This document shows, piece after piece, positions 1-60,593 of a DNA stretch of 60,593 nt. The notes under the pieces were generated by a model, which was given only the letters and a program-made list of their open reading frames with translations, did no database searches and had not been told where the DNA came from. Within the stretch, counting starts at the first letter, position 1, and every line of letters starts with the position of its first letter. Both the position numbers and the translations under genes were made by a program. Source of the stretch: an uncultured Methanosarcinales archaeon. Its GTDB lineage: Archaea; Nanobdellota; Nanobdellia; Woesearchaeales; GW2011-AR9. The stretch spans positions 1 through 60,593 of the forward strand of contig CAZXEM010000001.1 in assembly GCA_964639875.1 (NCBI GenBank), given 5' to 3'.

Positions 1-437
1 ATGTACGGATCAGAATAATCTAAAGAAACACCCATCCGTTGAAAGTCAATAACCATTTGATCAGCCATTTCTAAACAAAAAGATGTACATTCTTTAATGA
101 ATTTTTTAAGACCAAATTTTTCAATATCTTCTTTTGTTTTTAAATTATGTTTGGCCATAACTTTATGGGCTGTAGGCAAACCATGAACGTCAAAACCTGC
201 CCGGTCCCAGACATTTAAGCCAAGAGAACGTTTATACCTTAAAGAAATATCTTTAAGAGATTTGTTCCATGCGGTTCCTAAATGAACCTTACCAGAAGTA
301 TACGGTGGACCGTCCAAATAATAATATTTCTTCCCGTTAATATTCTGTTTTCTAAGTTTTTCTAATATTTTCTGATTTTTCCAAAATTCTAATATTTCTG
401 GTTCAAGTTCTGAATGGTTATAAGTGTCACGTATCAT
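1..437 (-). CDS. ileS: Isoleucyl-tRNA synthetase, N-terminal fragment (gene continues beyond window start)
   Basis: Manual translation from ATG at 437: MIRDTYNHSELEPEILEFWKNQ...YYYLDGPPYTSGKVHLGTAWNKSLKD...DRAGFDVHGLPTAHKV. This is the class Ia HIGH-region architecture (PPY.sG..HlG... then GxDxHGLP) typical of IleRS. Not in the ORF track because it is truncated. Confidence 0.7.
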   Translation of the reverse strand, partial: MIRDTYNHSELEPEILEFWKNQKILEKLRKQNINGKKYYYLDGPPYTSGKVHLGTAWNKSLKDISLRYKRSLGLNVWDRAGFDVHGLPTAHKVMAKHNLKTKEDIEKFGLKKFIKECTSFCLEMADQMVIDFQRMGVSLDYSDPY

Positions 438-512
438 TATAAAAACGTTAGAGGGGAGTTATTTTTAAATGTTTTGGGGTTAATGACCTTATAAATATCT
501 TTTAAATATATT

Positions 513-1808
513 TTACTCATCAACATAAGTTTTTAAACGTTGATTTCTGAAAGGATTACGAAGTCTTTCTAAAGCTCCAGCTTCAATTTGTCTAATTCTT
601 TCTCTGGTAACTTTGAAATCTTTTCCAACTTCTTCTAAAGTATAATCTCTATCTTCACCAATCCCAAATCTCATTCTAAGAATTTTTTCTTCTCTTGGCG
701 TTAATGTTCTTAAAACCCTGGATACGGCCATTACTAATCCATCATCTAAAGAATACTTTTCTGCATCAGGACTTTTTTCATCAACAATAAAATCAACCAT
801 TGTAGTATCTTCTTCCTCGCCAACAGGCATATTTAAAGAAATAGTATCTTTAGATATTTTTTTAACTTTTTTATAAGTAGCGAGAATTTTTTTAGAGTCC
901 TTATTTTCTTTAGCTTTATCAGTAAGACCACCATACAAATGTTCAGCGATTTCTTTATCAGTTCCTTGACGATTAAATTTATGCAAAAAATCATAATCTG
1001 CTTTACTCCATTTGTTTAGAAATTCAATAGTGTGTACAGGTAATCGAATAGTTCTACTGGTATCAAATATTGATCTTGTAACGCATTGTCTAATCCACCA
1101 AGTGGCATAAGTTGAAAATTTATATCCTTTTTTGTAATCAAATTTGTCAACTGCTTTCATTAATCCAATATTTCCTTCTTGGACAAGATCTTTTATACTT
1201 AATCCACCAATTCTATACTTTTTAGCAATACTGACAACTAAACGAAGGTTTTTTTCAACAAACTCATTTCTTAATTTTAATTCTAAATCTAAGTAACCTT
1301 TCATCAAACCTAATTTCTCGGCAGTAACTCGAGTTTTAATTCGATAATTCTCACTTTCTTTAAGATCAATATCTTCATGTAACCTCAACTCTTCATTTAA
1401 GTTCAAGTGGTAAGAACCCCTATACAAAATGTCAAACATGTTATCATAAATTAACGTTGTTCTTTTCTTAGTTTTTCTTTTACCAAGCAGTTCTTCTAAA
1501 TCAGAAAGAGCAATTTCATATAATTCACTACTATGACCATTACTTCGAACTTTATCAATTACTCCTCTTTCAGTTTCAAACAATTCCTGAAATTTTGAAA
1601 CCAGTAAAGGGTAACCAAACATATTTTTTAAACGATGAGTTCTAGTATGTTGACAAATACCATAAAACAACTCTTTATAACAATCTTCCAATCTTATAGC
1701 TAGATTTATTTCATCATCTCTATCCATAAGTTTTTCTTCACCAATTTTACTTAAATAAAAACTAAAAGTTCGATCATCTTCAAGACCTCTAACTTTTTTT
1801 CCCACCAT
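513..1808 (-). CDS. Bacterial-type RNA polymerase sigma-70 (RpoD-family) homologue
   Basis: All conserved sigma-70 regions are readable. Region 1.2: FYLSKIG...EINLAIRLE. Region 2: [12 protein letters not shown]..., [35 protein letters not shown]. Region 3: RTIRLPVH. Region 4: [14 protein letters not shown]...[22 protein letters not shown] spacer of about 110 aa separates regions 1.2 and 2. Confidence 0.85.
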
Positions 1809-1831
1809 CAGATATTATTTAAGAAAGCTAA

Positions 1832-1839
1832 TTTAAATA
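1832..1839 (-). promoter_or_regulatory. Archaeal TATA-box candidate for the sigma-70-like gene
   Basis: tttaaata lies about 27 nt upstream of the ATG at 1808. Many other first genes in the window show the same geometry, which implies a leaderless transcript. Confidence 0.45.
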
Positions 1840-1891
1840 TTTTGCCTAAAAATATACAGTATATAGATAGTAGAACAGATAGATTGAATCA

Positions 1892-2629
1892 TCAACTTTT
1901 CAACAAGATAACGTTACCACGACCTTTCTTAACTTTTTCAATCTGGCCTTTATGTTCAAGTTCAGTAAGAATTAAACTTACTTTTGCTTCAGAAATGTCC
2001 AACATTTCTTTCCTTAACGTTTTCTGGTTAATTCTCCCATCATGTTTCTTAATAATCTCCAAAACACGATCTAAATATCCAGGTTCTTGAGCAATTTCTT
2101 GTTTATGTTCTGCAACAGTTTTCTTCTGTTCAATTTTATGTTTCTTTCTAAACTTGCTTAACGAACCAAACTTTTTTCTCATCAATAAAAATCTGATAAA
2201 CAAAGCTATAATTATTAATCCACCCAAAATGTAGCGCCATAAAGCATAACTTCTTACTCCTTCATTATCATCTTCACTATCATCTTCAGTAAACAAGTTC
2301 TGTTCTGTATCTTGCCAAAGATCATCTTCGTCAGTAAAACTACCTAATAAAAAAATGTCAAAGATAGTTACCCCATCATTAGTTAATTCAATCTCTTCTG
2401 ATGAAGAAACTAAACCTTTAGTTGCAGTTAAAGTATAAGTACCACTTTTCAAGTCAAAAGTATAAGTCCCGTCTTTAGACAAATATTTCTGATTATCTAC
2501 TTCCACTAAAACGTCAGATTCTATCTCCAAATTAGAATTGTAAACACTTCCTTGAAGTGTTGCAGCCAAGGCTAAAGAAGAAAATAATAAAATGATTACA
2601 AATGTTAATAATAAATGTTTAAATCTCAT
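1892..2629 (-). CDS. Membrane-anchored winged-helix regulator (signal peptide, extracellular beta-rich domain, TM, cytoplasmic wHTH)
   Basis: N-terminal signal peptide LLFSSLALAATLQG; TM segment YILGGLIIIALFIRFLLM; C-terminal LEIIKKHDGRINQKTLRKEMLDISEAKVSLILTELEHKGQIEKVKKG resembles a MarR/ArsR-like wHTH. Confidence 0.5.
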   Translation of the reverse strand: MRFKHLLLTFVIILLFSSLALAATLQGSVYNSNLEIESDVLVEVDNQKYLSKDGTYTFDLKSGTYTLTATKGLVSSSEEIELTNDGVTIFDIFLLGSFTDEDDLWQDTEQNLFTEDDSEDDNEGVRSYALWRYILGGLIIIALFIRFLLMRKKFGSLSKFRKKHKIEQKKTVAEHKQEIAQEPGYLDRVLEIIKKHDGRINQKTLRKEMLDISEAKVSLILTELEHKGQIEKVKKGRGNVILLKS

Positions 2630-2661
2630 CTATAGTAGGAAAGTTTATTGGTTATAAAAAG

Positions 2662-3156
2662 TTAATCTTTTTTCTCAACAATTTTATTTAAAAACTTAAG
2701 TTGTGCTTCCCGATATATTTTCATGTTTTCCGGGAATGGTTTTTCTTTTTTAATAATCTTAATTGCTTTTGATATAGGCATTAATTTTTCTCCTTCCCAA
2801 TAATCTTCATATTGTTTATGATTTTCTTTGAATTCTTTAATTGTTCCAAAAAAGAAATGCATTTCTTCACCTTTATATTTCTTAAATCTCTTTTTTTGTT
2901 TTTCTGTTCTAATCCATTCTTCATCCCAAAGAAATTGAACCACCCCCAGGTCTTTAATAGGTAATTTAATAATAGCACCCGTTTCTTCAAGTGTTTCACG
3001 GACAACCGCAGAATCTGCATGTTCTCCTTTATCAATACCTCCACCTGGAAAAACCAGATATTTTTTACCTGTATTTTGAGCTAATATTTTCTTATCTTTA
3101 GTAATAAAATACCCTTCACAATTTCTTCGAAAGGGTAATTTGCTTCTATCCATCAA
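2662..3156 (-). CDS. NUDIX hydrolase
   Basis: Canonical Nudix box Gx5Ex7REUxEExGU: GGIDKGEHADSAVVRETLEETGA. Confidence 0.85.
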   Translation of the reverse strand: MMDRSKLPFRRNCEGYFITKDKKILAQNTGKKYLVFPGGGIDKGEHADSAVVRETLEETGAIIKLPIKDLGVVQFLWDEEWIRTEKQKKRFKKYKGEEMHFFFGTIKEFKENHKQYEDYWEGEKLMPISKAIKIIKKEKPFPENMKIYREAQLKFLNKIVEKKD

Positions 3157-3221
3157 TTAAAGAAAGTTTAGCGAATATAAAAAGCTATTGAAAAAAGAGA
3201 GAAAAATAAAAAAAGAAAATC

Positions 3222-3470
3222 TTATTCAAGATCTAAATCTTCTAAATCATCAAAATTGACATCACTGCCAAACTCTTCATCAAGACTTTCCAATTCATCT
3301 AATCCTTCAAGACCTTCGTCAAGTTCAACCTCTTCTGGACTGGAAGTTTCCCCTTCAACTGATTCAAGTTCTGAAGCAGAGTCTTCAACCACCTCTGTTT
3401 TACAAGCAACAAGAAATAGTAAACTAATCAAAACTGTCAAAATAATCATTTTTTTTATCATCGTATTCAC
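3222..3470 (-). CDS. Small acidic secreted protein with lipobox-like signal peptide
   Basis: MIKKMIILTVLISLLFLVAC followed by an extremely D/E-rich mature region. Confidence 0.5.
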   Translation of the reverse strand: MNTMIKKMIILTVLISLLFLVACKTEVVEDSASELESVEGETSSPEEVELDEGLEGLDELESLDEEFGSDVNFDDLEDLDLE

Positions 3471-3541
3471 CTCAAAAAGAAAAAAAAAGAAAAAAGAGTT
3501 ATAAAGTTTACTAACTCCTTTTCAGTAGTCTTTAAACCTGT

Positions 3542-4621
3542 TTACTCAGTAGTTTCTCCCTCATTCTCTTCAGAATCTTCTACCACCTCAGATTCTTCAA
3601 CTTCTTCTACTTCCTCTGCATCCTCTACTTCATTTCCCAGTTCAATGCTCTTAAACTCTTTAACAAAATCACGTAATAATTCTTTTGTCTTTTTCAAATC
3701 TTCAAGAACAATTTTTTGCTTTTCTTTTGCAAATTCTAAACGCTCTTTACTAGCTCTAGAATTTTCCCAAGCAGCATCAGCTTCTTCTTTATCTACTTTA
3801 AGTTTGTCCACTACTTCTTTAAAATCTTCAGCAATAGCTCTAACTCTTTCTAAATCTTCAGCAGAAGCACCTTTCTCTTCCAGATTAGAGATCCTCATCT
3901 GCATAGCGTTATAAAATTCGTCATGCTTATCAACCAAATTACCCATCTTATTATTAATCAATTGAGTAATAATCCATCGCTGTTCTTTTCTGATTTCGTT
4001 CCATAGATCTTTCAGCTCTTTAATTTTACCACGAATTTCTGCAGCAGTAGCTTCGTCTGCCATGGATTCAATTTCATCTTTTTTAGCAGAAAGTTTTTCT
4101 TCTAAAGCTTTAACTTTAACTAAAGCTTCCTCTTTTTCTTCATCAGTCATAACATTAGAATTTTCTATCCGATCAAGAAGTTTTTCAACAGAGCGAGCAA
4201 TTAAATCACTAGTTTTAACTAAATGATTTTTTACACCAACTTTTAAGTTCTTTTTGAACTCTTTACAATCATCGCCTTCACACTTGTTAACTTTACCTTT
4301 AAGTTCATTAAGTCTTTCTCGATGCTTTTCTACAAACTGTTTAGCTTCTTTTTGTTTCTCTTTAAGTTTGTTATACCTTTCTCGATTATTTTTTATTTTT
4401 TCTTTTGTTTCCTGTAAAAACTGTTTTGATTTAGCTTTAATGTTTACAGGTTTCTTTGGTGGTACTTTCTTTTGTTTACCTTCAATTGGTTCTTCAAGAA
4501 CATCTTCAACTTCCATTCCAGTAACTTCAATATCTTCTTCTGCTAAAGCTGCTGGTAAAATACTTAACACAAAAATTGCCAGTACAGCCAAAGCAAACAT
4601 CTTTTTCATTATTTTCGTCAT
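3542..4621 (-). CDS. Secreted coiled-coil protein, K/E-rich, function unknown
   Basis: Signal peptide FALAVLAIFVLSILPAALAEE, a long heptad-like K/E-rich body and an acidic tail. A TATA-like ctttataaag sits upstream near 4670-4680. Confidence 0.5.
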   Translation of the reverse strand: MTKIMKKMFALAVLAIFVLSILPAALAEEDIEVTGMEVEDVLEEPIEGKQKKVPPKKPVNIKAKSKQFLQETKEKIKNNRERYNKLKEKQKEAKQFVEKHRERLNELKGKVNKCEGDDCKEFKKNLKVGVKNHLVKTSDLIARSVEKLLDRIENSNVMTDEEKEEALVKVKALEEKLSAKKDEIESMADEATAAEIRGKIKELKDLWNEIRKEQRWIITQLINNKMGNLVDKHDEFYNAMQMRISNLEEKGASAEDLERVRAIAEDFKEVVDKLKVDKEEADAAWENSRASKERLEFAKEKQKIVLEDLKKTKELLRDFVKEFKSIELGNEVEDAEEVEEVEESEVVEDSEENEGETTE

Positions 4622-4883
4622 TTTATTTTTCCTCCGTTTTGATTTTCATGGGATTCTAAGAATCTCGTTACTTTATAAAGAAACTTTTTTGCTTACTTAG
4701 AAAGAAGCTCATTTTTGGCTCTGTAAACTTTATAAGACTTTATTTTAGCTTTTAAAGTTTTATGCGCCGAAATAAAGTCACGAACGAAACGAAGTGAAGT
4801 GACTAAACTTTATTTTAGCTTTTAACGGTTTACAAACTGATAATTAAAAAATATTAAAAGAAAGAAAAAAAAAGAAAAAATGT

Positions 4884-7175
4884 TTACTTCTTTTTGGTTA
4901 ACCAAATCAAAACAACAACTGCAATTATTAACACAATTATTAAAGCGACCCATTTCCAAGGAAACTTACTTGCTACTTCTTCAGCTTCAGCAACAACTTC
5001 TTCTTCAACAGATGTGTCTTCTTCTGAAACAACTTCTTCTCCACCTTCAGCTGCTTCTTTAACTACTTCTTCTGCAGTTAAAGGTATTGCATCTACTTTC
5101 TCAGCAATTATAAAATAGCTAAATCCAGGCGTTTCTGCTGTATAATGGACGTATGTTCCGTCATCATTACCCATGGTGGTAGATAATTCAATCCATTCCC
5201 CATCTACGTATCGTTGTAAAGCAACATTAGCTTTACCAATCTTATTTTCAGCTAACCAAGTTTTAGTTACTTTAAACTTAATAGTAGGGTTAACTAAGAC
5301 ATCTTCTTTCAAAGCAGAACTTTTAGTGATCTGAATATTCTTGTAAACATCACCACTAAAAGTTTTAACTGAATTTGGGAAACTAGATTTCCTTTCAACT
5401 TTCATCCAAGCCCCGTACGTTTTCTCAGATACACCAAACTCAACAGAAGTTATACCTATTGCCCCGTTGTTAACTTCTAAAACAGTAGTAGTTCCTGGAC
5501 TAAGGGCTGCCCAAGTTTCTTGGGCATATTCTCCAGTTACTTGCGTACTTGAAGAACCACCCCCACCACTTGAAGATGAGCTACTACTTGCAGCTGTAAC
5601 TGTATAACTAGCAGTACCAGTGGCGGTAAGACCGACTGGATCCGTAGCAGTACAAGTTGTTGTCTTTGTTCCAGAGGTAGCAGTTGAATCCCCTGAATAA
5701 GCATAACTTAAAGTTCCACCCATAGCAACAGAATTGTCAGATGCAGAACAAGTACAAAGACGATCAGCTCCAATCGCTACTTCAGTACAACCAACCGCCA
5801 CGCTATATGGTGTCTCGTTATCTACATGTAATGCATAATAATCGTTGTCAACTGCAGTTATCACTGAACCATTATAGGTACAATTAACAGTCCAATTTGT
5901 AGAGACGTTTGTTACTAGACTCTGGTTGTTAGTAATGGTCATTACTGTGTTGTTTAAAGCAGTATTATTCACTCCATTAGCAATGTAATCTCCAGTAGAA
6001 TTTGTAACCCACAATTCACAAGAAACATTATTATCAGTTAAAGTAGTATTAACAAAACCACTTGCGTAACTAAAATTAAAAGAAACGTTTCCAGCGTCAG
6101 TACTATTAGTAAATGTATTGTTAAGAGGAGTTACAACTGTAACCGTAACAACATCAAGGTAAAACTTGTTAGCAAGAGTAGTACCAGAACTTCCAATATT
6201 ACTTGCTAAATCAGTACAATTAACATACCAGAGATGTGTTCCCGCACTTAAACTAGCGTTGGTAGTCCAAGTAGTTGCAGTATCATTTAAGACTGTACTA
6301 TTAACACCATAGCCAGTATCATCAATAAACAGTTCACAGGAAGCATTTGGTGAAAGACCATCTGTAAAACTGTATTCTAAATTAGGCGTAGTATCATCGG
6401 TCCAAGTCCAATTTTGTAATGTAGATGTATCATTTAAACTTACTGTAGGAGCAGTTAAATCAACATAAACCTCTACTGATTCCGCATTCTTATTGTTCAA
6501 AGTATCATTAGCAATCACTTTCAAAGTGTGTAGACCTTCTCCTAATTCCGCAGCAGTATAAGAAATGTTATAGTAATTATTACTCTTAGTTACTAAACCT
6601 TCAACGTAACCATATCCATCATAAGTATTATTACTCAAATTAACATCAGCTACACCAACACCAGAATCAGTAACAGTAACATTAATAATAAACTCTCCGC
6701 CAGAACCAATATAACTATTTGCAGTAGGGGTATTGATAGTTACAGAAGGTTTGGTATTATCAATCTGTACTCCTGTAATCGTACTATTTTCGATATTTAT
6801 ACTGGAACTGTTAGTAGCATTAACAGTTAAATTATAAGTATCATCAGCAAGAAGTATTGCAGTATCAACCGTAGTATTAAAAATAGTTTGGTTTGTAGTA
6901 GAATTCTCAAATGTTACGTTATAAACTAAAGAACCATCCGTCGCATTATAAAAAAAGAAGGTGACGTTAGTAGCGTTACTTTCGTAAGAATTGTTTAACG
7001 TTGCGTTGAGTACAATCTTACCAGAATAATTAGTATCTGCAGTTGGTTCAACTACACTAATACTTTGATCCGCAAATTCTGCAACTATCAAATAAGCAAA
7101 TATTGCAATCACACAAACTAAAAACATCATATAAAATAATTTTTTATCTTTCATCTTCTCAACCTCTTTTTTCAT
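4884..7175 (-). CDS. Large cell-surface (S-layer-like) glycoprotein candidate with C-terminal TM anchor
   Basis: Signal peptide followed by dozens of N-x-S/T sequons in Ig-like repeats. Ser/Gly linker SSSSSSSGGGGSSS, PGF-pre-PGF-like segment ending ...YTAETPGFSYFIIAEK, acidic spacer, then TM plus basic tail WKWVALIIVLIIAVVVLIWLTKKK. Confidence 0.6.
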   Translation of the reverse strand: MKKEVEKMKDKKLFYMMFLVCVIAIFAYLIVAEFADQSISVVEPTADTNYSGKIVLNATLNNSYESNATNVTFFFYNATDGSLVYNVTFENSTTNQTIFNTTVDTAILLADDTYNLTVNATNSSSINIENSTITGVQIDNTKPSVTINTPTANSYIGSGGEFIINVTVTDSGVGVADVNLSNNTYDGYGYVEGLVTKSNNYYNISYTAAELGEGLHTLKVIANDTLNNKNAESVEVYVDLTAPTVSLNDTSTLQNWTWTDDTTPNLEYSFTDGLSPNASCELFIDDTGYGVNSTVLNDTATTWTTNASLSAGTHLWYVNCTDLASNIGSSGTTLANKFYLDVVTVTVVTPLNNTFTNSTDAGNVSFNFSYASGFVNTTLTDNNVSCELWVTNSTGDYIANGVNNTALNNTVMTITNNQSLVTNVSTNWTVNCTYNGSVITAVDNDYYALHVDNETPYSVAVGCTEVAIGADRLCTCSASDNSVAMGGTLSYAYSGDSTATSGTKTTTCTATDPVGLTATGTASYTVTAASSSSSSSGGGGSSSTQVTGEYAQETWAALSPGTTTVLEVNNGAIGITSVEFGVSEKTYGAWMKVERKSSFPNSVKTFSGDVYKNIQITKSSALKEDVLVNPTIKFKVTKTWLAENKIGKANVALQRYVDGEWIELSTTMGNDDGTYVHYTAETPGFSYFIIAEKVDAIPLTAEEVVKEAAEGGEEVVSEEDTSVEEEVVAEAEEVASKFPWKWVALIIVLIIAVVVLIWLTKKK

Positions 7176-7270
7176 TATAATTATTATTAATCTTGAATTA
7201 AGTATGTTTTAAACAGAAATGGTATATAAATGTTCCTTTTCTAGAACTTAGTTCTATACCCTGAACAAAA

Positions 7271-8122
7271 TTAAAATTTTAACAAAGTAAATAAATTAAA
7301 AAAATAATCAACAAAAATAATTGCTAAATAAGCAAGAAGAAAACTAGGTACGAAAGGTACACCTTCCTTAATTAAAACTTCAGTTAATTTTCCTTTACCT
7401 TCAAGTTTTCTTAATTTCCAGAGATCTTCAAGTTCTAAAGTTTTCTTTTCAAGCACTAATTTGTTTTTTATCTTCAAATCTTCTGCTAACCAATCACCTT
7501 CAGTAAGATTTTTTATCTTTACTTTATTGATAAAACAACTTTTCTCTACAGAATTAACAAAAATAAGTAAATAAAAGAAAACAAGTGGAAATAATATTAA
7601 AGGCCAAAGAAAAATGTAAAATATTGTTGGCACAATAAGAATTAAAGAAAGAACCGCTAAAGAAATGTGTAATTTCTTTTTTTTAGAAATACTTTTCTTA
7701 AAATTAAGCGAAAAAACTTTTCTTTTTTTAATCGCTATATAAACCATCCATAACAAACCAAAAATCGCCCCAAATAATAATAAGGCAATAAAGAAAAACA
7801 ATAAATCCCAACTGGAATCATTGAAAGGAAAAGTAATTCCAATCACTGCCCCTATCCCCATTAATAATTTACTATCACCACCACCCCACTGGCCCGTGTA
7901 ATAAAAAAGTAACGCAAACCCAAAACAAACAATAAATCCTAAAATCCCGCTAAGAATAATTTCCCAACCTAAGTTTATAGAAAAGATTGCCCTAATTCCG
8001 AACGCAGTAAAAATCAATCCATAATTTAACCAGTCAGGAACTTCTCTTGTCCGAATGTCTGAATAAGAAGCTACTAGAAGTGCAATAAGTGTGATTGTTA
8101 TTAAGATAACATCTAAAACCAT
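7271..8122 (-). CDS. Type IV prepilin / preflagellin (archaellin) peptidase, A24 family
   Basis: Polytopic membrane protein with both catalytic Asp motifs: SYSDIRTREVPDWL and WGGGDSKLLMGIG (GxGD). Confidence 0.8.
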   Translation of the reverse strand: MVLDVILITITLIALLVASYSDIRTREVPDWLNYGLIFTAFGIRAIFSINLGWEIILSGILGFIVCFGFALLFYYTGQWGGGDSKLLMGIGAVIGITFPFNDSSWDLLFFFIALLLFGAIFGLLWMVYIAIKKRKVFSLNFKKSISKKKKLHISLAVLSLILIVPTIFYIFLWPLILFPLVFFYLLIFVNSVEKSCFINKVKIKNLTEGDWLAEDLKIKNKLVLEKKTLELEDLWKLRKLEGKGKLTEVLIKEGVPFVPSFLLAYLAIIFVDYFFNLFTLLKF

Positions 8123-8265
8123 TTCTGGAAAGAATCATTTTATGTATATTAAGTTGTTGGTTTTTTGTTTCTTATTTGCAAACATTTATAAACAAAATTA
8201 GATTAACAAACTCATAGACTTTACTATAACAACATACATAAAAATAAAAAAATGCGGTGATAATT

Positions 8266-8820
8266 ATGGCAGAAGATGAATATGAAATGATTCCTCATCA
8301 ATTACTTTCTGATTTAAAATATGATGTGGAAGCTTTAAAGAAAAAATTAACCCAACCTGATAACAAAAGTAATGAACTAATTCTTGAAATTGAAAGTCTT
8401 AAAGATTCAATCCATGAATTAAATACAGTTTTCCAAAAAGCATTAGAAGAAACTAAAAGCGAAGATCCATTACATGAAATAACTCAAATTAATCAAAGGA
8501 TTAATGATGTTATTAAACAAAATGAAACTATTGCTCAAGGGATGATTGCTATTTCTGATAAATTAGAAGGATTTATGGAAAAACAATCAACACAAACACC
8601 AGTAAATAGTGGAATCACAATGTCAACGGGAGCAGGACAAGATACAATAAACCCAGAAGTTCAACATACGATGGGACCACCCGTTCCGCCAGGACCAGGA
8701 AGGGTTGCACCACAACCACAGGCAGCAGCTATGGCTGACAGTAGTGAACCAACAATAGATTTTCCACCGCCACCACCTTCCGCTAGTAGTGGGAAAAAAA
8801 GGTTAGGACTGTTTAAATAA
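8266..8820 (+). CDS. Coiled-coil protein with Pro-rich C-terminus and basic amphipathic tail
   Basis: The ORF track starts at GTG 8257, but ATG 8266 has GGTGA six nt upstream. Coiled-coil N-terminal half, then PPVPPGPGRVAPQPQ...DFPPPPPSASSGKKRLGLFK. Confidence 0.45.
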   Translation: MAEDEYEMIPHQLLSDLKYDVEALKKKLTQPDNKSNELILEIESLKDSIHELNTVFQKALEETKSEDPLHEITQINQRINDVIKQNETIAQGMIAISDKLEGFMEKQSTQTPVNSGITMSTGAGQDTINPEVQHTMGPPVPPGPGRVAPQPQAAAMADSSEPTIDFPPPPPSASSGKKRLGLFK

Positions 8821-8829
8821 AAAAATAAA

Positions 8830-9627
8830 ATGACTTCATTAAAAACTAAAAAACTTCTTAAAGAAGTATCACGGACCCTTCAGAAAGAAAGGGAAACTTT
8901 TTCTAGGCAGGAAATAGTAAAAAAAATGAACGAAATAAAGTATTTATCTAAGCAGAAAAAAGTACCCAAATTATCTTTACAGAAAGAAATTCGTCATCTG
9001 GAAAAAAAATTATCCGGAGTATTTGAACTTGAACAAAAAATGTTGAAAAATAAGAAAAGTGAATCTAGTAAAGTTGCAATTCTTAAAAAACAAATTAACC
9101 AATTGAAAAAAAGGTTAGCTGCTAACGAACAAAAAGATTTGCATAAAAAAGTTGAAAAATTGTCCCACCTTCTAGGAGAATTAATGGCTAAACAAGAAAC
9201 AAAAACTCATGTTAATCTAAATAAAAAAGTTCAAAGAAAAAGTTCAAAATCAAAGTCCAAGCCAGTAAGTAAACAAAAACCTACATCTACGAACAATTCT
9301 AATAAAGCGATTATTTTACAGGAACGTTTAGAAGCTTTAAAAGAAGAAATGGAAGCTAACCCACAATTAAGTACTAAAAATCCAAAAAAAGCTCAATTAA
9401 TTGAAAAGAATATTGTTTCTTTACAAGAAAAATTAAATCAATGTTTAGGTGTTGCCAAAAATATTCCAACCGCAATTAAAACTAAAATGCCCGATAGTGG
9501 AGACGGCCAGATTAAACACAAAATGTTATTTGAAGCACCACCAAGTCCAGTTGAAGATGAAACAATTCCAAAAACTGATTTAGATGATGAACTACCTATG
9601 CCACCACCTCCAAAAATTAAAAAGTAA
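8830..9627 (+). CDS. Lys-rich coiled-coil protein with polyproline C-terminus
   Basis: K-rich heptad-like sequence ending DDELPMPPPPKIKK. Starts 10 nt after the previous gene, so probably co-transcribed. Confidence 0.45.
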   Translation: MTSLKTKKLLKEVSRTLQKERETFSRQEIVKKMNEIKYLSKQKKVPKLSLQKEIRHLEKKLSGVFELEQKMLKNKKSESSKVAILKKQINQLKKRLAANEQKDLHKKVEKLSHLLGELMAKQETKTHVNLNKKVQRKSSKSKSKPVSKQKPTSTNNSNKAIILQERLEALKEEMEANPQLSTKNPKKAQLIEKNIVSLQEKLNQCLGVAKNIPTAIKTKMPDSGDGQIKHKMLFEAPPSPVEDETIPKTDLDDELPMPPPPKIKK

Positions 9628-9806
9628 GTTTTAATTTTTCTACATTTTTAGAATTATCATTGTAAAGATAGTATGAATTAAGCTACCAAAACGACCGGCC
9701 TTCTGCGCTTCGCCTATTATGGCTACGCCATGCTCAGCTTACAAATTAAATGTAAAAATAGCTACTCATTATTGGGGTAGCTTAATTCACATCGAAGACA
9801 GTTAAG

Positions 9807-9816
9807 TTTTTATAAT
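9807..9816 (+). promoter_or_regulatory. TATA-box candidate for asnS (leaderless geometry)
   Basis: tttttataat centred about 27 nt upstream of ATG 9839. Confidence 0.45.
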
Positions 9817-9838
9817 TCAGGTAATTAACTTTAACAAA

Positions 9839-11140
9839 ATGGCAAAAAAATATTTATCAATTCAAGAAATAATTAAAAAAGGTAAAGGTAAAGTATCTTT
9901 ACGTGGCTGGGTACACCGTGAAAGAGGCAGTAACAAATTTAAATTTATCACTCTTAGAGATTCTACTAATGTGATTCAATGTATTCTTGATAGAAACAAT
10001 TTTGAAAGTAGTTGGGAAGAAATTGATAAAATGCAGGTAGAGACCTCAATAGAAATTACGGGGATGATTAAAGCCGATGAACGTGCTCCTAACGGTTATG
10101 AAATTCAAGTAAGTGAGTATAATATTGTGGGTAAATCTGAAAATTATCCAATTACTAAAGATTTTTCTAAAGAGTTCCTTGCAGATAATCGACACTTATG
10201 GTTAAGAAGTAGAAAAATGACTGCAATTTTAAAAATTAGAAGTACAGTTTTTGGAGCGATTGATGAATATTTCAAAGGAGAAGGATTTTATGAATATCAT
10301 TCTCCAATCCTACAGGCAGTACAGTGCGAGGGCGGTTCTGATTTATTTACAGTTGATTATTTTAAGAAGAAAGGTGTCTTTCTAGCCCAAACTTGGCAAT
10401 TGTATGCAGAACCAGCAATTTTTGGTTTAGAAAAAATTTATACTATCTCTCCCAGTTTTCGAGCAGAAAAAAGTAAAACTTCCCGTCATTTAACAGAATT
10501 TTGGCATGCAGAAATGGAAGCGGCCTGGTGTACTTTTGATCAATTACAAAATTATGGGGAAGCTTTAGTAAAATATATTTTCAACAAAGTATTAGAAAAC
10601 AACAAACCGGACTTAGAAGTATTGGGTAGAGATTTGAAAAAAATAAAACCAATCGTTGAAAAACCGTTTATCCGGATGACTTACACTGAAGCTTTAAAAG
10701 TTTTGGACGAGAAATGTGGAATGAAAGTAGCTTGGGGTAAAGATTTGAGAACAATTGAAGAAGATAAATTAACTAGTACCTATGATGTTCCGATAATTGT
10801 CACTCATTATCCAAAAGAAGTTAAGGCTTTTTACATGACGGAAGATCCAGAAAATCCAAAAGTAGTTTTAGGTTTTGATTTATTAGCTCCGGAAGGTCAT
10901 GGTGAAATTATTGGTGCTTCTGACCGAGAACCAGATATTGAAAAAATCAAACAACGATTAAAAGAAGATGGAGAAGATCCCAAAGAATATACTTTTTATT
11001 TAGATACTCGGAAATATGGTAGCGTACCTCACGCAGGTTTTGGTTTAGGTGTAGAACGAGTCATCAAATGGATCTGTGGTTTAGATACGATTAAAGATAC
11101 TATTCCTTTCCCGAGAACAATGGAACGGTACAAACCTTAA
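9839..11140 (+). CDS. asnS: Asparaginyl-tRNA synthetase (class IIb; AspRS not fully excluded)
   Basis: OB-fold N-terminus. Motif 2 region FRAEKSKTSRHLTEFWHAEMEAAW (EFW is typical of AsnRS). Motif 3 GSVPHAGFGLGVERVIKWICGLDTIKDTIPFPR. Confidence 0.75.
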   Translation: MAKKYLSIQEIIKKGKGKVSLRGWVHRERGSNKFKFITLRDSTNVIQCILDRNNFESSWEEIDKMQVETSIEITGMIKADERAPNGYEIQVSEYNIVGKSENYPITKDFSKEFLADNRHLWLRSRKMTAILKIRSTVFGAIDEYFKGEGFYEYHSPILQAVQCEGGSDLFTVDYFKKKGVFLAQTWQLYAEPAIFGLEKIYTISPSFRAEKSKTSRHLTEFWHAEMEAAWCTFDQLQNYGEALVKYIFNKVLENNKPDLEVLGRDLKKIKPIVEKPFIRMTYTEALKVLDEKCGMKVAWGKDLRTIEEDKLTSTYDVPIIVTHYPKEVKAFYMTEDPENPKVVLGFDLLAPEGHGEIIGASDREPDIEKIKQRLKEDGEDPKEYTFYLDTRKYGSVPHAGFGLGVERVIKWICGLDTIKDTIPFPRTMERYKP

Positions 11141-11150
11141 TTTTTTTTTT
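11141..11150 (+). terminator. Oligo-T terminator
   Basis: T10 run immediately after the asnS stop codon. Confidence 0.5.
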
Positions 11151-11157
11151 ATTTAAT

Positions 11158-11673
11158 ATGACTCTTCATTTTGATAAGAATGTTCATCAAGCACTGGACA
11201 AAATAGAGTTCTTTGATTATCATGAGATTATTGTCCATGAAAAAGAAGAAGAAAGAACTCATTTGAATTCTTGCCAAATAATTGAAACTTATGGAAAAGC
11301 TAAATGGCAAATTGTAGATTTGTTAAACCAGCAATATAACACCAAATTTGACCTTTATAATTGGTTAAACAAAGATAAAAGTGATGAAGTAGCTTACTTT
11401 CTTAACGAATCTGGATCTAACTGTTTAAATTATTCAGAATTTAAATCTCCCACCAAATTCCATCTTTGGTTAGGAAAAAATGGATTTATAATTGGAATTG
11501 AACAAAATGGCAAAGGATTCAACGCAGAAGAAGTTTATCAAAAAAAAATTAAAGAAAATGAAGGTAACGGGTTTCAATTTTTTGCAAATTGCAAAAGTAA
11601 AGTCTTTTTTAACAATTCAAATGATGCCAAAATCGTTTTTTTTAAACATAATTTCCAAATCAATAATTATTGA
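11158..11673 (+). CDS. Hypothetical protein; possible small GHKL (HATPase_c) fold, SpoIIAB/RsbW-like
   Basis: Spacing of LNESGSNCLNY (N-box-like), IGIEQNGKGF (G1-like) and ENEGNGFQFF (G2-like) mirrors small anti-sigma Ser kinases. The alignment was made from memory only. Confidence 0.4.
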   Translation: MTLHFDKNVHQALDKIEFFDYHEIIVHEKEEERTHLNSCQIIETYGKAKWQIVDLLNQQYNTKFDLYNWLNKDKSDEVAYFLNESGSNCLNYSEFKSPTKFHLWLGKNGFIIGIEQNGKGFNAEEVYQKKIKENEGNGFQFFANCKSKVFFNNSNDAKIVFFKHNFQINNY

Positions 11674-11771
11674 AAACGTATATTCTCCAGTATATACATT
11701 CCAGACCAAAAGATTTATAAAGAGTTCTCCTGAAAAATAATCTCCCCATTTAAAAAGGGAGATAATTACCA

Positions 11772-12962
11772 ATGACAACATATAACTTAAATCAAACAGG
11801 AATTGAATCCCTTATTAATTCACCTAGAAACATCAATCGCGTTCCTAATCCAACAGAAATTATTGAGGAGAAAACTTTTGAATCTGTGTTTGGACAACAT
11901 TGTGATGCTGGTTCATTTGGCACTATAACCCAAAGTCCTAATGGAGGTGTCCGTAAAGTTTTAGCATTTAGTCAGACGCCACTAGTTGATTTACCAGGAA
12001 TTCATCAAAATGTTAAAATATCTCATTTTAATGACAAAAATTACAAATTAAAAAAAGATGATTTGTCTTTAGAATTCACACTTTCAGAACCAAATCACTT
12101 ACATGTTGTTGGTGGCATTATGGAAGGAGTAATTTTACGTTCATTACAAGGTATTGAAGGAGTAGTTTCATACCGTGATCGAACATTTACTGTTATTGAT
12201 GGTTATATTTTTATGTCTACAGAAATGGACAAAGCTCCTGGAAAAACAACTTCTGAACTAGTACAGGAACAAATTACTTTAGAATCCGCATTAAATATTT
12301 CTTATAATGCAGCATTAACCCTTCAACAAGTTCACGATTATGACATTATTCACGGTGATATAACTCCCCAAAACATTATGTCAGATGGACAAAAAACAAC
12401 TATTACCGATTTTGGCAATTCACAAGTTGTTGGTTTAGAAATGTATTTTGGACTTTCCTATCGTGAAGCTAATGAAAAATCTTTTGTAGTAAAATTTGCA
12501 AACGATTTACCTAAAATTGGAACTCCAGCATATTTTGCCCCCGAAACATTTTTTGAAGGTACTTCAATTTCCGGCGATGTATTTTCAATGACCACCACTA
12601 CTCTTTATTTAACAACAGGAATGCTTGTTGCTCGTGAAATTGCAGAAGAAGGATGGAGTCCTAAAATTTATACTGCCACTAAAGAAAAAATGATCGAAAA
12701 TCATGTCCCAAAACCCGTTCGTCAAGCAATTTTATTTAACCTTGCCGTCAATCCAAATAAAAGAGATTTGGACATGCTTATTTCTGCTTTAGGTACTTCT
12801 TTAGGTGCAGAATTACCTGCCGGTGTTAGAGCTTATTCCTGTCCTCCCGTATATGCTCAAACACAATCTCCAATCGTTTCAATGGATTATCTTCAACAAT
12901 TTGGAGAAGCGAAAACAGAATTATTATCTGGTGAAGAACCTAAAAGTAAAATATTACAATAA
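11772..12962 (+). CDS. Eukaryotic-like Ser/Thr protein kinase
   Basis: Catalytic loop IIHGDITPQNIM, DFG (ITDFGNS) and APE-like GTPAYFAPE. TTTATAAA at 11714-11721 and GGGAG upstream of the ATG. Confidence 0.65.
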   Translation: MTTYNLNQTGIESLINSPRNINRVPNPTEIIEEKTFESVFGQHCDAGSFGTITQSPNGGVRKVLAFSQTPLVDLPGIHQNVKISHFNDKNYKLKKDDLSLEFTLSEPNHLHVVGGIMEGVILRSLQGIEGVVSYRDRTFTVIDGYIFMSTEMDKAPGKTTSELVQEQITLESALNISYNAALTLQQVHDYDIIHGDITPQNIMSDGQKTTITDFGNSQVVGLEMYFGLSYREANEKSFVVKFANDLPKIGTPAYFAPETFFEGTSISGDVFSMTTTTLYLTTGMLVAREIAEEGWSPKIYTATKEKMIENHVPKPVRQAILFNLAVNPNKRDLDMLISALGTSLGAELPAGVRAYSCPPVYAQTQSPIVSMDYLQQFGEAKTELLSGEEPKSKILQ

Positions 12963-13052
12963 AAAACCTACATTTTGATTAGAAAAATCATCTGAAAAAT
13001 AGAAGTTCAACAAATATTCTTCTAAGCTTCTCTCCAATTTCGTGGCGAAAGC

Positions 13053-13060
13053 TTTATAAA
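13053..13060 (+). promoter_or_regulatory. TATA box (with purine-rich BRE-like cgaaagc) for the tuf transcript
   Basis: gaaagcTTTATAAAcaaacc. GGAGG SD lies at about 13111-13115, ahead of ATG 13125. Confidence 0.5.
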
Positions 13061-13124
13061 CAAACCAGTTAAAAAACTATTAAACTAATAATCCTAATTA
13101 TAGGAAGAAATGGAGGAATAAAAT

Positions 13125-14417
13125 ATGGCAAAAGAAAAAGAACATATCAACTTGGTTTTCGTAGGTCACGTAGATCACGGTAAATCAACTACGGTAGGAA
13201 GATTATTGTTCGACTCTGGTAATGTAGACGAACAAGCAATGAGAAAATTAAAAGAAAAAGCTGAACAACTTGGTAAAAAAGGTTTCGAATTCGCTTTCGT
13301 TATGGATAACTTGAAAGAAGAACAAGAACGTGGAGTTACTATTGACTTGGCTCACAAAAGATTTGATACTGATAAGTATTACTTTACAATTATTGACGCA
13401 CCTGGTCACAGAGACTTTATTAAAAACATGATTACTGGTGCTGCTCAAGCAGATTGTGCAGTTTTAGTTGTAGCTGCTAATGATGGTGTTAACGCACAAA
13501 CTATCGAACATTTAAAATTAACAAAAATTTTCGGTGTTGGACAGTTAATCGTTGCGGTTAATAAGATGGACATTTCTGGAGTAGAATACTCTGAAGACAG
13601 GTTTAAAGCTGTTGTTGAAGAAGTTAAGAAAAACGCAACACAAGCTGGTTGGGATGTTTCAAAAGTAGCTTTCTTACCTATTGCTTCTTTACAAGGAGAC
13701 AATGTTGCTAAGAAATCAGAAAATATGCCTTGGTGGACTGGAGATACTTTATTACAAGCTATCGACAAATTTGAAGTTCCACAAAAACCAACAGACTTAC
13801 CTTTAAGATTACCATTACAAGATGTTTATAACATCACTGGTATTGGTGTTGTTCCTGTAGGAAGAATCGAAACAGGCGTTATGAAAATTGGTCAAAAAGT
13901 TATTGCTGTTCCTGGAAGAGAAGGTAAAGGTGTTCCTGGCGAAGTTAAATCTATTGAAATGCATCACGAACAAGTTCAACAAGCAGGTCCTGGTGACAAC
14001 GTTGGATTTAACGTACGTGGATTTGGTAAAAAAGATATTGCTCGTGGAGACGTTATCGGCCCTGCTGAAGCTCCTCCAAGTGTAGCTACTGAATTTACTG
14101 CACAAATTGTTATTATGTCACATCCAAGTGTTGTAACTGTTGGTTATACTCCGGTATTCCATATTCATACAGCACAGGTTGCTTGTCAGTTTGTAGAGAT
14201 TATTAAAAAGCTTGATCCTGCAACTGGTAACGAAGTAACAGAAAACAAAGACATCTTAAGAAACGGCGATGCAGCTATTGTTAGATTAAGACCTGTACAA
14301 CCTCTTGTAATTGAAAAGAACTCAGAAATTCCGCAAATGAGTAGATTTGCAATCCGAGATTCTGGTGTTACAGTTGCAGCTGGAATGTGTCAGGAGTTAA
14401 CTAAGAAAGAGATGTAA
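13125..14417 (+). CDS. tuf: Translation elongation factor EF-1 alpha (aEF1A)
   Basis: [17 protein letters not shown] and NKMD GTPase motifs. Full-length archaeal EF-1alpha. Confidence 0.95.
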
Positions 14418-14420
14418 TAA

Positions 14421-14448
14421 TTTTTATTTTTTTTCCTCTTTATTTTTT
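14421..14448 (+). terminator. T-rich terminator region after tuf
   Basis: tttttattttttttcctctttatttttt directly after the stop codon. Confidence 0.4.
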
Positions 14449-14457
14449 AGGGAAAAG

Positions 14458-14465
14458 CTTATAAA
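14458..14465 (+). promoter_or_regulatory. TATA-box candidate for rps10
   Basis: aaaagCTTATAAAcaaccc, same sequence style as the tuf promoter. Confidence 0.4.
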
Positions 14466-14533
14466 CAACCCAAAACCAGGGATAAAACGTAAGCATGATG
14501 ATGAAAATCACCATGTAACAGGAAAAATATATA

Positions 14534-14848
14534 ATGGCACAAAGAGCGAGAATAAAATTAGGCAGTACTGATATTAACAAAGTTAATAGAATTTGTGATG
14601 ATATTAGGGGTATTGCTGAAAAGACTGGCGTAGATTTACGTGGACCTATTCCTTTGCCTACTAAGAAACTTAAAGTAACCACTCGAAAAAGTCCTTGTGG
14701 TGACGGGAAAGCAACTTGGGAAAGATACGAGATGCGGATCCATAAACGTTTAATTGATCTCAGTGCTGATGAGAGAACATTAAGATTGGTTATGAGAGTA
14801 CCAATTCCTGAAGGTCTCAACATTGAAATCGATATGGTTGATGTTTGA
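14534..14848 (+). CDS. rps10: 30S ribosomal protein S10 (uS10)
   Basis: ARIKLGSTD...LRGPIPLPTKKLKVTTRKSPCGDGKATWERYEMRIHKRLIDL. Conserved tuf-rps10 adjacency. Confidence 0.95.
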   Translation: MAQRARIKLGSTDINKVNRICDDIRGIAEKTGVDLRGPIPLPTKKLKVTTRKSPCGDGKATWERYEMRIHKRLIDLSADERTLRLVMRVPIPEGLNIEIDMVDV

Positions 14849-14897
14849 TTTAAGAAATTCTAATTTTTTAACAAAATTTAAAGTATAATTAAAATAA

Positions 14898-16139
14898 CTA
14901 TCTAACTTGTTTAATTCTAACTTGTTTATCATTAAGATACTCGTTCTTAATAAAATTGTTAACAAAATCATCTAGCTGAGGATATTTAACTTTAATTTTA
15001 GCAAACAGTTTACCATTTTTAGTAAAAGTATCTTTATTTTTCTTCTTAAAATTTTTAACAAACTCTTTAAGTTTAATTGGCGGACCTTGTCTGAATTCAT
15101 ATTCAGACAATTCATTATTATTTAAAATAAAGTAAATGGTAGCTGTTTTTTTGTGATCCCAATCCCAACCAGATTCTTTAACTCCAAAAACTTCTAATTC
15201 TCTCTTCAAAAACTGAAAACTTTTGAGTAATTTATAACCCATAACATCTTCCTTGTTTTTCTTAACAATTGCTGAGAAAAAAACTAAATGTCCTTTCTTA
15301 GTTTTAGTTTTAAGTTGATCATAACTAATTTCTTCTTTCTCAAACAAACTAACATTCGGATTTTTCAAATACAGTTTAGCTTTCTTTTGAAAAAGTTTAA
15401 ATTTTTCTAAAGACAAAGCGGCAGACGCATTTCTATCCTTATCTACTGGGTCAATAATTATTAACGGAGATTGTAACTTTGACTTGTTCAATTCAAAGAA
15501 AACATTTTTTGTTGGATAATACTTTTCAGGGTCAATAACCTGTTTCAGTTTCCACTTTTGTGATTCTTTTAACAACTTTTGAAAAGAACCATAATAAGCA
15601 ATTAGAATTTCCAATACATAACCTGAGAAGCCAGAAAGATAAGATTCCGCCCCGTAAAGATTATTAGCCCTACAAAATTGTTTAGCTAAACGAATATCGT
15701 CTTTAATTTTCTTTGTATGTTTGTTAACCCATACTGAATGTAATGGCGAGATATCAGTAATATTAAGCGCTTGTTCCATCTTAATAATTTTTAGCACTGG
15801 AACAATTTCAAAAACATAATCCTGATGATTAATTTGAAAATAATCTCTGCTTCCGTGTAACCTTTCAATTTTAATTTTTGGAAAAGATTTCTTAATTGAT
15901 TTTTCTAACAATTCTGATAAAGATGTTGACTGATCTTTATATTTCTGATAATCAAATTGAACAAAAATATCAATATCATGATTACCAGATAACCAAGTAT
16001 CTTTAGCTCCAGAACCGCCAAGAGTGGCTTTTGCATCTTTTAAGTTAGAATTTAATTTTTTAATAAAAGTTGAAACTAATTTTTGCAGTTTATTTTGTTC
16101 TTCTTTGCTTGGTTTAATTTTATTCAATATTTCTTGCAT
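14898..16139 (-). CDS. cca: tRNA CCA-adding enzyme (archaeal class I nucleotidyltransferase)
   Basis: LGGSGAKDTWLSGNHDIDIFV catalytic signature. TATA-like ttaatataaaataag is centred about 26 nt upstream of ATG 16139. Confidence 0.85.
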   Translation of the reverse strand: MQEILNKIKPSKEEQNKLQKLVSTFIKKLNSNLKDAKATLGGSGAKDTWLSGNHDIDIFVQFDYQKYKDQSTSLSELLEKSIKKSFPKIKIERLHGSRDYFQINHQDYVFEIVPVLKIIKMEQALNITDISPLHSVWVNKHTKKIKDDIRLAKQFCRANNLYGAESYLSGFSGYVLEILIAYYGSFQKLLKESQKWKLKQVIDPEKYYPTKNVFFELNKSKLQSPLIIIDPVDKDRNASAALSLEKFKLFQKKAKLYLKNPNVSLFEKEEISYDQLKTKTKKGHLVFFSAIVKKNKEDVMGYKLLKSFQFLKRELEVFGVKESGWDWDHKKTATIYFILNNNELSEYEFRQGPPIKLKEFVKNFKKKNKDTFTKNGKLFAKIKVKYPQLDDFVNNFIKNEYLNDKQVRIKQVR

Positions 16140-16250
16140 TGATTCAAAGAATTGTTCTTATTTTATATTAATGTTTTTATTCTGATTTTACTACTAGATA
16201 ATCATAAACGAGGAAAGGTTTATAAAGTCTTTTTCATTTTAAGAGATTAT

Positions 16251-16277
16251 AATAATAATAATAATAATAATAATAAT
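16251..16277. repeat. (AAT)9 microsatellite
   Basis: Nine uninterrupted aat units between the TATA box at 16219-16226 and ATG 16298. Confidence 0.9.
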
Positions 16278-16297
16278 TATCATGAGGTAAAAATAAA

Positions 16298-16597
16298 ATG
16301 TTAAAACACGAATATAAACCAGGATTTGCAAAAATACCAGGATGGGAACATAAAGATGCAAGTTATATTGTTGAAAATCAAAAGATGAATAATGCTAAAG
16401 GAATGGGCGGATTAGTAGGATTTGTTACCGGAATAAGTCTTTTCCCAGCAGGTATAGAAAAACTTGACCAATTAGTAAATATGCCTAGTCCAGTAGGAGC
16501 AGGTTTGATGATTGCAGGAACAGCTTTAATAACTTATTTAGGAGTAAAGGCTGGAGAAAGAATTGCTAATTACGAAAATAACAAGTATCGATTTTAA
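16298..16597 (+). CDS. Small two-TM membrane protein, unknown function
   Basis: Hydrophobic segments GLVGFVTGISLFPAG and GAGLMIAGTALITYLGV. TTTATAAA lies upstream. Confidence 0.45.
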   Translation: MLKHEYKPGFAKIPGWEHKDASYIVENQKMNNAKGMGGLVGFVTGISLFPAGIEKLDQLVNMPSPVGAGLMIAGTALITYLGVKAGERIANYENNKYRF

Positions 16598-17337
16598 ATC
16601 TTTTTAAATTCTTTTTCAATTAATTTTTCCATAACTTTTTCTTCTTTTTCTAAGAAACGTAATTCTTTAATTAAAAACATCTTAATTTGATTCTTGAAGA
16701 TTAATAATAAAAGTAATAAGCTAACCATAACTGTGATCAGAATCATTGTAACACTTACTTCTCCCGCTGCTAACTCCGCTCCAAAATAAGTTAAAATAAT
16801 CATCTGTAAGATAAAACCAACAGTTGAGACCCAATTAAAATCTCTTAATCTAATCGAAGTTAAACCGGCCATGAAACTTACCAAATCGTTAGGGAATATT
16901 GGTGCAATCCTAGCTAGGAATAAAGCCCATCTCTTTTTCTGCTGAAAAAAAATGTGAAAATGGACCATTTCTTTCTTGCCAAACAATTTTAAAGCAAGTT
17001 TTTTACCATACTTTCTCCCAACTAAAAAAATGATCATTGATCCAAAAAAAGCACCGATTAAACTGTAAACTAATCCCAGAATTGGACCAAAAACAAATCC
17101 GGCAACAATTGTAGTTATTTGTGATGGAATTATTGATATTGTTGTTTGGAATGTTTGTAATAATATTATCGCTATTGGTGCTAAAACGCCAAAACTGAGG
17201 ATTAAAGTTTTTAACAATTCAGGGTTTGCTAAATAATACTGAACAGTTTTAGATTCTGTAATCAAGAAATAAAATAAAATAGCTAAAGCCAGAAGTAAAA
17301 AATATTTCAGTTTATGCACCCTCTTTTTAATTTGCAT
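16594..17337 (-). CDS. TVP38/TMEM64 (DedA/SNARE-associated) family membrane protein
   Basis: Signature VAGFVFGPILGLVYSLIGAFFGSMIIFLVGRKYG and polytopic topology. Confidence 0.65.
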   Translation of the reverse strand: MQIKKRVHKLKYFLLLALAILFYFLITESKTVQYYLANPELLKTLILSFGVLAPIAIILLQTFQTTISIIPSQITTIVAGFVFGPILGLVYSLIGAFFGSMIIFLVGRKYGKKLALKLFGKKEMVHFHIFFQQKKRWALFLARIAPIFPNDLVSFMAGLTSIRLRDFNWVSTVGFILQMIILTYFGAELAAGEVSVTMILITVMVSLLLLLLIFKNQIKMFLIKELRFLEKEEKVMEKLIEKEFKKI

Positions 17338-17430
17338 TAAAAGTAATTAAAATTGTTGAAGTATTTAAAGTTTATTTAATATTAGGGGTAACGGAGACTT
17401 TTTATATTAATTGTTTTTTCTATAATCAAG

Positions 17431-17724
17431 ATGGTAATCTTAAAAACAAAAATTCAATGTTTTCGTTGTAAAAAGAAAGTTGATAAGAACGAAACAAGGG
17501 TAAACAAATCAGTAAATGGCGAACCCAGGCATGAATGTTTTACTTGTTTCAAACGTTACCGGAGAGAACCTTTACTGGCAGGAGTTGAAGAAATCCCTTA
17601 TAAAAAAGATTATTATTGTCAACGGTGCAATTATAAATTTAAGTCTAAATTAAACACTTGCCCTTATTGTAGTAAAAATGATTTGGTCATAGGTGGAAAT
17701 GTTTCTCTTAAAGAACTGATGTGA
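17431..17724 (+). CDS. Double zinc-ribbon protein
   Basis: Four CxxC pairs (CFRC...CFTC; CQRC...CPYC). TATA centred about 27 nt upstream (17399-17408). Confidence 0.5.
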   Translation: MVILKTKIQCFRCKKKVDKNETRVNKSVNGEPRHECFTCFKRYRREPLLAGVEEIPYKKDYYCQRCNYKFKSKLNTCPYCSKNDLVIGGNVSLKELM

Positions 17725-17775
17725 TAATTGATTTTAAATATAGAAAGGTTTAATTAGCAAAATTGTTTTCTACTA

Positions 17776-18174
17776 ATGATGAAGTTCAAATATACGTTAA
17801 AATTCATTTGGGGAATTGTTTTAATTGTAGCTAGTTTACTGTTAGGCCTTCTCACTAAAATTTTCATGATTCTCTACTTAAATAACGAAAATGTTTTTTG
17901 GTCAATGGTCATAATCTATATTTTATCCTGGCCAATGTTAATATGGGGCATTTGGTGGGCTGGTAAAGAATATGCAGAAAGTTTAAGAAAATACTTTCAA
18001 TATAAATATTATCATAACCATATGAAAGTTAAAACTAAGAAAGCTTATCATGCAACTAAAGAAAGAACACAAAAATTGAAAGAAAGAGCTAAAGTTAAAT
18101 CAGCAAAATTAAAAGAAAAGACTAAAGAGAAGACAAGGAAACTAAAAAATAAACTAAAAAATAATCGTCATTAA
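17776..18174 (+). CDS. Membrane protein with Lys-rich C-terminal tail
   Basis: Two TM segments followed by KLKERAKVKSAKLKEKTKEKTRKLKNKLKNN. TATA at 17749-17757. Confidence 0.45.
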   Translation: MMKFKYTLKFIWGIVLIVASLLLGLLTKIFMILYLNNENVFWSMVIIYILSWPMLIWGIWWAGKEYAESLRKYFQYKYYHNHMKVKTKKAYHATKERTQKLKERAKVKSAKLKEKTKEKTRKLKNKLKNNRH

Positions 18175-18221
18175 TTTATATGATTAAGTTCATTGCTAAT
18201 TCTAATTTAAGAAAATAAAAG

Positions 18222-18407
18222 CGCCAACGCCCGGACTTTCAAAAATAGTTCCGCTTTTTCGCAGTGCGTTGAACTTTATGTTCAACTCGCTCTTGCGTTT
18301 CAAATGAGCGTAACCATTTGTTTGAACCGGGAATTCCGAGAGGAACTGGTTATCTCATCCAATTAAGGATTCAAGACCAGCGCAATACCGGATTATGCGA
18401 CGTTGGC
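18222..18407 (-). tRNA. tRNA-Ser(UGA) with two insertions: an 18-nt anticodon-loop intron (about 18352-18369) and an 85-nt insertion in the T-loop (about 18236-18320)
   Basis: Minus strand reads: acceptor GCCAACG/CGTTGGC; D-arm; anticodon stem CTGGT/ACCAG with loop CTTGAA[intron]A; long variable arm TTCC-TCTC-GGAA; T-stem CCCGG/CCGGG enclosing 92 nt instead of 7; discriminator G. Confidence 0.8.
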
Positions 18408-18454
18408 ATTTTTATGACATTAGTCGCGCCCAAAAAGATAAAATCTTTTTCAGG

Positions 18455-18468
18455 ATGCGACGTTGGCA
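18455..18468 (-). repeat. Promoter-proximal direct duplicate of the tRNA-Ser 5-prime end
   Basis: atgcgacgttggca at 18455-18468 is identical to 18395-18408, which covers the first 13 nt of the tRNA plus 1 flanking nt. Period is 60 nt. Confidence 0.7.
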
Positions 18469-18493
18469 CGAATATAATTAAGAAATAAGTTGA

Positions 18494-18501
18494 TTTATAA
18501 A
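18494..18501 (-). promoter_or_regulatory. TATA box positioned for transcription start at the duplicated tRNA-Ser fragment
   Basis: TTTATAAA centred about 30 nt upstream of 18467. No comparably placed TATA lies in front of the full tRNA at 18407. Confidence 0.45.
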
Positions 18502-18504
18502 AGT

Positions 18505-18816
18505 TTAGGTTTCTTTGTTTAATAATTCAAATGCCTGATATTCAAAACTACCTAAATTATAAACTTTTTCTCCCAATGTTAAAGTTCCAAAGTGAGTAGA
18601 ACCAATTTTTTTCCAAACATTTTCTTTTACATCTTTTTCGTAATGAGAGATAATCTTATTACCATCAATAATTCCAGTTAAAGAAAGAATCCCTGCAACT
18701 CCATTAAAAGAATAAGCAGAATAATTGTTAACATTTTTTTCATCAGTAAGATTTATTTTTCTTCCAGACTTATCTTTTTCTACTTTTAATTCTAAATCCA
18801 TATTAACACCCAACAA
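18505..18816 (-). CDS. Hypothetical protein
   Basis: Intact ORF. The track start at 18816 is TTG; ATG at 18801 (MDLELKVEK...) is the more likely start. No recognisable motifs. Confidence 0.45.
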   Translation of the reverse strand: MLGVNMDLELKVEKDKSGRKINLTDEKNVNNYSAYSFNGVAGILSLTGIIDGNKIISHYEKDVKENVWKKIGSTHFGTLTLGEKVYNLGSFEYQAFELLNKET

Positions 18817-18847
18817 AAATATTAAAAAATTAATAAAAAATAAAAAT

Positions 18848-20737
18848 CTACTTGATTCGAATAACTTCCAAATTCTTAGGAGCAGTAGTTTCTATCCTTA
18901 ATTGTTTATGTAAACTACTAGCTAAATCTAAACACCGAGAACTTTCACCGTGCATTAAGATCACTTTTCTAGGACAAGGATTACACCTTTTTACATAATT
19001 CATTAACTGTCTTCGATCAGAATGGTTAGTGATTTCCACTTTATGAACTTCCATATTAACTTTCAAAACCTGATTTTTTCGATCATCTCTCATCATCAGT
19101 TCTGTTGCCCCTTCCCTAATTCGATGACCTAAACTGCCCGGTGGTTGGTAACATGAAAAAATTAAACTATGCTTTTTACCTTCAGCCAAAGCTTTCAAAT
19201 ATTCTACGGAAGGACCGCCCTGTAACATTCCGGAAGTAGCAAGGATTAAACAAGGCCCTTCATCAGCAATAATTTGTTTTCTTTCTTTTTGTGATCCAAC
19301 CCGTTTAAAAATTTCAGACAAGAAAGGATTATTCTCTTTATGAAAAATTTGTTGCCTAATATTTCTGTTCAAGAATTCAGGGTAAGCAGTATGAATTGCA
19401 GTAATATCATAAAGCATTCCGTCAAGATGAACTGGAACAGTAGGGATTTTTTTCTCTCGCATTAATCGCTCTACAATAATCATTACTTCTTGTGCTCTTC
19501 CAGATCCAAGAACGGGCATCAAAACTTTACCACCACGTTCAAAAGTTTTTTTGATAACGTCAATCATGTATCCGTCAGCTTCCTGTTCGTTCATAACGTT
19601 ATCTTTACCACCATAAGTAGATTCCATGATTAATGTTTCTACTCTAGGAAACTGAGTATTAGCGGCTTCTAAAACGTTAGTTCGTCCATACTTTAAATCA
19701 CCAGTAAAAACTACGTTATGTAAACCATTACCAATATTTAAGTGCACAATTGAACTGCCCAAAATATGTCCCGCATTGTAAAATGTTAACCTAACGTCAG
19801 GTGTAATATCAGTAACTTCATCATAATCTAGACAAATTGTATGTAAAACTGTATCTCTAACTTCTTCACTAGAATAAATTGGATCTTTACCTTCGTTACG
19901 TTGAATCTTGATCATGTCCAATTGCAGTAAAGACATTACGTCCCTTGTTGGTAAGGTACAATAAACTGGCCCTTTGTAACCATACTTAAACAAGTAAGGA
20001 ACTAACCCAGAATGGTCTAAATGTGAATGAGTTATAATAACTGCATCAATATCTGAAATGTTAAATTCTGGTGCATCTAAGTAAGGATAAGAGTCCGGTC
20101 CATCCTGACTAGGATCAATCCCACAATCCATAATAATTCTAGATTCTGGTGTTTGTAATAATAAACATGCTCTTCCTACTTGCCTTGCAGCTCCTAAAAA
20201 AGAGATCCTAACCCATTCGTGTTTCTTTTCTCTTAACCAGCCATCATAAACCCGATGTCCAGTTTTGTCCAAAAACTTTTTTCGATAATCAGCATTTTCG
20301 TAAAGTACTGAACGAATACTTTCAGTCAATTTTGACCTAATTGGCGGATTCCTTTTGATTAATGGCACCCACATAGTTTTAGATTTAATTTCTTTAAGAA
20401 TTTCTCCTTGTTTACCAATAACTACTCCTGGCTTATCAGCATGAATAATTAATTGACTTCTAGGTGCATCAAAAATAAACTCCTGTGCACCAGCTTCTTT
20501 AGGAATTATTTTTCTAATTTCTTTTTCCGCTTTTTCTATTTCCATACACATTGACGGGTCTGGTCTAACTTCAATTCTCTTCTTAAACTGTTGAACAGCA
20601 GCTTTAATTGTTCCTTTATTATTAAGAAAATATTCTTTATCTTTAGTGTAAAGGACAATGTTGGCTGCTTCAAAAGCGCCATCGGAAATTGTTTTTGGGG
20701 GTAATGTCTTGATTATTTCTTTTAATATATCCGGCAT
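18848..20737 (-). CDS. aCPSF1 / FttA-type beta-CASP ribonuclease (two KH domains, metallo-beta-lactamase, beta-CASP)
   Basis: N-terminal KH-like region, HSHLDHSG metallo-beta-lactamase motif and C-terminal beta-CASP motifs. About 630 aa, typical of archaeal aCPSF1, and adjacent to psmB. Confidence 0.92.
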   Translation of the reverse strand: MPDILKEIIKTLPPKTISDGAFEAANIVLYTKDKEYFLNNKGTIKAAVQQFKKRIEVRPDPSMCMEIEKAEKEIRKIIPKEAGAQEFIFDAPRSQLIIHADKPGVVIGKQGEILKEIKSKTMWVPLIKRNPPIRSKLTESIRSVLYENADYRKKFLDKTGHRVYDGWLREKKHEWVRISFLGAARQVGRACLLLQTPESRIIMDCGIDPSQDGPDSYPYLDAPEFNISDIDAVIITHSHLDHSGLVPYLFKYGYKGPVYCTLPTRDVMSLLQLDMIKIQRNEGKDPIYSSEEVRDTVLHTICLDYDEVTDITPDVRLTFYNAGHILGSSIVHLNIGNGLHNVVFTGDLKYGRTNVLEAANTQFPRVETLIMESTYGGKDNVMNEQEADGYMIDVIKKTFERGGKVLMPVLGSGRAQEVMIIVERLMREKKIPTVPVHLDGMLYDITAIHTAYPEFLNRNIRQQIFHKENNPFLSEIFKRVGSQKERKQIIADEGPCLILATSGMLQGGPSVEYLKALAEGKKHSLIFSCYQPPGSLGHRIREGATELMMRDDRKNQVLKVNMEVHKVEITNHSDRRQLMNYVKRCNPCPRKVILMHGESSRCLDLASSLHKQLRIETTAPKNLEVIRIK

Positions 20738-20963
20738 TTTTTATATTCCTCTGTTATTTATTTTTAAATGGCAGATGCTTGAAAATTATTTTTAATTTTC
20801 ATTGTGTCTGGCATTTCTTATATTCCTCATAAAATTTTATTATTCATATTTTTGTTTAAGATTTTAACTATCTTTACTGACATCAATTTGAAAAACTTTT
20901 ATTTTTGTAACCAGCTGGTCATTTTTTAGAATTTTAACCTCTAAAAAAAGAAATTAAAAAAAT

Positions 20964-21599
20964 TTAATTTAATAAACTATACTCAATCTCTTTATGCAGT
21001 ACTTTCTTAATTTCTTTATTGTTGACTACTATTACATCAATCCCATTCCCGGAACAAGAGTCACGTTGCAAAGCAGTATTAATTGCTTGAACAACCAATT
21101 TAACACCTTCCGCAGTAGTCATTTCAGGATTGTACTGAGTTTCTAATACACCTAAAGCGAAAACTGAACCTGAACCAGAAGAGACATAATCAGTAATGTG
21201 AGTAATGCTTCCATCAGGGAACAAATCGTACAAATGAACTCCAGAAGAGTCTTTTCCACCTAATAAAAAGTGGGTAACTCCAGGAATCATGCTCATCCTT
21301 CTAATGTTTGAATAAACTAATCCACCAAGTAAATTAGCTGCTTCTTTGGCAGTTGGTTGTTTATTAGTTCTAACTTCTTTTAATTTTAATTCTGCTTTTA
21401 CTAATTTTGTAACTAACTGAGCATCGGAAACAGTCCCTGCCCAAGTTACAGCAAAATCGTCATTAAGGATATGAACTTTATCAGCTCGTTTATCCACAAT
21501 CATTGTTCCAGCAGTAGCTCGCTTGTCAGCTGCTAAAATAATTCCGTCTTTACAGACAATACCTACAGTAGTAGTACCAGTTTTTAATTGATTTTCCAT
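20964..21599 (-). CDS. psmB: Proteasome subunit beta
   Basis: Propeptide MENQLKTG followed by catalytic TTTVGIVCKDGIILAADKRAT. Confidence 0.92.
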   Translation of the reverse strand: MENQLKTGTTTVGIVCKDGIILAADKRATAGTMIVDKRADKVHILNDDFAVTWAGTVSDAQLVTKLVKAELKLKEVRTNKQPTAKEAANLLGGLVYSNIRRMSMIPGVTHFLLGGKDSSGVHLYDLFPDGSITHITDYVSSGSGSVFALGVLETQYNPEMTTAEGVKLVVQAINTALQRDSCSGNGIDVIVVNNKEIKKVLHKEIEYSLLN

Positions 21600-21681
21600 A
21601 TTATAACACCTTTAGAATGCTTTATCACATCTATCATTTATTTAGTAGTGAAAAGATAAAGATTATATATAAATGTTTTGG

Positions 21682-21703
21682 AAAAAAAGTAAAAAGAAAA
21701 AAA
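21682..21703 (-). terminator. Oligo-T terminator at the end of the lipobox island
   Basis: Minus strand reads TTTTTTTCTTTTTACTTTTTTT immediately after the stop at 21704-21706. Confidence 0.4.
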
Positions 21704-21895
21704 TTATTCTAATCTATCTTTCATTACTTCATTTAAATCTCTTTGATACTTAGCATTTTGATCATCAACATCAATATGTGGTAATATGTTATGATAAAAA
21801 TGAGCTATGTCAACTTGTCCACATGGTTCAAATTGTAATTCCAATTCTAGTTTTTTAGTTTCAAGAACTGGTTTCTGGTATAATTTCATTGACAT
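21704..21895 (-). CDS. Island ORF I16: small cytoplasmic protein, no recognisable family
   Basis: 63-aa ORF starting 2 nt after the I15 stop. No signal peptide. Confidence 0.4.
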   Translation of the reverse strand: MSMKLYQKPVLETKKLELELQFEPCGQVDIAHFYHNILPHIDVDDQNAKYQRDLNEVMKDRLE

Positions 21896-21897
21896 CT

Positions 21898-22320
21898 TTA
21901 TTTAGCGGCTTGGTAATCTTCTTCAACAATATTATCTTTAGCATCATATTCTGTACGTTCCATTTTCCATCTGCCACCAAAAGGTTCGAAAACTCCATCA
22001 TTGAAACATCTTACATTGGTTCTAGAACCATCTTCATGAGTTTTAGTATAATGTTGCTCTTCAGCCATACCATCGCCATCATAATCCATCTTTACAAATT
22101 TTTCTGAACCCTTTTCTAATCTTAAATATGAGATTTCAATACCCCTTTCATCAACACGCTTTACAGCTTTTACTACAGTTCCATTTTCAATTGGATTTTT
22201 ACCACAGAATTGATTCACCTCATAATTAGTAGTAGTAGCACATCCACTTAAAGCAGTTAAAGCTGTAGCTCCAACTAGTAATTTTTTTCCAGTATTAACA
22301 ATATTTTCTAACATTTTCAT
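21898..22320 (-). CDS. Island ORF I15: lipobox protein with DxDGDG loop
   Basis: Signal/lipobox LLVGATALTALSGC. Mature region contains MDYDGDGMAEEQ. Confidence 0.55.
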   Translation of the reverse strand: MKMLENIVNTGKKLLVGATALTALSGCATTTNYEVNQFCGKNPIENGTVVKAVKRVDERGIEISYLRLEKGSEKFVKMDYDGDGMAEEQHYTKTHEDGSRTNVRCFNDGVFEPFGGRWKMERTEYDAKDNIVEEDYQAAK

Positions 22321-22332
22321 TTTATTTGTACC

Positions 22333-22647
22333 TCATTGATAATCAGTTATAGGTGGTAATTGTATTGTTTCTCTCTTTACTTCAGGGCTTCTTACTGAAA
22401 CTAACATAGCAATTCCTGGTGGTGATGGTGGGTCTTTTGGATCAAAATCATACGCACTTCTTGTTAAAAAAGTTGAGATTGGACTTGGTTCATTATCATC
22501 ATCTCTACCATATTGACCAAGATCAACCGGTTTAAATCTCTTAAAATCGCTATAATCAATTACAATATCTTCTAACGGAAAGCCACTTTTTGCAGGTGGC
22601 AATAATGGTTTGTCTTCACCAAGTCTATCATATTTTAAAAATTTCAT
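22333..22647 (-). CDS. Island ORF I14: Pro/Asp-rich small protein
   Basis: 104-aa ORF (KDPPSPPG, LPPITDYQ). No signal peptide. Confidence 0.4.
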   Translation of the reverse strand: MKFLKYDRLGEDKPLLPPAKSGFPLEDIVIDYSDFKRFKPVDLGQYGRDDDNEPSPISTFLTRSAYDFDPKDPPSPPGIAMLVSVRSPEVKRETIQLPPITDYQ

Positions 22648-22664
22648 TTTAATAAATACCCCTT

Positions 22665-23039
22665 CTATGCAGCCGCTCCACCTGGACCATGATAAAAATC
22701 ATGGTTATTTGGAAAAGTTTCAATATCTCTTGCTAATTTCTTATACTGTTCAACAATTCTTCCTAAAGCAAAACTAGGATTAACTTTATAATCCATTTCA
22801 GCTAAATGTGCCTTTAAACTTTCAATAGAATCTTTTGGATCTTCTCTTAAACCGTAATTAGTTATAATGCATTCAAAATCGGATCTAGAATCAAAACCTA
22901 ATCCACTTGTAACATTTCTTTCAATCTGTTCTTGGAATGGTGTTTGTTCTGTAATTGGATTAAAATTATAAAGACCATGCCCTATTTCTCCTCCAATTAT
23001 CATTCCTAATAATCCTAATGCAGTTTCTGGTTTTCCCAT
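22665..23039 (-). CDS. Island ORF I13: protein with N-terminal glycine-zipper-like segment
   Basis: ALGLLGMIIGGEIGHGLY (GxxxG-type spacing). C-terminus GPGGAAA. First gene after the internal TTTATAAA box. Confidence 0.45.
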   Translation of the reverse strand: MGKPETALGLLGMIIGGEIGHGLYNFNPITEQTPFQEQIERNVTSGLGFDSRSDFECIITNYGLREDPKDSIESLKAHLAEMDYKVNPSFALGRIVEQYKKLARDIETFPNNHDFYHGPGGAAA

Positions 23040-23090
23040 TTTAATATATACCTCATAATTAGTCTAATATTAACTTAGAAACAGTTTTTA

Positions 23091-23098
23091 TTTATAAA
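23091..23098 (-). promoter_or_regulatory. Internal TATA-box candidate in the only sizeable gap of the island
   Basis: TTTATAAA in the 88-nt I12-I13 gap, about 52 nt upstream of ATG 23039, with tgaggt SD-like sequence between. Confidence 0.35.
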
Positions 23099-23127
23099 TC
23101 TTTGGGTAATTTGTTACTTTTAAGTAG

Positions 23128-23640
23128 CTAAAATAAAGCTCCGCCACTAAACCCAAAACCAGCGTTAAAATCTCCACTTTCATGCAAATAGAAGTCTACT
23201 CCGGTTTGTAAATAAAATGGATACATTTCTAAACCCACTTTAACTGATGGAGTCCACATTATTTCACTTTCAGAATTGATGCCCATCCTAAAAGCACCAA
23301 TTAATAATTCTAAAGAATCTTTAGATTTAGGGTCATACTTTCCAAACCCGTTAGTTAAACCAAATTCATACAAATCAATCTCAGAACCAGTTGATAACAA
23401 ATTAAGTGAATATTCTCCAGAATAATTACTAATTCCTTTCTTACGAGTGTTAGAATCTTCTTTGTACAATTTAACCATTACTTTCCCACCTTGTTTCCAA
23501 TCTTCTGGCGTTTGTGATAAACTGTAACCAAAGCCTACTTTTTTATAAGCTACTTTCCGCTGCAAATGTTGGTTAATACTAGCACAAGAAGTACTCAGAA
23601 GTAAAGTGCTCAAACATAAAGGTAATATTTTTTTTAACAT
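23128..23640 (-). CDS. Island ORF I12: lipobox-like protein with beta-barrel-like (OMP-like) sequence pattern
   Basis: Signal LPLCLSTLLLSTSC. Alternating hydrophobic beta-strand pattern (KVGFGYSLS, GEYSLNLLS, IDLYEFGLTNGFG, VKVGLEMYPFYLQTGVDFYL). C-terminus NAGFGFSGGALF ends in Phe. Confidence 0.5.
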   Translation of the reverse strand: MLKKILPLCLSTLLLSTSCASINQHLQRKVAYKKVGFGYSLSQTPEDWKQGGKVMVKLYKEDSNTRKKGISNYSGEYSLNLLSTGSEIDLYEFGLTNGFGKYDPKSKDSLELLIGAFRMGINSESEIMWTPSVKVGLEMYPFYLQTGVDFYLHESGDFNAGFGFSGGALF

Positions 23641-23641
23641 T

Positions 23642-23938
23642 TTAACAATACTCTTCTAACAAATCTAACATATTTTGTGCTTTCTTTTTTGCTTCCAGTT
23701 TCATTTTAATTGATGCTAAAGGTCTACTCCCGCTTGTACGAGTGCCAGAAATTTTAACTGTCTCATTTACTTCTTGGTTTAAGAAATTAACAACATCTTT
23801 CATTGTTAGATCATCATTCTTTTCTTCAACAAGCCTATATTTTGAAACGTAATCTAAATAATCTTTAGCAAATATTTTACAATCATCTCCAACAAGTTCA
23901 TAACCCGGAATTTTGTTAACTATATCTATATATTTCAT
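23642..23938 (-). CDS. Island ORF I11: cytoplasmic partner protein, paralogue of I2
   Basis: Start overlaps the I10 stop by 4 nt (ATGA). Aligns with I2 in NKIPGYELVGDDCKIFAKDYLDYV and the C-terminal KKKAQNMLDLL. Confidence 0.5.
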   Translation of the reverse strand: MKYIDIVNKIPGYELVGDDCKIFAKDYLDYVSKYRLVEEKNDDLTMKDVVNFLNQEVNETVKISGTRTSGSRPLASIKMKLEAKKKAQNMLDLLEEYC

Positions 23939-24318
23939 TTTATTTTATCCTCAATTGTTCGATGATAATGTTTTCTTGCTTCGCTAGGAGAAACCCATCC
24001 ATCATGGTTAAAATCAGCTTGACGACATGTTTCTTGATAACTTTTTGTGTTAACTGCTGCACCATCACCTTCAATAACAACATAACCGTCTGCTATTTTT
24101 CTGGTACGAACAGTACCATTTTTCATTCCCGCAGTAGTTTGTAATAAAAAACGAGTTTTTTCATTTCTCATTCGGATAACTTGTTCTTGAATTTGATAAG
24201 CACGGTAATCAAAATTTTGTGGTTTAGAAACATGCTGATTAGAAGAACAACCAGTAGCTAGAACTAAATAAGTTAAACCTAATAGTACTGGTTTCAAAAA
24301 GTAATTTTTTATTTCCAT
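23935..24318 (-). CDS. Island ORF I10: lipobox protein with canonical EF-hand-type loop
   Basis: Signal LLGLTYLVLATGC. DFNHDGWVSPSE fits the 12-residue EF-hand loop pattern D-x-[DNS]-x-[DNS]-G-x-[ILV]-x-x-x-E. Confidence 0.55.
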   Translation of the reverse strand: MEIKNYFLKPVLLGLTYLVLATGCSSNQHVSKPQNFDYRAYQIQEQVIRMRNEKTRFLLQTTAGMKNGTVRTRKIADGYVVIEGDGAAVNTKSYQETCRQADFNHDGWVSPSEARKHYHRTIEDKIK

Positions 24319-24539
24319 GAGTCTTTCTTCTCTTCAAACTGACTATCTAAATCTTTATGATCTTCTTTTGCGTGAGACCTTACGCTTTCAGTTTGATACA
24401 TTTTTCTTTGTTCTTCTTGTTGCTTTTGCATCACTTCGTACTGAGTTGGAACACAACCAGACAAGGATACAGCTACTGCTGCACCCATTATTGCTTTTGC
24501 TACATATCCAACTGTTTTTTTCATTGTTTCATATTTCAT
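24309..24539 (-). CDS. Island ORF I9: small lipobox protein
   Basis: Signal AIMGAAVAVSLSGC followed by a charged Q/E/K-rich mature peptide. Overlaps the I10 start by 10 nt. Confidence 0.5.
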   Translation of the reverse strand: MKYETMKKTVGYVAKAIMGAAVAVSLSGCVPTQYEVMQKQQEEQRKMYQTESVRSHAKEDHKDLDSQFEEKKDSWK

Positions 24540-24551
24540 TTTATTTTTCCT

Positions 24552-25115
24552 CTAAATTTTTTGAAATTTTTTTTCACTATATTTCAATTCTTTATCATAA
24601 TCTGATCCTGTTTTTATCATTGCTTTGAAGTGTTTACTAACATTTGAAACATCAATATTAAATCTTAAGGTATAACCAATATCTAAATCAGTTTCAAAAC
24701 TTTCAACATTTTCATTATAAACTGCAAGCATGGTTTTGTATGATTGGCCATGGCATTTTGCAGCTGAGACACAACTCTCAGCAAATAAACCAACTGTCCT
24801 TTGATTTAAAGTACTAAATACTTTTCTTGCTGCAACCACATTTTCATTATAGTTATGAACCCTAAAAAAATGATTATTAGACTTAGAATCAGATAATATC
24901 TTAGTTAAATTTTTAACATCTTCTTCAATAATACTTGGAATTGACATAGCAATAAAAAGGTCTTTGCTAGGCAGGTGATTTTTACCATCAATCACAGATT
25001 CAGATTTAATTAAAAGGTAAGTTGCTTCCATTCTTTGCAAAGCATAGTAAGATAATACTAATGCATTCTTCATTGCATTTTCTTGTGAGGTTAATGTTAA
25101 TCTTTCTAATGTCAT
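24552..25115 (-). CDS. Island ORF I8: cytoplasmic protein, no recognisable family
   Basis: The track start at 25136 is TTG. ATG at 25115 has AGGAGGG (25121-25127) upstream, and using it removes the overlap with I7. Confidence 0.5.
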   Translation of the reverse strand: MTLERLTLTSQENAMKNALVLSYYALQRMEATYLLIKSESVIDGKNHLPSKDLFIAMSIPSIIEEDVKNLTKILSDSKSNNHFFRVHNYNENVVAARKVFSTLNQRTVGLFAESCVSAAKCHGQSYKTMLAVYNENVESFETDLDIGYTLRFNIDVSNVSKHFKAMIKTGSDYDKELKYSEKKFQKI

Positions 25116-25129
25116 TTTTTCCCTCCTAA

Positions 25130-25465
25130 TTACCAACGTATTCTGATTCTATTTTTGTGTCCGTGCCCATGTTTATGACCATGTTTATGTCCATGATGAG
25201 ACCCATGCTTATGTCCATTATATTTATGCCCATGATGATAACCTCCATGGCTATGAGAACCATTGTGCGGATGACAATGATTTTTATAACCATGTCCATG
25301 ACAATTCTTTTTATTCTGATTTACTTGGTAATGTACTGGGGGTGTTCTAAAAGCAAAGCCCACTCCGTATGGTTCAATACAACCAGTAGTACCAACAGCA
25401 ATCACTCCCGCTAATAATAATTCTAATCCTAATCTAGATTTTTTCTTTTCTTCTTTCATTTCCAT
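25130..25465 (-). CDS. Island ORF I7: lipobox protein with extreme His-rich tail, paralogue of I5
   Basis: Start chosen at ATG 25465 (AGGAGG at 25475-25480). Signal LLLAGVIAVGTTGC, then NQNKKNCHGHGYKNHCHPHNGSHSHGGYHHGHKYNGHKHGSHHGHKHGHKHGHGHKNRIRIRW. Confidence 0.55.
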   Translation of the reverse strand: MEMKEEKKKSRLGLELLLAGVIAVGTTGCIEPYGVGFAFRTPPVHYQVNQNKKNCHGHGYKNHCHPHNGSHSHGGYHHGHKYNGHKHGSHHGHKHGHKHGHGHKNRIRIRW

Positions 25466-25488
25466 TTTTATTTTCCTCCTCATGATTC

Positions 25489-25839
25489 TTAATCTGCTCT
25501 AAGTTTTTTCTCTATTCCTTGAGCCAGTTTTATAATCTCAGTTGCTATTGCTCCCATCTCTAAAGGCATGGGTTCAATTTTTAAGATCTGGGCTCCAGGA
25601 CATTTATATAAATCGACACCTTCAGCTAGATAACCTTTATGGGCAATTTTACTCAAGTCTCCTGGAATTCTAACCAAGTCTGCAATTCCATCTCCATTAC
25701 AATCTAACACACCCCATGGTTGATAACCACTAGGGGATATGTTCAGACTGTACGGTTGATTTCCTTTTGGTTCTTGCGGTTTACAGGCAGTTATACCTAA
25801 AGCTAAAGCCGCACTCAATAATAATATTTTATAATCCAT
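25489..25839 (-). CDS. Island ORF I6: lipobox protein with DxNGDG loop
   Basis: Start moved to ATG 25839 (MDYKILLLSAALALGITAC), with GGAG upstream. The longer track ORF would overlap I5. Contains LDCNGDGIADLV. Confidence 0.55.
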   Translation of the reverse strand: MDYKILLLSAALALGITACKPQEPKGNQPYSLNISPSGYQPWGVLDCNGDGIADLVRIPGDLSKIAHKGYLAEGVDLYKCPGAQILKIEPMPLEMGAIATEIIKLAQGIEKKLRAD

Positions 25840-25855
25840 TTTTATTAGTCTCCAT

Positions 25856-26083
25856 TTACCAACTTCTTCTTTGACGATAATTGTTACAAGTATCATGATG
25901 AGTATGCCAACCATCATGGGGGTGACATTGTTTCTCATTACAATGATAATGACATTCTTTCTTTTGATTGTAACGGAAACCCATTCCACCAAAAGAAGCG
26001 GAAAGATTTCCTCCGCAACCGGCCATTAAAGCAGGGATAGCAATTATCAAAGATACTTTTTTGATTTTTTCAGTTAATGACAT
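25856..26083 (-). CDS. Island ORF I5: Cys/His-rich lipobox mini-protein, paralogue of I7
   Basis: Signal LIIAIPALMAGC, then NQKKECHYHCNEKQCHPHDGWHTHHDTCNNYRQRRSW. Shares the motif NQ-KK-x-CH-x-H...CHPH-[ND]-G-x-H-[ST]-H with I7. Confidence 0.55.
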   Translation of the reverse strand: MSLTEKIKKVSLIIAIPALMAGCGGNLSASFGGMGFRYNQKKECHYHCNEKQCHPHDGWHTHHDTCNNYRQRRSW

Positions 26084-26089
26084 TTTATC

Positions 26090-26524
26090 TTATTCCATGA
26101 AATTACTAGCTTTCCAATAATGTCTAATCAATTCTGCAGTTGCAGTCTGGTCTAAACTTTTTCCTGAAGCTACTGGACCGTCTCCAGAAACTAGGTTTCT
26201 TTCACGCATACATTTTCTAGCAACTCTTACTGATTCTCCCATTACTGCTACTTCATCAATACTTTTGAAAGGAGATTGTTCTGCAGCTTTTCCTTGTAAA
26301 TAGAAACAAGCATGTGATTCACTTATTTTTCCATTCTTGCCGTATAATGAAATTGCTTCTTGAGCCATCTCTTGCCAAGGTTGCATTTCGTTTCTTTCAA
26401 CAGAATGATTATAAGAATCATTTCCGCTCATTGTTTTTTCCAAACCTGCAGTTACACATGCAGTTCCAGTTAGTGTTATTGTAGCTGATGCCAAAATTGG
26501 CATTATCATTTTTTCATATTTCAT
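26090..26524 (-). CDS. Island ORF I4: lipobox-like secreted protein
   Basis: Signal MPILASATITLTGTAC. Helical-looking mature domain with no recognisable family. Confidence 0.5.
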   Translation of the reverse strand: MKYEKMIMPILASATITLTGTACVTAGLEKTMSGNDSYNHSVERNEMQPWQEMAQEAISLYGKNGKISESHACFYLQGKAAEQSPFKSIDEVAVMGESVRVARKCMRERNLVSGDGPVASGKSLDQTATAELIRHYWKASNFME

Positions 26525-26537
26525 TTTATTTTCACCT

Positions 26538-26927
26538 TTATTCTTGTTTTAGATTTTCATTAAATCTTTTCATAATCCCGTATTGTGGATAAACTAATGA
26601 TTCTATTTTAGCAGAAAACAATTTTGTTTCATCTTTACTTAAGAAATGAACTTTATCACCAGAAATGTAATCCTTATCATTTTTATTTAAAACTGCAACT
26701 ACTTGTTTTTCAAGTTGATGGTTTTTAATGTAAGATCCCATTTGTGAAGATAAGCTAAATAAAGGTGATTCTTGTCTTAATCTTGCGAATTTACCTATTT
26801 CACTTTCTCCATCAACCTCACTAAATATCCCATAGGCATAATTTTCTGGACTTGAGTTTGGATGCTTAGCTAAGAATGAATAATCACCTTCAACATTTTC
26901 AACTTTCAATATTTTTAATAGTGTCAT
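26538..26927 (-). CDS. Island ORF I3: cytoplasmic protein, no recognisable family
   Basis: 129-aa ORF starting 3 nt after the I2 stop. No signal peptide. Confidence 0.45.
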   Translation of the reverse strand: MTLLKILKVENVEGDYSFLAKHPNSSPENYAYGIFSEVDGESEIGKFARLRQESPLFSLSSQMGSYIKNHQLEKQVVAVLNKNDKDYISGDKVHFLSKDETKLFSAKIESLVYPQYGIMKRFNENLKQE

Positions 26928-26930
26928 TTT

Positions 26931-27266
26931 CTATATCCCTCTTAATATTCTTAACAAACCTTGTGCTTTACTTTTTGATTCTGTTCTTGAAGCATAAGCT
27001 ACTTGAGAATCAATAAAGTTCCATCCTCTTGGATGAATTTCCATGTTTACAGTTTCTTCTAATTTTTCAACAACTGTACTAATGTCTAAGTTTTTTAGGT
27101 ATTCACTAGACCGTTCATCAATACACATTATATCTGCTTTATTTCCTAAGTCTCTTCTCATTAATTTGTCAACAACGTGATCAAAGTAAAATGATGCTGG
27201 GATTCTTTTATGAGGTCCTACATTTGCATCTTCAGGAATTTGTTTCTTTATTTTTGAATAACTCAT
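26931..27266 (-). CDS. Island ORF I2: cytoplasmic partner protein, paralogue of I11
   Basis: Start overlaps the I1 stop by 4 nt (ATGA). KQIPEDANVGPHKRIPASFYFDHV and SKSKAQGLLRIL align with I11. Confidence 0.5.
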   Translation of the reverse strand: MSYSKIKKQIPEDANVGPHKRIPASFYFDHVVDKLMRRDLGNKADIMCIDERSSEYLKNLDISTVVEKLEETVNMEIHPRGWNFIDSQVAYASRTESKSKAQGLLRILRGI

Positions 27267-27547
27267 CTTTTCAAATATACCTCTGCACAGATTTGATCGC
27301 CTTGTCTCTTGTATCTTGTCATTGTATTCTCTAATGTTACTTCTCCGCCTTTGCCTTCAGTTAAATAATCAGCAATCATTGTTTTAGCTTCATATTCAGT
27401 CATATCTCTTTTAGTAGAAACATCGCCAACACTAGAACAAGCTCTAGCAAGAACTCCGCCATTTAATTCTCTAATTTCTGGTTTCAATGTAGTTGCACAG
27501 CCCCCAAGTACTAAAGCTGCAATTCCAGTTAAAATCATTTTTTTCAT
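27263..27547 (-). CDS. Island ORF I1: small lipobox protein (first gene of the island)
   Basis: Signal MKKMILTGIAALVLGGC. GAGGG SD about 10 nt upstream. Confidence 0.55.
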   Translation of the reverse strand: MKKMILTGIAALVLGGCATTLKPEIRELNGGVLARACSSVGDVSTKRDMTEYEAKTMIADYLTEGKGGEVTLENTMTRYKRQGDQICAEVYLKR

Positions 27548-27589
27548 TTTTAATTTCCCTCTTTGTTATAGCTTAGTAGTAACAATGGT

Positions 27590-27597
27590 TATTTAAC
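27590..27597 (-). promoter_or_regulatory. TATA-box candidate for the island operon
   Basis: Minus strand agTTAAATAAcc about 46 nt upstream of ATG 27547, with a GAGGG SD in the predicted short leader. Confidence 0.3.
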
Positions 27598-27643
27598 TAT
27601 CTTTTTACTATCTTCCATATCTTAGATATTAAAAACAGAAAAG

Positions 27644-27653
27644 TTTAAATAAA
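27644..27653 (+). promoter_or_regulatory. TATA-box candidate for the AbrB-PhoU regulator (leaderless geometry)
   Basis: tttaaataaa centred about 26 nt upstream of ATG 27674, back-to-back with the island promoter. Confidence 0.45.
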
Positions 27654-27673
27654 AACAAAACTAAAATCAAAAT

Positions 27674-28537
27674 ATGAACAGAAAATTAATCAAACAGGGT
27701 GGAACTGGACTTACATTATACGTTCCCAAGAAGTGGGTGGATCGATTAAAACTTAAACCAGGAGATGAAGTTTCAGTAGAAGAAGATGGAAACAAACTTA
27801 TTCTTAGTCCAGAGACTGTACTTAAAGAGAAAAAAATTAAACTTGATGCCACCAAACTTGATGAAAACTCTTTAAGAATTGCTTTATCTTTACTTTATTG
27901 GCAAGGTTACAATAAAATAGAAATAACAAACAAAGATAAATTTTCTTTTCTAGGTATTAACAAAGTAGTTGATAATTTTATTGGGATGGTAATTACAGAT
28001 CAATCTGATCATAAAGTAACCATTGAAAATACTATCAAAGAAAATGTTAAAAATGTGGATAAAATTATTAACAAATTATTCATTACTGTGAAATACATGT
28101 TTTCCTATTTGTTAAATAACTTTTCTAAAAATTTAGAGAATGATTTAGAAATTTTAGAACTTAGAAATTCAATCTTAAAACAAGGTAATTATTGTCAAAA
28201 ATTGATTTTTGTTAATAATTTTGGTAAAGAAAAAACTTATGAATATGTGGTCGTAGTTCTAATGTTAAAAAAGATTTCAGGTTCGTTATTTTTCTTATCA
28301 AAAAATAAACTACATTTAAAAAAGACAGAAGCATACTTAAAAAGATCTTTTGACTGGTTTGAAAATTTACACAATAGTTATCTTAAGAAAGATCCTACTA
28401 CTTCTTTAGAAATTTATGAATTATTAAACAAAGAAAAGATTAAACTCTACAAGGAGCAAAATGAGAACGTTATTTTTGGAGGAATGATTGAACATATGTT
28501 TAGTTTATCGCTAAGAGTTAGCAGCATTAATCTTTAG
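27674..28537 (+). CDS. AbrB/SpoVT-domain plus PhoU-like transcriptional regulator
   Basis: N-terminus KLIKQGGTGLTLYVPKKWVDRLKLKPGDEVSVEEDGNKLILSP is a SpoVT/AbrB swapped-hairpin motif. The helical C-terminal domain fits the archaeal AbrB-PhoU architecture. Confidence 0.65.
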   Translation: MNRKLIKQGGTGLTLYVPKKWVDRLKLKPGDEVSVEEDGNKLILSPETVLKEKKIKLDATKLDENSLRIALSLLYWQGYNKIEITNKDKFSFLGINKVVDNFIGMVITDQSDHKVTIENTIKENVKNVDKIINKLFITVKYMFSYLLNNFSKNLENDLEILELRNSILKQGNYCQKLIFVNNFGKEKTYEYVVVVLMLKKISGSLFFLSKNKLHLKKTEAYLKRSFDWFENLHNSYLKKDPTTSLEIYELLNKEKIKLYKEQNENVIFGGMIEHMFSLSLRVSSINL

Positions 28538-28549
28538 TTTAAAAAAAAG

Positions 28550-28755
28550 AGCCCCGGGCGAGACTTTCAGAATGATTCCGCTTGATTCGCAGTGCGTTGG
28601 GTTTTATACCCAACCCGCTCTTGCGTATCAAATGAGCGTAACCATTTGGTTGAACTCGCGACCTCCTGATATCTTGATGTGCTTTGGATTAATTTTGTAA
28701 ACACATCCGATAGAGATTTACAAGTCAGGTGCTATAGCCACTAAGCCACCGGGGC
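28550..28755 (-). tRNA. tRNA-Thr(UGU) with a 48-nt anticodon-loop intron (about 28671-28718) and an 85-nt T-loop insertion (about 28564-28648)
   Basis: Minus strand reads: acceptor GCCCCGG/CCGGGGC; D-arm GCTT-AGTGGCTA-TAGC; anticodon stem CCTGA/TCAGG with loop CTTGTA[intron]A; T-stem GCGAG/CTCGC enclosing 92 nt; discriminator U. A T8 run (28541-28549) follows. Confidence 0.8.
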
Positions 28756-28855
28756 AATACATGCTTGGTAACTTAAGGGGACTAAGAGAGCAACGCGAAC
28801 GCATGTCGCCTGTCTTATCAAATGGGACTCCATTTGCCATCTAAGCTACCGGGGC
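28756..28855 (-). other. tRNA-Thr-like 5-prime fragment (acceptor strand plus D-arm-like sequence) forming the promoter-proximal part of the tRNA-Thr locus
   Basis: TATTGCCCCGGTAGCTTAG at 28841-28859 repeats 28741-28759 with one mismatch (period 100 nt). Next comes the hairpin CAAATGG-AGTCC-CATTTGATA, related to the first hairpin of the T-loop insertion. No anticodon or T arm was found. Confidence 0.4.
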
Positions 28856-28878
28856 AATATCAAGGATTTTATTTACTC

Positions 28879-28888
28879 TATTTATTAA
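28879..28888 (-). promoter_or_regulatory. TATA-box candidate positioned for the tRNA-Thr fragment
   Basis: Minus strand TTAATAAATA centred about 28 nt upstream of 28855. No TATA lies upstream of the full tRNA at 28755. Confidence 0.4.
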
Positions 28889-28925
28889 CTTTTTGGAAAA
28901 AACAAGCTTAAGAAAAACCAAAACC

Positions 28926-28933
28926 TTATAAAA
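28926..28933 (+). promoter_or_regulatory. TATA-box candidate for scpA (leaderless geometry)
   Basis: ttataaaa centred about 29 nt upstream of ATG 28959. Confidence 0.45.
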
Positions 28934-28958
28934 TCACGAAATTTCCTCATAAACAACA

Positions 28959-29711
28959 ATGCAAGAACAAATATTAGATTTGCTTATTGAAAAAGAGGAT
29001 GTTACCTGGAGAACAATCCTGTTCGATCTTGTTAAGACTGAACAGATGGACCCCTGGGATGTTAATTTAAGTCTACTAACAAAAAAATATATTGATTTGA
29101 TCAAAAAAATGCAGGAACATGACCTGAAAATTTCTGGAAAAGTTCTTCTTGCTGCTGCGTTTTTGTTAAAAATCAAATCTGCCCATTTCTTAGATCATGA
29201 CATTACTAACCTTGATAAGTTAATGCAACAAACTGAAGATCAATGGGAAGATGATTTGTTTGATTTCTCTGAATTGGGCTACGTTCCTGATAAAAAGAAA
29301 CGAGAAAAACATCAATTTACACTAATTCCGAGACAACCTCAACCCAGAGATAGAAAAGTTTCTATCCACGATTTGGTTAACGCATTACAAAACGCAATGC
29401 AATCAAGGAAAAGAATTCTTGCTAAACAAAAACCAGTAAAATATAATCGCCCTAAAAGAACAATGGACATTATGGAAGTTATCCGTGATTTGTATCACAA
29501 AATTGCATTTTATACTCATAAAAAAGAAAGAAAAAATTTAACTTTCTCACAATTATTACCACCAGAAGCAAAAAAGAGAGATAAAGTGTACACATTCATC
29601 CCATTATTACATTTAGAAAGTCAACAAAAGATTTCTACAAAACAAGCAGAACCATTCAACGAAATTCATGTTAAGTTAATAGATAAAAAAATTAAAGCAA
29701 AAGCAAAATAA
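28959..29711 (+). CDS. scpA: Segregation and condensation protein A (ScpA-like kleisin)
   Basis: N-terminus ILDLLIEKEDVTWRTILFDLVKTEQMDPWDVNLSLLTKKYIDLIKKMQEHDLKISGKVLLAAAFLLKIKS matches the ScpA pattern, and the length is right. Confidence 0.6.
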   Translation: MQEQILDLLIEKEDVTWRTILFDLVKTEQMDPWDVNLSLLTKKYIDLIKKMQEHDLKISGKVLLAAAFLLKIKSAHFLDHDITNLDKLMQQTEDQWEDDLFDFSELGYVPDKKKREKHQFTLIPRQPQPRDRKVSIHDLVNALQNAMQSRKRILAKQKPVKYNRPKRTMDIMEVIRDLYHKIAFYTHKKERKNLTFSQLLPPEAKKRDKVYTFIPLLHLESQQKISTKQAEPFNEIHVKLIDKKIKAKAK

Positions 29712-29783
29712 AAATTGATTTATAACAAAAAAAAGCTAAATAAACCATAATCTTTTTATTCTCATCTGTTTTCATCTACTTTA

Positions 29784-31136
29784 ATGGTGTTTGATGTTAT
29801 TATTGGCAGAAGTAAGAAAGACGTTGCCAAATTCGGAAAAAGAGGTACAGTATTCTTAGCTAAACAGTATGTTAAGATGGGTCAAACCACTGCCCTTTCT
29901 AATCCAGTCTACTTAGATGTTGCTGGTGCACACGTAGTTTTTATTGTTGGTAAACGTGGATCTGGTAAATCTTATACTATGGGAAGTATTGCAGAAGGAT
30001 TAGCAGACCTACCACAAGAAATTAAACAAAACCTGGCTATTGTTCTCCTAGATACGATGGGGATTTATTGGACAATGAAATATCCCAATTTTCAAGATGC
30101 AGAATTAGTAAAAAAGTGGGGTTTTGAAACAAAAGGGTTAGATGTAAAAATTTATACCCCTTCAGGATTTTATTACAAGTATAAAGATGAAGGAATTCCA
30201 ACAGATTTCCCATTTTCGTTAAGACCAATAGAAGTTTCACCTAACGATTGGTGTACATCATTCAACTTAGATCCAAACTCAGCGGCAGGAGTTTTAATTA
30301 CTAAATCCGTGCAAACACTTAACAAGAAAGAAGAAAGTTACGATTTAGATCAACTAATGGAAATTGTTAAAAATGATCCAGAAAGTGATCGAGTTACTAT
30401 TAGCGTTGTGATGAACGAATTTGAAAAAGCTAAAGGATGGCAAATATTTTCCAAAGAAGGGACAAGGTTAAAAGAAATTGTAGCGGGTGGACAAGTTACA
30501 ATTTTAGATGTAAGTCCTTATGCTACAATGGCTTCTGGTTGGGAAATTAAAAATTTAGTTATTGGCATTATCTGCAGAAGTTTATTCCAACAACGAATGT
30601 TAGCAAGAAAAACTGAAGAGTTCAAATCTGTTGATGCCGCGATGCATTACTTTTCTAAAGATGTTAAAGAAAAAATGGAAGATCCTTTAGTTTGGGTAGC
30701 GATTGACGAAGCGCACGAAGCTCTTCCCCATGATGGTAAAACCGCCGCTTCAGATGCATTGATCACTATTCTCCGTGAAGGAAGACAGCCAGGAATAAGT
30801 TTAATCTTAGCAACGCAACAGCCAGCAAAAATCCATACCGACGTAATGACTCAGTCTGATACAGTTATTGCGCACCGGTTAACTGCAAAAATGGACACCG
30901 AGGCTCTGGGCATGTTAATGCAAAGTTATATGCGTTCAGGATTAGATGAAGAAATAAACGGATTACCAAGACTAAAAGGAGCAGCTGTACTTTTTGATGA
31001 TGCTAATGAAAGATTGTTTCCTGTGCAAATGCGACCTAGATTTACTTGGCATGGCGGTGGATCTCCAACAGCAATAAGAGAACGGAAAGGACAAACTAGC
31101 GATACAATAAAAAAATTGAAAGAAATGGATTTGTAG
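29784..31136 (+). CDS. HerA-like / DUF87 P-loop ATPase
   Basis: Walker A VGKRGSGKSYTMG. Walker B VWVAIDEAHEALP. LILATQQP and DTVIAHRL motifs typical of the HerA/FtsK-like clade. Confidence 0.6.
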   Translation: MVFDVIIGRSKKDVAKFGKRGTVFLAKQYVKMGQTTALSNPVYLDVAGAHVVFIVGKRGSGKSYTMGSIAEGLADLPQEIKQNLAIVLLDTMGIYWTMKYPNFQDAELVKKWGFETKGLDVKIYTPSGFYYKYKDEGIPTDFPFSLRPIEVSPNDWCTSFNLDPNSAAGVLITKSVQTLNKKEESYDLDQLMEIVKNDPESDRVTISVVMNEFEKAKGWQIFSKEGTRLKEIVAGGQVTILDVSPYATMASGWEIKNLVIGIICRSLFQQRMLARKTEEFKSVDAAMHYFSKDVKEKMEDPLVWVAIDEAHEALPHDGKTAASDALITILREGRQPGISLILATQQPAKIHTDVMTQSDTVIAHRLTAKMDTEALGMLMQSYMRSGLDEEINGLPRLKGAAVLFDDANERLFPVQMRPRFTWHGGGSPTAIRERKGQTSDTIKKLKEMDL

Positions 31137-31270
31137 AATTCTTATTTTGAATAATGAACCCAACGCATAACGCCTTTGATCATAGTCTCACAAAGGAAGT
31201 GCAACGTTGGGGTTATATGTCTAAAAACAAAGCGTATTTAAAAATTTAATCTTTTTTTAGAAAATATTGA

Positions 31271-32170
31271 TCACATTGCTTCTAATCTTTTAATCCGGTC
31301 ATTAATTGGCGGATGTGTAGAATATAATTTTTTCATGAAAGATCTTTTACTTTTCCGAAATGGTGTGGAAATAAACAAATGAGCAGTAGCTTTATTAGCG
31401 TGATCTACTAATGGATCAGGATCCCCTTTAATTTTTTTTAATGCATCCGCTAACCCTTTCGGATATCTTGTTAGTAATGCTCCAGAAGCGTCAGCAAGAT
31501 ATTCCCTTTTCCGAGATATTGCTAACTTAATTGCTTCCCCTACTAAAGGAGCAAGAATTGCTAAAGCAATCCCCACAATTATAAAAATAATAGTTAATTG
31601 GCCACTATCTCTACTTTTTCCTCTTCTACCCCATAAGAAACTACGTAAGATAAAATCAGATAATAAAACTGTAATCCCTACCATTACTGCAGCTAACATC
31701 ATCACCCGAATGTCAAAATTTTTAATGTGTGACATTTCGTGAGCAATAACACCTTCTAATTCTAAACGATTCAGTTTATCAAGCAAGCCAGTAGTAACCG
31801 TAATTGAAGAATGTTCAGGATCTCGACCAGTTGCAAAAGCGTTCAAAGCATCATCTTCAATAACGTAAACTTTTGGTGGTTTTGCTAATCCAGCAGCGAT
31901 AGCTATCCCTTCTACGGTATTAATTAGATGAGTATATTTTGGTTTAGTAGCTACCTTGGCTTTAGTCATTGCTAAAATAGCGTTAGCACCACCGTAATAA
32001 CTAATTAAGAAATAAATTGTTCCAGCAACTACAGCTAAGCCAACCCCAAAATAAGTAGATCCGTAAAAGAACCCTACAACATAACCAATAAATATAACAA
32101 AAACCATAAAGAAAAAGATTAACAAATACGATTTTCTTTTGTTAGATGCAATTTCTTCATATATTCCCAT
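31271..32170 (-). CDS. htpX: HtpX-family M48 zinc metalloprotease
   Basis: HEMSHIKN (HExxH), downstream REYLADASG, four TM segments. Confidence 0.85.
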   Translation of the reverse strand: MGIYEEIASNKRKSYLLIFFFMVFVIFIGYVVGFFYGSTYFGVGLAVVAGTIYFLISYYGGANAILAMTKAKVATKPKYTHLINTVEGIAIAAGLAKPPKVYVIEDDALNAFATGRDPEHSSITVTTGLLDKLNRLELEGVIAHEMSHIKNFDIRVMMLAAVMVGITVLLSDFILRSFLWGRRGKSRDSGQLTIIFIIVGIALAILAPLVGEAIKLAISRKREYLADASGALLTRYPKGLADALKKIKGDPDPLVDHANKATAHLFISTPFRKSKRSFMKKLYSTHPPINDRIKRLEAM

Positions 32171-32205
32171 TTTTAAAAATTAAAAAATTAAAAAACAAAG
32201 TAAAG

Positions 32206-32754
32206 TTAAAACTCCACTTTAACGTTTTTCTTTTCTTTTTCTTCAGCACCAAAAAATTCTTCCTGATGGAAGCCAAACATTTTTGCAAAAATATTTTTTG
32301 GAAAAACCTGAATTGCTTCATTAAAAGCCATTACACTATCATTAAAAAACTGTCGTGCGTAAGCAATTTTTGATTCTGTCCCAGACAATTCTTCCTGTAA
32401 TTGCATAAAATTTTCATTAGCTTTCAGATTGGGATAATTTTCCGCCACTGCAAAGATAGATTTTAAAGCGTCAGTAATTTGATTAGAAGCTTTAGCTTTT
32501 TCTTTTGTTGAACCAGACATTAAACTTGTTCTTGCTTTAGTAACCGCTTCCAAAACACCTTTTTCATGTTTCATGTAACCTTTAACTGCACTTACTAAAT
32601 TAGGAATCAAATCGTACCTTCTTTTTAATTGGACATCAATTTGTGCCCAAGCATTTTTTACTCTTACTCTCAATTTTATCAAACTATTGTAGATATAAAC
32701 TATAAATAAAACTACAACTGCAATAATAACAATAATAATCCATGTTGCTAACAT
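32206..32754 (-). CDS. lemA: LemA family protein
   Basis: N-terminal TM then [33 protein letters not shown]. Classic LemA-HtpX pairing. Confidence 0.85.
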
Positions 32755-32835
32755 TTTTTAAACCCCCTTAAAGTTAATAATAGTTTAAAACAGTTCTAGC
32801 TTTTAAATATTACGGGAAAATTAGTGTTTAAGAGT

Positions 32836-33438
32836 TTAAATAATTTTGTTAAGAAGTTCATTCAAAACTACAGGTAATTCTTTAATTCCATCTTCACCAC
32901 TAAAATGGCCTTTTTTATTCTCAATAATAATTTTTGCATTTAACTTTCCTTTAAAGATTTCTGCATCACTTTCCGGGACAAAAAGATCATCATTAGAAAA
33001 AATGGTTACAAAATTATCAGAATGTAATTTTATTTTCTCCCAGTTAAGAGGAGTTTTTAACCAAGGTTGAGCTATTTCTTCTGCACTTTCTTCTTCAATT
33101 GCTACAGGTAACAAATTAACCCAACCAGCAACAAAAATTATTTTACCAACTTTAATTTCTGGGTTTAAAGTTTCTAAATATCTTAAAATAGTCTGACAAC
33201 CGATAGAATGGCCAACAAAGAAAGTATTTTCATCTGCTTGACCAACTTGTTCAGAAAGGTTATTTACCCAAGAATTTATTTCTGGTTCCTCACTATTAGG
33301 CATTTCTGGAACAAAAACTTCAAAATTGTTCTTTTCCAATTCTTCTTTTAACCAAGGAAACCACCCTTCTTCAGGATAACCACCCCAGCCATGGATAATA
33401 AAAACTCTTTTCATAAAAGTATGAAAACCTAAATCCAT
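32836..33438 (-). CDS. Alpha/beta serine hydrolase (YdeN/RBBP9-like)
   Basis: IIHGWGG oxyanion region, nucleophile elbow GHSIG, about 190 aa. The true start may be MKRVFIIHGW. Confidence 0.6.
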   Translation of the reverse strand: MDLGFHTFMKRVFIIHGWGGYPEEGWFPWLKEELEKNNFEVFVPEMPNSEEPEINSWVNNLSEQVGQADENTFFVGHSIGCQTILRYLETLNPEIKVGKIIFVAGWVNLLPVAIEEESAEEIAQPWLKTPLNWEKIKLHSDNFVTIFSNDDLFVPESDAEIFKGKLNAKIIIENKKGHFSGEDGIKELPVVLNELLNKII

Positions 33439-33529
33439 TTATTAAATTTTCTCTATTAATATTAGCTTAACTAATAAAAAGATATATAAACAAAAACTAC
33501 TTACTTAACAAAAAAGAGGTGATTAAATC

Positions 33530-34414
33530 ATGGTTTTAGAACATATATTTCCTGAAGATTGGTTAGAAAAAAAAGGTAGATACGCTTTCTTTCTAGGTGT
33601 ACTTTATTCAATGATAGGAATACTTATTGCGTCCGTACTTTTTCCGGGCGATCCAGCACTGGTAGCAGTAGCGTTTACTTCACTTTTACTCTTACCTGAA
33701 TTATACAAAATATTTTCCATAGAAGAAAGACAAGAAAGTATGGAAAAGAAAGTCAGTTTTAGAAATTTATGGCGAGATGATATTGGAGTAATAAAAATTT
33801 ATATTTTTTTATTTATAGGTATCTTGTTAGTTTATTCCGTGGGAACAATGTTATTACCACAAATGCAGGCTAATACTTTGTTCAGAGAACAGTTAGAAAT
33901 TAGGTTAGGGCAAGGTTTTGCTGGTCAAGCGGTTGCAGGTGGAGCATTTTCTGCAGACCTGTTCTTAGATTTGTTAAGTAACAATTTTTTAGTAATGCTG
34001 GCTTGTTTTATTATGGCTCTCCTGACTGGTGATGGAGCAATATTTTTGATAACTTGGAACGCCTCGGTCTGGGGAACAATATTTGGATTAACTGCTAAAG
34101 GCGCTGCCCAATTCTCTGGTCAGAATCCGTTCTACTTGTTCGCATTAATAATGTTAATCGTTTTCCCACACATGATGATTGAAGCGATATGTTATTTCCT
34201 CGCCGCCATATCGGGATCGGTGATATCCAAGGATGTGATTTTGGAAAAATTTGCCTCGGAACGGTTTTTTGAAGTGTTTTATTTCAATTTGTACCTGCTC
34301 TTTTTTGCGATAGTATTCCTTCTTTTAGGAGCTCTGGTAGAAACGTTCGTCCTAGAAAACGTCGGGATGTATCAGGAAATAATTAGAATGAGCATGATGG
34401 GACTAGGGATTTAA
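33530..34414 (+). CDS. SpoIIM-like (DUF95) integral membrane protein
   Basis: LLSNNFLVMLACFIMALLTGDGAIFLITWNASVWG pattern with multiple TM segments. GAGGTGAT SD. Confidence 0.5.
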   Translation: MVLEHIFPEDWLEKKGRYAFFLGVLYSMIGILIASVLFPGDPALVAVAFTSLLLLPELYKIFSIEERQESMEKKVSFRNLWRDDIGVIKIYIFLFIGILLVYSVGTMLLPQMQANTLFREQLEIRLGQGFAGQAVAGGAFSADLFLDLLSNNFLVMLACFIMALLTGDGAIFLITWNASVWGTIFGLTAKGAAQFSGQNPFYLFALIMLIVFPHMMIEAICYFLAAISGSVISKDVILEKFASERFFEVFYFNLYLLFFAIVFLLLGALVETFVLENVGMYQEIIRMSMMGLGI

Positions 34415-34485
34415 GTTTTAATTTAATTTTTTTCTTTTTATTTTTCTTCTAATTTACTACTAAACAATAGAAACGCGGGGAAAAT

Positions 34486-34493
34486 TTTATAAA
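34486..34493 (+). promoter_or_regulatory. TATA box (leaderless geometry)
   Basis: TTTATAAA centred about 27 nt upstream of ATG 34517. Confidence 0.45.
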
Positions 34494-34516
34494 CCACTAA
34501 TTATCTAACCAATGAT

Positions 34517-35182
34517 ATGGAAATTGGAGATTATTTTAAAGAGAACAAAATTGTACCTAAAGGTCTTTATGATATTACTCTTGAGTACATCCAAATAAAT
34601 AAAATTTCAGATGATGACCTTTATTATAATGAATATTACCAAACTAATTTGGACGAATTCTTTGAGTGTATAAACTTTTATCCTAACAGAAGATTATTTG
34701 AAGTAATATCTTCGGCAGTAAAAGATTTTCAAGATTTATTTGAACCTTGTTGTCAATCTGGAATTTTTGGATCTTATATTGCTAAAAATCATCCTGGCAC
34801 TTACAAAGGAATTGACATTAACCAATTAGCAATAAAAAAAGCAAAACAAAGAGCAAAAGATAACAATTTGAATGAAAGTATATTTCAACAGGAAAATGTT
34901 TTTCAGTATGGAAATATACATGAAGCAATTATTGGTAGACATGTCATAAATAAAAAAAGAACTTCTATAAATGATGAAATGCTTGAAAAAATTTGTAACA
35001 TCAGTAAAAATATTATTTTAGTACAAACAATTTACGGTAACAGTTCTTCTAAAACAGTATTAGAAAGTTATCAACAAGCGTTCAACCAGCATAACTTTTC
35101 TTTTGAACTATTAAACCAACCTTTAAAAATCCCTGAAACCGATTCATCTTCTTTTGTCCTTAAAGCAACTCAAAGATTATAA
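34517..35182 (+). CDS. Class I SAM-dependent methyltransferase
   Basis: Motif I-like LFEPCCQSGIFGSY followed by YKGIDIN (acidic loop). No DNA-MTase (D/N)PPY motif was seen. Confidence 0.55.
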   Translation: MEIGDYFKENKIVPKGLYDITLEYIQINKISDDDLYYNEYYQTNLDEFFECINFYPNRRLFEVISSAVKDFQDLFEPCCQSGIFGSYIAKNHPGTYKGIDINQLAIKKAKQRAKDNNLNESIFQQENVFQYGNIHEAIIGRHVINKKRTSINDEMLEKICNISKNIILVQTIYGNSSSKTVLESYQQAFNQHNFSFELLNQPLKIPETDSSSFVLKATQRL

Positions 35183-35183
35183 T

Positions 35184-36002
35184 TTAATTATTGTGCGGTT
35201 TACAATGATCGTAATAATCACATTTACCAGTTGACCATTTACATAACGGAGTAATAGTTCTCTGATAATCTTCAATCTGTTCAGTACTAGAAGTATGAGC
35301 ATGAATAGCATTAATTTCTCGTATCGCTAACTCAATCATTGCTGGTTCAACGTTAATATATTTTGACTTATGTCGTAAGAAGAAAATCCCTACTTTATGA
35401 GGTAAAACTCCTCTCTTTTCTTGGTATAGCAACGAATAGATTGCTAACTGTAACCTAATAGCATCTTTCATATCAAACCGAGAATTAGTTTTATAATCAA
35501 GAATATGAATTTCATCACCACAATGGTGAATAGCGTCAATAAAACCTCGCACTGAATATTTTTCAGAAGCGTATTTCTGTTCTCTGATAGGAGTCAGTTT
35601 CATGAACGCTTCAGGGATAGAAATGTTTTCCTTTTCAATCAAAGATTTAATATCTTTTAAGAAATGGTTACACCAATTCATGACCATTAACATTGTTTCT
35701 TCAAAATAAAATTTAAGTTTATCTTGGCTAAGACCAAGCCCGTCAAGTTTAGGTTGGTACTTATTCCATTGGAACAGTAAAAGTTTCTGGACAACTTTTT
35801 TGTATTCAATTTCATAATTTTCTAAATTGAACTTGCTTACATCAACGTCATAAAAATGTTCTAATGTAGAATGAGCAATATTTCCTCTAACTTGATGAAT
35901 GTTAGGAACAGAAGGTAATTTTTCGATATAACTGTAATAATATTTACGTTTACACTGTTTAAATGTGTTGATTGATGATGGTGATTCAACTCTTTTAGCC
36001 AA
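35184..36002 (-). CDS. PD-(D/E)XK nuclease, Cas4/RecB-like with four-Cys cluster
   Basis: N-terminal Cys (FKQCKRKYYYSY), core GFIDAI...IHILDYKT, QLAIY, and C-terminal CKWSTGKCDYYDHC. Apparent TTG start. Confidence 0.65.
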   Translation of the reverse strand: MAKRVESPSSINTFKQCKRKYYYSYIEKLPSVPNIHQVRGNIAHSTLEHFYDVDVSKFNLENYEIEYKKVVQKLLLFQWNKYQPKLDGLGLSQDKLKFYFEETMLMVMNWCNHFLKDIKSLIEKENISIPEAFMKLTPIREQKYASEKYSVRGFIDAIHHCGDEIHILDYKTNSRFDMKDAIRLQLAIYSLLYQEKRGVLPHKVGIFFLRHKSKYINVEPAMIELAIREINAIHAHTSSTEQIEDYQRTITPLCKWSTGKCDYYDHCKPHNN

Positions 36003-36210
36003 TAATCTTTACAAAAATTATCATTCAAAGACTGTGGGATGCGCTTCGCTTACCCACAAAGTCAAGTAGAAATGATGACCTTTCCCTCCTTTTATTTTCA
36101 TAATAATTTTAGGAACTACCTTATTTATAAGTGTTTCCCGCACCTGTCCAGTGGGTAGTGGCTTTATAGATAAATCATAGATAAAATTAATTTAAGATGA
36201 CAAATAAGAA

Positions 36211-36675
36211 TTATTCTTTTTGAGGTGCTTCTTTAACTTCTTCTTTCTTCTCCTCTTTCACAGGAGTTGCTTCTTCTTTAACTTCAACTTTAGGCACTTC
36301 TTTAATTTCTTCTTTTACTACTGGTTTCTCTTCAGCTTTTACTTCTTCCTTCTTTGGTTCAGCAACTTTCTTAACTTCCTTCTTAGAAACTTTTCTATTA
36401 CCAAACAGTTCAGCTTTAACTACACCTTTATCGTCTTTAGTTACGGTAACTTTAACATGATGAGGAGGGTTCTTAATTCCATGATTCCAAACATATTCGT
36501 TAACTTCTTTACCAATCTTAACTTCTTCAGATTTCATATGTTTAACCAAGAATTGCCTTAAAGCGGTAACTGCTTTCTTAGACTTTTTCCAACGAGGAAC
36601 TTTCATGTACTCCTTTCTAAGCGGAACAATGTATGTTCGTTCAAGAACTTTAGCTGCTTCTTTCTTTGCGACCAT
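36211..36675 (-). CDS. rpl31e: 50S ribosomal protein L31e with K/E-rich C-terminal extension
   Basis: RTYIVPLRKEYMKVPRWKKSKKAVTALRQFLVKHM...VNEYVWNHGIKNPPHHVKV, then a tail of about 60 aa (KKEEVKAEEKPVVKEEIKE...). Confidence 0.85.
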   Translation of the reverse strand: MVAKKEAAKVLERTYIVPLRKEYMKVPRWKKSKKAVTALRQFLVKHMKSEEVKIGKEVNEYVWNHGIKNPPHHVKVTVTKDDKGVVKAELFGNRKVSKKEVKKVAEPKKEEVKAEEKPVVKEEIKEVPKVEVKEEATPVKEEKKEEVKEAPQKE

Positions 36676-36677
36676 TT

Positions 36678-36851
36678 TTATGCTTTGGTATTACCTCTTC
36701 GCCAAGATCTCTTAACTTCGGTATGTCTAGAAGGATGAACCTTTCTACCTTTACCATAAATTTTAAAAACTGTCCAAAAAGGTGCCCATTTAGTCTTTTT
36801 AGATAACTTGATTAAACGTTTCTTTCTGGAAGGATGTTTATTTCGTGCCAT
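36678..36851 (-). CDS. rpl39e: 50S ribosomal protein L39e
   Basis: MARNKHPSRKKRLIKLSKKTKWAPFWTVFK...RSWRRGNTKA. Start set at ATG 36851, because the track extension would overlap S19e. Confidence 0.85.
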   Translation of the reverse strand: MARNKHPSRKKRLIKLSKKTKWAPFWTVFKIYGKGRKVHPSRHTEVKRSWRRGNTKA

Positions 36852-36855
36852 TTTC

Positions 36856-37329
36856 TTATTCCTTAGATTCTTTATATGATTTTTTAGCAATTTGTACTGC
36901 TATTTTGTCTAAGAAAGAAATACCTTGAGGGGTTAAAATTCGCCCTTTATGTACACCTTTCTCAGTTTGTTTAATTAATCCTGATTTTTCAAGCTGTTGT
37001 AAGATTTTTCTAATGATTGATCCTGAAGCTTTGTAAACATGTTCAGGCTTATGACCACGGTTTTTTTTACCGCCAAATTTTGTTCTTAACTTTTGTGTTC
37101 CAACCGGACCAAGTCGAGCAATACTTCTTAATATTGCTGCTGAACGATAATACCACCATTCATCATTATCAGGTAACCTTTGTTTATGGTGACCAGTCTT
37201 TACAAACTTGCTCCATTCAGTAGGTTCTACCAACTTTTGCTTTTTTAAGCCTTCAGCTGCCTGATTTACCAATTCGTTTGGTTCCACTGCTAAGATATGA
37301 GTCATGTTTCTTCTAATTAAGTGGGGCAT
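36856..37329 (-). CDS. rps19e: 30S ribosomal protein S19e
   Basis: EWSKFVKTGHHKQRLPDNDEWWYYRSAAILRSIARLGPVGTQKLRTKFGG. Confidence 0.9.
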   Translation of the reverse strand: MPHLIRRNMTHILAVEPNELVNQAAEGLKKQKLVEPTEWSKFVKTGHHKQRLPDNDEWWYYRSAAILRSIARLGPVGTQKLRTKFGGKKNRGHKPEHVYKASGSIIRKILQQLEKSGLIKQTEKGVHKGRILTPQGISFLDKIAVQIAKKSYKESKE

Positions 37330-37410
37330 TTATAAAGTTTTCTAGTGAATTAAAGCTATTTTAGTGATAATAAAATAAATTTAAATAGGTTAAGCAATTC
37401 CTTACTGATA

Positions 37411-38460
37411 ATGAAAAAAAAGATCCCTCTTAAAACAACCAGAATTAAGGTAAAAAACCTTACTGTACATCAAAAAACAGCCAAATCCTGGAAGAAATCC
37501 ACTCAAAAATTTCCTGAAATTAGTAATATTGTCAAACTTTTCAAGGCCCATAATAATTTAAAAATATTAATTGATAAAAAAGATCCAACTTTTCTTAAAG
37601 GACAGTTGTTTAAAGGTAAAGTTCAAGGGGCAAGAATCAATATTCTTCCAGACGGAACTAAGATTGATAAAGCCTATTCTTTATTTGCCAAACATTTGAC
37701 GGTCCATGATCAAAGTTCTGCTGAACATTGGGACGTTTTGTTTCAAAATCCGGGTGGAACTTGGTCTTATTGTTATTCGTTAAAGAAAAAAGCAAAAAAT
37801 ACTATTGCAAAATACAAAAAGGTTCATCAATTTGATAAAATTTATCTGAACTTAATGAAAAACGTTTCTGCAGCATTAAAAAATAAAAACGATAATCTAG
37901 TTTTACCAATGTACACGTTATTAAGAACAAGAATGAGAATTGGTAACGAGATTTATTACAAGTTACATAATCATAAAGGGTTAACAACATTAAAGAAAAA
38001 AAACATTAAAATTAAAGGTAAAGAGATTGAATTCAAATTTGTGGGTAAAGATGGCGTCCCGCAAGATATTAAAAAGAAATTCCCTGAATTGTATCTTAAA
38101 CGTCTAAAAAAACATTTATCCACATTAAAAACAGACGATTTTGTTTTTGTTTCCAATACTGGTAAACCATTACCCGAGAAAGATTTCAAACTAGCTTTCA
38201 AAAAATATTGTGGGAAAGAATTTTATCCACACATAGTAAGATCACATTATGCAACAAGTAAAGTTAAAAAATTCATCCAAGGAAAAAATAGACTTGACAA
38301 AAAAGAAGTTAATGCATTATATTTAGAAATTGCTGGTTCTCTTGGTCATAAAAAATTCTCAAAAAAAGAACATCTTTGGAAAGAAAATTTTAGTGTTACT
38401 ATTGGACACTATATCGAACCAAAATTAGTTGAGAGAGTTAAAATCTTAGTTAACAAATAA
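37411..38460 (+). CDS. DNA topoisomerase IB (bacterial/poxvirus-like type)
   Basis: RMRIGNEIYYKLHNHKGLTTLKKKNI, EFKFVGKDGVPQD, HIVRSHYAT, and C-terminal LGHKK...TIGHYIEP (candidate catalytic Tyr) match the TopIB motif order as I remember it. Confidence 0.6.
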   Translation: MKKKIPLKTTRIKVKNLTVHQKTAKSWKKSTQKFPEISNIVKLFKAHNNLKILIDKKDPTFLKGQLFKGKVQGARINILPDGTKIDKAYSLFAKHLTVHDQSSAEHWDVLFQNPGGTWSYCYSLKKKAKNTIAKYKKVHQFDKIYLNLMKNVSAALKNKNDNLVLPMYTLLRTRMRIGNEIYYKLHNHKGLTTLKKKNIKIKGKEIEFKFVGKDGVPQDIKKKFPELYLKRLKKHLSTLKTDDFVFVSNTGKPLPEKDFKLAFKKYCGKEFYPHIVRSHYATSKVKKFIQGKNRLDKKEVNALYLEIAGSLGHKKFSKKEHLWKENFSVTIGHYIEPKLVERVKILVNK

Positions 38461-38495
38461 ATACATTTAAAAACCTCATTGATAACATTTTAACT

Positions 38496-38966
38496 ATGAA
38501 ATATAAACCTAAAGAATGGTTAACGTTTTGGTTATTCTCATTTTCATTTTTGATAACAGTAGGGATAACATTTTTAGACCATTTTTATTTAAAGATATCA
38601 TCATTTAATTATGAAATTATTTTTGGATTCTTTTTTGTTGGAGGAATTCTTTTAAGACTTCTTTGTCGAATTTGGTTAAGAAGATTTTTCAGTATCAATA
38701 TTATAATCAGAAAAGACCACGAAATTGTTAAAAAAGGGTTATACAAATATGTCCGACACCCAATGTATACTTCAATACTTCTGATATTCATTGGATTTGC
38801 AGGAGTATTATCTTCAATTTTAGGAATAATTTCAACATTTGTTTTAATTCTTCCAACAATACTAATTAGAATTCATCGTGAAGAATATTATTTGAAAAAG
38901 AAAACACAAGAACGTTATGAGGATTATATGAAACATACTAAAAAATTGATCCCATTTATTTACTGA
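38496..38966 (+). CDS. Isoprenylcysteine carboxyl / phospholipid methyltransferase family membrane protein
   Basis: VKKGLYKYVRHPMYTSILLIFIGFAG signature with four TM segments. Confidence 0.7.
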   Translation: MKYKPKEWLTFWLFSFSFLITVGITFLDHFYLKISSFNYEIIFGFFFVGGILLRLLCRIWLRRFFSINIIIRKDHEIVKKGLYKYVRHPMYTSILLIFIGFAGVLSSILGIISTFVLILPTILIRIHREEYYLKKKTQERYEDYMKHTKKLIPFIY

Positions 38967-38977
38967 CTCTAGATAAT

Positions 38978-39418
38978 TCATTTAAAAGTTTCTAAAAACT
39001 TTTTTATTAATGGAGAAAAATCTTTATGCATCCGATATAAAGGTTCTTGAGCAACTTCTTCTAAAGATTCTTTTCCATAAACAATACTAATATCATCATC
39101 CCATTCAGTATCTGAAGTTAAATAAATATTACCTTCTGTTGAAACTTTATGTTCTTCAAGTTCTTGACGAGAAGTGTGCCAAACACGATAAACAGGGTCA
39201 TTCAAACCAGTTAAATTAATTTCATAAATACTAATTTGATCACCAATCCTTTCTCCACATTCTTCATACTGTACATGAACTTCATTTTCTGGTTGTGTAT
39301 AAAGAAAAACAAATTCATCAAAATCAGTGTTCTGAAAAAGAAGTACAGGTTCTCCTGCAGGAATTTTATTCAATTCTTCTTCAAGACAATTAATTTCAGG
39401 ACAATATCCACTAGGCAT
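38978..39418 (-). CDS. Acidic hypothetical protein
   Basis: Intact 146-aa ORF with no recognisable motifs. Confidence 0.45.
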   Translation of the reverse strand: MPSGYCPEINCLEEELNKIPAGEPVLLFQNTDFDEFVFLYTQPENEVHVQYEECGERIGDQISIYEINLTGLNDPVYRVWHTSRQELEEHKVSTEGNIYLTSDTEWDDDISIVYGKESLEEVAQEPLYRMHKDFSPLIKKFLETFK

Positions 39419-39496
39419 TTTTATTCCTCCCTATTACCAATAATATATAAAAACAAAAAGAACATATAAAGATTTGCATTGTATACAAGCATGAAA

Positions 39497-40954
39497 TCAG
39501 ACAACTTCACCAACTAGACTTCTCAACATATGGCCAACAATCTTAACTTTAATTTTCTTGCCAAGAGGAATCCGACCTTTAACACCAACGATTAATGGAT
39601 ACGTTCCATATTGCCGACAGAAAGTAGTTTTTCCATCATATATTTCTGTATAAACATCACTAAGAATAGTACCAACAGGAACAACTCGTTTCAACATTGG
39701 CAAATCAATCTTTTGTCTAATTTCGTTCCGCCATTTCCAATAATATTTCTTATTTTTCCGCCAATACTTGTTACCAGCTTCTTGTTCTAAGTAAGTTCCC
39801 GGCATGACCACAACTTGCCGTAAATTAATCCTCCTCAAAAGCAATTCAGAATCTAAAATATTCTGTAAAGCTTCAATATTCTTCTGATGGGTTAATTTAT
39901 TCTCGCCAATTAAACCAAAAATTAAATTTAACCCGGGAAGAAATTTCGGCATTCCATTCTTTCCTCTTTCCGCCCCATACTTGTTAATAATTTCAATCGC
40001 TTTCATTGCAACGGTTGGAGAAGTGTTCATTCTGTTTGCTTTTACAACATCTGGATCAAATGATTCAATTCCAAACGCAGCAATGTTTCCCGAGGTACAA
40101 TATTTAACAATGGCTTTTGTTATCTCTTCACCATCTTCAGAAATAACAGAGTTAGGATTAACGTTATCAAGATGTAAAACTTCAATCTTCGGACATTTCT
40201 TGTTAATTTGTTTTAATAACTCAATCGGTTGATCAATAGCATAAAAGTCTGCTTGTTTACCAATCCGAAAATGTCTTGCACCAGCTTTATAGTAAGCAAC
40301 AACTTCTTCAAGAACATCTTCCATCTTCCGATTACAGAACTTATTCTTAATCCCTTCAGTACAAAAACTACACTTGCCAAACTTACAACCACGACTAGTT
40401 TCAATTTCAATCACTCGCTTATCAGGAATTTGTTTTAAGATTCCCGCACTACCGGTAGATATATTGTTTAATTCTTCAAACGAGAAAGGATAATCTTTAA
40501 CTTCATTAAAAACAGAAAGATCTTCTTTTTCAAAGAATTTACCGCCTTCTAATTGTGTTCCGAAAATTGCTGGCCCAGTAAGTATTTTCTGACAACCAAT
40601 TCCATTTAACATAGGAATAACTTCTTTCAAAGTTCCAGGAACAGCAGATAAATATTTCCCAGGAACATGGACACCAAGAACCACAACAAGTAAATCTGTT
40701 TCTGGTAAAACATCTTTAGCTTTATTTTTAGTCAAGTTGTGAACAAAAATGTTAGTCTTCTGATGTGATTGAGTTTCTTTCTTAATTCCTTTCAACTGTT
40801 TCCATAAACGTAAATCATCTATAGTAAGATAAGTTACTTTATCTTCCTCAGTAATAAATTTTCCAAATAAATATCTAGGATATGTTCCCAAATATGGGGG
40901 AACACCTAACCCTGAAGCTTCATCGGTATAACAGTCAAGGATTGTAATGTTCAT
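39497..40954 (-). CDS. Radical SAM protein with C-terminal TRAM-like beta domain
   Basis: Cluster motif SRGCKFGKCSFCTEG (Cx4Cx2C) and C-terminal KIKVKIVGHMLRSLVGEVV. Start moved to ATG 40954 (MNITILDCY). Confidence 0.75.
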   Translation of the reverse strand: MNITILDCYTDEASGLGVPPYLGTYPRYLFGKFITEEDKVTYLTIDDLRLWKQLKGIKKETQSHQKTNIFVHNLTKNKAKDVLPETDLLVVVLGVHVPGKYLSAVPGTLKEVIPMLNGIGCQKILTGPAIFGTQLEGGKFFEKEDLSVFNEVKDYPFSFEELNNISTGSAGILKQIPDKRVIEIETSRGCKFGKCSFCTEGIKNKFCNRKMEDVLEEVVAYYKAGARHFRIGKQADFYAIDQPIELLKQINKKCPKIEVLHLDNVNPNSVISEDGEEITKAIVKYCTSGNIAAFGIESFDPDVVKANRMNTSPTVAMKAIEIINKYGAERGKNGMPKFLPGLNLIFGLIGENKLTHQKNIEALQNILDSELLLRRINLRQVVVMPGTYLEQEAGNKYWRKNKKYYWKWRNEIRQKIDLPMLKRVVPVGTILSDVYTEIYDGKTTFCRQYGTYPLIVGVKGRIPLGKKIKVKIVGHMLRSLVGEVV

Positions 40955-41147
40955 ATTAAGATTAATTACTTCATTTTTTATAAATATAGTGTTATAAAAT
41001 ATAGTTAACACATTAAATATTCGTACATTTTATTGCGTTAAATATATATGAAGGCACTAAATATTTTTATTAATAATGCCTTCAGTATATAATTCCCATA
41101 ACAACAATCCTTTTTAATGAGTTCTTTTCTTCAATAATTGAAAAAAG

Positions 41148-41723
41148 ATGGTGTATAAAATAGGATTAACTTCTACTCACGGAACTGGGAAAACCTCATT
41201 AAGATTTGATGTCGCTGGCGCTTTATCAAAAAGAGGAATCAAAACAATTGATGTTAGAGAAGTCGCCACATTAGCAACACATTTAGGAATTCCAATTAAT
41301 CAGGAGACAACTTTAGAAGCACAAGCGTGGATCTTACATAAACAATGTAGTTTAGAACTAAAAGGAACAATTGACAAATATCAAGCAATTGTTTCAGACA
41401 GAACAGTTTTTGATAACTATATCTATTTAGCTAATGCTTGCGGAGAAAATCCTCATTATTTGAATTTGGCATTGAACCATGCAAAACAACATCCGTATTC
41501 AAAAATTTATTTATTACCCATAGTTGGAGAACTGGAAGAGAATGGAACAAGAGATGCTGAAGATAAACAATTTCAAATAACAATCAACGATAAATTAGAA
41601 ACATTTCTAGGGGAACATAATATTGAACATATTAAACTTCCAATACCTAAACCTTATGATAAAGATAGAGAGGAATGGTTAAAATTAATTGTTTATGAAA
41701 CACTTAAAGATTTAAAAAGATAA
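41148..41723 (+). CDS. P-loop NTPase, NadR/AAA_28-like (nucleoside kinase-like)
   Basis: Walker A GLTSTHGTGKTSL. Size and layout resemble NadR-type ribosylnicotinamide kinase-like ATPases. Confidence 0.5.
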   Translation: MVYKIGLTSTHGTGKTSLRFDVAGALSKRGIKTIDVREVATLATHLGIPINQETTLEAQAWILHKQCSLELKGTIDKYQAIVSDRTVFDNYIYLANACGENPHYLNLALNHAKQHPYSKIYLLPIVGELEENGTRDAEDKQFQITINDKLETFLGEHNIEHIKLPIPKPYDKDREEWLKLIVYETLKDLKR

Positions 41724-41724
41724 A

Positions 41725-42432
41725 ATGGCTAAACATGTAATCTTAATTGAAGGCAATATTTGTGCTGGAAAAACTGAGTTTGTGAAATATTTAAAGAACC
41801 ATAAAGAACAATTCAACCCATTTCTAGAAAATGGAGAACATGTTACAACTCTCTCTGAATTTATTGATTCAATTGGTTTAGAATTATTTTACCAGGACCC
41901 TAAAAAATATAGTGGGATTTTTGAAAATAGTTGTCGAATGGGAAGACTTAACCGACATTTGAAAGCTAAAGAAGGTTCTGGAATTTATATATTTGATAGA
42001 GGTATGATTGGGGGAGCAGAAACATTTTCTAAGAACTCTTTTTTAGAAGGATACTTATCCCATGACGAGTATGAAAAATATCAAAAAGATATTAAAAGAG
42101 GATTAGATCAGCTTGATCGAACTCAACAACACAAGTGGTTAGAGCAATTAATTGTTTATTTAAGAATTGATGATGAAGATGTTTTAGTAGCAAGACAAAA
42201 ACAAAGAGCAACAGCTAATGAAACTATTGATGTTGACTATTTAATAAAAATTAACAGAATGTATGAATCTTTCTTTGAAAACATTGAATCTGTTTATGCA
42301 AAATATGCAGTAAACGCACCAAAAGTAATTACTGTTGACGCTACAAGAGATTTTAACGAAGATAAAAATTATCATCAAAGAATATTAGAAAGTATTGTTA
42401 AAGAACTAGGAGAAATGAAAAATGGAAATTAA
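41725..42432 (+). CDS. Deoxynucleoside kinase family protein
   Basis: P-loop IEGNICAGKTEF, FDRGMIGG (ERS-like motif), LID-like ARQKQRATANE. Confidence 0.65.
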   Translation: MAKHVILIEGNICAGKTEFVKYLKNHKEQFNPFLENGEHVTTLSEFIDSIGLELFYQDPKKYSGIFENSCRMGRLNRHLKAKEGSGIYIFDRGMIGGAETFSKNSFLEGYLSHDEYEKYQKDIKRGLDQLDRTQQHKWLEQLIVYLRIDDEDVLVARQKQRATANETIDVDYLIKINRMYESFFENIESVYAKYAVNAPKVITVDATRDFNEDKNYHQRILESIVKELGEMKNGN

Positions 42433-43255
42433 TGATCAAATACAAAAAAGAACTAAAGAAGTTGAGGAAGAAATTTCTCAGATGGATCAAACACAAGCAA
42501 TGACTAGTGTTTTTAAAGAAGAAAGTAAAATTCTGGTAGAAATGTTAAAAGAAAACCCCACCGTAATACAAGTTGCAGGTAATATAGGGTTAGGTAAAAC
42601 TACTAATACGCGAATAATTGGAACATTTGGTAAAATTGAAGAGATCCTAGAAGATGATAAAAACCCCTTACTAGAATGGTATTATGAAGATATGAGCGGA
42701 TATGGTGAGATATTACAAGTTGACTTAATTTATCAAAGGTTCTCTCAAATGATTCTCAACAAACAACAATACCCTAATCAATCATTAATTTTTGATAGAA
42801 CGCCTTATGAAGACCCTTTGATATTTAGTAAAGCTTTAATGGAATTGGATTTAATGACAAAAAAATCTTATAATTTTTGTAAGGATTACTTTAATATGAG
42901 AAAAGAAAGATTAGAGACTATTCACCGAAAAATATTGGGCAGTAAAGGATTAGATCCAGATTTAATAATTCTTCTCAATTCAAGTGAAGAAAAAGGCTGG
43001 GAACAAGTATTAAAAAGAGGCCGTGCAATAGAAAATTTGGAAGATGCAGAGAAAGGTGTTGGATTAACCCCAGAATTTTATCACGCTTTACACTGCGAGT
43101 ATGAAAATTTTGCTGAAACTTTAAAAGAATATTACACTGGACCAATCGTACCCTTGGCCCAAGATTCTATAGAAGTAAGTGATTTAAGTAACACTAAGGG
43201 TATGCTTTATGCAGTCAGAAGTGTTAAAGAAGCATTGAAAATAATTTATGATTAG
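42422..43255 (+). CDS. Deoxynucleoside kinase family protein (second paralogue)
   Basis: P-loop VAGNIGLGKTTN, FDRTPYEDPLIF, LID motif LKRGRAIENLE. Overlaps the previous gene by 11 nt. Confidence 0.55.
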   Translation: MEINDQIQKRTKEVEEEISQMDQTQAMTSVFKEESKILVEMLKENPTVIQVAGNIGLGKTTNTRIIGTFGKIEEILEDDKNPLLEWYYEDMSGYGEILQVDLIYQRFSQMILNKQQYPNQSLIFDRTPYEDPLIFSKALMELDLMTKKSYNFCKDYFNMRKERLETIHRKILGSKGLDPDLIILLNSSEEKGWEQVLKRGRAIENLEDAEKGVGLTPEFYHALHCEYENFAETLKEYYTGPIVPLAQDSIEVSDLSNTKGMLYAVRSVKEALKIIYD

Positions 43256-43295
43256 AAAGCTTTAATAGCTTTTCTTTTTTCTTTTTATCATAACA

Positions 43296-43670
43296 ATGCG
43301 ATATAAAAAAAAGGTTTACGGTTCTTACAAGATTAGTACTTGTCCATTTTGTAGTAGAACAGCTACTTCTAAAAATGAACAAGGCTTAGATGTTTGTCAC
43401 CAACATACAAAATCTATCATGGAAGAAAGTAAATGTATCTGTGGCAGTTGGTTAGAGTTAAGACAAGGCAAGTTCGGCCCCTACTTTCATTGTGAAAAGT
43501 GTGGAAATAAAAATTTCAGTAAAGGCATGGAAGTTATCCAAAGTGTAAAACCAACCAGTTTTGTTGAAGAAGAGAGAGAAGGAAAAGAAAAACAGAAAAA
43601 TAAATTTACTGATAATAAAGAAAGAAAAGAAACCACAATTACCACTGATGATGTGGAATATTTTTCTTAG
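43296..43670 (+). CDS. Zinc-finger protein (topoisomerase-type C4 zinc ribbon-like)
   Basis: CPFC...CHQH and CICGSWLELRQGKFGPYFHCEKCG, followed by a K/E-rich tail. Confidence 0.45.
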   Translation: MRYKKKVYGSYKISTCPFCSRTATSKNEQGLDVCHQHTKSIMEESKCICGSWLELRQGKFGPYFHCEKCGNKNFSKGMEVIQSVKPTSFVEEEREGKEKQKNKFTDNKERKETTITTDDVEYFS

Positions 43671-43690
43671 ACAGGAATTCATCCAAAACC

Positions 43691-43700
43691 TTTAAAAATA
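43691..43700 (+). promoter_or_regulatory. TATA box placed for transcription start at or near tRNA-Ile position +1
   Basis: tttaaaaata centred about 27-28 nt upstream of 43723. Confidence 0.45.
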
Positions 43701-43722
43701 CATCTTATTTCTGATAAAATAC

Positions 43723-43811
43723 GGCCCCGTGGCTTAGCCTGGTAGAGCGCACGACTGATATGCTCAAGCTAAGAAATCGTGAGGTCCGGGGTTCAAATCC
43801 CCGCGGGGCCA
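43723..43811 (+). tRNA. tRNA-Ile(GAU) with a 15-nt canonical anticodon-loop intron (about 43761-43775)
   Basis: Acceptor GGCCCCG/CGGGGCC; D-arm GCTT/GAGC; anticodon stem CACGA/TCGTG with loop CTGATA[intron]A; T-arm CGGGG-TTCAAAT-CCCCG; discriminator A. Confidence 0.9.
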
Positions 43812-43868
43812 TTCTTTATTCTTTACAACACAGAAAATAATATAAATGATTAAAATAACATTTATGAT

Positions 43869-44168
43869 ATGAACAAAACTGTATACATGGTGATTGAACT
43901 TGCTCTTATTGCGTTATATTTAGGATTAATCATCTTTGTTATTCCTAAAGGTTCAACAGTAGGCATAATTATGATTGGAGTGTTAACACTTGTTATCTTT
44001 GGTACTGTATTCTTTTTAGAAAAGAAAAGAGAAGCTATGGGTGGAGAAGAAACAATAGAAAATCCAGCAGTACCGCAACCCGTTCCTGGAGAACAACAAC
44101 CGGTAATGCCTCAACAACAAACACAGGTAGCTCCCCAAACTGGACAACAACCTCCGCCAGTACAATAA
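43869..44168 (+). CDS. Small membrane protein with Gln/Pro-rich tail
   Basis: Two TM segments then PAVPQPVPGEQQPVMPQQQTQVAPQTGQQPPPVQ. Confidence 0.45.
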   Translation: MNKTVYMVIELALIALYLGLIIFVIPKGSTVGIIMIGVLTLVIFGTVFFLEKKREAMGGEETIENPAVPQPVPGEQQPVMPQQQTQVAPQTGQQPPPVQ

Positions 44169-44222
44169 TAATTCTAAAAAATTAAGAAAAAGAAATAAAA
44201 TAAAAAAAAGTTAAAAAAAATT

Positions 44223-45362
44223 CTAACCACAAGTAGCTGCAGTAGCTGCACCTTTATCGTAACCAAAACCTGGCTGATAAGTTTCACTACTAACACCTTC
44301 AGAATTTTCACACTCTTCAGGGGCGTCGTTAAATGCGGCACAAACTGTTGCTAAATAAGCTGATGGTGATCTTGCTGAATTAGCTTGTTCGCCGTTAATA
44401 ACTAAACCTGGACTTCCACCAATACCATATTTTTCGTTCTCTGCTTTATGCACATCAAATAATGGGTATTTACCACTTAACCAAGTAGATTTTTTGTTAA
44501 AATTTTCCGTGATTTTAAACTCTTTATCCAGTTGAGCTACACATTCTTTTAAATCTGCAGTATCAATTTTAGCTTCTTTTAAACAAGCTTCAGTATCGCC
44601 AGCTTCCAAAAAACAAGATAAATAATCACTAAACTTATCACTTTGTTCATCTTGGATACAAACTTGTTTAGATTGTTCATCTAACTCTTCTTTACCATGC
44701 ATAGCATAGTAAACAAACTTTATACTAAAATCAATCTTGTCTCCAAACAAATTTGCAATTGGTAACATTCCTTTCTCTGCTTGAGTACCGAAAGGACAAT
44801 GGCTCATTACAAACATTTCAACAACAGGCTTATCAGACTTTACAACCGTAGGAGTTGGCTGCTCAGCTGGTGGGGTTACTTGTGGACCTTCACCGCTAGT
44901 ATCAATAGCTTGTGTGAAAAACAAAGCACCGTCCTTTGTTACGTAACCATCAACATTATTCCCGCTAAGTGCAAGAGTCATTTTATAGAGCCCATGTTCT
45001 TCAGTTACTTCTTGAAGTTGAGCTGATGCTTGTCCCTGTAACATATTAGTGTTAATGTACTCTAACGTTTCAGAAGCAACACTATCTTTGTTTGAACCCA
45101 AATCTAAGATTTTAAAACCAGTAAACAAAGAAATTAATAATAATACTGCTAAAACGTAACTAGCAATTTTCCAATAGTCTACTTTAGCTTTTTTACTATG
45201 ATGTTCCTTATGATGTTCCTTATGAGTTTCTTCTGACCCTTGTTTATGGCCATGCTCATGATTGTTATGTTCATGATGAACTTTAGGTTTATGGTGTTCA
45301 TGATCTTTGTGATGTTCATGATGATGTCCATCACTTTTTTCTTCTTTCTCAAAATGTGTCAT
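44223..45362 (-). CDS. Membrane-anchored thioredoxin-fold (DsbA/GILT-like) protein with His-rich cytoplasmic N-terminus
   Basis: N-terminus DGHHHEHHKDHEHHKPKVHHEHNNHEHGHK...HKEHHKEHH, one TM segment, then EMFVMSHCPFGTQAEKGMLP and several conserved-looking Cys residues. Confidence 0.45.
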   Translation of the reverse strand: MTHFEKEEKSDGHHHEHHKDHEHHKPKVHHEHNNHEHGHKQGSEETHKEHHKEHHSKKAKVDYWKIASYVLAVLLLISLFTGFKILDLGSNKDSVASETLEYINTNMLQGQASAQLQEVTEEHGLYKMTLALSGNNVDGYVTKDGALFFTQAIDTSGEGPQVTPPAEQPTPTVVKSDKPVVEMFVMSHCPFGTQAEKGMLPIANLFGDKIDFSIKFVYYAMHGKEELDEQSKQVCIQDEQSDKFSDYLSCFLEAGDTEACLKEAKIDTADLKECVAQLDKEFKITENFNKKSTWLSGKYPLFDVHKAENEKYGIGGSPGLVINGEQANSARSPSAYLATVCAAFNDAPEECENSEGVSSETYQPGFGYDKGAATAATCG

Positions 45363-45427
45363 TATATTTTCCTCCTTTTTATTAAATTAAGTTTGAATGT
45401 GATTAATAAATTTTTAACACTTAAAAA

Positions 45428-46189
45428 TCAATAGATTTTTAACAATTTTCTTAAAACCATACTAAAGATTAATGAAAATATTATGTACAAGCCTAACCAA
45501 CCAGGTTGCCAGCCAAATATTTCAAATGTCCCTAAAGGTCTTAATTTATTATAATTAATAGTAATCTGTTTAATATCAGAATGTTGAAAAATTGAAACTG
45601 CTTCTTCAGTCCTTAATTCTTTAGTTATCAAAACTTTTTTTGATTGTTCATCTTTACCAACTTTAACTGTTAAATAATGTTCACCTTCAGAACTTTTTAT
45701 TTTCCAAGTCGCTTTGCCCCCTATAATGTCTTGCTTAGCAAGATCAATAAGTTCTGTACCTTCATCAGCAATCAGTTCAGCTTCACCTTTAATCTCTTCC
45801 AAAAAGTCAGCAGAAACACTGTAAGTTTCTCCAGGATAAATTGGTTCAAAACTAAGATGGCCAGCCATCCAGCCAAAGATAAGTAAAATAGGGATCATGG
45901 TTATTAAAGTGGGCTTGAATGAACTTTTCATATATTCCATGTTAAGTTTCATTGCTTCTTTCTGTACTTTCATCATTTCTTCTGGATTACTACGAAGTTC
46001 TTTCATTTGTTTCTGATAATCCTTCTGTTTCCCTTTCATATCTTTCATCTTCTTTTGGTCAGTAGCTACTTTATAGACTAAAGTAATTAGTAAAGAAACT
46101 ATTACTGCCAGAATAACTATAGCCCAGAAGGGACTAAGATTAATTAAAGGTTGAAGAATCGGATCAAATACAGGATCTAAAAATGCCAT
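45428..46189 (-). CDS. DUF106 / EMC3-like membrane protein (archaeal YidC/Oxa1-like insertase) with C-terminal extension
   Basis: TM1, then coiled-coil KKMKDMKGKQKDYQKQMKELRSNPEEMMKVQKEAMKLNMEYMKSSFKP, then TM. This is the characteristic DUF106 layout. Confidence 0.6.
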   Translation of the reverse strand: MAFLDPVFDPILQPLINLSPFWAIVILAVIVSLLITLVYKVATDQKKMKDMKGKQKDYQKQMKELRSNPEEMMKVQKEAMKLNMEYMKSSFKPTLITMIPILLIFGWMAGHLSFEPIYPGETYSVSADFLEEIKGEAELIADEGTELIDLAKQDIIGGKATWKIKSSEGEHYLTVKVGKDEQSKKVLITKELRTEEAVSIFQHSDIKQITINYNKLRPLGTFEIFGWQPGWLGLYIIFSLIFSMVLRKLLKIY

Positions 46190-46292
46190 TTTAATATTTA
46201 TTCAGTGTTTAATATATAAAGGTTGTGGATTTTGAAAGTAGATAAAAGAAGTTGTAGATAATGGCATTAAGTCGCATGGAAATTTTCCTTAC

Positions 46293-46316
46293 AAAGATAA
46301 AGATAAAGATAAAGAT
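46293..46316. repeat. (AAAGAT)4 tandem hexanucleotide repeat in a divergent promoter region
   Basis: aaagataaagataaagataaagat, located 29 nt upstream of the TATA box at 46345-46352. Confidence 0.85.
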
Positions 46317-46344
46317 AATGGGTATTTTTCTCTTGTTGCAAAAG

Positions 46345-46352
46345 ATTATAAA
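46345..46352 (+). promoter_or_regulatory. TATA box (leaderless geometry) for the MFS transporter gene
   Basis: attataaa centred about 27 nt upstream of ATG 46376. Confidence 0.45.
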
Positions 46353-46375
46353 TCATTGTTTCTTTCTTCAGAATA

Positions 46376-47611
46376 ATGCAAGATTTAGACCTTCAGAAGA
46401 AATCAAGTTATTTATACTACTTAATTGAATTCATCAATGAATCTAGAAGATCTCTTTTGGGAGCGTTAAAGATAATTTATTTCCTATCAATAGGATTATC
46501 AATCATCCAGATTACCACTTTGTATGCAATTGGTCAAGTAATACTTCTATTATTTGAATTTCCAACTGGAGCGTTTGCCGATTCATTTGGAAGGAAGAAA
46601 TCAATTCTATTCTCTTTTTTGTTGTTTACAATTTCGTTCACTTTAATATTCTTTACGAACAATTATTACTTGCTAATTCTCCTCAATGCGTTAGCTGTAA
46701 TCAGTTGGACTTTTCAATCAGGAACCCATGATGCATGGATAATTGACACTTTAGGATTAGGAAAACAACCAGACTTAAATAAAAACGATCAAAATGAGAA
46801 ATCAAGAACACATCTTTTTTCAACCAGATTTATTATTGGTAAAGTTGGCTGGATTGTTGGAGGAGCAGTTGGTTCACTAGTAGCATATTTTTACTTAAGA
46901 TCAATATGGTTAGCTTTAGCAGCGTTCCATTTTATTGGTTTTTTATTGTTGTTAAGGTATATGGAAGAGAAAAACTTTGTGTCAACCAAATTTTCGTTCA
47001 AAAATATGTTTTCAGAAATTACTAAACATTCTAAAGAAGCATTACAATATTCCTACAAGAATAAAATCTTACTTGTTTTGTTATTGCTGATTCTATTTAA
47101 AGGATTGTCATTTGGTTTGTTTGAAGTTAGCTGGCCAATACTGTTTAAGGAAATATTAAAAATACCTATCCATTACTTTGGTTTAATCATTTCTGTATCC
47201 ACACTTTTTGCAGTATCGGGAGCTTATATTTCTAAGAAGATGTCTTATAAAAAAGGAATACCAACAATTTTATTCTTGTTTTATTTGATTTTTGTAATCT
47301 CTGCTTTTGGATTGGGGGTAACTTCTCTTGTTTCCCTTGCTATTGGTGCTTTCTGCTTTTTTCAAGTAGGCGAAGGAGGAACACGTCCTCTGGCCCAATC
47401 AGCTTTACATAAGTTCATTCCATCAAATAAACGGGCTAGTATTTTATCTTTAAGATCGATGCTTAGTGGAGGTGGATCAATGTTAGGTTATGTCATTTCT
47501 GGACCGATTGTAGTTTTCTTAGGTCCACAATATGCTATGTTTATACTTGCATTCCTAATTTTAATCTTAGGTGGAACACATGCATTTACATTATGGAAAG
47601 GTGAAAAATGA
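46376..47611 (+). CDS. MFS transporter
   Basis: About 12 TM segments and an MFS motif A-like GAFADSFGRKKS. Confidence 0.65.
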   Translation: MQDLDLQKKSSYLYYLIEFINESRRSLLGALKIIYFLSIGLSIIQITTLYAIGQVILLLFEFPTGAFADSFGRKKSILFSFLLFTISFTLIFFTNNYYLLILLNALAVISWTFQSGTHDAWIIDTLGLGKQPDLNKNDQNEKSRTHLFSTRFIIGKVGWIVGGAVGSLVAYFYLRSIWLALAAFHFIGFLLLLRYMEEKNFVSTKFSFKNMFSEITKHSKEALQYSYKNKILLVLLLLILFKGLSFGLFEVSWPILFKEILKIPIHYFGLIISVSTLFAVSGAYISKKMSYKKGIPTILFLFYLIFVISAFGLGVTSLVSLAIGAFCFFQVGEGGTRPLAQSALHKFIPSNKRASILSLRSMLSGGGSMLGYVISGPIVVFLGPQYAMFILAFLILILGGTHAFTLWKGEK

Positions 47612-47717
47612 ACCTTCAACGTATTTTATTTTTCCTTACGTAATAAAACTTCCACCGGAGAAAACTCTAGGGTATTAAACCCACCCATAAATAAAAATTA
47701 AACAGAAAGTATAATAA

Positions 47718-48134
47718 TTAAATTTGAATTACCAAAGTCGCACTAGATGGAGAAAAACCATTATTTTCAATTACTGGCTTAAATAATTCTTTGAATTCCT
47801 GATCATACATTAATGAACACCTTCTGTTTCTTTTTAATTCCTGATGAGCATAACTCAATACATGATTTAAACAAGCTGTAGCAATACCATTACCTCTATA
47901 TTCTGATTTTGTAAATGCTCCTACTGCATTAAATTCATCTTTATTAATATCAACAGCAGCCCAACTAATAATCTTGTCCTCATTTTTTGCTAATGATGCA
48001 TACCTTTCTAATAATCCTTGTTCATCATTTAACCAGATTGGAAATATCCCATTAGGGTTAACTAAATTTCCTAACTGGGCTCTTTCTTCAATATCTAACT
48101 CAGAAAAATTCTTTATTTGTAGTTCATAATTCAT
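47718..48134 (-). CDS. GNAT family N-acetyltransferase
   Basis: Acetyl-CoA-binding-like YRGNGIATACLNHVLSYA. 138 aa. Confidence 0.6.
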   Translation of the reverse strand: MNYELQIKNFSELDIEERAQLGNLVNPNGIFPIWLNDEQGLLERYASLAKNEDKIISWAAVDINKDEFNAVGAFTKSEYRGNGIATACLNHVLSYAHQELKRNRRCSLMYDQEFKELFKPVIENNGFSPSSATLVIQI

Positions 48135-48192
48135 TTTATTTACCTAAAACAACAAATCACCACAAAAAACAATTAAAAATAATTAAAAAAAT

Positions 48193-49581
48193 CTATTCCA
48201 TAAACTTTCTCATTGCCGGATGCATGTCCATCATGTGCTGTTTAGCAATCTCTTCATAAAGTTTATAGACAATCATTACAGCCAAAAGAATACCAGTTCC
48301 TCGCGATAAAGCACCAGTAAGATCAGCAAGTGCGGCTAATAAACCAACAGATGCACCACCAACAATTGTTAACGGCCAAATGTAACGAGATAAAATCTTT
48401 TCTAAAACTCGTTCATCTCTCCTGAAACCAGGAATTTGTAATCCGGAACTTAAAATCTGTTTAGCTTGAGATTTAGCGTCCATATTCGCAGTCTGCATCC
48501 AAAAAATACTAAACATTACTGACCCACCAACCATTAAGAGAATATAAATAGCGGCTTGACCTAACATACTAACAGTAAAACCACCACCAATAATTGTTTG
48601 CACAATGTCTGGAGAATTAATCCAATAAACTAAACCAGTAATAGGACTATTACCTGAAAACGTCCCTAAAATAGGATGTCCCCATCGTTCTAATAATCTT
48701 GCTACTAACTGAATATTAGCCATTAAAGCAGCAACTAAAATTACTGGAATGTTAGAAGTATAAAAAAAGTTAAGTGGCCATCTCATTCCGTAACCACGGA
48801 CTCTTCCAAAAGATAAAGGGATTTCTACTTTCATTGCTTGACCATAGACACAAATTGCAAACACTAACAAAGTGGAAACAACTGCCGCTATTTGTCTAGC
48901 TGCGTTAGTAACATCTCCCATTGATAAAAACTGAAACAAAGCAGGGATTGCACCAGCAGCTATTTCTGGATTAGTAGGACTTGGCAAAAAGTTAAAAGCT
49001 CTAATAAAAACTTGTTGCGCTACTCCAGCTGCAATAAACAAACTGATTCCTGATCCAAAACCCCATTTACTAATAACGTCATCCATAAACAAGATAATAA
49101 TCCCACCTAAGAAAAGTTGAAAAATTAATACTATTTGAAACTGTGAATATAATGGTGTTCCAATAAGATTTGCTGCAGGAGCTAAACCGCCCATTAAAAC
49201 ATAAATTGCAGCTTCAAAAATAATGAAAAATATTGCTAATAATTTCTGTAAACCCTGGAATCTTTGCCTGCCCTCAATACTAGTAAGATCCAGGTTTAAA
49301 ATTCCTGTACCGGACAATAACTGTAAAACAATAGAAGCAGTAACTATCGGACCAATACCTAAACTAATTATTGAACCAAATGAAGCTCCTAAAATGATTG
49401 AAAGAAATTCAAACTGCTGTAAAGCGTTTTCTCCAAGACCGTACAAAGGTACTAAACCCATGACAAAGAAAATTACTAATATAATTAAAGTCCACTTAAG
49501 TTTCTCTTTAAATGGTAACCTCTTTTGTTTAGGGCCTCGAACCTCAGGCAGGTTTAAAATAATTTTATCCAAGAGAGACAT
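48193..49581 (-). CDS. secY: Preprotein translocase subunit SecY
   Basis: Ten-TM SecY/Sec61alpha sequence, located at the distal end of the ribosomal protein operon. Confidence 0.95.
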   Translation of the reverse strand: MSLLDKIILNLPEVRGPKQKRLPFKEKLKWTLIILVIFFVMGLVPLYGLGENALQQFEFLSIILGASFGSIISLGIGPIVTASIVLQLLSGTGILNLDLTSIEGRQRFQGLQKLLAIFFIIFEAAIYVLMGGLAPAANLIGTPLYSQFQIVLIFQLFLGGIIILFMDDVISKWGFGSGISLFIAAGVAQQVFIRAFNFLPSPTNPEIAAGAIPALFQFLSMGDVTNAARQIAAVVSTLLVFAICVYGQAMKVEIPLSFGRVRGYGMRWPLNFFYTSNIPVILVAALMANIQLVARLLERWGHPILGTFSGNSPITGLVYWINSPDIVQTIIGGGFTVSMLGQAAIYILLMVGGSVMFSIFWMQTANMDAKSQAKQILSSGLQIPGFRRDERVLEKILSRYIWPLTIVGGASVGLLAALADLTGALSRGTGILLAVMIVYKLYEEIAKQHMMDMHPAMRKFME

Positions 49582-49583
49582 TT

Positions 49584-50129
49584 TTAGTTTTCTTCCTGAT
49601 TATCTTTTTCTGGTTGTTCTTTTTTGTTAACTTTTTCAACTACTGTTTCTTTACCTGATTCTTTTTCAGTTGCCTTGCCAGTTTTAGCTGCTTTTTTAGT
49701 CTTGATTACTTCTCCACCAGCAGCAACTATTTTTTTCTCAGCTGAAGCACTACAATTATTAACTGTAACTCTAAGTTTTAAGTTAGTTGTTCCTGTACCT
49801 AACAATTTTTGGTACCCTAACTTGTTTAAGTTTAATACGAAAACATCACCATCTTTAGTGATTTTTCCTTTTTCTAGTAAGCCATTAACCATTTTAGTTG
49901 TAAATCTAACCAAATTTATTCCGTCCTCACCAATAGCTCTTTTACTAGTGAAACCTTTCTTACCCAAAACACGAGAAATTCCAGCTTTTTTCTGACCAGC
50001 ACGTTTTCCAGTTCCAGCATTACCTCTACCGCCACGAGAACCTGCACCTCGCCTTTTCTTTCTATGTCCACCACCATGAGTAGTATGGGCACGATATTTT
50101 CCAACTTTCTTACGTTTATTTACAACCAT
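49584..50129 (-). CDS. rpl15: 50S ribosomal protein L15 (uL15) with C-terminal extension
   Basis: GGGHRKKRRGAGSRGGRGNAGTGKRAGQKK. Position before secY. Confidence 0.9.
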   Translation of the reverse strand: MVVNKRKKVGKYRAHTTHGGGHRKKRRGAGSRGGRGNAGTGKRAGQKKAGISRVLGKKGFTSKRAIGEDGINLVRFTTKMVNGLLEKGKITKDGDVFVLNLNKLGYQKLLGTGTTNLKLRVTVNNCSASAEKKIVAAGGEVIKTKKAAKTGKATEKESGKETVVEKVNKKEQPEKDNQEEN

Positions 50130-50136
50130 TTTATAA

Positions 50137-50643
50137 TTATAACATCCTCATTATCAAATCGTTAATTTTATCTCCTCGATTCCCAAGACCGCCACTAAGT
50201 TTAAATGGCATTTTTATCCCTTTCCGGCCGAAACCTTTACGAGGTGGACTAAGAGTAAAATATTTTTTATACTTTTTACCTTCATGTTCAAACAAATTAT
50301 ATTGATATTTCTTTTTTAAGTCAGTTTCTCTACCCTGGAACGGTTGACCCCTTTTACTTAATAATTCTTTAAAAGTGTCATCAGTAATTTCTCCCCAGGT
50401 AGTAAAATCTTTAACTTTTTTAATCATTCCCCGATTAACAGGATTATCAACAATAACTACACAATGATTTTTTCTGGATAAATTTAACATTAATAAAGTA
50501 TCTTTCACTTTCTTACTTAAACCTACCTTTCCTCTAACTAAGATCACTGCAATTTTTCCTGATTTTTTTGTTACAGGTGGAGTTTCTTTCTTAACTTCAA
50601 CATCTACTTGAGTACTTGGTCCAGTTTCAGTTTTTTCTACCAT
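50137..50643 (-). CDS. rpl30: 50S ribosomal protein L30 (uL30)
   Basis: KIAVILVRGKVGLSKKVKDTLLMLNLSRKNHCVVI and operon position. Confidence 0.9.
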   Translation of the reverse strand: MVEKTETGPSTQVDVEVKKETPPVTKKSGKIAVILVRGKVGLSKKVKDTLLMLNLSRKNHCVVIVDNPVNRGMIKKVKDFTTWGEITDDTFKELLSKRGQPFQGRETDLKKKYQYNLFEHEGKKYKKYFTLSPPRKGFGRKGIKMPFKLSGGLGNRGDKINDLIMRML

Positions 50644-51692
50644 TATTGTTTGTCCTCTACTACTTCTTGTTCTGGTTCTGATTGTGATTCTGTCTCTGCT
50701 GCTACAACTTCTTCTGTTGCTTCTTCTGTTGCTTCTTCAGCTTTAACTTCTTCAGCTACTTCTTCTTTAACTTTTTCTTCAGTTTTTTCTGCTCCTGCTT
50801 CTTCAACAGGAGTTTCAGAAGAAGGTTCTGCTTGCAAAAATTCTAATTCTTCTTGATCAGGTTCGTCATCAGCTTTTAATTTTCCGTCAACAATACCTAA
50901 GTTAATAATATCTTCTGGTTTAATTTTCATCTCAGAACTCTTTTTTAAAGCACTGATAAGAGCATGAAGTAAATTAATTTTAGTTTTTGTCTGGCCAGAA
51001 GTTTTACACCAAACGTCTTTTATTCCAGCTAATGCTAAAATTTTTCCACATTCACTTTCAATACAAAGACCTTTACCTTTAGGAGCAGGCATTAATTTAA
51101 TAGTAGCTGAACCACATTTTCCAGTGATAGTAAAAGGAATAGTGTGAGGTTGTTTACAATTACATTGCCAACTACCACAACCACGCCTAACCCTAAGTAA
51201 GTTTAATCTTGCTTTTCTTTTTGACTTTTCTCGGGCAGGAACAGTTTCTCCACTTTTTCCCATTGCAACGCCAACATAACCATTCTTATTACCAACAACA
51301 GAAAATGTTAAAAAGTGAATTTTGTTACCTTCTTTAGTCTTTTTTTGAGTTTGTCTAAAAATTCTTTTCTGGCCACCACCAAATTTACCTTTAGCCTGAC
51401 CAACTAGAAGTAATTCTTCTTCAAGGTTAGGCAAAAGAGTATCAACAATTTCTGATTCCAGAATTTTTTGTCCAGTATTAAAAATATCTTCAATTTCAGT
51501 AATAGTTCCATCTTTAACTTTTTTACCTAAAACTGTTTTCGGTATCCAAACTACTTCCGGCTCAACAAATTGACGAGGATTTCTATTAAATTTCCTATCT
51601 TTACCGCCACTAGTCCGATTATTTTTATTACCATTACTATTATTAGTATTATTATTCATTTTATTGTTTGAGTTTGATTTTTTTTCGACCAT
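50643..51692 (-). CDS. rps5: 30S ribosomal protein S5 (uS5) with Asn-rich N-terminal and acidic C-terminal extensions
   Basis: Core WIPKTVLGKKV...FSVVGNKNGYVGVAMGKS...GSATIKLMPAPKGKGL. Extensions NSNNKMNNNTNNSNGNKNN and EEAGAEKTEEKVKEEVAEEVKAEEATEE. Confidence 0.9.
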   Translation of the reverse strand: MVEKKSNSNNKMNNNTNNSNGNKNNRTSGGKDRKFNRNPRQFVEPEVVWIPKTVLGKKVKDGTITEIEDIFNTGQKILESEIVDTLLPNLEEELLLVGQAKGKFGGGQKRIFRQTQKKTKEGNKIHFLTFSVVGNKNGYVGVAMGKSGETVPAREKSKRKARLNLLRVRRGCGSWQCNCKQPHTIPFTITGKCGSATIKLMPAPKGKGLCIESECGKILALAGIKDVWCKTSGQTKTKINLLHALISALKKSSEMKIKPEDIINLGIVDGKLKADDEPDQEELEFLQAEPSSETPVEEAGAEKTEEKVKEEVAEEVKAEEATEEATEEVVAAETESQSEPEQEVVEDKQ

Positions 51693-51693
51693 T

Positions 51694-52203
51694 TTAGTTA
51701 CTCATTATTTTTTCTTTAACCTTTTTAACTTGAGCAGGTAAATCTTCTTTAATATGTTTTCCAAAAAGACGATCTTCTTCTGGATAGATGTCTTCTCCTC
51801 CATGAGGAATGTCCATTCCACCGTCAAGTGCACCTTTCAAAAAAGCATAAATTTTTCCTTTCCTAACAGGAGTACGTAAACCAGTATCTAAAATTGCTTC
51901 TTTGTGACCCTGACTTGAAACAGTTTTAGCAATTAATAATCCAGTTAAATATGCTGCTGGCAAATTCTTACAAGAAGATGTCCAACCATGTTTCTTTAAA
52001 GCAAACGAGTCAACAGCTGCTAAAATTTTATCACCTTTACTCTGACTATTAAATTCACAAACTTGAGCAATTACTCGCTGGTTAGTAAAACGAACAATTA
52101 AACGTAATTTCTTAGATAATAATAGACTTAAACGTTTAGAATAGTTAGTCCTTCCTTCCATTTTTCTACGGTACAATACTTGTTTAGGTTTTTTACTAGC
52201 CAT
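51694..52203 (-). CDS. rpl18: 50S ribosomal protein L18 (uL18)
   Basis: YRRKMEGRTNYSKRLSLLLSKKLRLIVRFTNQRVIAQV and operon position. Confidence 0.9.
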   Translation of the reverse strand: MASKKPKQVLYRRKMEGRTNYSKRLSLLLSKKLRLIVRFTNQRVIAQVCEFNSQSKGDKILAAVDSFALKKHGWTSSCKNLPAAYLTGLLIAKTVSSQGHKEAILDTGLRTPVRKGKIYAFLKGALDGGMDIPHGGEDIYPEEDRLFGKHIKEDLPAQVKKVKEKIMSN

Positions 52204-52204
52204 T

Positions 52205-52675
52205 TTATTTTTTCAGCTCCTGAGATTCTTCATTTTTGTTAATTAGTTTATATTCAGTTAAGTATAATTTTATGTGTCTCTTATTTCTAAAATAACCACC
52301 TTTAACTTTCCGGTAAAGCATTCGGTAATCTGTTGTAACAATTAAATTTCTATCTTTCAATTCTTTGATGAATTTTCTTTGAACTCTAACTCGTGCCATC
52401 CACTTATCTTTCTTAGTAAGAATGGAATTTTTACTTCCTCTTTTACTTCCTCTACCTTTTTGTCTACCTTTTCGTTTTTGAGATTGAATTTTTCTCGCTC
52501 TAACACGAGATAAATGGTTCTTTCTAAATTGAGTGATTTTACCAATAGCAATTAATCCCCTTAAATCTGATCTAGTAATAGCTTTTTTAATATCTTCTAA
52601 AGCTTCAACTAAAAAAACCACCTTCTTTGGTGATGTTTTCAAGATCTTTGCTGCAAGTTGTTTCTTATTTCTCAT
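52205..52675 (-). CDS. rpl19e: 50S ribosomal protein L19e
   Basis: LAAKILKTSPKKV...RKIQSQKRKGRQKGRGSKRG. Confidence 0.9.
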   Translation of the reverse strand: MRNKKQLAAKILKTSPKKVVFLVEALEDIKKAITRSDLRGLIAIGKITQFRKNHLSRVRARKIQSQKRKGRQKGRGSKRGSKNSILTKKDKWMARVRVQRKFIKELKDRNLIVTTDYRMLYRKVKGGYFRNKRHIKLYLTEYKLINKNEESQELKK

Positions 52676-52726
52676 TTTTATATTCTCAATTGTTTATTAT
52701 TTTTATTAATTAATATTATATTTCAT

Positions 52727-53353
52727 TTATTGTTTTTTAATGATCTCTTTCTCAACAGTTTTTTGTTGATCTTGCCGTTCTTTTTCAGCTTTTTCAACAT
52801 CTTCAATTTTTGCATCAACGTCAGCTGAATCTTTTTTATCATCTTCACTTTCTTTGTTTTTCTTAATTTCAGCTTTCTTTTTCTTTTCTTCTTGCTTTTT
52901 ACCTTTATCTTTGAGTTTTTCTTCTTTTAATTTTTTACGTTGAGCAAATTCAGATTCTATTTTTTCAATAGATTGATCATTATAATTAAAAACAGTAATT
53001 TTCTTATCTTTAGCAAGTTTCAGCAAAACTAGTTTACTTCTATTACTAACAGTAGACGCAATTAAAGCACCTTCATTTTCAGCATCTAAATTTGATAAAT
53101 CTTTAGTATTACTTACTAAAACCGTTTTCAAACCTGAATGGTGTAAATGTTTTACAGCTTTAGGACTACCATAACCAGGATGAACTAATTTAGGTCTACC
53201 CTTATGATACTGTCTAGTAGCAGAATGCTTACCTCGTGGGAATCTCCAACGAGATTTAACTTTAGCTGAAAATTTTGATTCTTTAACTACAAAAGTAGGT
53301 TTAGATTTCTTAATTTTCTTTCGCAATTCCAATAAGGTTTTTGTTGATGTCAT
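52727..53353 (-). CDS. rpl32e: 50S ribosomal protein L32e with K/E-rich C-terminal extension
   Basis: RWRFPRGKHSATRQYHKGRPKLVHPGYGSPKAVKHLHHSGL, then a charged tail of about 70 aa. Confidence 0.9.
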   Translation of the reverse strand: MTSTKTLLELRKKIKKSKPTFVVKESKFSAKVKSRWRFPRGKHSATRQYHKGRPKLVHPGYGSPKAVKHLHHSGLKTVLVSNTKDLSNLDAENEGALIASTVSNRSKLVLLKLAKDKKITVFNYNDQSIEKIESEFAQRKKLKEEKLKDKGKKQEEKKKKAEIKKNKESEDDKKDSADVDAKIEDVEKAEKERQDQQKTVEKEIIKKQ

Positions 53354-53385
53354 ATTTTTATTTTTTTCATTTATTTTTAATTTGA

Positions 53386-53931
53386 TTAGGATATATTTTT
53401 ACCAGACTTATGGATAATATAACAACCATCCTGAAAGATCCGGATATCTTTATTAGTAACTCTGCATAAACTTTCAATCTTAGCAGCATTTTGTCCTGCA
53501 ACTTCTTTATTAGGACTGGTAATAACTATTTCTGTACCATTAATTTTAATATCTCCACCATCCAATAATGTAACTCTTCGTGGTACACTTTCACCCAAAA
53601 AGTTTTTGATAATTACTTCATTACCAGATACGGACACATTCATTGGAAAGTGACCTGAACAAATTTTAAGTTTGTAAACAAAAGGTTCTTGGACACCTTT
53701 AACCATGTTTTTAATATGAGCAGTAAAAGTACCAACCATAACTTTCTCTTTCTTAGTTGCTTTCAATGAACTTAAAACTACTTTTCCTGCATCAACAGTA
53801 ATAGATACTCGAGGATGAGCAAATAGTTTGTTAACTTCTCCTTTTGGTCCTTTAACTTTCATTGCAGAACCATCCAAATCTACGTTAACCCCTTCAGGAA
53901 GTACAATTTCTTCTTGTAAATCAACTTTCAT
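53386..53931 (-). CDS. rpl6: 50S ribosomal protein L6 (uL6)
   Basis: Two-domain uL6 sequence (VKGPKGEV..., GHFPMNVSVSGNEVIIKNFLGE) and operon position. Confidence 0.9.
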   Translation of the reverse strand: MKVDLQEEIVLPEGVNVDLDGSAMKVKGPKGEVNKLFAHPRVSITVDAGKVVLSSLKATKKEKVMVGTFTAHIKNMVKGVQEPFVYKLKICSGHFPMNVSVSGNEVIIKNFLGESVPRRVTLLDGGDIKINGTEIVITSPNKEVAGQNAAKIESLCRVTNKDIRIFQDGCYIIHKSGKNIS

Positions 53932-53933
53932 TT

Positions 53934-54323
53934 TTAATAACAGTAAGCTAAAAGCTTACCTCCCATTTTCTTTTCTTTAGCTTGATAATGAGGCATGATC
54001 CCTTTTGAAGTTGAAACAATAATAGTTCCAAAATCTTTAGCAGGTAAATATCTAGTTTCCCACTTTTCAAATGTATTATTCTTAGTAGAGAATCTTGGTT
54101 TGATTACTCCACACTTGTTAATGTTTCCCAATAGGTTAATTTTTAGTATTCCACCTTTACCATCCTCAATAACTTCAAACGAACCGATGTAATGATTCTC
54201 GTTCATAATTGATAAGACTTTCTGAATCATTTTTGAAGCTGGTTTAATAACTACTTCTTTCTTACCTACTCTTTCTGCGTTCAATATTTTTGCTAAGGCC
54301 GCAGCCAATGGGTCATTAAGCAT
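53934..54323 (-). CDS. rps8: 30S ribosomal protein S8 (uS8)
   Basis: [24 protein letters not shown]...GGKLLAYCY. Confidence 0.92.
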
Positions 54324-54380
54324 TTTTTGTTTTCCTCATCATTTGATTATTATATTTAAATTTTCATTTTAATTTCATTT

Positions 54381-54611
54381 TCAACTAAACTTCTTAAAGC
54401 CTAGTCCTAAAGCCATTTCACGGAAACATTGCCGACACAAATGAAGACCATACTTGTTAATATGTCCTCGGTTCCGACCACAGTTCCTACATTTCTTTAA
54501 TGCAATTCCACAAGATCTTTCTTTAGGTTGATTAAATTTAATATATTTCTGCTTCTTTACAGGTTTAGCATCCAATTGCTTAAATGCTTTTTTATAATCG
54601 CTAGTAGTCAT
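54381..54611 (-). CDS. rps14: 30S ribosomal protein S14 (uS14, zinc-ribbon type)
   Basis: [25 protein letters not shown]. Start set at ATG 54611 (MTTSDYKK), because the track extension overlaps rpl5. Confidence 0.88.
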
Positions 54612-54618
54612 TTTGTAT

Positions 54619-55134
54619 TCATTTAACCTCTGCACCAATTTTCTTAACAAATTCAATTGCATCTTCTTTAGTAATAATATGTTTTTTACCAATCAGTTTC
54701 GGATTAATTTTTCTTTTCTTAACTCTGAAGCCTGGTCGTTCTAAAGTTACAGCAACTTCAAAACCCATGATTTTTAAGTCAGGATCATATTCAAGACCTT
54801 CAACATCAATATATTCTGGTACGCCAAATGAAAAATTACCCTGGCTATCAAAACAAGATGCGTTCAAAACGTTCTCTTTTGCTACTAAAAGTCTTTTTAA
54901 TAATTGTTCAGTATTATCACGAATAGTTAATTTACAACCAATAGCTAATCCTGGTCTTAAACCCCATGCAGGAATTCTTTTTGAAGTAAGAGTTTTAACT
55001 GGTTTAAGTTTGGAAAACTTTTGTAACAAAGTTAAACCTCTTTTCAACAAATCTTCACTTTTCCCTGACCCAATATTTAGAGTAATCTTACTAATTTTAA
55101 TTTCTCTTAATGGGTTTGTTTTTCCGTCTTCCAT
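54619..55134 (-). CDS. rpl5: 50S ribosomal protein L5 (uL5)
   Basis: [18 protein letters not shown]...GFRVKKRK. Confidence 0.92.
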
Positions 55135-55136
55135 TT

Positions 55137-55826
55137 TTATCCAGTTTTAACCTCAATTACAGGTTTATCTTTACCAATAACAAAAAGGTAATCTTTAGCA
55201 GTTTCAATTTCCTGCTTTTCTCGAACATAAATTGCTTCATTCTTTTTAATTTCTTTAAATTTACCATTATCACCACTATGTTTACCATTAGTTAAAAAAA
55301 CAGCAACACCTTTTTCTAATGATAATATTTCTTTAACTTCAAGTTTTGGTAAAGTTAATAATAATGTATCTCCCACATTTGCTTTTGCATCTGTAATAAT
55401 ATTTTTTCCATCATGTAAATTAAATTGCACTTTATTACCTGCAATCATTGTTTTACCAACAATTTTACACGGTTTTAAGCCACTTTCAGTATCATTAATT
55501 TCGCTAAAAATGATTCTACCTTTTTTATCAAATAATGCTCGCCATGACTTTTTTATTGAAGGAACACTTAAAACGTCGAAAAGGCCAACAATATAACGAT
55601 AATCTTTTCTCCTTTTACCGTCAACCAAAATTTCTTTATTATTAATAGTTTTTTTCGCTTCAGCCATAGTTGAAGATAAACTTAAAAAATCTCTTAAAAC
55701 AACACCTAAAGGTAAACCGAACGAAAATGAATGTGCCCCAGGTCTTGGCCTAGTAATGAAAGTTTGTTTTTTACGGTCAATTGTCCAGGTTCTTGGTGAC
55801 GCTATTCGTTTAAGATGTTGTTTCAT
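55137..55826 (-). CDS. rps4e: 30S ribosomal protein S4e
   Basis: MKQHLKRIASPRTWTIDRKKQTFITRPRPGAHS. Confidence 0.92.
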   Translation of the reverse strand: MKQHLKRIASPRTWTIDRKKQTFITRPRPGAHSFSFGLPLGVVLRDFLSLSSTMAEAKKTINNKEILVDGKRRKDYRYIVGLFDVLSVPSIKKSWRALFDKKGRIIFSEINDTESGLKPCKIVGKTMIAGNKVQFNLHDGKNIITDAKANVGDTLLLTLPKLEVKEILSLEKGVAVFLTNGKHSGDNGKFKEIKKNEAIYVREKQEIETAKDYLFVIGKDKPVIEVKTG

Positions 55827-56329
55827 TTTTTATCCTCATTATTTTGATCATCATTTGTTGATGGTTTAACTTCTTCTTTTACAGGTGCTTTTTTCTCTAC
55901 AGTTTTTTTAACTTCTTTAGCATCTACTTTCTTTTCTGCACCTTTACTTTTTAATTCTAATTTATCTTTTCTTTTACGATCACTTAAATCAAGTTCAGTA
56001 ATCATTAAATTTGATGGTAATAATGGACAAGGTAATTTAGTTCCATCTTTCTTAATTATTTCAACGCCAACAACATAAACTTTACCCTTATTCATTGTTA
56101 CTGTATCAACTTTACCCTCTTTCTTTGCAAACTGTCCTTTAAGGATTTTTACTTTATCGCCTTTTCTAACAAGGATATTTCTGTATCCATACTTTTTTCT
56201 TAAATCAGCAGATAAATGTACGTGCATCTGCTTCTGTTTAAGGTGCAAGGGTAAATTGTAAGTATATTTACGCTGCTTTCTAGGTTGAACGCTACTTTTC
56301 CAGGATGTTGCGAATTTATTATTTACCAT
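55823..56329 (-). CDS. rpl24: 50S ribosomal protein L24 (uL24) with K/E-rich C-terminal extension
   Basis: QPRKQRKYTYNLPLHLKQKQMHVHLS...VRKGDKVKILKGQFAKKEGKV, then a charged tail. Confidence 0.9.
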   Translation of the reverse strand: MVNNKFATSWKSSVQPRKQRKYTYNLPLHLKQKQMHVHLSADLRKKYGYRNILVRKGDKVKILKGQFAKKEGKVDTVTMNKGKVYVVGVEIIKKDGTKLPCPLLPSNLMITELDLSDRKRKDKLELKSKGAEKKVDAKEVKKTVEKKAPVKEEVKPSTNDDQNNEDKK

Positions 56330-56331
56330 TT

Positions 56332-56733
56332 TTAAACTATCATATTAGCCACTTTAGCGACTGCAGGCCACCTCTCGGCAGCTTCTTTAGCAATGGGCCC
56401 TTTAAAAATTGTTCCTTTTGGATTACCTTTAACATCCTTAAGGACTACGGCCGCATTATCTTCAAATTTGATTCTAGTTCCATCAATTCGGCGATACTCT
56501 TTCTTTTGTCGAACTATTACTGCTGGAACTACTGTTTTTCTCATTTCTAATTTTCCTTTTTTAACTGAAACAAAGATTAAATCTCCAACACCAGCTGCAG
56601 GAATTCTTCCCCTAACTGTCTTATGGCCTTTAACAGCAATAATTTTAAGCACTTTAGCGCCCGAATTATCGCAAGTATTTACATAAGCCTGTACAGGAAG
56701 TGCTTTTGTTGTTTTACTACTTACAGCTTTCAT
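56332..56733 (-). CDS. rpl14: 50S ribosomal protein L14 (uL14)
   Basis: CDNSGAKVLKIIAVKG...FEDNAAVVL...GPIAKE. Confidence 0.93.
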   Translation of the reverse strand: MKAVSSKTTKALPVQAYVNTCDNSGAKVLKIIAVKGHKTVRGRIPAAGVGDLIFVSVKKGKLEMRKTVVPAVIVRQKKEYRRIDGTRIKFEDNAAVVLKDVKGNPKGTIFKGPIAKEAAERWPAVAKVANMIV

Positions 56734-57194
56734 TAATTTTCACTCTCTTCAACTTTTTCAGTTTTTTTAACGGATTCAACAGGTCCAGCTTTTTCTTCTT
56801 TTTTTACTTGTTTCTTTTCAGTTTTAGCTTTACTAGCTTTTTTCTCTTCAACAGGTTCTGTTGAAGCAGATTCCCTTTTAATAATATCAATAATAACATA
56901 ATTTTTAGTTTTACTTAATGGTCGAGTCTTAACTGCTAAAACTTCATCACCAATCTCGGCATTAAGACAAGTAGGATTATGAACTCTTTGTCTGGACCTT
57001 CTTAACTCATACCTTTCATATTTTGAAACATAATGAGATTTGGACCATTCAATAGTTGCAGATCTACTAATATCTTTCTTAACAACTGTACCCTTTAACG
57101 GTTCGTTTTTTACGTTGATTAATCCGTGAAATGGACATTTGTTGTCAGTACATTTATTTTTTGGCGCTTTAACGCCAAGTATTTCTTTTTTCAT
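56733..57194 (-). CDS. rps17: 30S ribosomal protein S17 (uS17) with K/E-rich C-terminal extension
   Basis: CTDNKCPFHGLINVKNEPLKGTVVKKDISRSATIEW, then a tail EKKASKAKTEKKQVKKEEK. Confidence 0.9.
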   Translation of the reverse strand: MKKEILGVKAPKNKCTDNKCPFHGLINVKNEPLKGTVVKKDISRSATIEWSKSHYVSKYERYELRRSRQRVHNPTCLNAEIGDEVLAVKTRPLSKTKNYVIIDIIKRESASTEPVEEKKASKAKTEKKQVKKEEKAGPVESVKKTEKVEESEN

Positions 57195-57195
57195 T

Positions 57196-57447
57196 TTATT
57201 TTCCTTTAAGCCGGTCTTCAGGCCTTTTAACCAAATCCTTACCGATAAGGACTTGCCCAGTTTGTTTAATTTTGATTGTGATATTGCTTTTCAACAAAAC
57301 TTTAATTTTATTGTTTTGTTCAATCTTGATTGTGGATTTTGTCTCATCAACTATTTTCCCTTCAATCCCAAAATTACTTTTGTTTTTGGAACTAATTACC
57401 AACACGTCTTTCCCGACTAATTCATGAGGGTAAATGGATTTTTTCAT
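57196..57447 (-). CDS. rnp1: RNase P protein component 1 (Rpp29/Rnp1)
   Basis: HELVGKDVLVISSKNKSNFGIEGKIVDETKSTIKIE, an Sm-like fold pattern. Canonical position between aSUI1 and S17. Confidence 0.7.
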   Translation of the reverse strand: MKKSIYPHELVGKDVLVISSKNKSNFGIEGKIVDETKSTIKIEQNNKIKVLLKSNITIKIKQTGQVLIGKDLVKRPEDRLKGK

Positions 57448-57465
57448 TTCTTAATTGTTGACTTT

Positions 57466-57768
57466 TTACCGTAATTCAATTGCTTCTCCAGGAAAACCAA
57501 GATCAATTAAAGCTTGTTTAATTCTTAGTTTATGATTACCCTGTAATTCAATTTGGCCACTTTTCGATGTTCCACCACACGCAAACTTTAATTTTAATTG
57601 TCGCGTGATTTCTCCCAGATTTGCTTCTTTTTGCACTCCGGTAACAATCGTATACTTTTTGCCAAATTTCCTTTTCTCAATTTTTACGGTAATTTTTTGT
57701 TGTTCCCGTGCGATTGTTTCACAAACGCAAAGGTCTTGCGGTAACCCGCATTGATTGCATACATCCAT
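57466..57768 (-). CDS. Translation initiation factor aSUI1 (eIF1 homologue)
   Basis: N-terminal CxxC...CxC knuckle, ITVKIEKRKFGKKYTIVTGV and LKLKFACGGT. Confidence 0.88.
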   Translation of the reverse strand: MDVCNQCGLPQDLCVCETIAREQQKITVKIEKRKFGKKYTIVTGVQKEANLGEITRQLKLKFACGGTSKSGQIELQGNHKLRIKQALIDLGFPGEAIELR

Positions 57769-57772
57769 CCTA

Positions 57773-57973
57773 TTATGAACTGTCCTCCTTCATTTTTAGT
57801 AAAGTTAGTATGCGAGCAATATTTTTTTTAATCAATCTTAACATTCCTGGATTTTCAGGATTAGAGCCAGTTGCTACTTGAACGTTCAGTTTTAAAAGTT
57901 CTTTTTTAAGTTCCACTAATCTTTTCTTTAAATCCTCTGTGGAAAGACCTTTCAATTCTTTAGTGTATTTCAT
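57773..57973 (-). CDS. rpl29: 50S ribosomal protein L29 (uL29)
   Basis: LSTEDLKKRLVELKKELLKLNVQVATG and operon position. Confidence 0.88.
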   Translation of the reverse strand: MKYTKELKGLSTEDLKKRLVELKKELLKLNVQVATGSNPENPGMLRLIKKNIARILTLLKMKEDSS

Positions 57974-58932
57974 TGCTCTTTAACCTCGTCTTTAGGTTGT
58001 TCAGATTCACTTGAATCGGCTGAAACTGGTTCCTCTTTATTTTCTTCTTGAGTTTCTTCTTTAGATTCTTTCTCAACAGGAACAGTCTCGGTTTCTTCAG
58101 TAATTTTTTGATCTTGAATTTCTTCTTTAACAGGAGCTGTTTCTTCTTGTTTTTCTTCTTTAACAACTTCTACTTTTTCAGTTACTTCTTCAACAGGAGC
58201 AGCTTCTTCTTTTTTAGCTTTCTTCTTAGTTGAAGTTTTTTTCTTACTGGTTTTTTTAGTAGCAGTTTCTTTCTTTTCTTCTTTTTTAGTTACTTCTTCT
58301 TCAGTTGATTTAATTTCTTCAATTACCTGTTCTGGTTCTTGAAGTATTTCAACATGATCAGGAAGTACTAAATCTGGTGGCATAATTGCAACTTTAATTC
58401 CAATAATTCCACTTTTTAGTAAAGCAACTGATTGAGCTCTCTTTACTCCAGAGATGGAAACATCGCCACATTTCTTTAAATAACCTTGATAAAATCGCCA
58501 GTTTCTTGCTCTTGAACTTGGTAGTTTTCCTGAAATAATAATTTCTACCCCTAATGCACCTGCACTAATAACGTTTGCAAGCATTTTGTGGCCAACACCT
58601 TTAAACCGAGCTGAACCAAACCGTTCTAATGAACCGGCAATCCTTTCTGCAACAATGTTAGCGTCAAGGAAAAAGTTTTTAACTTCATTAATTTCAATTT
58701 GAGGATTTTCAAGTTTGAACTCTTTCTTAAGTACTCTTGTTAATTCTTTAATGTTAGCCCCTTTTGAACCAACAATTAAACTAGGTCTACTAGTATCAAC
58801 AATTATCTTTTCACCTAAAGGAATTTTTTTAAGTTTAATTTTAGAGATTCCAACTTTGTTTAGTGTAGATTCAATATATTTCTTAATGTAAAACTCTTTA
58901 GTTTTCTGGGCAATAAATTTTCTTTCCATCAT
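57970..58932 (-). CDS. rps3: 30S ribosomal protein S3 (uS3) with a K/E/T-rich C-terminal extension of about 100 aa
   Basis: KH-domain core (IVGSKGANIKELT...), FKGVGHKMLANV..., then KKEEKKETATKKTSKKKTSTKKKAKKEEAAPVEE... Confidence 0.92.
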   Translation of the reverse strand: MMERKFIAQKTKEFYIKKYIESTLNKVGISKIKLKKIPLGEKIIVDTSRPSLIVGSKGANIKELTRVLKKEFKLENPQIEINEVKNFFLDANIVAERIAGSLERFGSARFKGVGHKMLANVISAGALGVEIIISGKLPSSRARNWRFYQGYLKKCGDVSISGVKRAQSVALLKSGIIGIKVAIMPPDLVLPDHVEILQEPEQVIEEIKSTEEEVTKKEEKKETATKKTSKKKTSTKKKAKKEEAAPVEEVTEKVEVVKEEKQEETAPVKEEIQDQKITEETETVPVEKESKEETQEENKEEPVSADSSESEQPKDEVKEQ

Positions 58933-59672
58933 TTTACTTTATCACCTGCATTATTTTCGTTAGGATTATTAGGATTAACATCTTCTTTAGCTTCTTCAAC
59001 TTTTTCTTCTTCTTTCTTTTCTTCTTTAACAGGTTCTTCAGTTTTTACTTCTTTAACTTCAGGTTTAGCTTCTTCTTTAACTTCTTCAGCTTTTTGTTCT
59101 TCCACTTTAGGTTCCGCAGGCTTGTCCGAGGATTCAGAATCTTTTGATTCTGTAACTTCTTTAACTACAGGCTTATTAACCTTTTCTTCTTCTTTAACTT
59201 CAGTTGATTTTTTTACACTTTTCTTTTTATCTTTCTTTTCTTTAACTGCCATCTCTTTAACTTCAATTTCAAGATGAGACCTTTTTGTACCAGTCCGTCT
59301 TCTACCGCCAGTAAGAGGAATTGAAGCTCTATTAGCAATCAATTTAGTAATTTTTAAATTTGAACTGTTCAAACCTTTATAATGAGCATTTGCTTCAACT
59401 GAATTAATTAATTGTAAAAAGCATTTAGCAGCTTTTTGAGGGAACTTACCTGCAGACATACCAGCTTTATGACCAGTGTCACGGATAAATCTTTTAAACG
59501 GAACTGCCCTTTTTAATGAAATAACTTCTTCTAACAAGCCCTTAACATGAGCGGTATTTTTATAACGTAAAAAATTACCAATTTCAATACAATCCTTAGT
59601 TGATATTGCTAAATTTTTAGCACTAGCAGTAGCAAAATGTTCAGGATTTTTTGTTTTTTTGATTTCAGCCAT
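58929..59672 (-). CDS. rpl22: 50S ribosomal protein L22 (uL22) with a K/E-rich C-terminal extension of about 95 aa
   Basis: SAKNLAISTKDCIEIGNFLRYK...RRRTGTKRSHLEIEV, then KEKKDKKKSVKK...EEKKEEEKVEEAKED. Confidence 0.92.
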   Translation of the reverse strand: MAEIKKTKNPEHFATASAKNLAISTKDCIEIGNFLRYKNTAHVKGLLEEVISLKRAVPFKRFIRDTGHKAGMSAGKFPQKAAKCFLQLINSVEANAHYKGLNSSNLKITKLIANRASIPLTGGRRRTGTKRSHLEIEVKEMAVKEKKDKKKSVKKSTEVKEEEKVNKPVVKEVTESKDSESSDKPAEPKVEEQKAEEVKEEAKPEVKEVKTEEPVKEEKKEEEKVEEAKEDVNPNNPNENNAGDKVK

Positions 59673-59695
59673 TTTATTATATTATTATTATATTT

Positions 59696-60076
59696 TTACC
59701 TTGCAGATATTGCTTTACTTGATCTTGTTGCACCGACACCTGCTGAACTATGAGATACAGTTTTACGTGTATGTGAAAACTCGCCCAAATAATGGCCAAG
59801 CATTTCTAAAGTAATACTAAGCATCATAAATTCTTTACCATTATAAATTTTAATCGTCTTTCCTAACATTTTAGGAACAATGATCATGTTACGGCAATGA
59901 GTTTTAATATTACTACCGCCAACTTCAATATTTGCCATTAATTTTTTCTGTTGTTCGGATAAACCGCGTTTTAAAGATCTTCTTTGTCTAGATGGAACTA
60001 GTCCTAGGAACTCTTTCATGTCCATCTCTTTAACTTCTTCTTCAGTTTTTCCGTGCCACAATAATTCTTTTGCCAT
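59696..60076 (-). CDS. rps19: 30S ribosomal protein S19 (uS19)
   Basis: IKTHCRNMIIVPKMLGKTIKIYNGKEF...GHYLGEFSHTRK. Confidence 0.93.
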   Translation of the reverse strand: MAKELLWHGKTEEEVKEMDMKEFLGLVPSRQRRSLKRGLSEQQKKLMANIEVGGSNIKTHCRNMIIVPKMLGKTIKIYNGKEFMMLSITLEMLGHYLGEFSHTRKTVSHSSAGVGATRSSKAISAR

Positions 60077-60092
60077 TTTAGATTATTTGAGT

Positions 60093-60593
60093 TTATTTCC
60101 TCTTACCTGTTCTTCTTGGAGCAATTTTACCAACTTTTCTTCCTGGTGGTGCATGTCTTGAAGCCTGTGTTGGACGACCTTTAACGTGTGAACATTTTCC
60201 ACCGAACGGATGGTCAACCGCATTCATTGAAATACCACAAACTTTAGGATACAATTTATTTCTAGCTCTCATCTTTTTCATCCTTGTTCCCGCTTTCAAG
60301 AATGGCTTATCTAACCTTCCAGAACCGGAAATTGAGCCAATTGCTGCTCGACAATTAGGTAAAAAGATTTTTTCTTTATTTGAAGGTAACTTTACTCGAA
60401 CTGAACTTTCAGTCTTAGCAATAACTTTAGCAAACGTTCCACTTGAACGAACAAGTTTACCGCCATCGCCAGGTTTAAGTTCAATATTATGAACCAAAGT
60501 ACCCTCAGGAATATCACTTAATAATAAAACATTTCCTGGTTTAATTTCTTTAGCGCCAACACTAATTGGATCACCAACTTTAATTCCTTCAGG
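60093..60593 (-). CDS. rpl2: 50S ribosomal protein L2 (uL2), C-terminal part (gene continues beyond window end)
   Basis: The frame stays open to the window edge: ...PEGTLVHNIELKPGDGGKLVRSSGTFA...MNAVDHPFGGKCSHVKGRPTQASRHAPPGRKVG. Confidence 0.93.
   Translation of the reverse strand, partial: PEGIKVGDPISVGAKEIKPGNVLLLSDIPEGTLVHNIELKPGDGGKLVRSSGTFAKVIAKTESSVRVKLPSNKEKIFLPNCRAAIGSISGSGRLDKPFLKAGTRMKKMRARNKLYPKVCGISMNAVDHPFGGKCSHVKGRPTQASRHAPPGRKVGKIAPRRTGKRK

Follow-up and report, generated by a model that had tools for sequence, protein, structure and literature searches.

What can a bacterial-type sigma factor do in an archaeon? Archaeal transcription uses TBP, TFB and TFE, sigma factors require the bacterial core enzyme, and this distinction is the textbook divide between bacterial and archaeal/eukaryotic transcription initiation. 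The question is raised by a sigma-70 family gene located near one end of a stretch of DNA of 60,593 nucleotides, referred to here as the window. A sigma factor kept by selection in an archaeon with archaeal machinery could have been refitted to the archaeal polymerase, could act as a free DNA-binding or DNA-melting regulator, or could serve the manipulation of bacterial polymerases by DPANN archaea, and each of these three outcomes would be a notable result. Such a gene is surprising to a transcription specialist, though this is no first report, and the mechanism put forward below is one that we infer. Castelle et al. (2021; PMC8204110) found sigma-70 genes (fam00359) to be prevalent in Woesearchaeota, ruled out mis-binning, detected no anti-sigma factors, left open how the genes are controlled and put forward bacterial hosts as a speculation. 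An earlier sequence-only reading of this DNA had suggested that the occurrence may not be new, since sigma-like genes had been remarked on in some DPANN metagenome bins, and the paper bears this out. Since NCBI also labels one family member (MBT6774957.1) as 'sigma-70 family RNA polymerase sigma factor [Candidatus Woesearchaeota archaeon]', the occurrence itself was already known. Set side by side by the description in that paper, fam00359 and the present gene represent the same phenomenon in the same phylum: in both cases a sigma-70 protein is encoded on a verified Woesearchaeota/DPANN contig. The paper treats occurrence only, without pairing to a DUF7343 protein, tandem paralogues, promoter structure or residue-retention pattern. 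What is new relative to the literature searched is a subfamily defined by the loss of region 1.1, a common insert and a common N-terminal module, together with its tandem expansion, the constant presence of DUF7343 beside it, its promoter map and its pattern of residue retention. The value beyond the known occurrence thus lies in a defined small family, in a candidate for the control partner that was missing in Castelle et al., in the promoter map and in the residue-level pattern; with these in hand, the question of function becomes reducible to a few direct binding experiments.

The contig that carries the sigma gene is unmistakably archaeal. The window contains an S10/spc ribosomal operon of archaeal type (L19e, L32e, S4e, archaeal L24, SecY with the Sec61 plug) together with genes for aEF-1alpha, FttA/aCPSF1, the archaeal CCA-adding enzyme, L31e, S19e and a subunit of the proteasome, and its tRNA-Ile(GAU) gene is interrupted by a 16-nt intron. 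At NCBI, the name 'Candidatus Woesearchaeota archaeon' is given to proteins that match the window's aEF-1alpha and aCPSF1 at 90% identity or more; the label 'Methanosarcinales archaeon' attached to L005 was judged unreliable, as the GC content is 31-33% and the synteny is the same as in Woesearchaeota contigs. The position of the sigma gene, 0.5-1.8 kb from the window edge, could suggest an assembly chimera or bacterial contamination, a danger that the sequence-only reading had itself named. However, 37 blocks of the sequence collection index the identical 431-aa protein, and all 23 contigs that were read, up to the 0.2-1 Mb class, have the same neighbours on both sides, in the order DUF7343 gene, sigma gene, isoleucyl-tRNA synthetase (IleRS) gene and, further on, a ThrRS gene with archaea-specific editing domain (the longest contig on the cluster records of the protein is of 221 kb). 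Orthologues 80-85% identical from other samples keep the DUF7343 neighbour upstream in syntenic loci, and the position of the IleRS gene places housekeeping genes on both flanks of the sigma gene (Table 1). Composition points in the same direction. As the earlier reading held, the gene is as AT-rich as its neighbours, with GC (29.7%) and GC3 (16.2%) within the range of 31 other window genes and a codon usage (RSCU) that correlates with that of the neighbours at r = 0.91; judged by these native values, it is fully ameliorated. Against this background the probability of a chimera or contaminant is negligible. The gene content bears equally on the proposal that the genome also encodes a bacterial-type core RNA polymerase (RNAP), which the sigma factor would serve. 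No bacterial transcription gene was found among the ~70 ORFs of the 60-kb window, and Castelle et al. (PMC8204110) describe the usual archaeal set of TBP, TFB and TFE without mention of a bacterial core, so that we consider this explanation very improbable.

Table 1. Features of the sigma locus (nucleotide positions in the window) and layout of the sigma protein (amino acid positions).
Feature	Position	Strand	Remarks
Isoleucyl-tRNA synthetase gene, 5' part	1..437	(-)	cut by window edge
Sigma-70 family gene	513..1808	(-)	ATG start, 431 aa
Sigma core promoter	1831..1846	(-)	TATA TTTAAAT 1831-1837; purine-rich BRE-like GGCAAAATA 1838-1846
Conserved block 5' of sigma promoter	1847..1884	(-)	ATCTATCTGTTCTACTATCTATATACTGTATATTTTTA; candidate operator, function suggested by conservation
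DUF7343 partner gene	1892..2629	(-)	245 aa, sigma next in every informative locus
TATA box of DUF7343 gene	2653..2660	(-)	TTTTTATA; ends 23 nt before ATG
NUDIX hydrolase gene	2662..3156	(-)	common but not universal neighbour upstream of the DUF7343-sigma pair
Sigma protein, probable region 1.2	~aa 13-45		preceded by a short N-tail
Sigma protein, lineage-specific helical region	~aa 46-177
Sigma protein, regions 2.1-2.4	aa 178-252
Sigma protein, region 3.0	aa 253-292
Sigma protein, family-specific insert	~aa 293-306		14 aa
Sigma protein, regions 3.1-3.2	aa 307-355
Sigma protein, regions 4.1-4.2	aa 356-431

As to the kind of sigma factor encoded, the sequence-only reading had spoken of a full-length RpoD-like protein, and the assignment to the sigma-70 family stands. 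In Pfam, the product matches Sigma70_r2 (PF04542, 76.3 bits against a cutoff of 24) and Sigma70_r4 (PF04545, 61.7 bits against 24.1), that is, it has the sigma2 domain and the region 4.2 helix-turn-helix of sigma4; the match to Sigma70_r3 (PF04539, 40.4 bits against 25.3) is partial, covering profile positions 36-76, and the 14-aa insert lies upstream of it. The core-binding and -10/-35 recognition motifs quoted in that reading are present in the 431-aa product, in which we found YATWWIRQ and GNIGLM (sigma2) and TRERIRQIE (region 4.2). Region 1.2 scores 17.2 bits with PF00140, for which the cutoff is 22, aligns pairwise to RpoD region 1.2 with E = 3e-4, and is matched by PF00140 in the sigma paralogues of another locus of the family (L007). 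The attribute 'full-length' is overstated, because region 1.1 is missing, a short lineage-specific segment lies between regions 1.2 and 2.1, and the RpoD score is below cutoff. No match to the region 1.1 profile PF03979, which is present in every bacterial top match, was obtained with the sigma protein, where ~12 residues precede region 1.2; the best NCBIfam model is RpoD, with NF004208 at 362 bits (equivalog cutoff 555) and TIGR02393 at 298 (cutoff 354), below all NCBIfam RpoD equivalog cutoffs. By its profile matches, then, the protein is a group-1-derived sigma factor without region 1.1. The AF2 model is all-helical, with pLDDT of 70-87 in sigma2, sigma3 and sigma4, and sigma70 chains of holoenzyme structures rank first both in Foldseek and in the comparison with PDB sequences; the N-terminal module is given no fold because pLDDT is only 34-60 there. 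In the numbering of E. coli sigma70, obtained from PDB alignment offsets (aa 178-431 correspond to residues 374-613), the window copy keeps residues of core binding (D403, Q406, E407, N409, M413), of -10 capture and melting (Y425, Y430, W433, W434), of -10 read-out (Q437, T440, R441), of extended -10 recognition (H455, E458) and of -35 read-out (R584, E585, R586, R588, Q589), and has K at L402.

The closest RpoD/SigA proteins, those of Myxococcota and Bdellovibrionota, resemble the window sigma in regions 2-4 and probably in region 1.2, with 52-57% identity over aa 178-431. They differ from it in that the window protein lacks region 1.1, has an unrelated, short stretch linking 1.2 to 2.1, carries the 14-aa insert in region 3 and has lost L402, in that it is encoded by an archaeon, with BRE/TATA transcription and no bacterial core seen in the 60-kb window, and in that its family has evolved far faster. 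Only two close homologues were found among 5.8 billion clusters; beyond them, identity over regions 2-4 is at most 57% and the matches are bacterial RpoDs, those of Myxococcota and Bdellovibrionota ranking first. When the N-terminal 181 aa were searched exhaustively with HMMER, only four cluster representatives in 1.84 billion were retrieved; a word-index search with the N-terminal 183 aa returned no match and missed even an 85% identical relative, which was taken as a limit of the index. The family members share the N-terminal module and a region 3 insert of 14-15 aa that is absent from all sampled bacterial RpoDs. They are monophyletic in 200 of 200 neighbor-joining bootstraps, in a tree open to long-branch or compositional attraction; the shared insert, the N-terminal module and the synteny support a single origin independently. 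In regions 2-4, the sampled bacterial RpoDs are 82% identical to one another, whereas the archaeal family is 44-57% identical to them and its sub-branches share 35-54%, from which it follows that this family evolves much faster than a primary sigma factor. Sequence comparison thus supports an origin by horizontal transfer of a bacterial group-1-like rpoD, long domesticated, and the acquisition and domestication suggested by the sequence-only reading agree with the amelioration, the archaeal promoter, the purifying selection and the diversification of the family. No donor is assigned, because BLASTP alignments with Myxococcota RpoDs extend into aa 69-177 of the window protein only at very low identity; for the same reason, the idea that its N-terminal part is homologous to the RpoD non-conserved region of Myxococcota was dropped. 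A viral origin was also rejected, as a scan of viral contigs gave only generic RpoDs of at most 53% identity, mainly in regions 2-4, which is weak negative evidence since the scan patterns were drawn from conserved motifs.

Fast evolution could also betray a non-functional relic, a decaying pseudogene of a past transfer. The gap between 44-57% and 82% identity would fit such a decay, as would one member (P0121) in which region 4.2 is truncated or garbled. Nevertheless, the ORFs are intact in all lineages, the promoter is perfectly conserved and duplicates are retained. Compared with two orthologues by the Nei-Gojobori method, the sigma gene has dN/dS of 0.15-0.20 overall at dS of 0.46-0.77, a value at which it is no pseudogene, while region 2 alone gives 0.05-0.07 and the N-terminal part 0.17-0.31. 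As estimated from these ratios, the gene is under purifying selection that is strongest in region 2. A relic is highly implausible.

The promoter places the gene in the same archaeal context. The TATA box that had been proposed from the sequence is the heptamer TTTAAAT listed in Table 1, in line with the native TATA cluster of the window. Among 46 window genes with an upstream spacer of at least 45 nt, the starts of TATA-like motifs concentrate at -28 to -33 from the ATG (12 of 27 matches, binomial P = 1.2e-5), and the remaining surveyed genes have GGAGG-type leaders. The TATA box of the sigma gene ends 22 nt 5' of the ATG, which implies a leaderless mRNA, and its spacing is maintained in all lineages, as expected of an archaeal leaderless BRE/TATA promoter with TATA about 26-30 nt upstream and a position conserved in orthologues. 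On this evidence, the sigma gene is a member of the native leaderless class of the window. The BRE/TATA block is identical at 16 of 16 positions in four orthologous loci, the next 22 nt to the ATG at only 64-68%, and the 45 nt upstream of the block (-39 to -83) retain 78-80% identity against a dS of 0.46-0.77 in the coding region. In all lineages, a separate TTTTTATA or TTTAAAT box precedes the ATG of every DUF7343 gene and every sigma paralogue by 21-24 nt, with the lone exception of a 9-nt junction that carries a GGAG leader. A published Woesearchaeota metatranscriptome study contains no data on the sigma genes.

The second component of the locus is the gene of the DUF7343 protein. In this protein, a signal/TM helix and a variable, CarboxypepD_reg-like extracellular domain are followed by a TM helix, a long helix on the cytoplasmic side and, at the C-terminus, a winged helix; the cytoplasmic half of the protein is nearly invariant. 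In Foldseek, the winged helix resembles MarR/ArsR/BlaI-type DNA-binding domains with weak E-values, as expected for 60 residues, and of the single-sequence model only the TM helix and the winged helix are reliable; a PDB profile search with the protein gave no match. Metagenomic loci were fetched through the DUF7343 protein, independently of sigma. A sigma gene follows 30-70 nt after DUF7343 in all eight new loci that include downstream DNA, as in all earlier loci, and the pairing persists at 59% DUF7343 identity and ~32% sigma identity, between different flanks. It could nonetheless reflect inherited synteny in a narrow clade instead of functional coupling. The number of sigma genes varies from one to three tandem copies: in the Woesearchaeota MAG GCA_018670095.1, NUDIX and DUF7343 genes are followed by three tandem paralogues (476, 494 and 488 aa), and other contigs have two or three copies. 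Between the window and this MAG, identity is 82% for NUDIX, 71% for DUF7343 and 37-42% for the sigmas, and between the window and the L012 lineage it is 81%, 65% and 84%, respectively, which means that close relatives hold very different sigma sets at one locus. The pairing with DUF7343 and this tandem expansion, the most telling traits of the family, had escaped the sequence-only reading. Directly downstream of sigma, the L012-L014 lineage has an integrase/Bro-N element with variable restriction-modification cargo, in the position occupied by IleRS in the window.

Several known systems resemble this arrangement in part. As in pairs of an ECF sigma factor and a transmembrane anti-sigma factor, the sigma gene is co-directional with the adjacent gene of a single-pass membrane protein that has extracytoplasmic and cytoplasmic domains. 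The window sigma, in contrast to the two-domain ECF factors, is group-1-derived, has sigma3 and probably region 1.2, and finds its best models in RpoD. The membrane protein also differs from an ECF anti-sigma factor: it is encoded upstream of sigma, each gene has its own promoter, and the cytoplasmic part, by its predicted fold, is a MarR/ArsR-type winged helix and not an anti-sigma domain. A second likeness is to MzaA, the sigma factor of the Mza anti-phage system, whose NCBIfam model aligns with aa 12-431 at 316 bits, including region 1.2 and the short linker. Membership in this system was rejected, since the cutoff of that model is 800 and the PADLOC match covers only the sigma2-4 core (aa 181-430); with PADLOC, neither Mza partner genes (MzaB-E) nor defence matches were found among the sigma neighbours. 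Plant nuclear SIG genes, which serve the plastid RNAP, and phage sigmas offer a third model, in which a sigma factor from one genetic system could serve the bacterial-type polymerase of another. In those cases the target core is known, whereas for the window sigma neither such a core nor a delivery route is known.

This last model underlies the view that the protein is passed to, or works inside, a bacterial host or partner whose RNA polymerase it redirects; a factor aimed at a bacterial partner's polymerase was one of the two possibilities named in the sequence-only reading. It draws strength from the window copy, in which almost none of the canonical residues for core binding and for -10, extended -10 and -35 recognition has been lost, from the paralogue expansion and fast divergence in close relatives, which resemble those of host-interaction genes, from the absence of visible targets in the archaeon's own DNA within the 60-kb window, and from the bacterial hosts for DPANN raised by Castelle et al. 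(PMC8204110). The family as a whole, represented by 10 non-redundant members, gives a different picture. Invariant in these members are N383, L384, L386, V387, N409, F419, K426, Y430, W433, W434 and Q437, and R584, E585, R586, R588 and Q589 are kept in all members having region 4.2. Among the positions that are 100% invariant in the sampled bacterial RpoDs, L402 is changed in all members to K, E, G or D, Q406 is S in half of them, H455 and E458 are lost in half, the sigma finger (510-522) has drifted to a top-residue frequency of 0.3-0.6 at most positions, and K593, R596 and H600 have drifted as well. The most divergent branch (L099, L100) also has E407A, W434Q and Q437A/N, and L099 shows E585A and R588Q. 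The loss of L402 in all members and of Q406, E407 and W434 in some, together with the poorly conserved finger, speaks against use of a bacterial core. Moreover, the sigma protein has no signal peptide or other export signal and no secretion-associated neighbour, dN/dS indicates purifying and not diversifying selection, and no bacterial host is known for Woesearchaeota. A role of this kind on a foreign polymerase is therefore quite unlikely.

The retention of DNA-handling residues across the family, combined with the drift of several bacterial-core contacts, fits an interface that would have been refitted to a non-bacterial partner. Drift alone is no proof of such a partner, because bacterial alternative sigmas also vary at Q406, at M413 and in the finger. 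The three tandem paralogues keep regions 2.1-2.3 and the region 4.2 helix and differ in 2.4, 3.0 and 3.2, the same pattern of kept and differing parts as in alternative sigmas that share one polymerase.

We tentatively favour, as a possibility that falls short of probable, a domesticated, archaeally expressed, signal-controlled and sequence-specific factor derived from sigma-70. It would act on the genome of the archaeon itself, probably by way of the RNAP clamp coiled-coil. According to this proposal, a single old transfer of a bacterial group-1-type rpoD would have given rise to a Woesearchaeota-specific family, in which region 1.1 was presumably lost, the non-conserved region shortened and the region 3 insert gained. 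The sigma gene would then have become fixed in a two-gene module, in which one to three sigma copies come after the gene of a membrane-anchored winged-helix protein of the DUF7343 type. DNA might be bound by sigma4, through its intact -35-type helix, and by sigma2, through its intact -10 capture and melting residues, and the remodelled region 2.2 might dock on the RNAP clamp coiled-coil. The DUF7343 protein could exert control in two ways, either by a winged helix that regulates the conserved sigma promoter or by holding sigma at the membrane. Sigma, TFE and Spt5/NusG share the clamp coiled-coil as their docking site, which all domains have conserved (PMC3382729). A contact of this kind with the archaeal RNAP is the most economical mechanism, since the part of sigma2 that opens strands and binds the clamp is under the tightest constraint and the clamp coiled-coil is universal. 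Against the proposal, no sigma factor is known to bind archaeal RNAP, archaeal RNAP is not known to have the bacterial-type flap-tip helix for sigma4, and no enrichment of sigma-70-type -35/-10 pairs is seen upstream of genes in the 60-kb window. A more specific version is hybrid initiation, in which sigma on the archaeal RNAP clamp would open or select promoters together with TBP/TFB, the paralogues would confer different specificities and the membrane winged-helix sensor would be in control. If true, a sigma factor would for the first time be seen to work with a cellular polymerase that is not bacterial; we regard this version as somewhat doubtful.

Docking may also be dispensable. Region 1.1 is the autoinhibitory element of group-1 sigmas, and without it free sigma binds DNA, an autoinhibition that Dombroski and co-workers reportedly described in 1992-93. 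Lacking region 1.1, the window protein should bind DNA on its own, so that it could be a regulator independent of RNAP which binds duplex -35-like or -10-like (TATA-like) DNA through sigma4 and sigma2-3 and represses or activates archaeal promoters. The 4.2 recognition helix, conserved in nearly all members, the drift of the bacterial-core contact positions and the fact that promoter occlusion is typical for archaeal regulators are all consistent with it. The tightest constraint, however, falls on regions 2.1-2.3, including Y430 and W433, which serve strand opening and clamp binding and not duplex binding, and sigma-70-type sites are not enriched in the window, all of which makes such a regulator unlikely. 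When pairs of sigma-70-type -35/-10 sites were counted in the 60-kb window, upstream of genes and in the correct orientation, there were 14 against 15.4 +/- 4.1 in shuffles, and one pair at 10/12 or better against 2.6; with no enrichment, no regulon is visible in 60 kb. As a separate observation, the first 20 kb show a slight excess of -35/-10 pairs (103 against 82 +/- 7.7), located mostly within genes.

Organisms closely related to that of the window carry a DUF7343 gene, which encodes a membrane-anchored winged-helix protein, immediately followed by two or three tandem sigma-70 paralogues, as seen in GCA_018670095.1 (JABHRR010000076.1; L007:2557-6994) and, in the same arrangement, at five other loci carrying the sigma module (L008, L009, L095, L097 and L102). 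The NUDIX protein of these carriers shares 82% identity with that of the window, yet their sigmas are merely 37-42% identical to the window's.

Upstream of the sigma core promoter, a block with imperfect repeats is conserved far beyond the level of synonymous sites. This block may be an operator, perhaps one recognised by the neighbouring winged-helix protein.

On the other side of the gene, in the lineage with the 85%-identity sigma (L012-L014), a tyrosine integrase and a Bro-N gene lie directly 3' of sigma, and the cargo that follows varies by sample, including an EcoO109I-type restriction enzyme accompanied by a Dcm methylase, type I restriction-modification systems, and a UvrD/PD-(D/E)XK helicase-nuclease. 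A tRNA gene was sought in L012 and none was found. The region looks like an integration hot-spot or a defence island.

The family member P0121 (406 aa) is 53% identical to the window's sigma, and its region 4.2 is garbled and truncated at the C-terminal end. A frameshift could account for this, as could a contig end or a genuine loss of sigma4. The orthologous locus L005:6266-9437 (CAZQLW010000024.1) belongs to a GTDB representative labelled 'uncultured Methanosarcinales archaeon', a label or binning that is doubtful because this representative has a GC content of 31-33% and the synteny found in Woesearchaeota. The IleRS gene there spans two overlapping ORFs, a split caused by a frameshift or an assembly error.

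Features of the window and of loci L012-L014
Feature	Location	Strand	Remark
Conserved block, imperfect repeats (CTATCT ... CTATCTATA)	window 1847-1884	-	upstream of sigma BRE/TATA
Big_7 surface protein, 763 aa	window 4884-7175		near sigma module
Prepilin peptidase	window 7271-8122		near sigma module
Eukaryotic-type Ser/Thr protein kinase	window 11772-12962	+	near sigma module
Eukaryotic-type Ser/Thr protein kinase	L012:1-2528		near sigma module
N-terminal MazE/AbrB-type domain protein	window 27674-28537	+	
N-terminal MazE/AbrB-type domain protein	L012:2499-3398		~7 kb from sigma locus
Integrase, Bro-N, cargo	L012:11681-20272, L013:11681-21025, L014:9629-19166		
Topoisomerase IB catalytic core (PF01028), eukaryotic-type	window 37411-38460	+	
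tRNA-Ile(GAU), archaeal-type intron	window 43723-43811	+	ARAGORN call reread by Rfam alignment
Ribosomal protein S5, 349 aa	window 50643-51692	-	far above usual length
Ribosomal protein S3, 320 aa	window 57970-58932	-	far above usual length
Ribosomal protein L22, 247 aa	window 58929-59672	-	far above usual length

Kinase genes located close to the sigma module occur in two lineages, those of the window and of L012, and both also encode the MazE/AbrB-type-domain protein (287-299 aa).

Elsewhere in the window, the Pfam domains of S5, S3 and L22 span only the central part of each protein, which therefore carries long terminal extensions. ARAGORN reported an 89-nt 'tRNA-His (anticodon ATG)', a call that we rejected, as the Rfam alignment resolved it into a standard tRNA plus a 16-nt insertion; since the loop reads CUGAUA and the insertion sits after the anticodon loop, the gene is a tRNA-Ile(GAU) with an archaeal-type intron.

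Follow-up and report, generated by a model that had tools for sequence, protein, structure and literature searches.

A tRNA-Ser(UGA) gene of a Woesearchaeota archaeon with introns in the anticodon loop and T-loop, a T-loop element common to several tRNAs, and an upstream cassette that repeats the tRNA start

Archaeal tRNA introns at bulge-helix-bulge (BHB) motifs occur in D-loops, T-loops, and acceptor stems, as has been reviewed (PMC6379350). Introns at position 59/60 have been published for the DPANN archaeon ARMAN-2 (PMC3239211), and intron families common to several tRNAs are known in Thermoproteales (PMC4090602). DPANN genomes have been described as having incomplete tRNA sets together with unidentified disrupted tRNA genes, and DPANN splicing endonucleases (EndA) of the alpha4 type with an L3 loop have been linked to such disrupted genes (Kaneta et al. 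2018, PMC5829648).

Here we describe a tRNA-Ser(UGA) locus in a genome of this broad kind. The window, that is, the whole stretch of DNA that was analysed (60,593 nt), is contig C1 of an assembly of 1.14 Mb with 31% G+C and 86% completeness, and its source, Woesearchaeota, agrees with the DPANN-like lineage suggested in a preliminary description of the locus. On the minus strand, positions 18407 to 18222 form a class II tRNA-Ser(UGA) gene of three exons and two introns (Table 1). Taken as a whole, the locus is very likely a working gene whose introns would be excised by EndA at BHB motifs. This is also how it had been read before, as a tRNA-Ser(UGA) with one canonical and one non-canonical T-loop BHB intron, and the spliced sequence indeed matches that of intron-less orthologues.

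With ARMAN-2 (PMC3239211), the locus shares its place in DPANN, the intron position 59/60, and a BHB built from the T stem and T-loop nucleotides, at which removal by EndA would be expected. In contrast to that system, the intron is 85 nt long, internally structured, and a member of a family common to several tRNAs, and the genome has a single alpha-type EndA gene where ARMAN-2 has a three-unit epsilon2 enzyme. The likeness to Thermoproteales lies in the presence of several introns per tRNA gene (Sugahara 2008; Fujishima 2010, via PMC4090602, PMC4033280), in near-identical introns at the same position of different tRNAs, and in the interruption of most tRNA genes (PMC4090602, PMC4033280). The present case, however, comes from another phylum (Nanoarchaeota/Woesearchaeota), and its element is also found beside duplicated tRNA ends; extra-intronic copies in such a setting were not found described for Thermoproteales (PMC4090602, PMC4033280). 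BHB introns at 59/60 are already known in DPANN, and the greater novelty lies in the family of elements that target tRNA genes and in the cassettes with duplicated tRNA ends. The preliminary description called a T-loop insertion this long, shared with another tRNA, unusual; an intron at 59/60 is not unusual as such, since such introns are published for ARMAN-2 (PMC3239211) and are present in at least nine tRNAs of this genome.

All four arms of a type II tRNA-Ser, as previously drawn on the minus strand, are present. The acceptor stem is GCCAACG/CGTTGGC with discriminator G, the D stem GCA/TGC, and the anticodon stem CTGGT/ACCAG, which carries the loop CTTGAA+A with anticodon TGA; the variable arm is long (TTCC-tctc-GGAA). 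Within the T stem CCCGG/CCGGG lie 92 nt instead of 7, exactly as had been noted. CCA is not encoded at the 3' end. With the intron-less orthologue of a related genome (L021) as alignment reference and splicing motifs left unused, inserts of 18 nt after nt 37 (18369-18352) and 85 nt after nt 59 (18320-18236) were obtained, which confirms the 18-nt anticodon-loop insert of the preliminary description. The spliced product (83 nt) is identical to this orthologue at 81/83 positions, and the exons by themselves suffice for a full cloverleaf in which the anticodon loop and the T-loop have their usual 7 nt each. Exon 1 is 100% identical in a genome of the same genus (G001), and T tracts like the one listed in Table 1 close the Ser(UGA) orthologues as well.

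The raw locus was called neither by ARAGORN, with and without intron mode, nor by Rfam at the gathering threshold and at E up to 10. After the 85-nt insert was deleted in silico, ARAGORN reported a tRNA-Ser(tga) with an 18-nt intron, given in its output as i(39,18). Weak sub-threshold Rfam matches elsewhere in the window (17953-18025), to snoR128 (C/D box; 20.7 bits, E = 3.5) and to cow-rumen-4, overlap an ORF at 17776-18174 and were judged to be chance.

Table 1. Features of the tRNA-Ser(UGA) locus and the sister element in the window
Feature	Position	Strand	Basis or remark
TATA-like promoter box TTTATAAA	18494..18501	minus	8/8 match; putative promoter role
Copy 1, exact duplicate of nt 1-13, GCCAACGTCGCAT	18455..18467	minus	Exact direct repeat, 60-nt spacing
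Cassette hairpin CCTGAAAAAGAT-TTT-ATCTTTTTGGG plus C	18428..18454	minus	Folds, z = -3.3
Antisense box GCGAC, complementary to nt 7-11 (GTCGC)	18423..18427	minus	Pairs with copy 1 in MFE folds
Spacer of 15 nt, cassette to tRNA	18408..18422	minus	Read from sequence
Exon 1, nt 1-37	18370..18407	minus	Acceptor 5' strand, D arm, anticodon stem 5' strand, loop CTTGAA with TGA; BLAST of the spliced sequence places its positions 1-38 at 18407-18370
Intron 1, 18 nt, canonical position 37/38, TCCTTAATTGGATGAGAT	18352..18369	minus	Motif-free alignment to L021
Exon 2, nt 38-59	18321..18351	minus	Anticodon stem 3' strand, long variable arm, T stem 5' strand, TTCAAA; alignment and BLAST
Intron 2, 85-nt structured element, T-loop 59/60, CAAATGG...TTTGAAAG	18236..18320	minus	Motif-free alignment, BHB scan
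Exon 3, nt 60-73	18222..18235	minus	T60, T stem 3' strand, acceptor 3' strand, discriminator G; alignment and BLAST
T-rich tract TTTTATTTT	18212..18220	minus	Likely archaeal terminator (putative role); read from sequence
Sister 85-nt element, T-loop (59/60) of tRNA-Thr(UGU)	28564..28648	minus	84-87% identity

A strict hBHBh' scan of the pre-tRNA returned the T-loop intron as its top match. The 5-bp T stem forms the outer helix, TTCA (nt 54-57) and TGAA form the central helix, and the bulges are AA↓C (B1) and AG↓T (B2), giving two 3-nt bulges, a 4-bp helix, and a predicted cut after the second base of each bulge. The complementarity between TTCAAA and TTTGAA pointed out in the preliminary description is real, and its relevant part is this 4-bp helix with its two flanking bulges. 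The strict conformer lies only 0.8 kcal/mol above the MFE; the unconstrained MFE contains the T stem, the central helix, the bulge AGU, and a 7-bp inner helix. At B1, a more stable inner helix leaves 1-2 unpaired bases opposite, and the motif is hence not textbook-strict in every conformer. When nine homologous T arms from different tRNAs were given to RNAalifold, the T stem, the central helix H, and B2 were recovered, with covariation in 4/5 T-stem pairs. The pair between nt 57 and the intron (H3') also covaries, with TTCA/TGAA in seven of the arms and TTCG/CGAA in two. A BHB-compatible structure, which the preliminary description had proposed to look for by folding, can thus form at the T-loop junctions, and its helix covaries.

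The 37/38 intron allows only a relaxed BHB to be drawn. Its central helix, CUUG/UGAG, consists of two Watson-Crick and two G.U pairs, its inner helix of 2 bp with one extra base, and the BHB conformer (-8.7 kcal/mol) is 4.3 kcal/mol worse than the MFE (-13.0 kcal/mol). The motif at 59/60 is near-canonical.

Beyond this locus, every candidate BHB intron genome-wide (149,369) was excised in silico and the products were run through ARAGORN. A tRNA across the junction was obtained at only four loci, including the tRNA-Ser(UGA) locus, which shows the junction complementarity here to be more than chance. As single strict-BHB removal yielded these four only, most hidden tRNAs would need relaxed motifs or several removals. 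In the whole assembly, ARAGORN reports 6 tRNAs and Rfam 7 above cut-off, so that most tRNA genes of this genome must be hidden from standard finders. A census by T-arm and acceptor geometry outperformed the single strict-BHB removal and found at least nine tRNAs with 59/60 inserts in the frame TTCRAN↓...NGAA AG↓T. Seven of these are candidates on other contigs (C8, C9, C18, C23, C26, C32, and C83), with inserts of 36-89 nt. The inserts fall into families, pairing Ser with Thr (85 nt), C23 with C83 (88/89 nt), and C9 with C32 (38/37 nt).

We parsed 34 Ser(UGA) orthologues, most of them syntenic beside aCPSF1, which after splicing gave 33 distinct sequences. In these, 99.6% of stem positions are paired and compensatory double changes occur in 11/24 stem pairs. 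The spliced T-loop is TTCAAAT in every orthologue except one (TTCAAGT), and the anticodon loop is CTTGAAA bar two outliers. Inserts recur at three sites (D-loop, 37/38, and 59/60), and in many genomes the aCPSF1-adjacent orthologue is interrupted at the same sites. At 59/60 the inserts span 15 to 92 nt, several being seemingly unrelated by eye, and other orthologues have no insert there. The same-genus genome G001 carries a 51-nt T-loop derivative, a 37/38 intron of 89 nt versus 18 nt here, and no upstream cassette.

No second Ser(UGA) locus was found in the 86%-complete assembly by BLAST with the spliced sequence and a search for the anticodon-arm pattern; the other intact tRNA-Ser(UGA) gene that, in the preliminary description, would have made this copy dispensable is thus not seen in the assembly. 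In long ORFs, UCA accounts for 13.3 of every 1000 codons. Given that no second locus was found and that UCA codons are common, the gene is very probably essential and a pseudogene unlikely. In two other loci, L008 (G014:C50) and L060 (about 5349-5634), a complete tRNA-Ser(UGA) with acceptor GCCGCGG is nested in a second Ser(UGA)-like gene with acceptor GCCATCG. The nested gene is flanked by a 13-bp helix, AGTGAAATCCAAC/GTTGGATTTCACT, and the outer copy is without a proper T arm.

The 85-nt T-loop element has homologues in 15/114 genomes of the family, representing 8/58 genera. Sharing of the insert with tRNA-Thr, already noticed in the preliminary description, is borne out by the twin listed in Table 1: between the Ser and Thr elements, the hairpin changes from GTTGAAC/GTTCAAC to GTTGGGT/ACCCAAC in a compensatory manner, and removal of the sister element yields an ARAGORN tRNA-Thr(tgt). 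In all 13/13 sense-strand cases, excision of the element gave an ARAGORN tRNA across the junction. Its hosts at 59/60 include Ser(UGA), Thr(UGU), Ala(GGC) (in four genomes), Ser(GCU), and Ser(CGA), among others, and in relatives no fewer than five other tRNA species have it in their T-loops. As in a transposed intron family, tRNAs that differ in identity thus share a closely similar intron at one position, and the element has evidently moved between tRNA genes.

Its 5' module, CAAATGGTTACGCNCATTTGATACGCAA, hardly varies, with about 90-93% conservation in different genera and contexts, and its central hairpin shows double changes in 5/7 pairs. The 5' module is also found outside introns, in antisense orientation just downstream of tRNA-Tyr, tRNA-Leu, and tRNA-Phe genes, where the copies are flanked by direct repeats of 20-55 nt that duplicate the 3' part of the tRNA. 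The whole central hairpin is missing from the 51-nt derivative in G001; if that gene is functional, the internal structure of the element would not be needed for splicing and turnover would be fast. No Rfam family matched the element. A reading of the introns as K-turn, box C/D, or H/ACA RNAs was set aside, with no fitting boxes by eye and no Rfam match. Two tRNA-Ala(GGC) T-loop elements (L088 and L090; G069:C11 and G070:C13) are themselves interrupted, with ~60-70 nt of extra sequence inside the loop of their first hairpin, so that one insertion lies inside an intron. The tRNA-Thr(UGU) locus of the window (28550-28860, minus strand) has the same three-part design as the Ser locus, with an upstream copy of its start (see below), a 47/48-nt intron at 37/38, and the sister T-loop element.

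Two other accounts of the inserts bear on the reading of the locus as a working gene. It could be a decaying pseudogene with inserts that are mobile-element debris, while the true Ser(UGA) gene would sit in the 14% of the genome that is missing from the assembly. The 86% completeness of the assembly, the mobile-looking families to which the inserts belong, and the failure of standard tRNA finders to call the gene would all be compatible with this. Decay is, however, hard to reconcile with exons that are 81/83 identical to an intron-less orthologue and keep all stems intact, with a syntenic orthologue near aCPSF1 that is interrupted alike in many genomes while its exons are under compensatory constraint, with a BHB helix that covaries with the T-loop, and with the like interruption of most tRNAs of the genome. 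We consider a pseudogene very improbable. A separate question is whether the 85-nt element is more than a selfish or neutral intron and owes its retention to a role that it plays itself, for instance as an RNA that persists once excised or circularised, or that binds a protein. The conservation of CAAATGGTTACGCNCATTTGATACGCAA at about 90-93% and the compensatory changes that maintain the central hairpin speak for such a role, whereas the derivative in G001 has dispensed with that hairpin, just 15/114 family genomes have the element, Ser orthologues carry unrelated 59/60 introns or none, and the element is without an Rfam match. On balance, a function of this kind appears rather doubtful. The preferred reading remains a working gene with two introns that would be spliced out.

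Upstream of the gene lies a cassette in which, starting from the promoter, a copy of the tRNA start, a hairpin, an antisense box, and a spacer precede the intact gene (Table 1). The repeat is 14 nt long if the preceding T at 18468 is counted. The end of the TTTATAAA box lies 26 nt ahead of copy 1; a spacing of 24-26 nt between box and nt 1 is seen in eleven tRNAs of the genome, and no such TATA-like box stands at 24-26 nt before the real 5' end of Ser(UGA). The transcription unit hence probably starts at 18467, 60 nt upstream of the tRNA. In an MFE fold of the full transcript, the 3' strand of the acceptor pairs with copy 1 and not with the real 5' end.

Among the 34 Ser(UGA) orthologues, roughly one in three has the cassette, and in two of them it is doubled in tandem. 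Throughout the orthologues, copy 1 agrees with the acceptor variant of the gene it precedes, and it is decayed in G002 and L027. The hairpin stems of other lineages are quite different in sequence with pairing kept, and (C)GCGAC is conserved in about a dozen units of other genomes, its complementarity reaching nt 3-11 in some. In other lineages the spacer mostly measures 9-17 nt, and two units exceed this length. Within this genome, no further copy of the cassette hairpin was found. The same arrangement stands ahead of the tRNA-Thr of the window, with a promoter-proximal copy of its nt 1-15, of which nt 6-15 pair with UUAAGUUACC over 10 bp including two G.U pairs. The Thr upstream insert also contains a CAAATGG hairpin resembling that of the T-loop element. 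A module GGCGACATGCGYT(N)CGC..TTAGTCCCC is present in the 37/38 introns of several Ser orthologues (L002/L016, L007, L038, and L042) and likewise in the upstream cassettes of Thr (window about 28790-28830) and of another tRNA (L098). Its presence in both suggests that introns and cassettes share building blocks.

A published description of a self-copy hairpin leader cassette was not found in the literature. In a known system that we compared, the intervening DNA is 1.8 kb long, whereas in the cassette it is 47 nt and without a recombinase gene; the cassette further differs from that system in its conserved hairpin-plus-antisense design, in the possibility of tandem repeats, and in a co-transcription with the tRNA that would be obligatory. 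An integrase-type att remnant (pNOB8/SSV type) was considered and rejected, with 47 nt between the copies, no ORF, and a unit that is unique in the genome. The tRNA genes of Nanoarchaeum equitans are reportedly leaderless. This genome resembles N. equitans in a promoter box at a fixed distance from nt 1 (24-26 nt here), as would be expected for leaderless transcription, and in an RNase P RNA that escapes detection. In contrast, Rpp29 and Pop5 are encoded here, and the Ser and Thr spacing points to the 5'-end duplicate and not to the gene.

For the fate of the cassette, we lean slightly toward a structured 5' leader that would be removed by RNase P. This preference over a third intron rests on folds that are imperfect stem-loops and not BHBs and on the Rpp29 and Pop5 genes; the counterpoints are that RNase P RNA, Rpp30, and HARP went undetected and that copy 1 takes the acceptor strand in the MFE. 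As a third intervening sequence, the cassette would leave a mature tRNA that starts at copy 1, leaderless like those of Nanoarchaeum, and EndA and RtcB would take out the 60 nt that run from the hairpin to the end of copy 2, perhaps by two nested reactions in which GCGA-CU uses copy 2 first and copy 1 next. Such an arrangement would account for the genome-typical TATA spacing of 24-26 nt, which fits copy 1 and not copy 2, for the match of copy 1 to the acceptor variant of the gene in each lineage, and for the acceptor stem formed by copy 1 in the whole-transcript MFE; a 4-bp helix of UCGC/GCGA can be drawn, with AU↓C and CU↓N as its two bulges, and that RNase P RNA, Rpp30, and HARP went undetected also speaks for this reading. 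However, what the folds show instead of BHBs are long, imperfect stem-loops whose internal loops are 2x1 in Ser and 2x2 in Thr, in several lineages the helix continues without a second bulge, and one GCGA cannot pair with both copies simultaneously. Copy 1 is moreover decayed in two lineages, the cassette is absent from the same-genus genome, and two RNase P proteins are encoded. A third intron is hence unlikely in our view, and its nested twin-intron form was downgraded for the imperfect stem-loops and for the lack of a second bulge in Thr and several lineages.

The genome encodes the enzymes that splicing would call for, an endonuclease and an RtcB-type ligase. The one EndA gene found (243 aa, on contig C80 of the assembly G000) is of the alpha type, with N-terminal and catalytic domains (PF02778 and PF01974). 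Among solved structures, the N. equitans alpha subunit is its closest relative, and its alignment with the M. jannaschii enzyme covers the entire length. In classic work, alpha4 EndA enzymes are strict, which counts against the splicing reading, although DPANN enzymes of this type with an L3 loop have been linked to disrupted tRNA genes (Kaneta et al. 2018). RtcB (PF01139) is encoded in a form split across contig ends. About 2 kb from the tRNA gene, a 413-aa ORF (14898-16139) is, read by eye, presumably a class I CCA-adding enzyme. Two RNase P proteins are encoded, Rpp29 (C1:57205-57438) and Pop5 (C68:1942-2238); RNase P RNA (RF00373), Rpp30, and HARP/PIN_5 were not detected in the whole G000 assembly. 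Given Rpp29 and Pop5, RNase P probably exists in this organism.

From this structure and gene content, we infer the following course of events for the preferred reading. Transcription would start about 25 nt downstream of the TATA-like box, with a transcript beginning at the 13-nt self-copy 60 nt upstream of the tRNA; the copy would fold onto the antisense box, and the leader would be taken off by RNase P. EndA would cut the two intervening sequences of the pre-tRNA at BHB motifs. At intron 2, UUCA (nt 54-57) would pair with UGAA near the intron 3' end, with the T stem as outer helix, and cuts in AA↓C and AG↓U would leave the normal T-loop UUCAAAU. RtcB ligase would then join the exons, and the CCA-adding enzyme would complete the 3' end.

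Duplications of tRNA 3' ends are a further feature of these genomes. A second T60, T stem 3' strand, acceptor 3' strand, and discriminator lie 57-90 nt downstream of a complete tRNA in L036, L073, and L078 (downstream of Ser orthologues) and on C20 of G000 (minus strand about 4584/4641, plus strand about 9306/9370). The second copy of L078 is preceded by TGAG-AA, which could serve as the H3' strand and B2 of a 59/60 BHB. As a tentative and rather speculative possibility, a single process could lie behind the 85-nt intron, the 5' self-copy cassette, and the duplicated 3' ends, with small hairpin elements inserting at tRNA genes along with a copy of the terminal exon that they displace. Such an insertion would be tolerated as a leader or trailer or, after loss of the inner exon copy and given a fitting BHB, as a spliceable intron. 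If this is true, archaeal tRNA intron gain would have been caught here at intermediate stages.

In a genome where standard tools find merely 6-7 tRNAs, genes of this type would explain the seemingly missing tRNA sets of DPANN archaea, a gap noted by Kaneta et al. (2018). The locus also offers a clean test substrate, a strict T-loop BHB, for a single-subunit DPANN EndA. Judged by Ser(UGA) in comparison with the same-genus genome G001, intron turnover is very fast, and a mobile intron family together with tRNA-end duplications provides material on how archaeal tRNA introns are gained.

Follow-up and report, generated by a model that had tools for sequence, protein, structure and literature searches.

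A block of 16 small, tightly packed ORFs on the minus strand of a tiny, symbiont-type Woesearchaeota (DPANN) archaeon comprises two transcription units, I1-I12 and I13-I16, whose genes turn over between conserved flanking anchors. The block occupies positions 21704-27547 of the window, the whole 60,593-nucleotide stretch of DNA analysed here. We consider it probable that it represents a lineage-restricted, regulated, flexible and fast-evolving island of envelope lipoproteins.

Block layout and coding status

A preliminary description of this DNA had placed 16 ORFs here, and all 16 were recovered in the same positions on the minus strand. Its intergene spacing of -10 to +23 nt holds given an I6 start at MDYK (25842), 13 nt after I5; we adopt this start because the L083 orthologue supports it, and the longer I6 of the gene caller overlaps I5 by 62 nt. 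Shine-Dalgarno sites reported earlier are present (AGGAGG at 25475-25480, 9 nt upstream of the I7 start, and AGGAGGG at 25121-25127), and most start codons have a GAGG- or GGAGG-type site no more than about 15 nt before them.

When six frames were compared using the window's own codon usage, the annotated frame scored highest in every case (16/16), with block ORFs at 0.01-0.38 bits per codon, long housekeeping genes at 0.37 and off-frame readings at about -0.8. Non-identical homologues of 13 of the 16 ORFs occur in other contigs, and dN/dS is below 1 wherever measurable, save for I16. Together with the ribosome-binding sites and tight spacing, these results leave almost no probability that many of the ORFs are chance products of AT-rich DNA, although the lack of homologues for I13 and I14 and the near-unity dN/dS of I16 would suit that idea. 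In GC content and codon usage the block is native, matching the rest of the window. Many assemblies contain the identical island: I12 is found in 53 indexed blocks, and a further 22 places resemble this one.

A conserved promoter cassette inside the block, P2, contradicts the earlier view of a single operon, and thus we recognize two transcription units with P2 as their boundary.

23040..23127, minus strand: internal promoter cassette P2, with TATA box TTTATAAAT at 23091-23098, a short leader and a GAGG site
21682..21703, minus strand: oligo-T tract TTTTTTTCTTTTTACTTTTTTT, terminator of archaeal type, with the psmB TATA box after it

P2 fills the 88-nt gap noted previously (23040-23127, with TTTATAAA at 23091-23098), and the oligo-T tract likewise lies where it had been reported (21682-21703). 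About 85 nt of the cassette are conserved in the window and in loci L083-86, L091, L092, L095 and L005 regardless of neighbouring genes, which are I12 or an I9-like gene upstream and I13, I15, a 167-aa or a 68-aa gene downstream.

Lipobox signals and family searches

Unit A comprises the following genes.

27263..27547, minus strand: I1, 94-aa lipobox protein (LGGC, Cys17), passes PS51257
26931..27266, minus strand: I2, 111-aa protein without signal peptide, weak I11 paralogue
26538..26927, minus strand: I3, 129-aa protein without signal peptide, most widely kept cargo gene
26090..26524, minus strand: I4, 144-aa lipobox protein (GTAC, Cys23), passes PS51257
25856..26083, minus strand: I5, 75-aa Cys/His-rich lipobox protein (MAGC), passes PS51257
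25489..25842, minus strand: I6, 117-aa lipobox protein (ITAC), DCNGDGIAD loop, true start MDYK
25130..25465, minus strand: I7, 111-aa lipobox protein (TTGC), 19% His, passes PS51257
24552..25115, minus strand: I8, 187-aa protein without signal peptide, near-orphan
24309..24539, minus strand: I9, 76-aa lipobox protein (LSGC), passes PS51257
23935..24318, minus strand: I10, 127-aa lipobox protein (ATGC), EF-hand-like loop DFNHDGWVSPSE
23642..23938, minus strand: I11, 98-aa protein without signal peptide, immediately precedes I12 in every case
23128..23640, minus strand: I12, 170-aa lipobox protein (STSC), beta-rich, C-terminus GFGFSGGALF

Unit B comprises four genes.

22665..23039, minus strand: I13, 124-aa acidic protein without signal peptide, codon score 0.38, best of six frames
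22333..22647, minus strand: I14, 104-aa Pro-rich protein, annotated frame best by codon usage
21898..22320, minus strand: I15, 140-aa lipobox protein (LSGC), passes PS51257
21704..21895, minus strand: I16, 63-aa protein, very fast-evolving

Signals were called with PROSITE rule PS51257 and a hydrophobicity heuristic. All nine products previously named as lipobox proteins satisfy the rule, compared with a single ORF (3222-3461) among the roughly 70 in the rest of the window (9/16 versus 1/~70, Fisher p = 2.3e-7). Across divergent homologues of I1, I12 and I15 the lipobox Cys never varies, so the lipoprotein designation stands at the sequence level. The remaining seven products have no signal peptide, and exported and non-exported small genes are interleaved. 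Lipobox proteins are reported to be prevalent in DPANN archaea, and AliA and AliB are lipidation factors (PMC12462473). Not every family here requires a lipid anchor, since the L098 homologue of I4 (32-33% identity) has an ordinary Sec-type signal without a lipobox.

None of the 16 products has a family match in Pfam, NCBIfam, PHROGs or PADLOC, where only sub-threshold lipoprotein signal-peptide matches appeared, and none matches a PDB sequence. Each library tried therefore bears out the description of these proteins as unrecognizable.

Gene families of the two units

The first three genes form a retained core of unit A. Homologues of I1 (85% identity in L083/L095, 66% in L098 and 36% in L101) always adjoin the regulator described below and share invariant C17, C37 and C87, that is, two Cys besides that of the lipobox (dN/dS 0.29). 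I2 has homologues at 57-58% in L083, L095 and L096 (dN/dS 0.65); its proposed paralogy with I11 holds as an end-to-end alignment but is weak (25% identity, E = 0.011). Homologues of I3, at 63-66% in L083, L095 and L096 and 48% in L098, share 49 invariant columns (dN/dS 0.37), with no relatives in PDB or viral searches.

The suggested paralogy of I5 and I7 is firmer (E = 3e-5), with a common KKxCHxH motif; the family also includes a 96-aa protein of L083/L084, and across it the motif reads KK[NE]CH[YG]H. The (HGHK)n tail of I7 stems from a 12-nt tandem repeat in the DNA at 25167-25218. I6 has a 79% orthologue in L083/L095 that starts MNYK (dN/dS 0.38). The I10 homologue in L096/L097 (34%) gives sub-threshold EF-hand Pfam matches (E = 0.002-0.006). 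I9, almost identical to I4 around the translation start, has weak homologues in L098 and, through L098, in L083. Among 1.84 billion representatives, I8 is matched by a single other 50%-identity cluster (P0015, 35% identity, E = 2e-15), which adjoins an I12-like gene on L094. The I11-I12 pair is kept in L091-L093, where I11 is 49-81% identical.

I12 has a dN/dS of 0.14-0.17, with homologues at 74-78% (P0010-12), 38% (L098) and 27-31% (the C-terminal domain of a 286-aa L094 protein); its invariant lipobox residue is Cys19. This family raises the idea of a dedicated multi-protein envelope machine, in which I12, as a beta-barrel in the membrane or as a pore facing lipids or a partner, would be assisted by accessory lipoproteins, and which might act on the membrane of a partner cell. 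The family shows about eight strands in which hydrophobic and small residues alternate, and it ends in an aromatic residue; 58% of the mature I12 chain lies in beta-amphipathic windows versus 33 +/- 12% in shuffles (11 of 500 shuffles reach 58%). On L094, where the I8-like and I12-like genes adjoin, the I12-like domain comes after a cytoplasmic domain and has a TM segment as its anchor, and a paralogue of that protein matches the Pfam outer-membrane barrel domain Phenol_MetA_deg (E = 2.2e-11). However, the earlier 'OMP-like' label finds no detectable relation behind it: neither I12 nor its homologues has a Pfam barrel match, and hhalign probability is below 1% against Phenol_MetA_deg, OmpX and OmpA (the latter two sequences entered by hand). 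The AlphaFold model of I12 is unusable (pLDDT 29.5), and no outer membrane is known in Woesearchaeota, which counts further against such a machine. I12 is not a core part either, because the sister lineage L095 is entirely without it. We therefore hold this explanation improbable.

In unit B, I13 has no homologue in about 100 related loci, and a homologue search with I14 found none. I15 is represented by nine 90%-identity clusters at 60-76% (dN/dS 0.24-0.26) and belongs to the gene set upstream of psmB in more distant relatives, including loci where the regulator is absent (L003, L005, L009, L010, L087-90). Its AlphaFold model (pLDDT 77.8, about 90 in the mature part) predicts a seven-strand all-beta domain for that mature part, for which Foldseek returned no match at E <= 0.001 in PDB or BFVD. 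I16 has homologues at 46-49% in L003 and L005, and in the comparison with L003 (psmB 98% identical) its dN/dS is about 1.0.

The divergent regulator

Unit A is divergent from a gene for a transcription regulator, across an intergenic region with a candidate operator.

27674..28537, plus strand: AbrB/SpoVT-domain transcription regulator, 287 aa, divergent from I1
27548..27673, no strand assigned: divergent intergenic region, candidate operator block inside
27591-27629, minus strand: candidate operator block ATATCTAAGATATGGAAGATAGTAAAAAGATAGTTAAAT, ATATCT/AGATAT palindrome plus direct AGATAG repeats

The AbrB half of an earlier 'AbrB-PhoU' assignment is upheld (Pfam MazE_antitoxin E = 9.8e-9; TIGR01439 AbrB E = 1.2e-5), but PhoU gave no match at E <= 1. 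The C-terminal ~230 aa are helical and without family assignment, and a PDB profile search matched only designed helical bundles and MazE. Regulator orthologues at 89, 81, 49, 41, 30 and 29% identity all face secreted or lipoprotein gene clusters. Immediately past the regulator is a tRNA-Thr gene that had not been annotated before.

The intergenic region also holds an 11-nt tandem repeat (27592-27614) and an A/T-rich TATA-like element near 27636-27652. The AGATA-box block is identical in L083 and L095, has 2 mismatches in L096/L097, and is still recognizable in L098, L099 and L101, even with regulator identity down at 49-29%. This conservation is consistent with an operator role, and the AbrB protein may regulate unit A through these candidate boxes.

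Gene turnover among relatives

The psmB-aCPSF1 pair is common to 80 Woesearchaeota or Nanoarchaeota loci, and comparison of the region upstream of psmB shows anchors kept and cargo shuffled. One related lineage has 10 genes at the site, and others have different subsets together with Tat-signal proteins. In L095/L083, the regulator is followed by I1, I2, I3, I6, a 61-aa gene, I5/7-like and I9-like genes, then P2, I15 with two others, and psmB. L096/L097 carry I2, I3, a 268-aa Tat-signal protein and an I10-like gene next to the regulator; L098 carries I4-like, I1, I3, a 150-aa gene, I9-like, I12-like and another lipoprotein; and L101 carries an I1-like gene with larger secreted proteins. Several relatives preserve I2 next to I3 and I11 next to I12. 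Island genes have dN/dS of 0.14-0.65 (I16 about 1) versus 0.03-0.065 for the regulator, psmB and aCPSF1, and by this measure evolve 3-15 times faster than their neighbours. Differing gene sets between the same anchors, and this faster evolution, bear out the block's proposed accessory nature.

Such turnover between close lineages, raised dN/dS and the interleaving of small exported and non-exported genes would also fit a conflict or immunity array, with exported proteins as envelope-acting toxins or, likelier, acquired immunity lipoproteins, and cytoplasmic ones as their partners. The closest analogy is with the strain-variable periplasmic immunity gene arrays of bacteria, and conflict systems are reportedly over-represented in the dark-matter islands of archaea (PMC6393860). 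Nevertheless, no island version contains a toxin, nuclease, peptidase, Rhs or secretion-system domain, and PADLOC gave no matches. The island has its own regulator with a conserved operator, and its I1-I3 core persists over 49%-identity divergence; both features point to a physiological regulon more than to an acquired array. We regard the array as unlikely, though it is the strongest of the alternatives.

Less probable than either the array or the machine is the reading of the block as what is left of an integrated mobile element or provirus beside a tRNA gene, a reading already largely refuted. A variable block of small ORFans and the position of tRNA-Thr would fit, but searches found no integrase, capsid, terminase or replication gene, no viral relatives (I1, I3 and I12 families have none in IMG/VR), no att repeat of the tRNA 3' end and no compositional anomaly, and the same anchors flank the island in diverged lineages.

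Implications

Under the favoured reading of a regulated lipoprotein island, unit A would probably be controlled by the AbrB-domain protein through the AGATA-box array; unit B begins at the portable, conserved P2 and ends at the oligo-T terminator before psmB. The nine signal-bearing products would be exported by Sec, lipidated on the lipobox Cys by an archaeal AliA/AliB-type pathway and held at the outer face of the cytoplasmic membrane, and the seven others would stay inside the cell. I5 and I7 probably bind divalent metals; the metal-handling idea arises because of the Cys/His-rich tails, the KKxCHxH motif and the sub-threshold EF-hand signals. I6 and I10 carry Ca-loop-like motifs, and I12 and I15 beta-rich domains. 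Family and structure searches tied no product to the binding of metal, calcium or a partner; island products may bind calcium or contact a partner, and host-interface, chaperone or immunity roles are conceivable.

Lipobox lipoproteins are already known in DPANN archaea, and dark-matter islands, that is, unannotated gene blocks, are common there. In the island described here, cargo genes are gained, lost and shuffled among lineages and evolve quickly, while regulator, operator and P2 stay fixed.

Results

The minus strand carries a head-to-tail array of sixteen small ORFs (I1 to I16; 63-187 aa), as the preliminary description had it, and all gaps between them are -10 to +23 nt except one of 88 nt, with I6 taken from MDYK (25842), which matches the start of its orthologue in the related locus L083. 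The signals quoted for the block are likewise in place (TTTATAAA at 23091-23098, AGGAGG at 25475-25480, AGGAGGG at 25121-25127 and an oligo-T tract at 21682-21703), and most starts have a GAGG-type site no more than ~15 nt upstream. The principal features of the region are as follows.

21704-27547, minus strand: the island, genes I1 to I16
23040-23127: the 88-nt gap, holding an internal promoter cassette (P2) between I12 and I13
27591-27629, divergent intergenic region: operator-like block of 39 nt, an ATATCT/AGATAT palindrome plus AGATAG repeats
27674-28537, plus strand: gene for an AbrB-domain protein (the regulator, R), divergent from I1

With codon usage modelled on 24 long genes from the window, the annotated frame was the best of six for 16/16 ORFs, and the island shares the GC content of its flanks and has native codon usage. 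The description of these products as unrecognisable also stands: none of the sixteen has a family match in Pfam, PHROGs or NCBIfam, nor do the ten products scanned have one in PADLOC, and the sole signals from these libraries are sub-threshold matches, chiefly to lipoprotein signal peptides such as LPAM_1, Cor and spanins. PDB profile searches with alignments of I1, I3, I12 and the regulator likewise returned no significant match. The block thus comprises sixteen consecutive genes without functional annotation, the contiguity by which archaeal dark-matter islands are defined. We consider it scarcely credible that the sixteen ORFs are non-genes. Many assemblies contain an identical island, with I12 indexed in 53 blocks, and therefore it is a stable feature of an abundant population, not an assembly artefact.

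Nine products (I1, I4, I5, I6, I7, I9, I10, I12 and I15), the same nine first picked out by eye, satisfy the PROSITE lipoprotein rule PS51257, and the other seven do not (0/7). This rule demands Lys or Arg in the first 7 residues, 6 uncharged positions before the box, and the box [LIVMFWSTAG](2)-[LIVMFYSTAGCQ]-[AGS]-C with its Cys at positions 15-35. Lipoboxes are strongly enriched in the island (9/16 ORFs, versus 1/70 elsewhere in the 60-kb window; Fisher p = 2.3e-7), and the lipobox Cys shows no variation across the I1, I12 and I15 families. The only lipobox ORF outside the island (3222-3461, minus strand, 79 aa, LVAC) has a mature part that is acidic and rich in Ser and Glu. Inspection ruled out class III (pilin-type) signal peptides, as the Cys follows the hydrophobic stretch and the short [KR]G/A cleavage site expected before that stretch is absent.

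The block had been described as a single operon, a reading that does not hold. The 88-nt gap is part of a cassette of ~85 nt in which a TATA box is followed by a short leader with its ribosome-binding site, and this cassette is kept in eight other loci whatever the flanking genes; it precedes the I15 gene set in L005 and follows an I11-I12 pair in L091-93. A conserved, TATA-bearing cassette that recurs before different genes points to two predicted units, Unit A (I1-I12, regulator-linked) and Unit B (I13-I16, P2-driven). Terminator-like oligo-T occurs only after I16, ending Unit B, with none after Unit A.

The divergent gene had been called an AbrB-PhoU regulator, and only the first half of that name is confirmed. 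The AbrB domain is detected (PF04014, E = 9.8e-9, above cut-off; TIGR01439, E = 1.2e-5), whereas PhoU (PF01895) was undetected by Pfam (E <= 1) and NCBIfam (E <= 0.01) in the window protein and two orthologues, and a PDB profile search with the regulator found no PhoU structure at profile level. As in AbrB/SpoVT transition-state regulators and archaeal AbrB-PhoU fusions, the protein has an N-terminal swapped-hairpin AbrB/MazE domain and is divergent from a putative target operon; it differs in lacking a detected PhoU domain and in having putative targets that are not phosphate-transport genes. Within the 39-nt operator-like block, the AGATAG direct repeats are spaced by about one helical turn. 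L083 and L095 have exactly the same block and L096/97 a version with two mismatches, and it can still be recognised in L098, L099 and L101, where regulator identity is 49-29%. A TATA-like element lies near it, at ~27640. The motif TTGTTACTACYAAG upstream of I1 showed no enrichment in the window (4 matches versus 1.7 expected).

A search with psmB-aCPSF1, the conserved gene pair that flanks the island beyond I16, gave 80 loci titled Woesearchaeota, Nanoarchaeota or Nanoarchaeia, some of them mislabelled Methanosarcinales in the source records. Their psmB identity is 56-98%, and the two genes are adjacent in nearly all loci where the contig extends far enough. The preliminary description had placed the island directly upstream of this pair and proposed a synteny comparison there; of the island, only I15 recurs, in 4/80 loci (with I16 in two of these), and no close regulator relative lies within 10 kb in any of the 80. 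Searching from the regulator side was more informative for island relatives, and a metagenome scan with the regulator was productive, whereas one with the I12 alignment gave no match. The related contigs bear JGI ids Ga0233429-Ga0233440 and ENA assembly ids ERZ272502xx. The gene orders recovered are compared below.

Table. Gene order at related loci (locus; regulator identity; genes in order, with identity to the window in brackets)
Window; 100%; R, I1-I12, P2, I13, I14, I15, I16, psmB
L095, L083; 88.5%; R, I1 (85%), I2 (57%), I3 (63%), I6 (79%), 61-aa gene, I5/7-like His-rich lipoprotein, I9-like, P2, I15 (69% in L095, 76% in L083), two others, psmB (82%)
L084-86; regulator not on these short contigs; 167-aa gene between P2 and I15
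L096, L097; 81%; R, I2, I3, Tat-signal 268-aa protein, I10-like lipoprotein
L098; 49%; R, I4-like, I1 (66%), I3 (48%), 150-aa gene, I9-like, I12-like (38%), another lipoprotein
L101; 30%; R, I1-like lipoprotein (36%), then larger secreted proteins, one matching DUF1615

Diverged homologues were found for 13 of the 16 island families, and wherever context suffices they lie in regulator-linked or psmB-upstream clusters. I13 and I14 gave no homologues in these searches, I9 gave weak ones only, and I8 has one other 50%-identity cluster among 1.84 billion representatives. That I8 homologue, on contig L094, adjoins a protein with an I12-like domain and Tat-signal proteins that have homologues in L096 and L099. 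In the L096/L097 lineage, a NurA-domain protein (E = 3e-6) and a 1034-aa protein come after the cluster (6890-7822 of L096); in the window, a HerA-like DUF87 ATPase is found past ScpA, on the far side of the regulator.

Island genes are under weaker constraint than their neighbours, with dN/dS of 0.14-0.65 (~1.0 for I16), whereas the regulator, psmB and aCPSF1 have values of 0.03-0.065. Synonymous divergence is uneven within one genome pair (dS of 0.28-0.29 for I1 and I6 versus 0.97 for the regulator), which hints at recombination between lineages. The 5' end of I9 (24518-24547) is near-identical, at 93% over 30 nt, to that of I4 (26503-26532) and also to that of I11 (23930-23959). The match spans the ribosome-binding site and first codons, all MKY(E), and the mature proteins are unrelated, suggesting that 5' ends within the island have recombined or been duplicated. 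In L003, a GTDB representative whose psmB is 98% identical, the contig (1-630) ends 630 nt upstream of psmB, inside an I15 homologue. Its I15 is 72% and its I16 46% identical, and thus divergence rises abruptly at the psmB promoter. The region upstream of psmB is also one where assemblies are prone to break.

Several island proteins are likely metal binders, judging by their sequences. I5, I7 and the L083/L084 homologue have in common the motif KK[NE]CH[YG]H and His-rich tails, and I7 is 19% His. Its (HGHK)n tail is encoded by a 12-nt tandem repeat of 4.3 copies (25167-25218), a possible site of length variation between strains. Taking an EF-hand to be a 12-residue DxNxDGxxxxxE loop between helices together with a Pfam match above threshold, I10 has the canonical-looking loop DFNHDGWVSPSE and no Pfam match of its own, and its L096 homologue matches the Pfam EF-hand at E = 0.002-0.006, below gathering cut-offs. 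The AlphaFold2 model of I15 (pLDDT 77.8 overall, ~90 for the mature part) is a seven-strand all-beta domain for which Foldseek found no significant match in PDB or BFVD.

I12 had been singled out as resembling an outer-membrane protein. With its eight alternating strands, Gly-rich inward faces and C-terminal Phe, it does recall the eight-stranded barrels of OmpX, the OmpA N-domain and Pfam clan MBB, and its beta-amphipathic periodicity is modestly above that of shuffled sequences. Unlike those barrels, it carries a lipobox and has no detected sequence or profile relationship to them: neither I12 nor its homologues match a Pfam barrel, a PDB profile search with its alignment returned no barrel, and hhalign gave probabilities < 1% against the Phenol_MetA_deg domain and against OmpX and OmpA, the last two comparisons serving as leads only. 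Homology to outer-membrane proteins was accordingly rejected at the sequence level (clan MBB, hhalign, PDB profiles). The AlphaFold2 model, built from four sequences, reached a pLDDT of 29.5. No outer membrane is known for the archaeal host of I12, as opposed to the bacterial hosts of such barrels.

Contig L094 (34% GC) has I8, I12 and Tat-protein families in common with the Woesearchaeota loci. It encodes two paralogues (3336-4427, minus strand; 65-925, plus strand), in each of which a TM segment comes after an N-terminal domain of ~110 aa; the first then carries a Pfam Phenol_MetA_deg outer-membrane-barrel domain above cut-off (E = 2.2e-11), and the second an I12-like domain. L094 would place a bacterial-type membrane-barrel family in a likely DPANN context. 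Its I12-like protein neighbours a paralogue with a barrel domain behind a cytoplasmic domain and TM anchor. Set against the negative profile results for I12 itself, an envelope machine centred on a barrel-like I12 appears quite improbable. Still less probable is the fuller reading that the I12 family are lipid- or TM-anchored DPANN membrane beta-barrels and that the island is a variable toolkit for a surface pore or contact apparatus acting on the partner-cell membrane; were it true, outer-membrane-type barrels would have a working role in an archaeon.

Three tRNA-like features lie in the window, two of them beside the regulator.

28549-28755, minus strand: unannotated tRNA-Thr(UGU) gene, in a GC-rich stretch (28540-28870)
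~28756-28856, minus strand, directly upstream of tRNA-Thr: second tRNA-like 5' fragment, GCCCCGGTAGCTTAGATGG...
43723-43811, 89 nt: the only ARAGORN-called tRNA in the window, assigned to His although its reported anticodon, 'atg', does not belong to tRNA-His

Two insertions interrupt the tRNA-Thr gene, one of ~48 nt following the anticodon loop and one of ~100 nt within the T-loop. On the intact sequence neither ARAGORN nor Rfam detected the gene, and ARAGORN reports tRNA-Thr(tgt) once both insertions are taken out by hand. Its region has 41-51% GC against a background of 31% and a minus-strand folding z of -4.5, and its exons are conserved in L095. The second fragment has no matching 3' acceptor strand in its vicinity. 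Possible readings are a degenerate duplicate, a further tRNA with heavy interruptions, and a 5' half that is shared or alternative. The 43723-43811 tRNA is probably intron-containing and mis-parsed.

A tRNA gene beside the island bears on the idea that the block is the remnant of a mobile element, which we judge highly improbable. Profile searches found no integrase or recombinase domain, no att repeat was found (the tRNA-Thr 3' end is not repeated), GC and codon usage are native, and three island families had no IMG/VR relatives; on these results the provirus or mobile-element idea was rejected. Two similar minus-strand elements (21664-21687 and 28879-28902; 83% over 24 nt; TTTTTTCCAAAA(N)..TTATA) precede psmB and the tRNA-Thr region, bracketing the island and regulator. 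In appearance they suggest a strong BRE/TATA promoter consensus common to both places, not att sites. L095 has repeats of a similar element, TTTCCAAAAC, upstream of its psmB.

Discussion

The best-supported reading of these data is a regulated, accessory envelope island. From their conservation and position, the AbrB-domain protein would probably control Unit A through the array of AGATA boxes. The nine lipobox products may be exported by Sec and lipid-anchored by an archaeal AliA/AliB-type route, as suggested by the lipobox rule and by work on archaeal lipoproteins (PMC12462473), and the Cys/His-rich members would, given their composition, probably bind divalent metals. Because turnover is rapid, we suggest that the island's functions are exposed to a changing external pressure, for example partner contact, cation supply or enemies. 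An alternative is an immunity or conflict array, which we regard as unlikely. The PADLOC scan, run on ten products (I2, I3, I4, I8, I10-I14 and I16), gave only a chance-level AbrP2 fragment in I16 (E = 0.011).

Mycoplasma Vsp/Vlp-type loci and Borrelia lipoprotein paralogue families are variable surface-lipoprotein loci of wall-less or host-dependent bacteria. The island resembles them as a quick-turnover lipoprotein gene cluster in a small-genome, host-dependent organism, in the near-identical 5' ends of some genes (the I4, I9 and I11 starts), and in the GCATT lipobox junction common to I1 and I15. Unlike them, it has no large paralogous family, invertible promoter or recombinase, no phase-variable repeats except the I7 (HGHK)n tract, and seven genes without signal peptides.

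The kind of locus is already known in two respects. Lipobox proteins are reported to be prevalent in DPANN (PMC12462473), and the island products have the signal-peptide layout of archaeal lipobox lipoproteins of the Sec/Tat, AliA/AliB, Haloferax volcanii model, in which a basic n-region precedes a hydrophobic h-region and then [LVI..][ASTG][GAS]C. They differ in that their mature domains match no described family, are clustered, and at 47-151 residues after the Cys are of unusually small size. Runs of short unannotated genes have been described for archaeal, especially DPANN, genomes, where the median dark-matter protein has 93 aa and such genes are particularly abundant in DPANN (Makarova, Wolf and Koonin; PMC6393860). 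The present block is likewise a contiguous set of short unannotated genes in a DPANN genome, and by itself counts as a well-documented case of genomic dark matter in archaea, not as a new mechanism. Unlike the islands described there, it bears no signature of mobile elements or defence, its content is traceable across lineages, and a conserved regulator, operator and promoter cassette go with it.

What is new is a set of undescribed protein families, the fact that these families form a shuffling cargo pool tied to the same regulator, operator and cassette across wide divergence, and the two-unit architecture. Families I1, I3, I5/7, I12, I15 and others are candidates for annotation resources.

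DPANN archaea depend on other cells, and the surface molecules that mediate this dependence are little known. With its conserved AbrB-type regulator and operator beside fast-changing, small, predicted lipid-anchored proteins, the locus offers a testable handle. Finding the regulator's signal and the functions of the cargo would show what DPANN archaea tune on their surface, and how fast.

Follow-up and report, generated by a model that had tools for sequence, protein, structure and literature searches.

The tRNA-Thr(UGU) and tRNA-Ser(UGA) genes of the window (the whole stretch of 60,593 nucleotides analysed here) carry in their T-loops an 85-nt insert that is likely to be a real and spliceable archaeal BHB intron. 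Its splicing, circularisation and expression are inferred in the absence of transcript data. This insert most probably belongs to a mobile family of BHB introns in Woesearchaeota, whose transposition mechanism is unknown. The family consists of small, modular, hairpin-rich elements that, as far as an incomplete literature search shows, have not been described previously.

The host, which we take to be a low-GC DPANN archaeon, is recognised by the genes that neighbour the tRNAs (FttA/aCPSF1, an archaeal CCA-adding enzyme, a proteasome subunit and ScpA). The best matches of FttA belong to Candidatus Woesearchaeota/Nanoarchaeota, with identities of up to 91%. An archaeal host is one of the criteria for a BHB tRNA intron, and it is met by both the gene content of the window and the FttA matches. 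The tRNA genes and their introns are:

28755-28550, minus strand: tRNA-Thr(UGU) gene with two introns, called by ARAGORN after in-silico removal of 85 nt
28755-28719, 28670-28649 and 28563-28550, minus strand: exons of tRNA-Thr(UGU); the last base is the discriminator and a T-run terminator lies downstream
28718-28671, minus strand: anticodon-loop intron of tRNA-Thr, 48 nt, at 37/38 (ARAGORN)
28648-28564, minus strand: T-loop intron of tRNA-Thr, 85 nt, placed by inference between tRNA positions 59 and 60
18407-18222, minus strand: tRNA-Ser(UGA) with an 18-nt anticodon intron and the sister copy of the T-loop intron at 18320-18236
43723-43811: tRNA-Ile(GAU), the third tRNA of the window, whose only intron is a 15-nt anticodon intron

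The anatomy of the two interrupted genes is established by precise removal of the insert. When exactly 85 nt were deleted from each T-loop, ARAGORN called Thr(tgt) with its 48-nt anticodon intron and Ser(tga) with its 18-nt one; in the undeleted loci, no tRNA was called by default ARAGORN or by Rfam. Restoration of a canonical cloverleaf by precise removal, another criterion, is therefore met for both genes, and only after the 85-nt deletion. Once the introns are removed, no cloverleaf stem is disrupted, and discriminator and terminator are intact too. In both genes, the halves of the T-stem are separated by 92 nt, that is, 7 nt of T-loop plus the insert. The two inserts are identical at 67 of their 85 positions without gaps (79%), versus 59% for the exons and 31% for the anticodon introns, and the T-stems themselves differ (GCGAG in tRNA-Thr, CCCGG in tRNA-Ser). 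The 20-mer CAAATGGTTACGCTCATTTG occurs exactly twice in the window versus 0.01 times expected, and nhmmer gives E-values of 1e-26 and 1e-25 for the two copies. Hence, all that the sequence-only reading had stated on equal 92-nt length, identity of about four-fifths, shared blocks and unrelated anticodon introns held. Read from the sequence, the anticodon introns of both genes have canonical BHBs at 37/38; the one of tRNA-Thr (CUUG:CAAG, bulges UAA and AUA) shows no sequence kinship to the T-loop intron.

The splice signals, missed by that earlier reading, are clear in both copies. In tRNA-Thr, the two exon-intron junctions are formed by:

28654-28649, minus strand: 5' part of the T-loop, UUCAAC; the BHB central helix has UUCA as its 5' strand, and A58-C59 with intron C1 form a relaxed 5' bulge
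28569-28563, minus strand: 3' half of the BHB, UGAA (partner of U54-A57) followed by the bulge A-G-U with the 3' splice site; the final U is T-loop position 60 (from the folds)

In the folds of both window copies, the frame reads outward from the T-stem (G49-G53 with C61-C65) as a 3-nt bulge A-G-U60 on the 3' side, a 4-bp helix between U54-U55-C56-A57 and the UGAA at the 3' end of the intron (UUCA:UGAA), a bulge A58-N59-C1 on the 5' side, and finally a helix in which intron nt 3-13 (AAUGGUUACGC) pair with nt 68-78 (GCGGAAUCAUU in tRNA-Thr). The 5' bulge is non-canonical, with 3 nt facing 1 nt, or 3 nt plus an A.C mismatch. If the relaxed form is accepted, the hBHBh' criterion is met, since the 3' bulge AGU, the 4-bp helix and both flanking helices are present. 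The geometry is complete in 52 of the 57 T-loop copies found across the collected loci. The splicing endonuclease is known to cleave after the second nucleotide of each bulge. We placed the intron at 59/60 because of this rule; both this position and the resulting spliced T-loops, UUCAACU in tRNA-Thr and UUCAAAU in tRNA-Ser, are inferred from the rule and not measured. Since the 5' bulge is relaxed, a broad-specificity endonuclease would be needed; none was identified, only 10 ORFs having been examined. Furthermore, the exon half of the BHB consists of the universal UUCR of the T-loop and of any T-stem. Therefore, one intron sequence would be spliceable from any tRNA, which suggests that 59/60 is a permissive landing site.

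Inside the intron of tRNA-Thr, three elements can be delimited:

28648-28621, minus strand: module M1, near-invariant 5' hairpin, CAAAUGG-UUACGCU-CAUUUG-AUACGCAA, which defines the family
28614-28596, minus strand: central hairpin P5, GUUGGGU-AUAAA-ACCCAAC
28581-28571, minus strand: closing helix, 3' strand, GCGGAAUCAUU; its partner in the MFE fold is intron nt 3-13

The 5' half of M1 (28646-28636) also supplies the closing helix with its 5' strand. Between tRNA-Thr (GTTGGGT-ATAAA-ACCCAAC) and tRNA-Ser (GTTGAAC-ATAAA-GTTCAAC), three pairs of the central hairpin are exchanged in a fully compensatory way, as had been claimed beforehand, and five of the seven pairs of this hairpin change on both sides across the 13 distinct sequences that make up the window subfamily. 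We aligned these 13 sequences (alignment A2) under a structure that we specified ourselves. Standard pairs are found in 96.1% of cells, versus 24-43% when partners are slid by 1-3 columns, and the covariation score was reached by none of 500 shuffles. As the sequences are related, these statistics from shuffles should not be taken as probabilities. The splice frame covaries with the exon: in the BHB central helix, A57:U is replaced by G57:C in five of the 13 sequences.

The closing helix pairs in 94.7% of cells of A2. Its changes are one-sided only (G:C/G:U, U:A/U:G) because its 5' strand is invariant, and its single A.G mismatch becomes A:U in L011, L073 and L131. Column-based covariation is weakened for the closing helix by indels of the 3' tail, which leave L131 and L073 misaligned in A2; this helix was therefore evaluated by the duplex energy of each sequence instead. 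In 38 distinct T-loop introns from all subfamilies, duplexes of the 3' tail with the 5' end have a mean energy of -8.2 kcal/mol versus -4.6 for shuffled tails (Wilcoxon 4e-9, a value that overstates independence as the introns are related). In the window subfamily, the z-scores of the tail duplex against shuffles range from -2.6 to -6.8, with -3.9 for the closing helix of tRNA-Thr. The local hairpin CAAAUG/CAUUUG also varies in a compensatory manner around the same loop (CAGCUG/CAGCUG, UAACUG/CGGUUA, CAGCUU/AAGCUG), so that the hairpin CAAATGG-TTACGCT-CATTTG proposed earlier is real at the family level, and the 5'-end variant CAGCUGG carries a matching CCAG tail. The local hairpin and the closing helix are mutually exclusive and support exists for each. 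In nested energy models, the closing helix is preferred by 7.1 kcal/mol in tRNA-Thr and 3.2 in tRNA-Ser; RNAalifold, run on the gappy alignment, selects the local hairpin instead. The pairing GUUACGC:GCGGAAY, suggested beforehand as a possible pseudoknot, is retained in relatives. Its geometry has to be corrected: most simply, these bases form the inner portion of the 11-bp closing helix, which is nested and in competition with the local hairpin; a true pseudoknot is not excluded. In a tRNA-Ala derivative (L124/L137), the entire central domain is lost while M1, the tail, the closing helix and the BHB are kept; hence, the central hairpin is unnecessary for the splice frame. We infer that neither tRNA function nor splicing requires the 28-nt 5' module or the covarying central hairpin, both of which are properties of the element itself.

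The existence of a family is shown by two scans. The first, done on one genome per species with a pattern taken from the central part of the intron and leaving M1 unconstrained, returned eight archaeal loci from six Woesearchaeota/Nanoarchaeota MAGs, along with seven chance bacterial matches. All eight are T-loop inserts at the same position, in hosts read as Ile, Ser(GCU), Ser(CGA), Ala(GGC) and Val. The 28 nt of M1 at their 5' end, CAAATGGTTACGC-N-CATTTGAWACGCAA, are invariant in all eight loci despite lying outside the search pattern. The second scan, of metagenomes with M1, matched at least 118 contigs. This set was seeded by exact matches to M1: divergent members are missed, counts are lower bounds and the conservation of M1 is partly due to ascertainment. 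From 57 T-loop contexts, we extracted 52 distinct introns with a complete BHB frame, every intronic T-loop copy being at the single position 59/60. Their hosts cover at least nine amino-acid families (ARAGORN types Ala, Ser, Glu, Val, Gly, Thr, Leu, Arg and Gln), with Ile and Pro read by eye in addition; some of these typings are unreliable owing to additional introns. The part of the introns that follows M1 distinguishes several subfamilies, which differ in their central hairpin and often carry the motif GCUCRCUNNGYUCGCAA. M1 copies are present across lineages in which ScpA is only 42-50% identical, and three genomes hold at least two copies each. At gathering thresholds, Rfam recognised only one ordinary tRNA in the window and 16 loci, and it gave no match at E<=10 over 28540-28870. 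In the literature searched, which is incomplete, we found no paper with the M1 sequence and none on conserved T-loop introns in DPANN. One of the outcomes that would have refuted the sequence-only reading, a lack of both further homologues and covariation, did not occur, as both were found.

Several observations indicate that these introns have moved. Introns that are 79-100% identical lie in tRNAs whose exons are only 59-82% identical. For instance, in MAG H32-bin054_1, two different tRNA-Ser genes with exons 82% identical have introns 100% identical and identical T-arm flanks. Such introns, more alike than their exons in non-orthologous tRNAs, meet the criterion for transposed introns. Presence and absence among orthologues, which shows a pattern of gain and loss, is found in tRNA-Glu and in tRNA-Thr at the ScpA locus (window versus L138, see below). 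The orthologous tRNA-Glu genes (L021/L119, L101, L047) share a common upstream element, and their D-loop insert, anticodon intron and T-loop intron are variably present. Moreover, orthologous tRNA-Val genes adjoining ScpA have T-loop introns built from different modules. The mobile-intron alternative of the sequence-only reading is thus supported by non-orthologous hosts, presence/absence, fully identical copies and covariation. Among 1574 ORFs near the copies, no mobility gene (transposase, reverse transcriptase or other) was enriched, and no copy was found on viral contigs.

The supposed restriction to one T-loop position failed for the family as a whole, since about half of the M1 matches are not T-loop introns. 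M1 is also found at the head of D-loop introns and of insertions that are not introns; the latter may have the same orientation as the host gene or the opposite one. In many non-intronic copies, the sequence that precedes the element is repeated after it over 12-76 nt, and the first or the second copy of the repeat runs into an intact gene. The repeated sequences include 5' parts of tRNAs ending in the D-loop, 3' parts of tRNAs (here the element runs antisense to the tRNA), the initial 14 nt of a protein gene (L064), the initial 22 nt of rpl2 (L025) and gene ends (L028, L070). L116 and L070 contain tandem arrays. Since the length of the duplication is variable, an ordinary transposase footprint is excluded, and a target-site duplication of fixed length was rejected. 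A duplication that always starts from the transcription start was also rejected: it agrees with L064, but the gene in L025 is internal to an operon and, like the antisense cases, does not fit.

Both interrupted genes of the window are themselves preceded by such footprints:

28855-28837, minus strand: orphan copy of tRNA-Thr positions 1-19, GCCCCGGTAGCTTAGATGG, with two differences from the gene
28836-28756, minus strand: M1-type element in the tRNA-Thr leader, 81 nt, CAAATGG-AGTC-CCATTTGATAAG..GCGACAT..TTAGTCCCC
18467-18408, minus strand: orphan copy of tRNA-Ser positions 1-13 (18467-18455) and a 47-nt hairpin spacer with GCGAC

The M1 skeleton pattern matches only the tRNA-Thr leader element and the T-loop intron in the window, versus 0 expected. 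By eye, this leader element is about three-quarters identical to the one located between an orphan fragment and tRNA-Val in L144/L145. The tRNA-Thr orphan lies directly behind a TATA-like box (28879-28888) and is homologous to the orphan fragment found at the same promoter in the close relative L138. The layout of an orphan and a hairpin spacer is also found upstream of tRNA-Ser in L018, L024 and L131, and of tRNA-Val in L144/L145; the tRNA-Ser leader hairpins of L018 and L024 differ by one compensatory pair. We considered the orphan and spacer as a third BHB intron, in the D-arm, and rejected it, the partners of the 4-nt helix being non-complementary by hand in both tRNA-Ser and tRNA-Thr. Therefore, the leader is presumably cut off at the 5' end of the tRNA by RNase P.

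In L138, the closest relative (ScpA 93% identical, near-identical promoter, same flanking genes), the locus contains the orphan, then a gene encoding a 206-aa LAGLIDADG endonuclease (Pfam E 8e-19), then a complete tRNA-Thr(UGU), which is a different allele without T-loop intron. The resident tRNA-Thr was broken in the D-loop and replaced by a cassette of the LAGLIDADG gene and a different tRNA-Thr allele. A LAGLIDADG homologue is also encoded near a tRNA in L079; the DNA targets of the L138 and L079 proteins are unknown. The 85-nt intron itself has no ORF. When synteny was followed through FttA homologues, no conserved tRNA-Ser neighbour was seen in the two loci examined.

Several other identities were evaluated for the insert. 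A C/D box guide RNA was rejected since RUGAUGA is absent from both copies and Rfam gives no match; CUGA occurs only where the central helix needs UGAA, and relatives have UUGA, AUGA or CGAA. No k-turn signature was seen by inspection, which led us to reject a k-turn/L7Ae site. A group I or II intron was rejected as well, the insert being 85 nt long versus more than 200 nt for a ribozyme core, without Rfam match at E<=10. The features of a MITE or insertion sequence are not met either, given the variable duplications, the lack of an enriched transposase and a complementarity of the ends that is mainly found in intronic copies.

We propose the following pathway. Its cleavage and ligation steps are inferred from what is established on tRNA biology in archaea, and the way in which copies transpose is an inference as well. 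Transcription of the tRNA-Thr gene would start at the promoter that precedes the orphan fragment. The T-stem of the precursor would be extended by the bulge A-G-U60, the helix U54-A57:UGAA, the relaxed bulge A58-C59-C1 and the 11-bp closing helix. The tRNA splicing endonuclease would cut within both bulges, and a ligase of the RtcB type would join the exons into the 7-nt T-loop UUCAACU, the intron being probably circularised; the 48-nt anticodon intron would be removed likewise. How the element spreads between tRNA genes is unknown; homing after endonuclease cuts, or capture at DNA breaks, can only be offered as speculation.

A bolder reading is that the M1 elements are the archaeal counterpart of introners, inserting at the DNA level into tRNA genes and other sites. 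We lean slightly against it on present evidence. Under this reading, insertions would survive either by supplying BHB signals, as T-loop or D-loop introns, or by a duplication that rebuilds the gene, and it is possible that breaks made by LAGLIDADG endonucleases at tRNA genes mobilise the elements in trans. If it were true, it would provide a direct and traceable mechanism for the late gain of tRNA introns in Archaea.

Among the rivals of a mobile intron family, the one that survives best is that the excised intron, probably circular, is an RNA useful to the host (protein-binding, regulatory or aiding tRNA maturation in cis) and that tRNA genes are its expression sites. This functional-RNA alternative, also put forward by the sequence-only reading, was neither tested nor excluded, and we consider it unlikely. 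In its favour, the 28-nt module and the AUAAA loop are almost invariant, copies of the subfamily come from six MAGs, and compensatory change maintains the hairpins, including those of the tRNA-Ser leaders. The near-invariance of the module over lineages with such divergent ScpA could equally mean a host function. A precedent is known, since the tRNA-Trp intron of Haloferax holds a C/D box guide RNA. However, copies are found antisense to, and outside, host transcripts, the intron is absent from the orthologous gene in close relatives, and whole modules are swapped, inserted or deleted between near-identical hosts. Moreover, inspection reveals neither C/D boxes nor a k-turn in the insert, and Rfam gives no match for it even when the threshold is relaxed to E<=10.

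A second rival, which also appears unlikely, is that the introns protect tRNA genes, the interruption of T-arm or D-arm DNA destroying the targets of homing endonucleases or integrating elements (an idea of Randau and Soll, discussed in PMC4090602). It is consistent with the tRNA-Thr of the closest relative, broken in the D-loop with a LAGLIDADG cassette in place, and with the tRNA genes of these genomes being repeatedly struck by insertions. However, it leaves unexplained the conservation of the intron sequence and the copies of the module outside tRNA genes. In addition, the LAGLIDADG target is unknown, and protection could be a by-product of a selfish element.

Less probable still is an absence of transposition, in which one ancient T-loop intron would have been inherited vertically and homogenised by gene conversion through the T-arm and acceptor flanks. 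The two tRNA-Ser genes of H32-bin054_1, with their identical introns and T-arm flanks, and the single position of all intronic copies are in its favour. Against it, the T-stems of the window genes differ and their exons are only 59% identical, the hosts belong to at least nine amino-acid families, M1 heads insertions in protein genes and intergenic DNA without tRNA homology, and the intron is present or absent among orthologues. Finally, the possibility that both loci are dead, unprocessed tRNA pseudogenes disrupted by insertions (they are missed by standard tRNA finders and Rfam, and orphan tRNA fragments adjoin them) is practically ruled out by the cloverleaf stems, discriminator and terminator that are intact after intron removal, by the covariation of splice-site helices with exons across relatives and by the lack of a second tRNA-Thr(UGU) or tRNA-Ser(UGA) in the 60-kb window, the rest of the genome not being covered.

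The origin of archaeal tRNA introns is an open question, for which the M1 family, as a probable mobile intron family, offers a concrete study case. It provides hundreds of recognisable copies, some of them introns and others not, orthologous sites that are either filled or empty, footprints of insertion (duplications of variable length and orphan tRNA fragments) and a homing endonuclease at an orthologous locus. DPANN archaea, including one Woesearchaeota genome, were reported to have more disrupted tRNA genes, incomplete predicted tRNA sets and endonucleases with an extra loop (PMC5829648). Our data help to explain such under-predicted sets, as ARAGORN and Rfam both miss two of the three tRNA genes of the window; tRNA finders could be extended with the 28-nt module and the BHB rule.

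Like the non-canonical BHB introns of other archaea, the T-loop insert interrupts a tRNA loop, relies on a 4-bp helix with 3-nt bulges, restores the tRNA upon removal and can coexist with another intron in the same gene. Positions such as 59/60 are known for non-canonical introns in Thermoproteales. However, ordinary tRNA introns are short and poorly conserved, whereas the 85-nt intron has a near-invariant 28-nt module and a hairpin that covaries across tRNAs and genomes. A comparison with LAGLIDADG introns and free-standing homing endonucleases is suggested by the LAGLIDADG gene at the orthologous tRNA-Thr locus, and homing would explain a site-specific spread; by contrast with these systems, the 85-nt intron lacks an ORF, and no link of the endonuclease to M1 has been demonstrated.

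The working analogy with introners is also partial. Eukaryotic introners are spliceosomal introns derived from transposons. M1 elements would depend on a protein endonuclease and a BHB rather than on the spliceosome, and no transposase, fixed target duplication or terminal inverted repeats have been shown for them. What both have in common is a miniature, non-autonomous element with its own splice signals, whose insertions in genes are tolerated.

At the tRNA-Thr locus of Caldiarchaeum subterraneum, a 5' tRNA fragment is followed by a 1.8-kb recombinase element and an intact tRNA (PMC3293823). As in our loci, an orphan 5' fragment is thus split from a complete tRNA by inserted DNA, with a link to intron gain. 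However, the DNA inserted at M1 loci is about 50-100 nt long and geneless (except in L138, where it carries the LAGLIDADG gene), and the layout recurs at many tRNAs. The closest parallel in behaviour is the transposition of tRNA introns in Thermoproteales (Fujishima et al. 2010, summarised in PMC4090602). There too, near-identical introns are found in non-orthologous tRNAs, which implies late gain, and the mechanism is unknown in both cases. The M1 family differs in that it belongs to DPANN, prefers position 59/60 in addition to the D-loop, is modular with a conserved terminal hairpin and, as has not been reported for Thermoproteales, includes non-intronic copies with duplicated flanks.

Both tRNA genes of the window that carry a T-loop intron are preceded by an orphan, i.e. 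an extra copy of the 5' part of the tRNA, separated from the complete gene by a hairpin element:

Window 28756-28855 (-): tRNA-Thr orphan (the gene's own first 19 nt), then an 81-nt hairpin element
Window 18408-18467 (-): tRNA-Ser orphan (the gene's own first 13 nt), then a 47-nt hairpin element

At both genes, a TATA-like box is found directly upstream of the orphan copy. Since the orphan lies directly behind this box and is followed by the hairpin element, the complete tRNA-Thr and tRNA-Ser genes would be transcribed with a structured leader of about 60-100 nt, an inference drawn from sequence alone, without transcript data. According to minimum free energy folds, the orphan copy of each gene pairs with the 3' acceptor strand as well as the real 5' end does. 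Furthermore, the leader hairpin of tRNA-Ser(CGA) differs by one compensatory pair between two loci (CAAAATG..CATTTTG in L018 versus CAAAACG..CGTTTTG in L024) and is followed at both by GCGAC, which is complementary to positions 7-11 of tRNA-Ser. The leader of the window tRNA-Ser also contains GCGAC. The leader elements therefore appear to be structurally constrained.

M1, the near-invariant 28-nt 5' hairpin module that defines the intron family, also heads elements inserted outside introns, including in or at protein-coding genes and in tandem arrays that combine a tRNA 5' fragment or gene end with an M1 element:

L064 ~8635 (-): M1 insertion, protein-coding gene
L025 ~103 (-): M1 insertion, protein-coding gene
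L028 5821 (+): M1 insertion, protein-coding gene
L070 472 (-): M1 insertion, protein-coding gene
L116 1510-1713 (-): tandem array, unit of ~101 nt
L070 ~240-600 (-): tandem array

The four protein genes (a zinc-ribbon-like gene, rpl2, a histone-like gene and one unidentified gene) are hit a few codons inside the ORF or at its extreme end, and the ORF start or end is rebuilt by a duplication of 12-26 nt or longer. For instance, the M1 element of L028 provides a new Leu-stop that is the same as the original C-terminus. In the arrays, the units are present two to three times. Moreover, seven contigs (L022, L040, L045, L055, L095, L117 and L135; e.g. L040 2345 (-)) share a conserved non-coding context in which GGGGAAACC..GGTTTCCAGCCC abuts M1, with GGACCATTGAGCGCAGCGAAATGGTCC further on. 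This context appears to be structured; it matched no Rfam family.

Smaller hairpin modules are present or absent within otherwise near-identical introns (L058 versus L060; L006/L019 versus L009/L044; L037 versus L038; L034 versus L109 versus L133). These include a 54-nt insert 3' of CATTTGAT, a 62-nt insert within M1 and the module CAGCTTCTTGCTAAGCTGGCACGCA, and such variation may reflect nested insertion. In addition, tRNA-Ala(GGC) (L124 2902 (-) and L137 2471 (+)) contains a 47-nt intron derived from the subfamily seen in the window; this derivative has lost the entire central domain and retains M1, the closing tail and the bulge-helix-bulge (BHB) splice frame.

Other intron types also occupy the same tRNA sites:

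L021 4073 (+): D-loop intron containing TAACTGGTTACGCTCGGTTAACACGCAA, a variant of M1, with a plausible BHB (GUCC:GGAC)
L101: T-loop 59/60 intron entirely without M1
L079 ~6600-6800: T-loop 59/60 intron entirely without M1

A third tRNA of the window is a further case of intron-caused mis-annotation:

Window 43723-43811 (+): tRNA-Ile(GAU) interrupted at 37/38 by a 15-nt intron, read from the sequence

Because of this intron, ARAGORN calls it His(atg) by default and Ser(gga) when introns are allowed; Rfam scores it as a tRNA without giving the isotype.

Finally, in the closest relative the orthologous ScpA/tRNA-Thr locus (L138, also L139-L142) has an endonuclease gene:

L138 711-1331 (-): LAGLIDADG endonuclease gene, 206 aa

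In L138, an orphan tRNA-Thr fragment is followed by the endonuclease gene and then by a complete tRNA-Thr(UGU), which is a different allele (acceptor GCCTCTG, T-loop TGCAATT) devoid of T-loop intron. The whole arrangement resembles a cassette that took the place of the resident gene.
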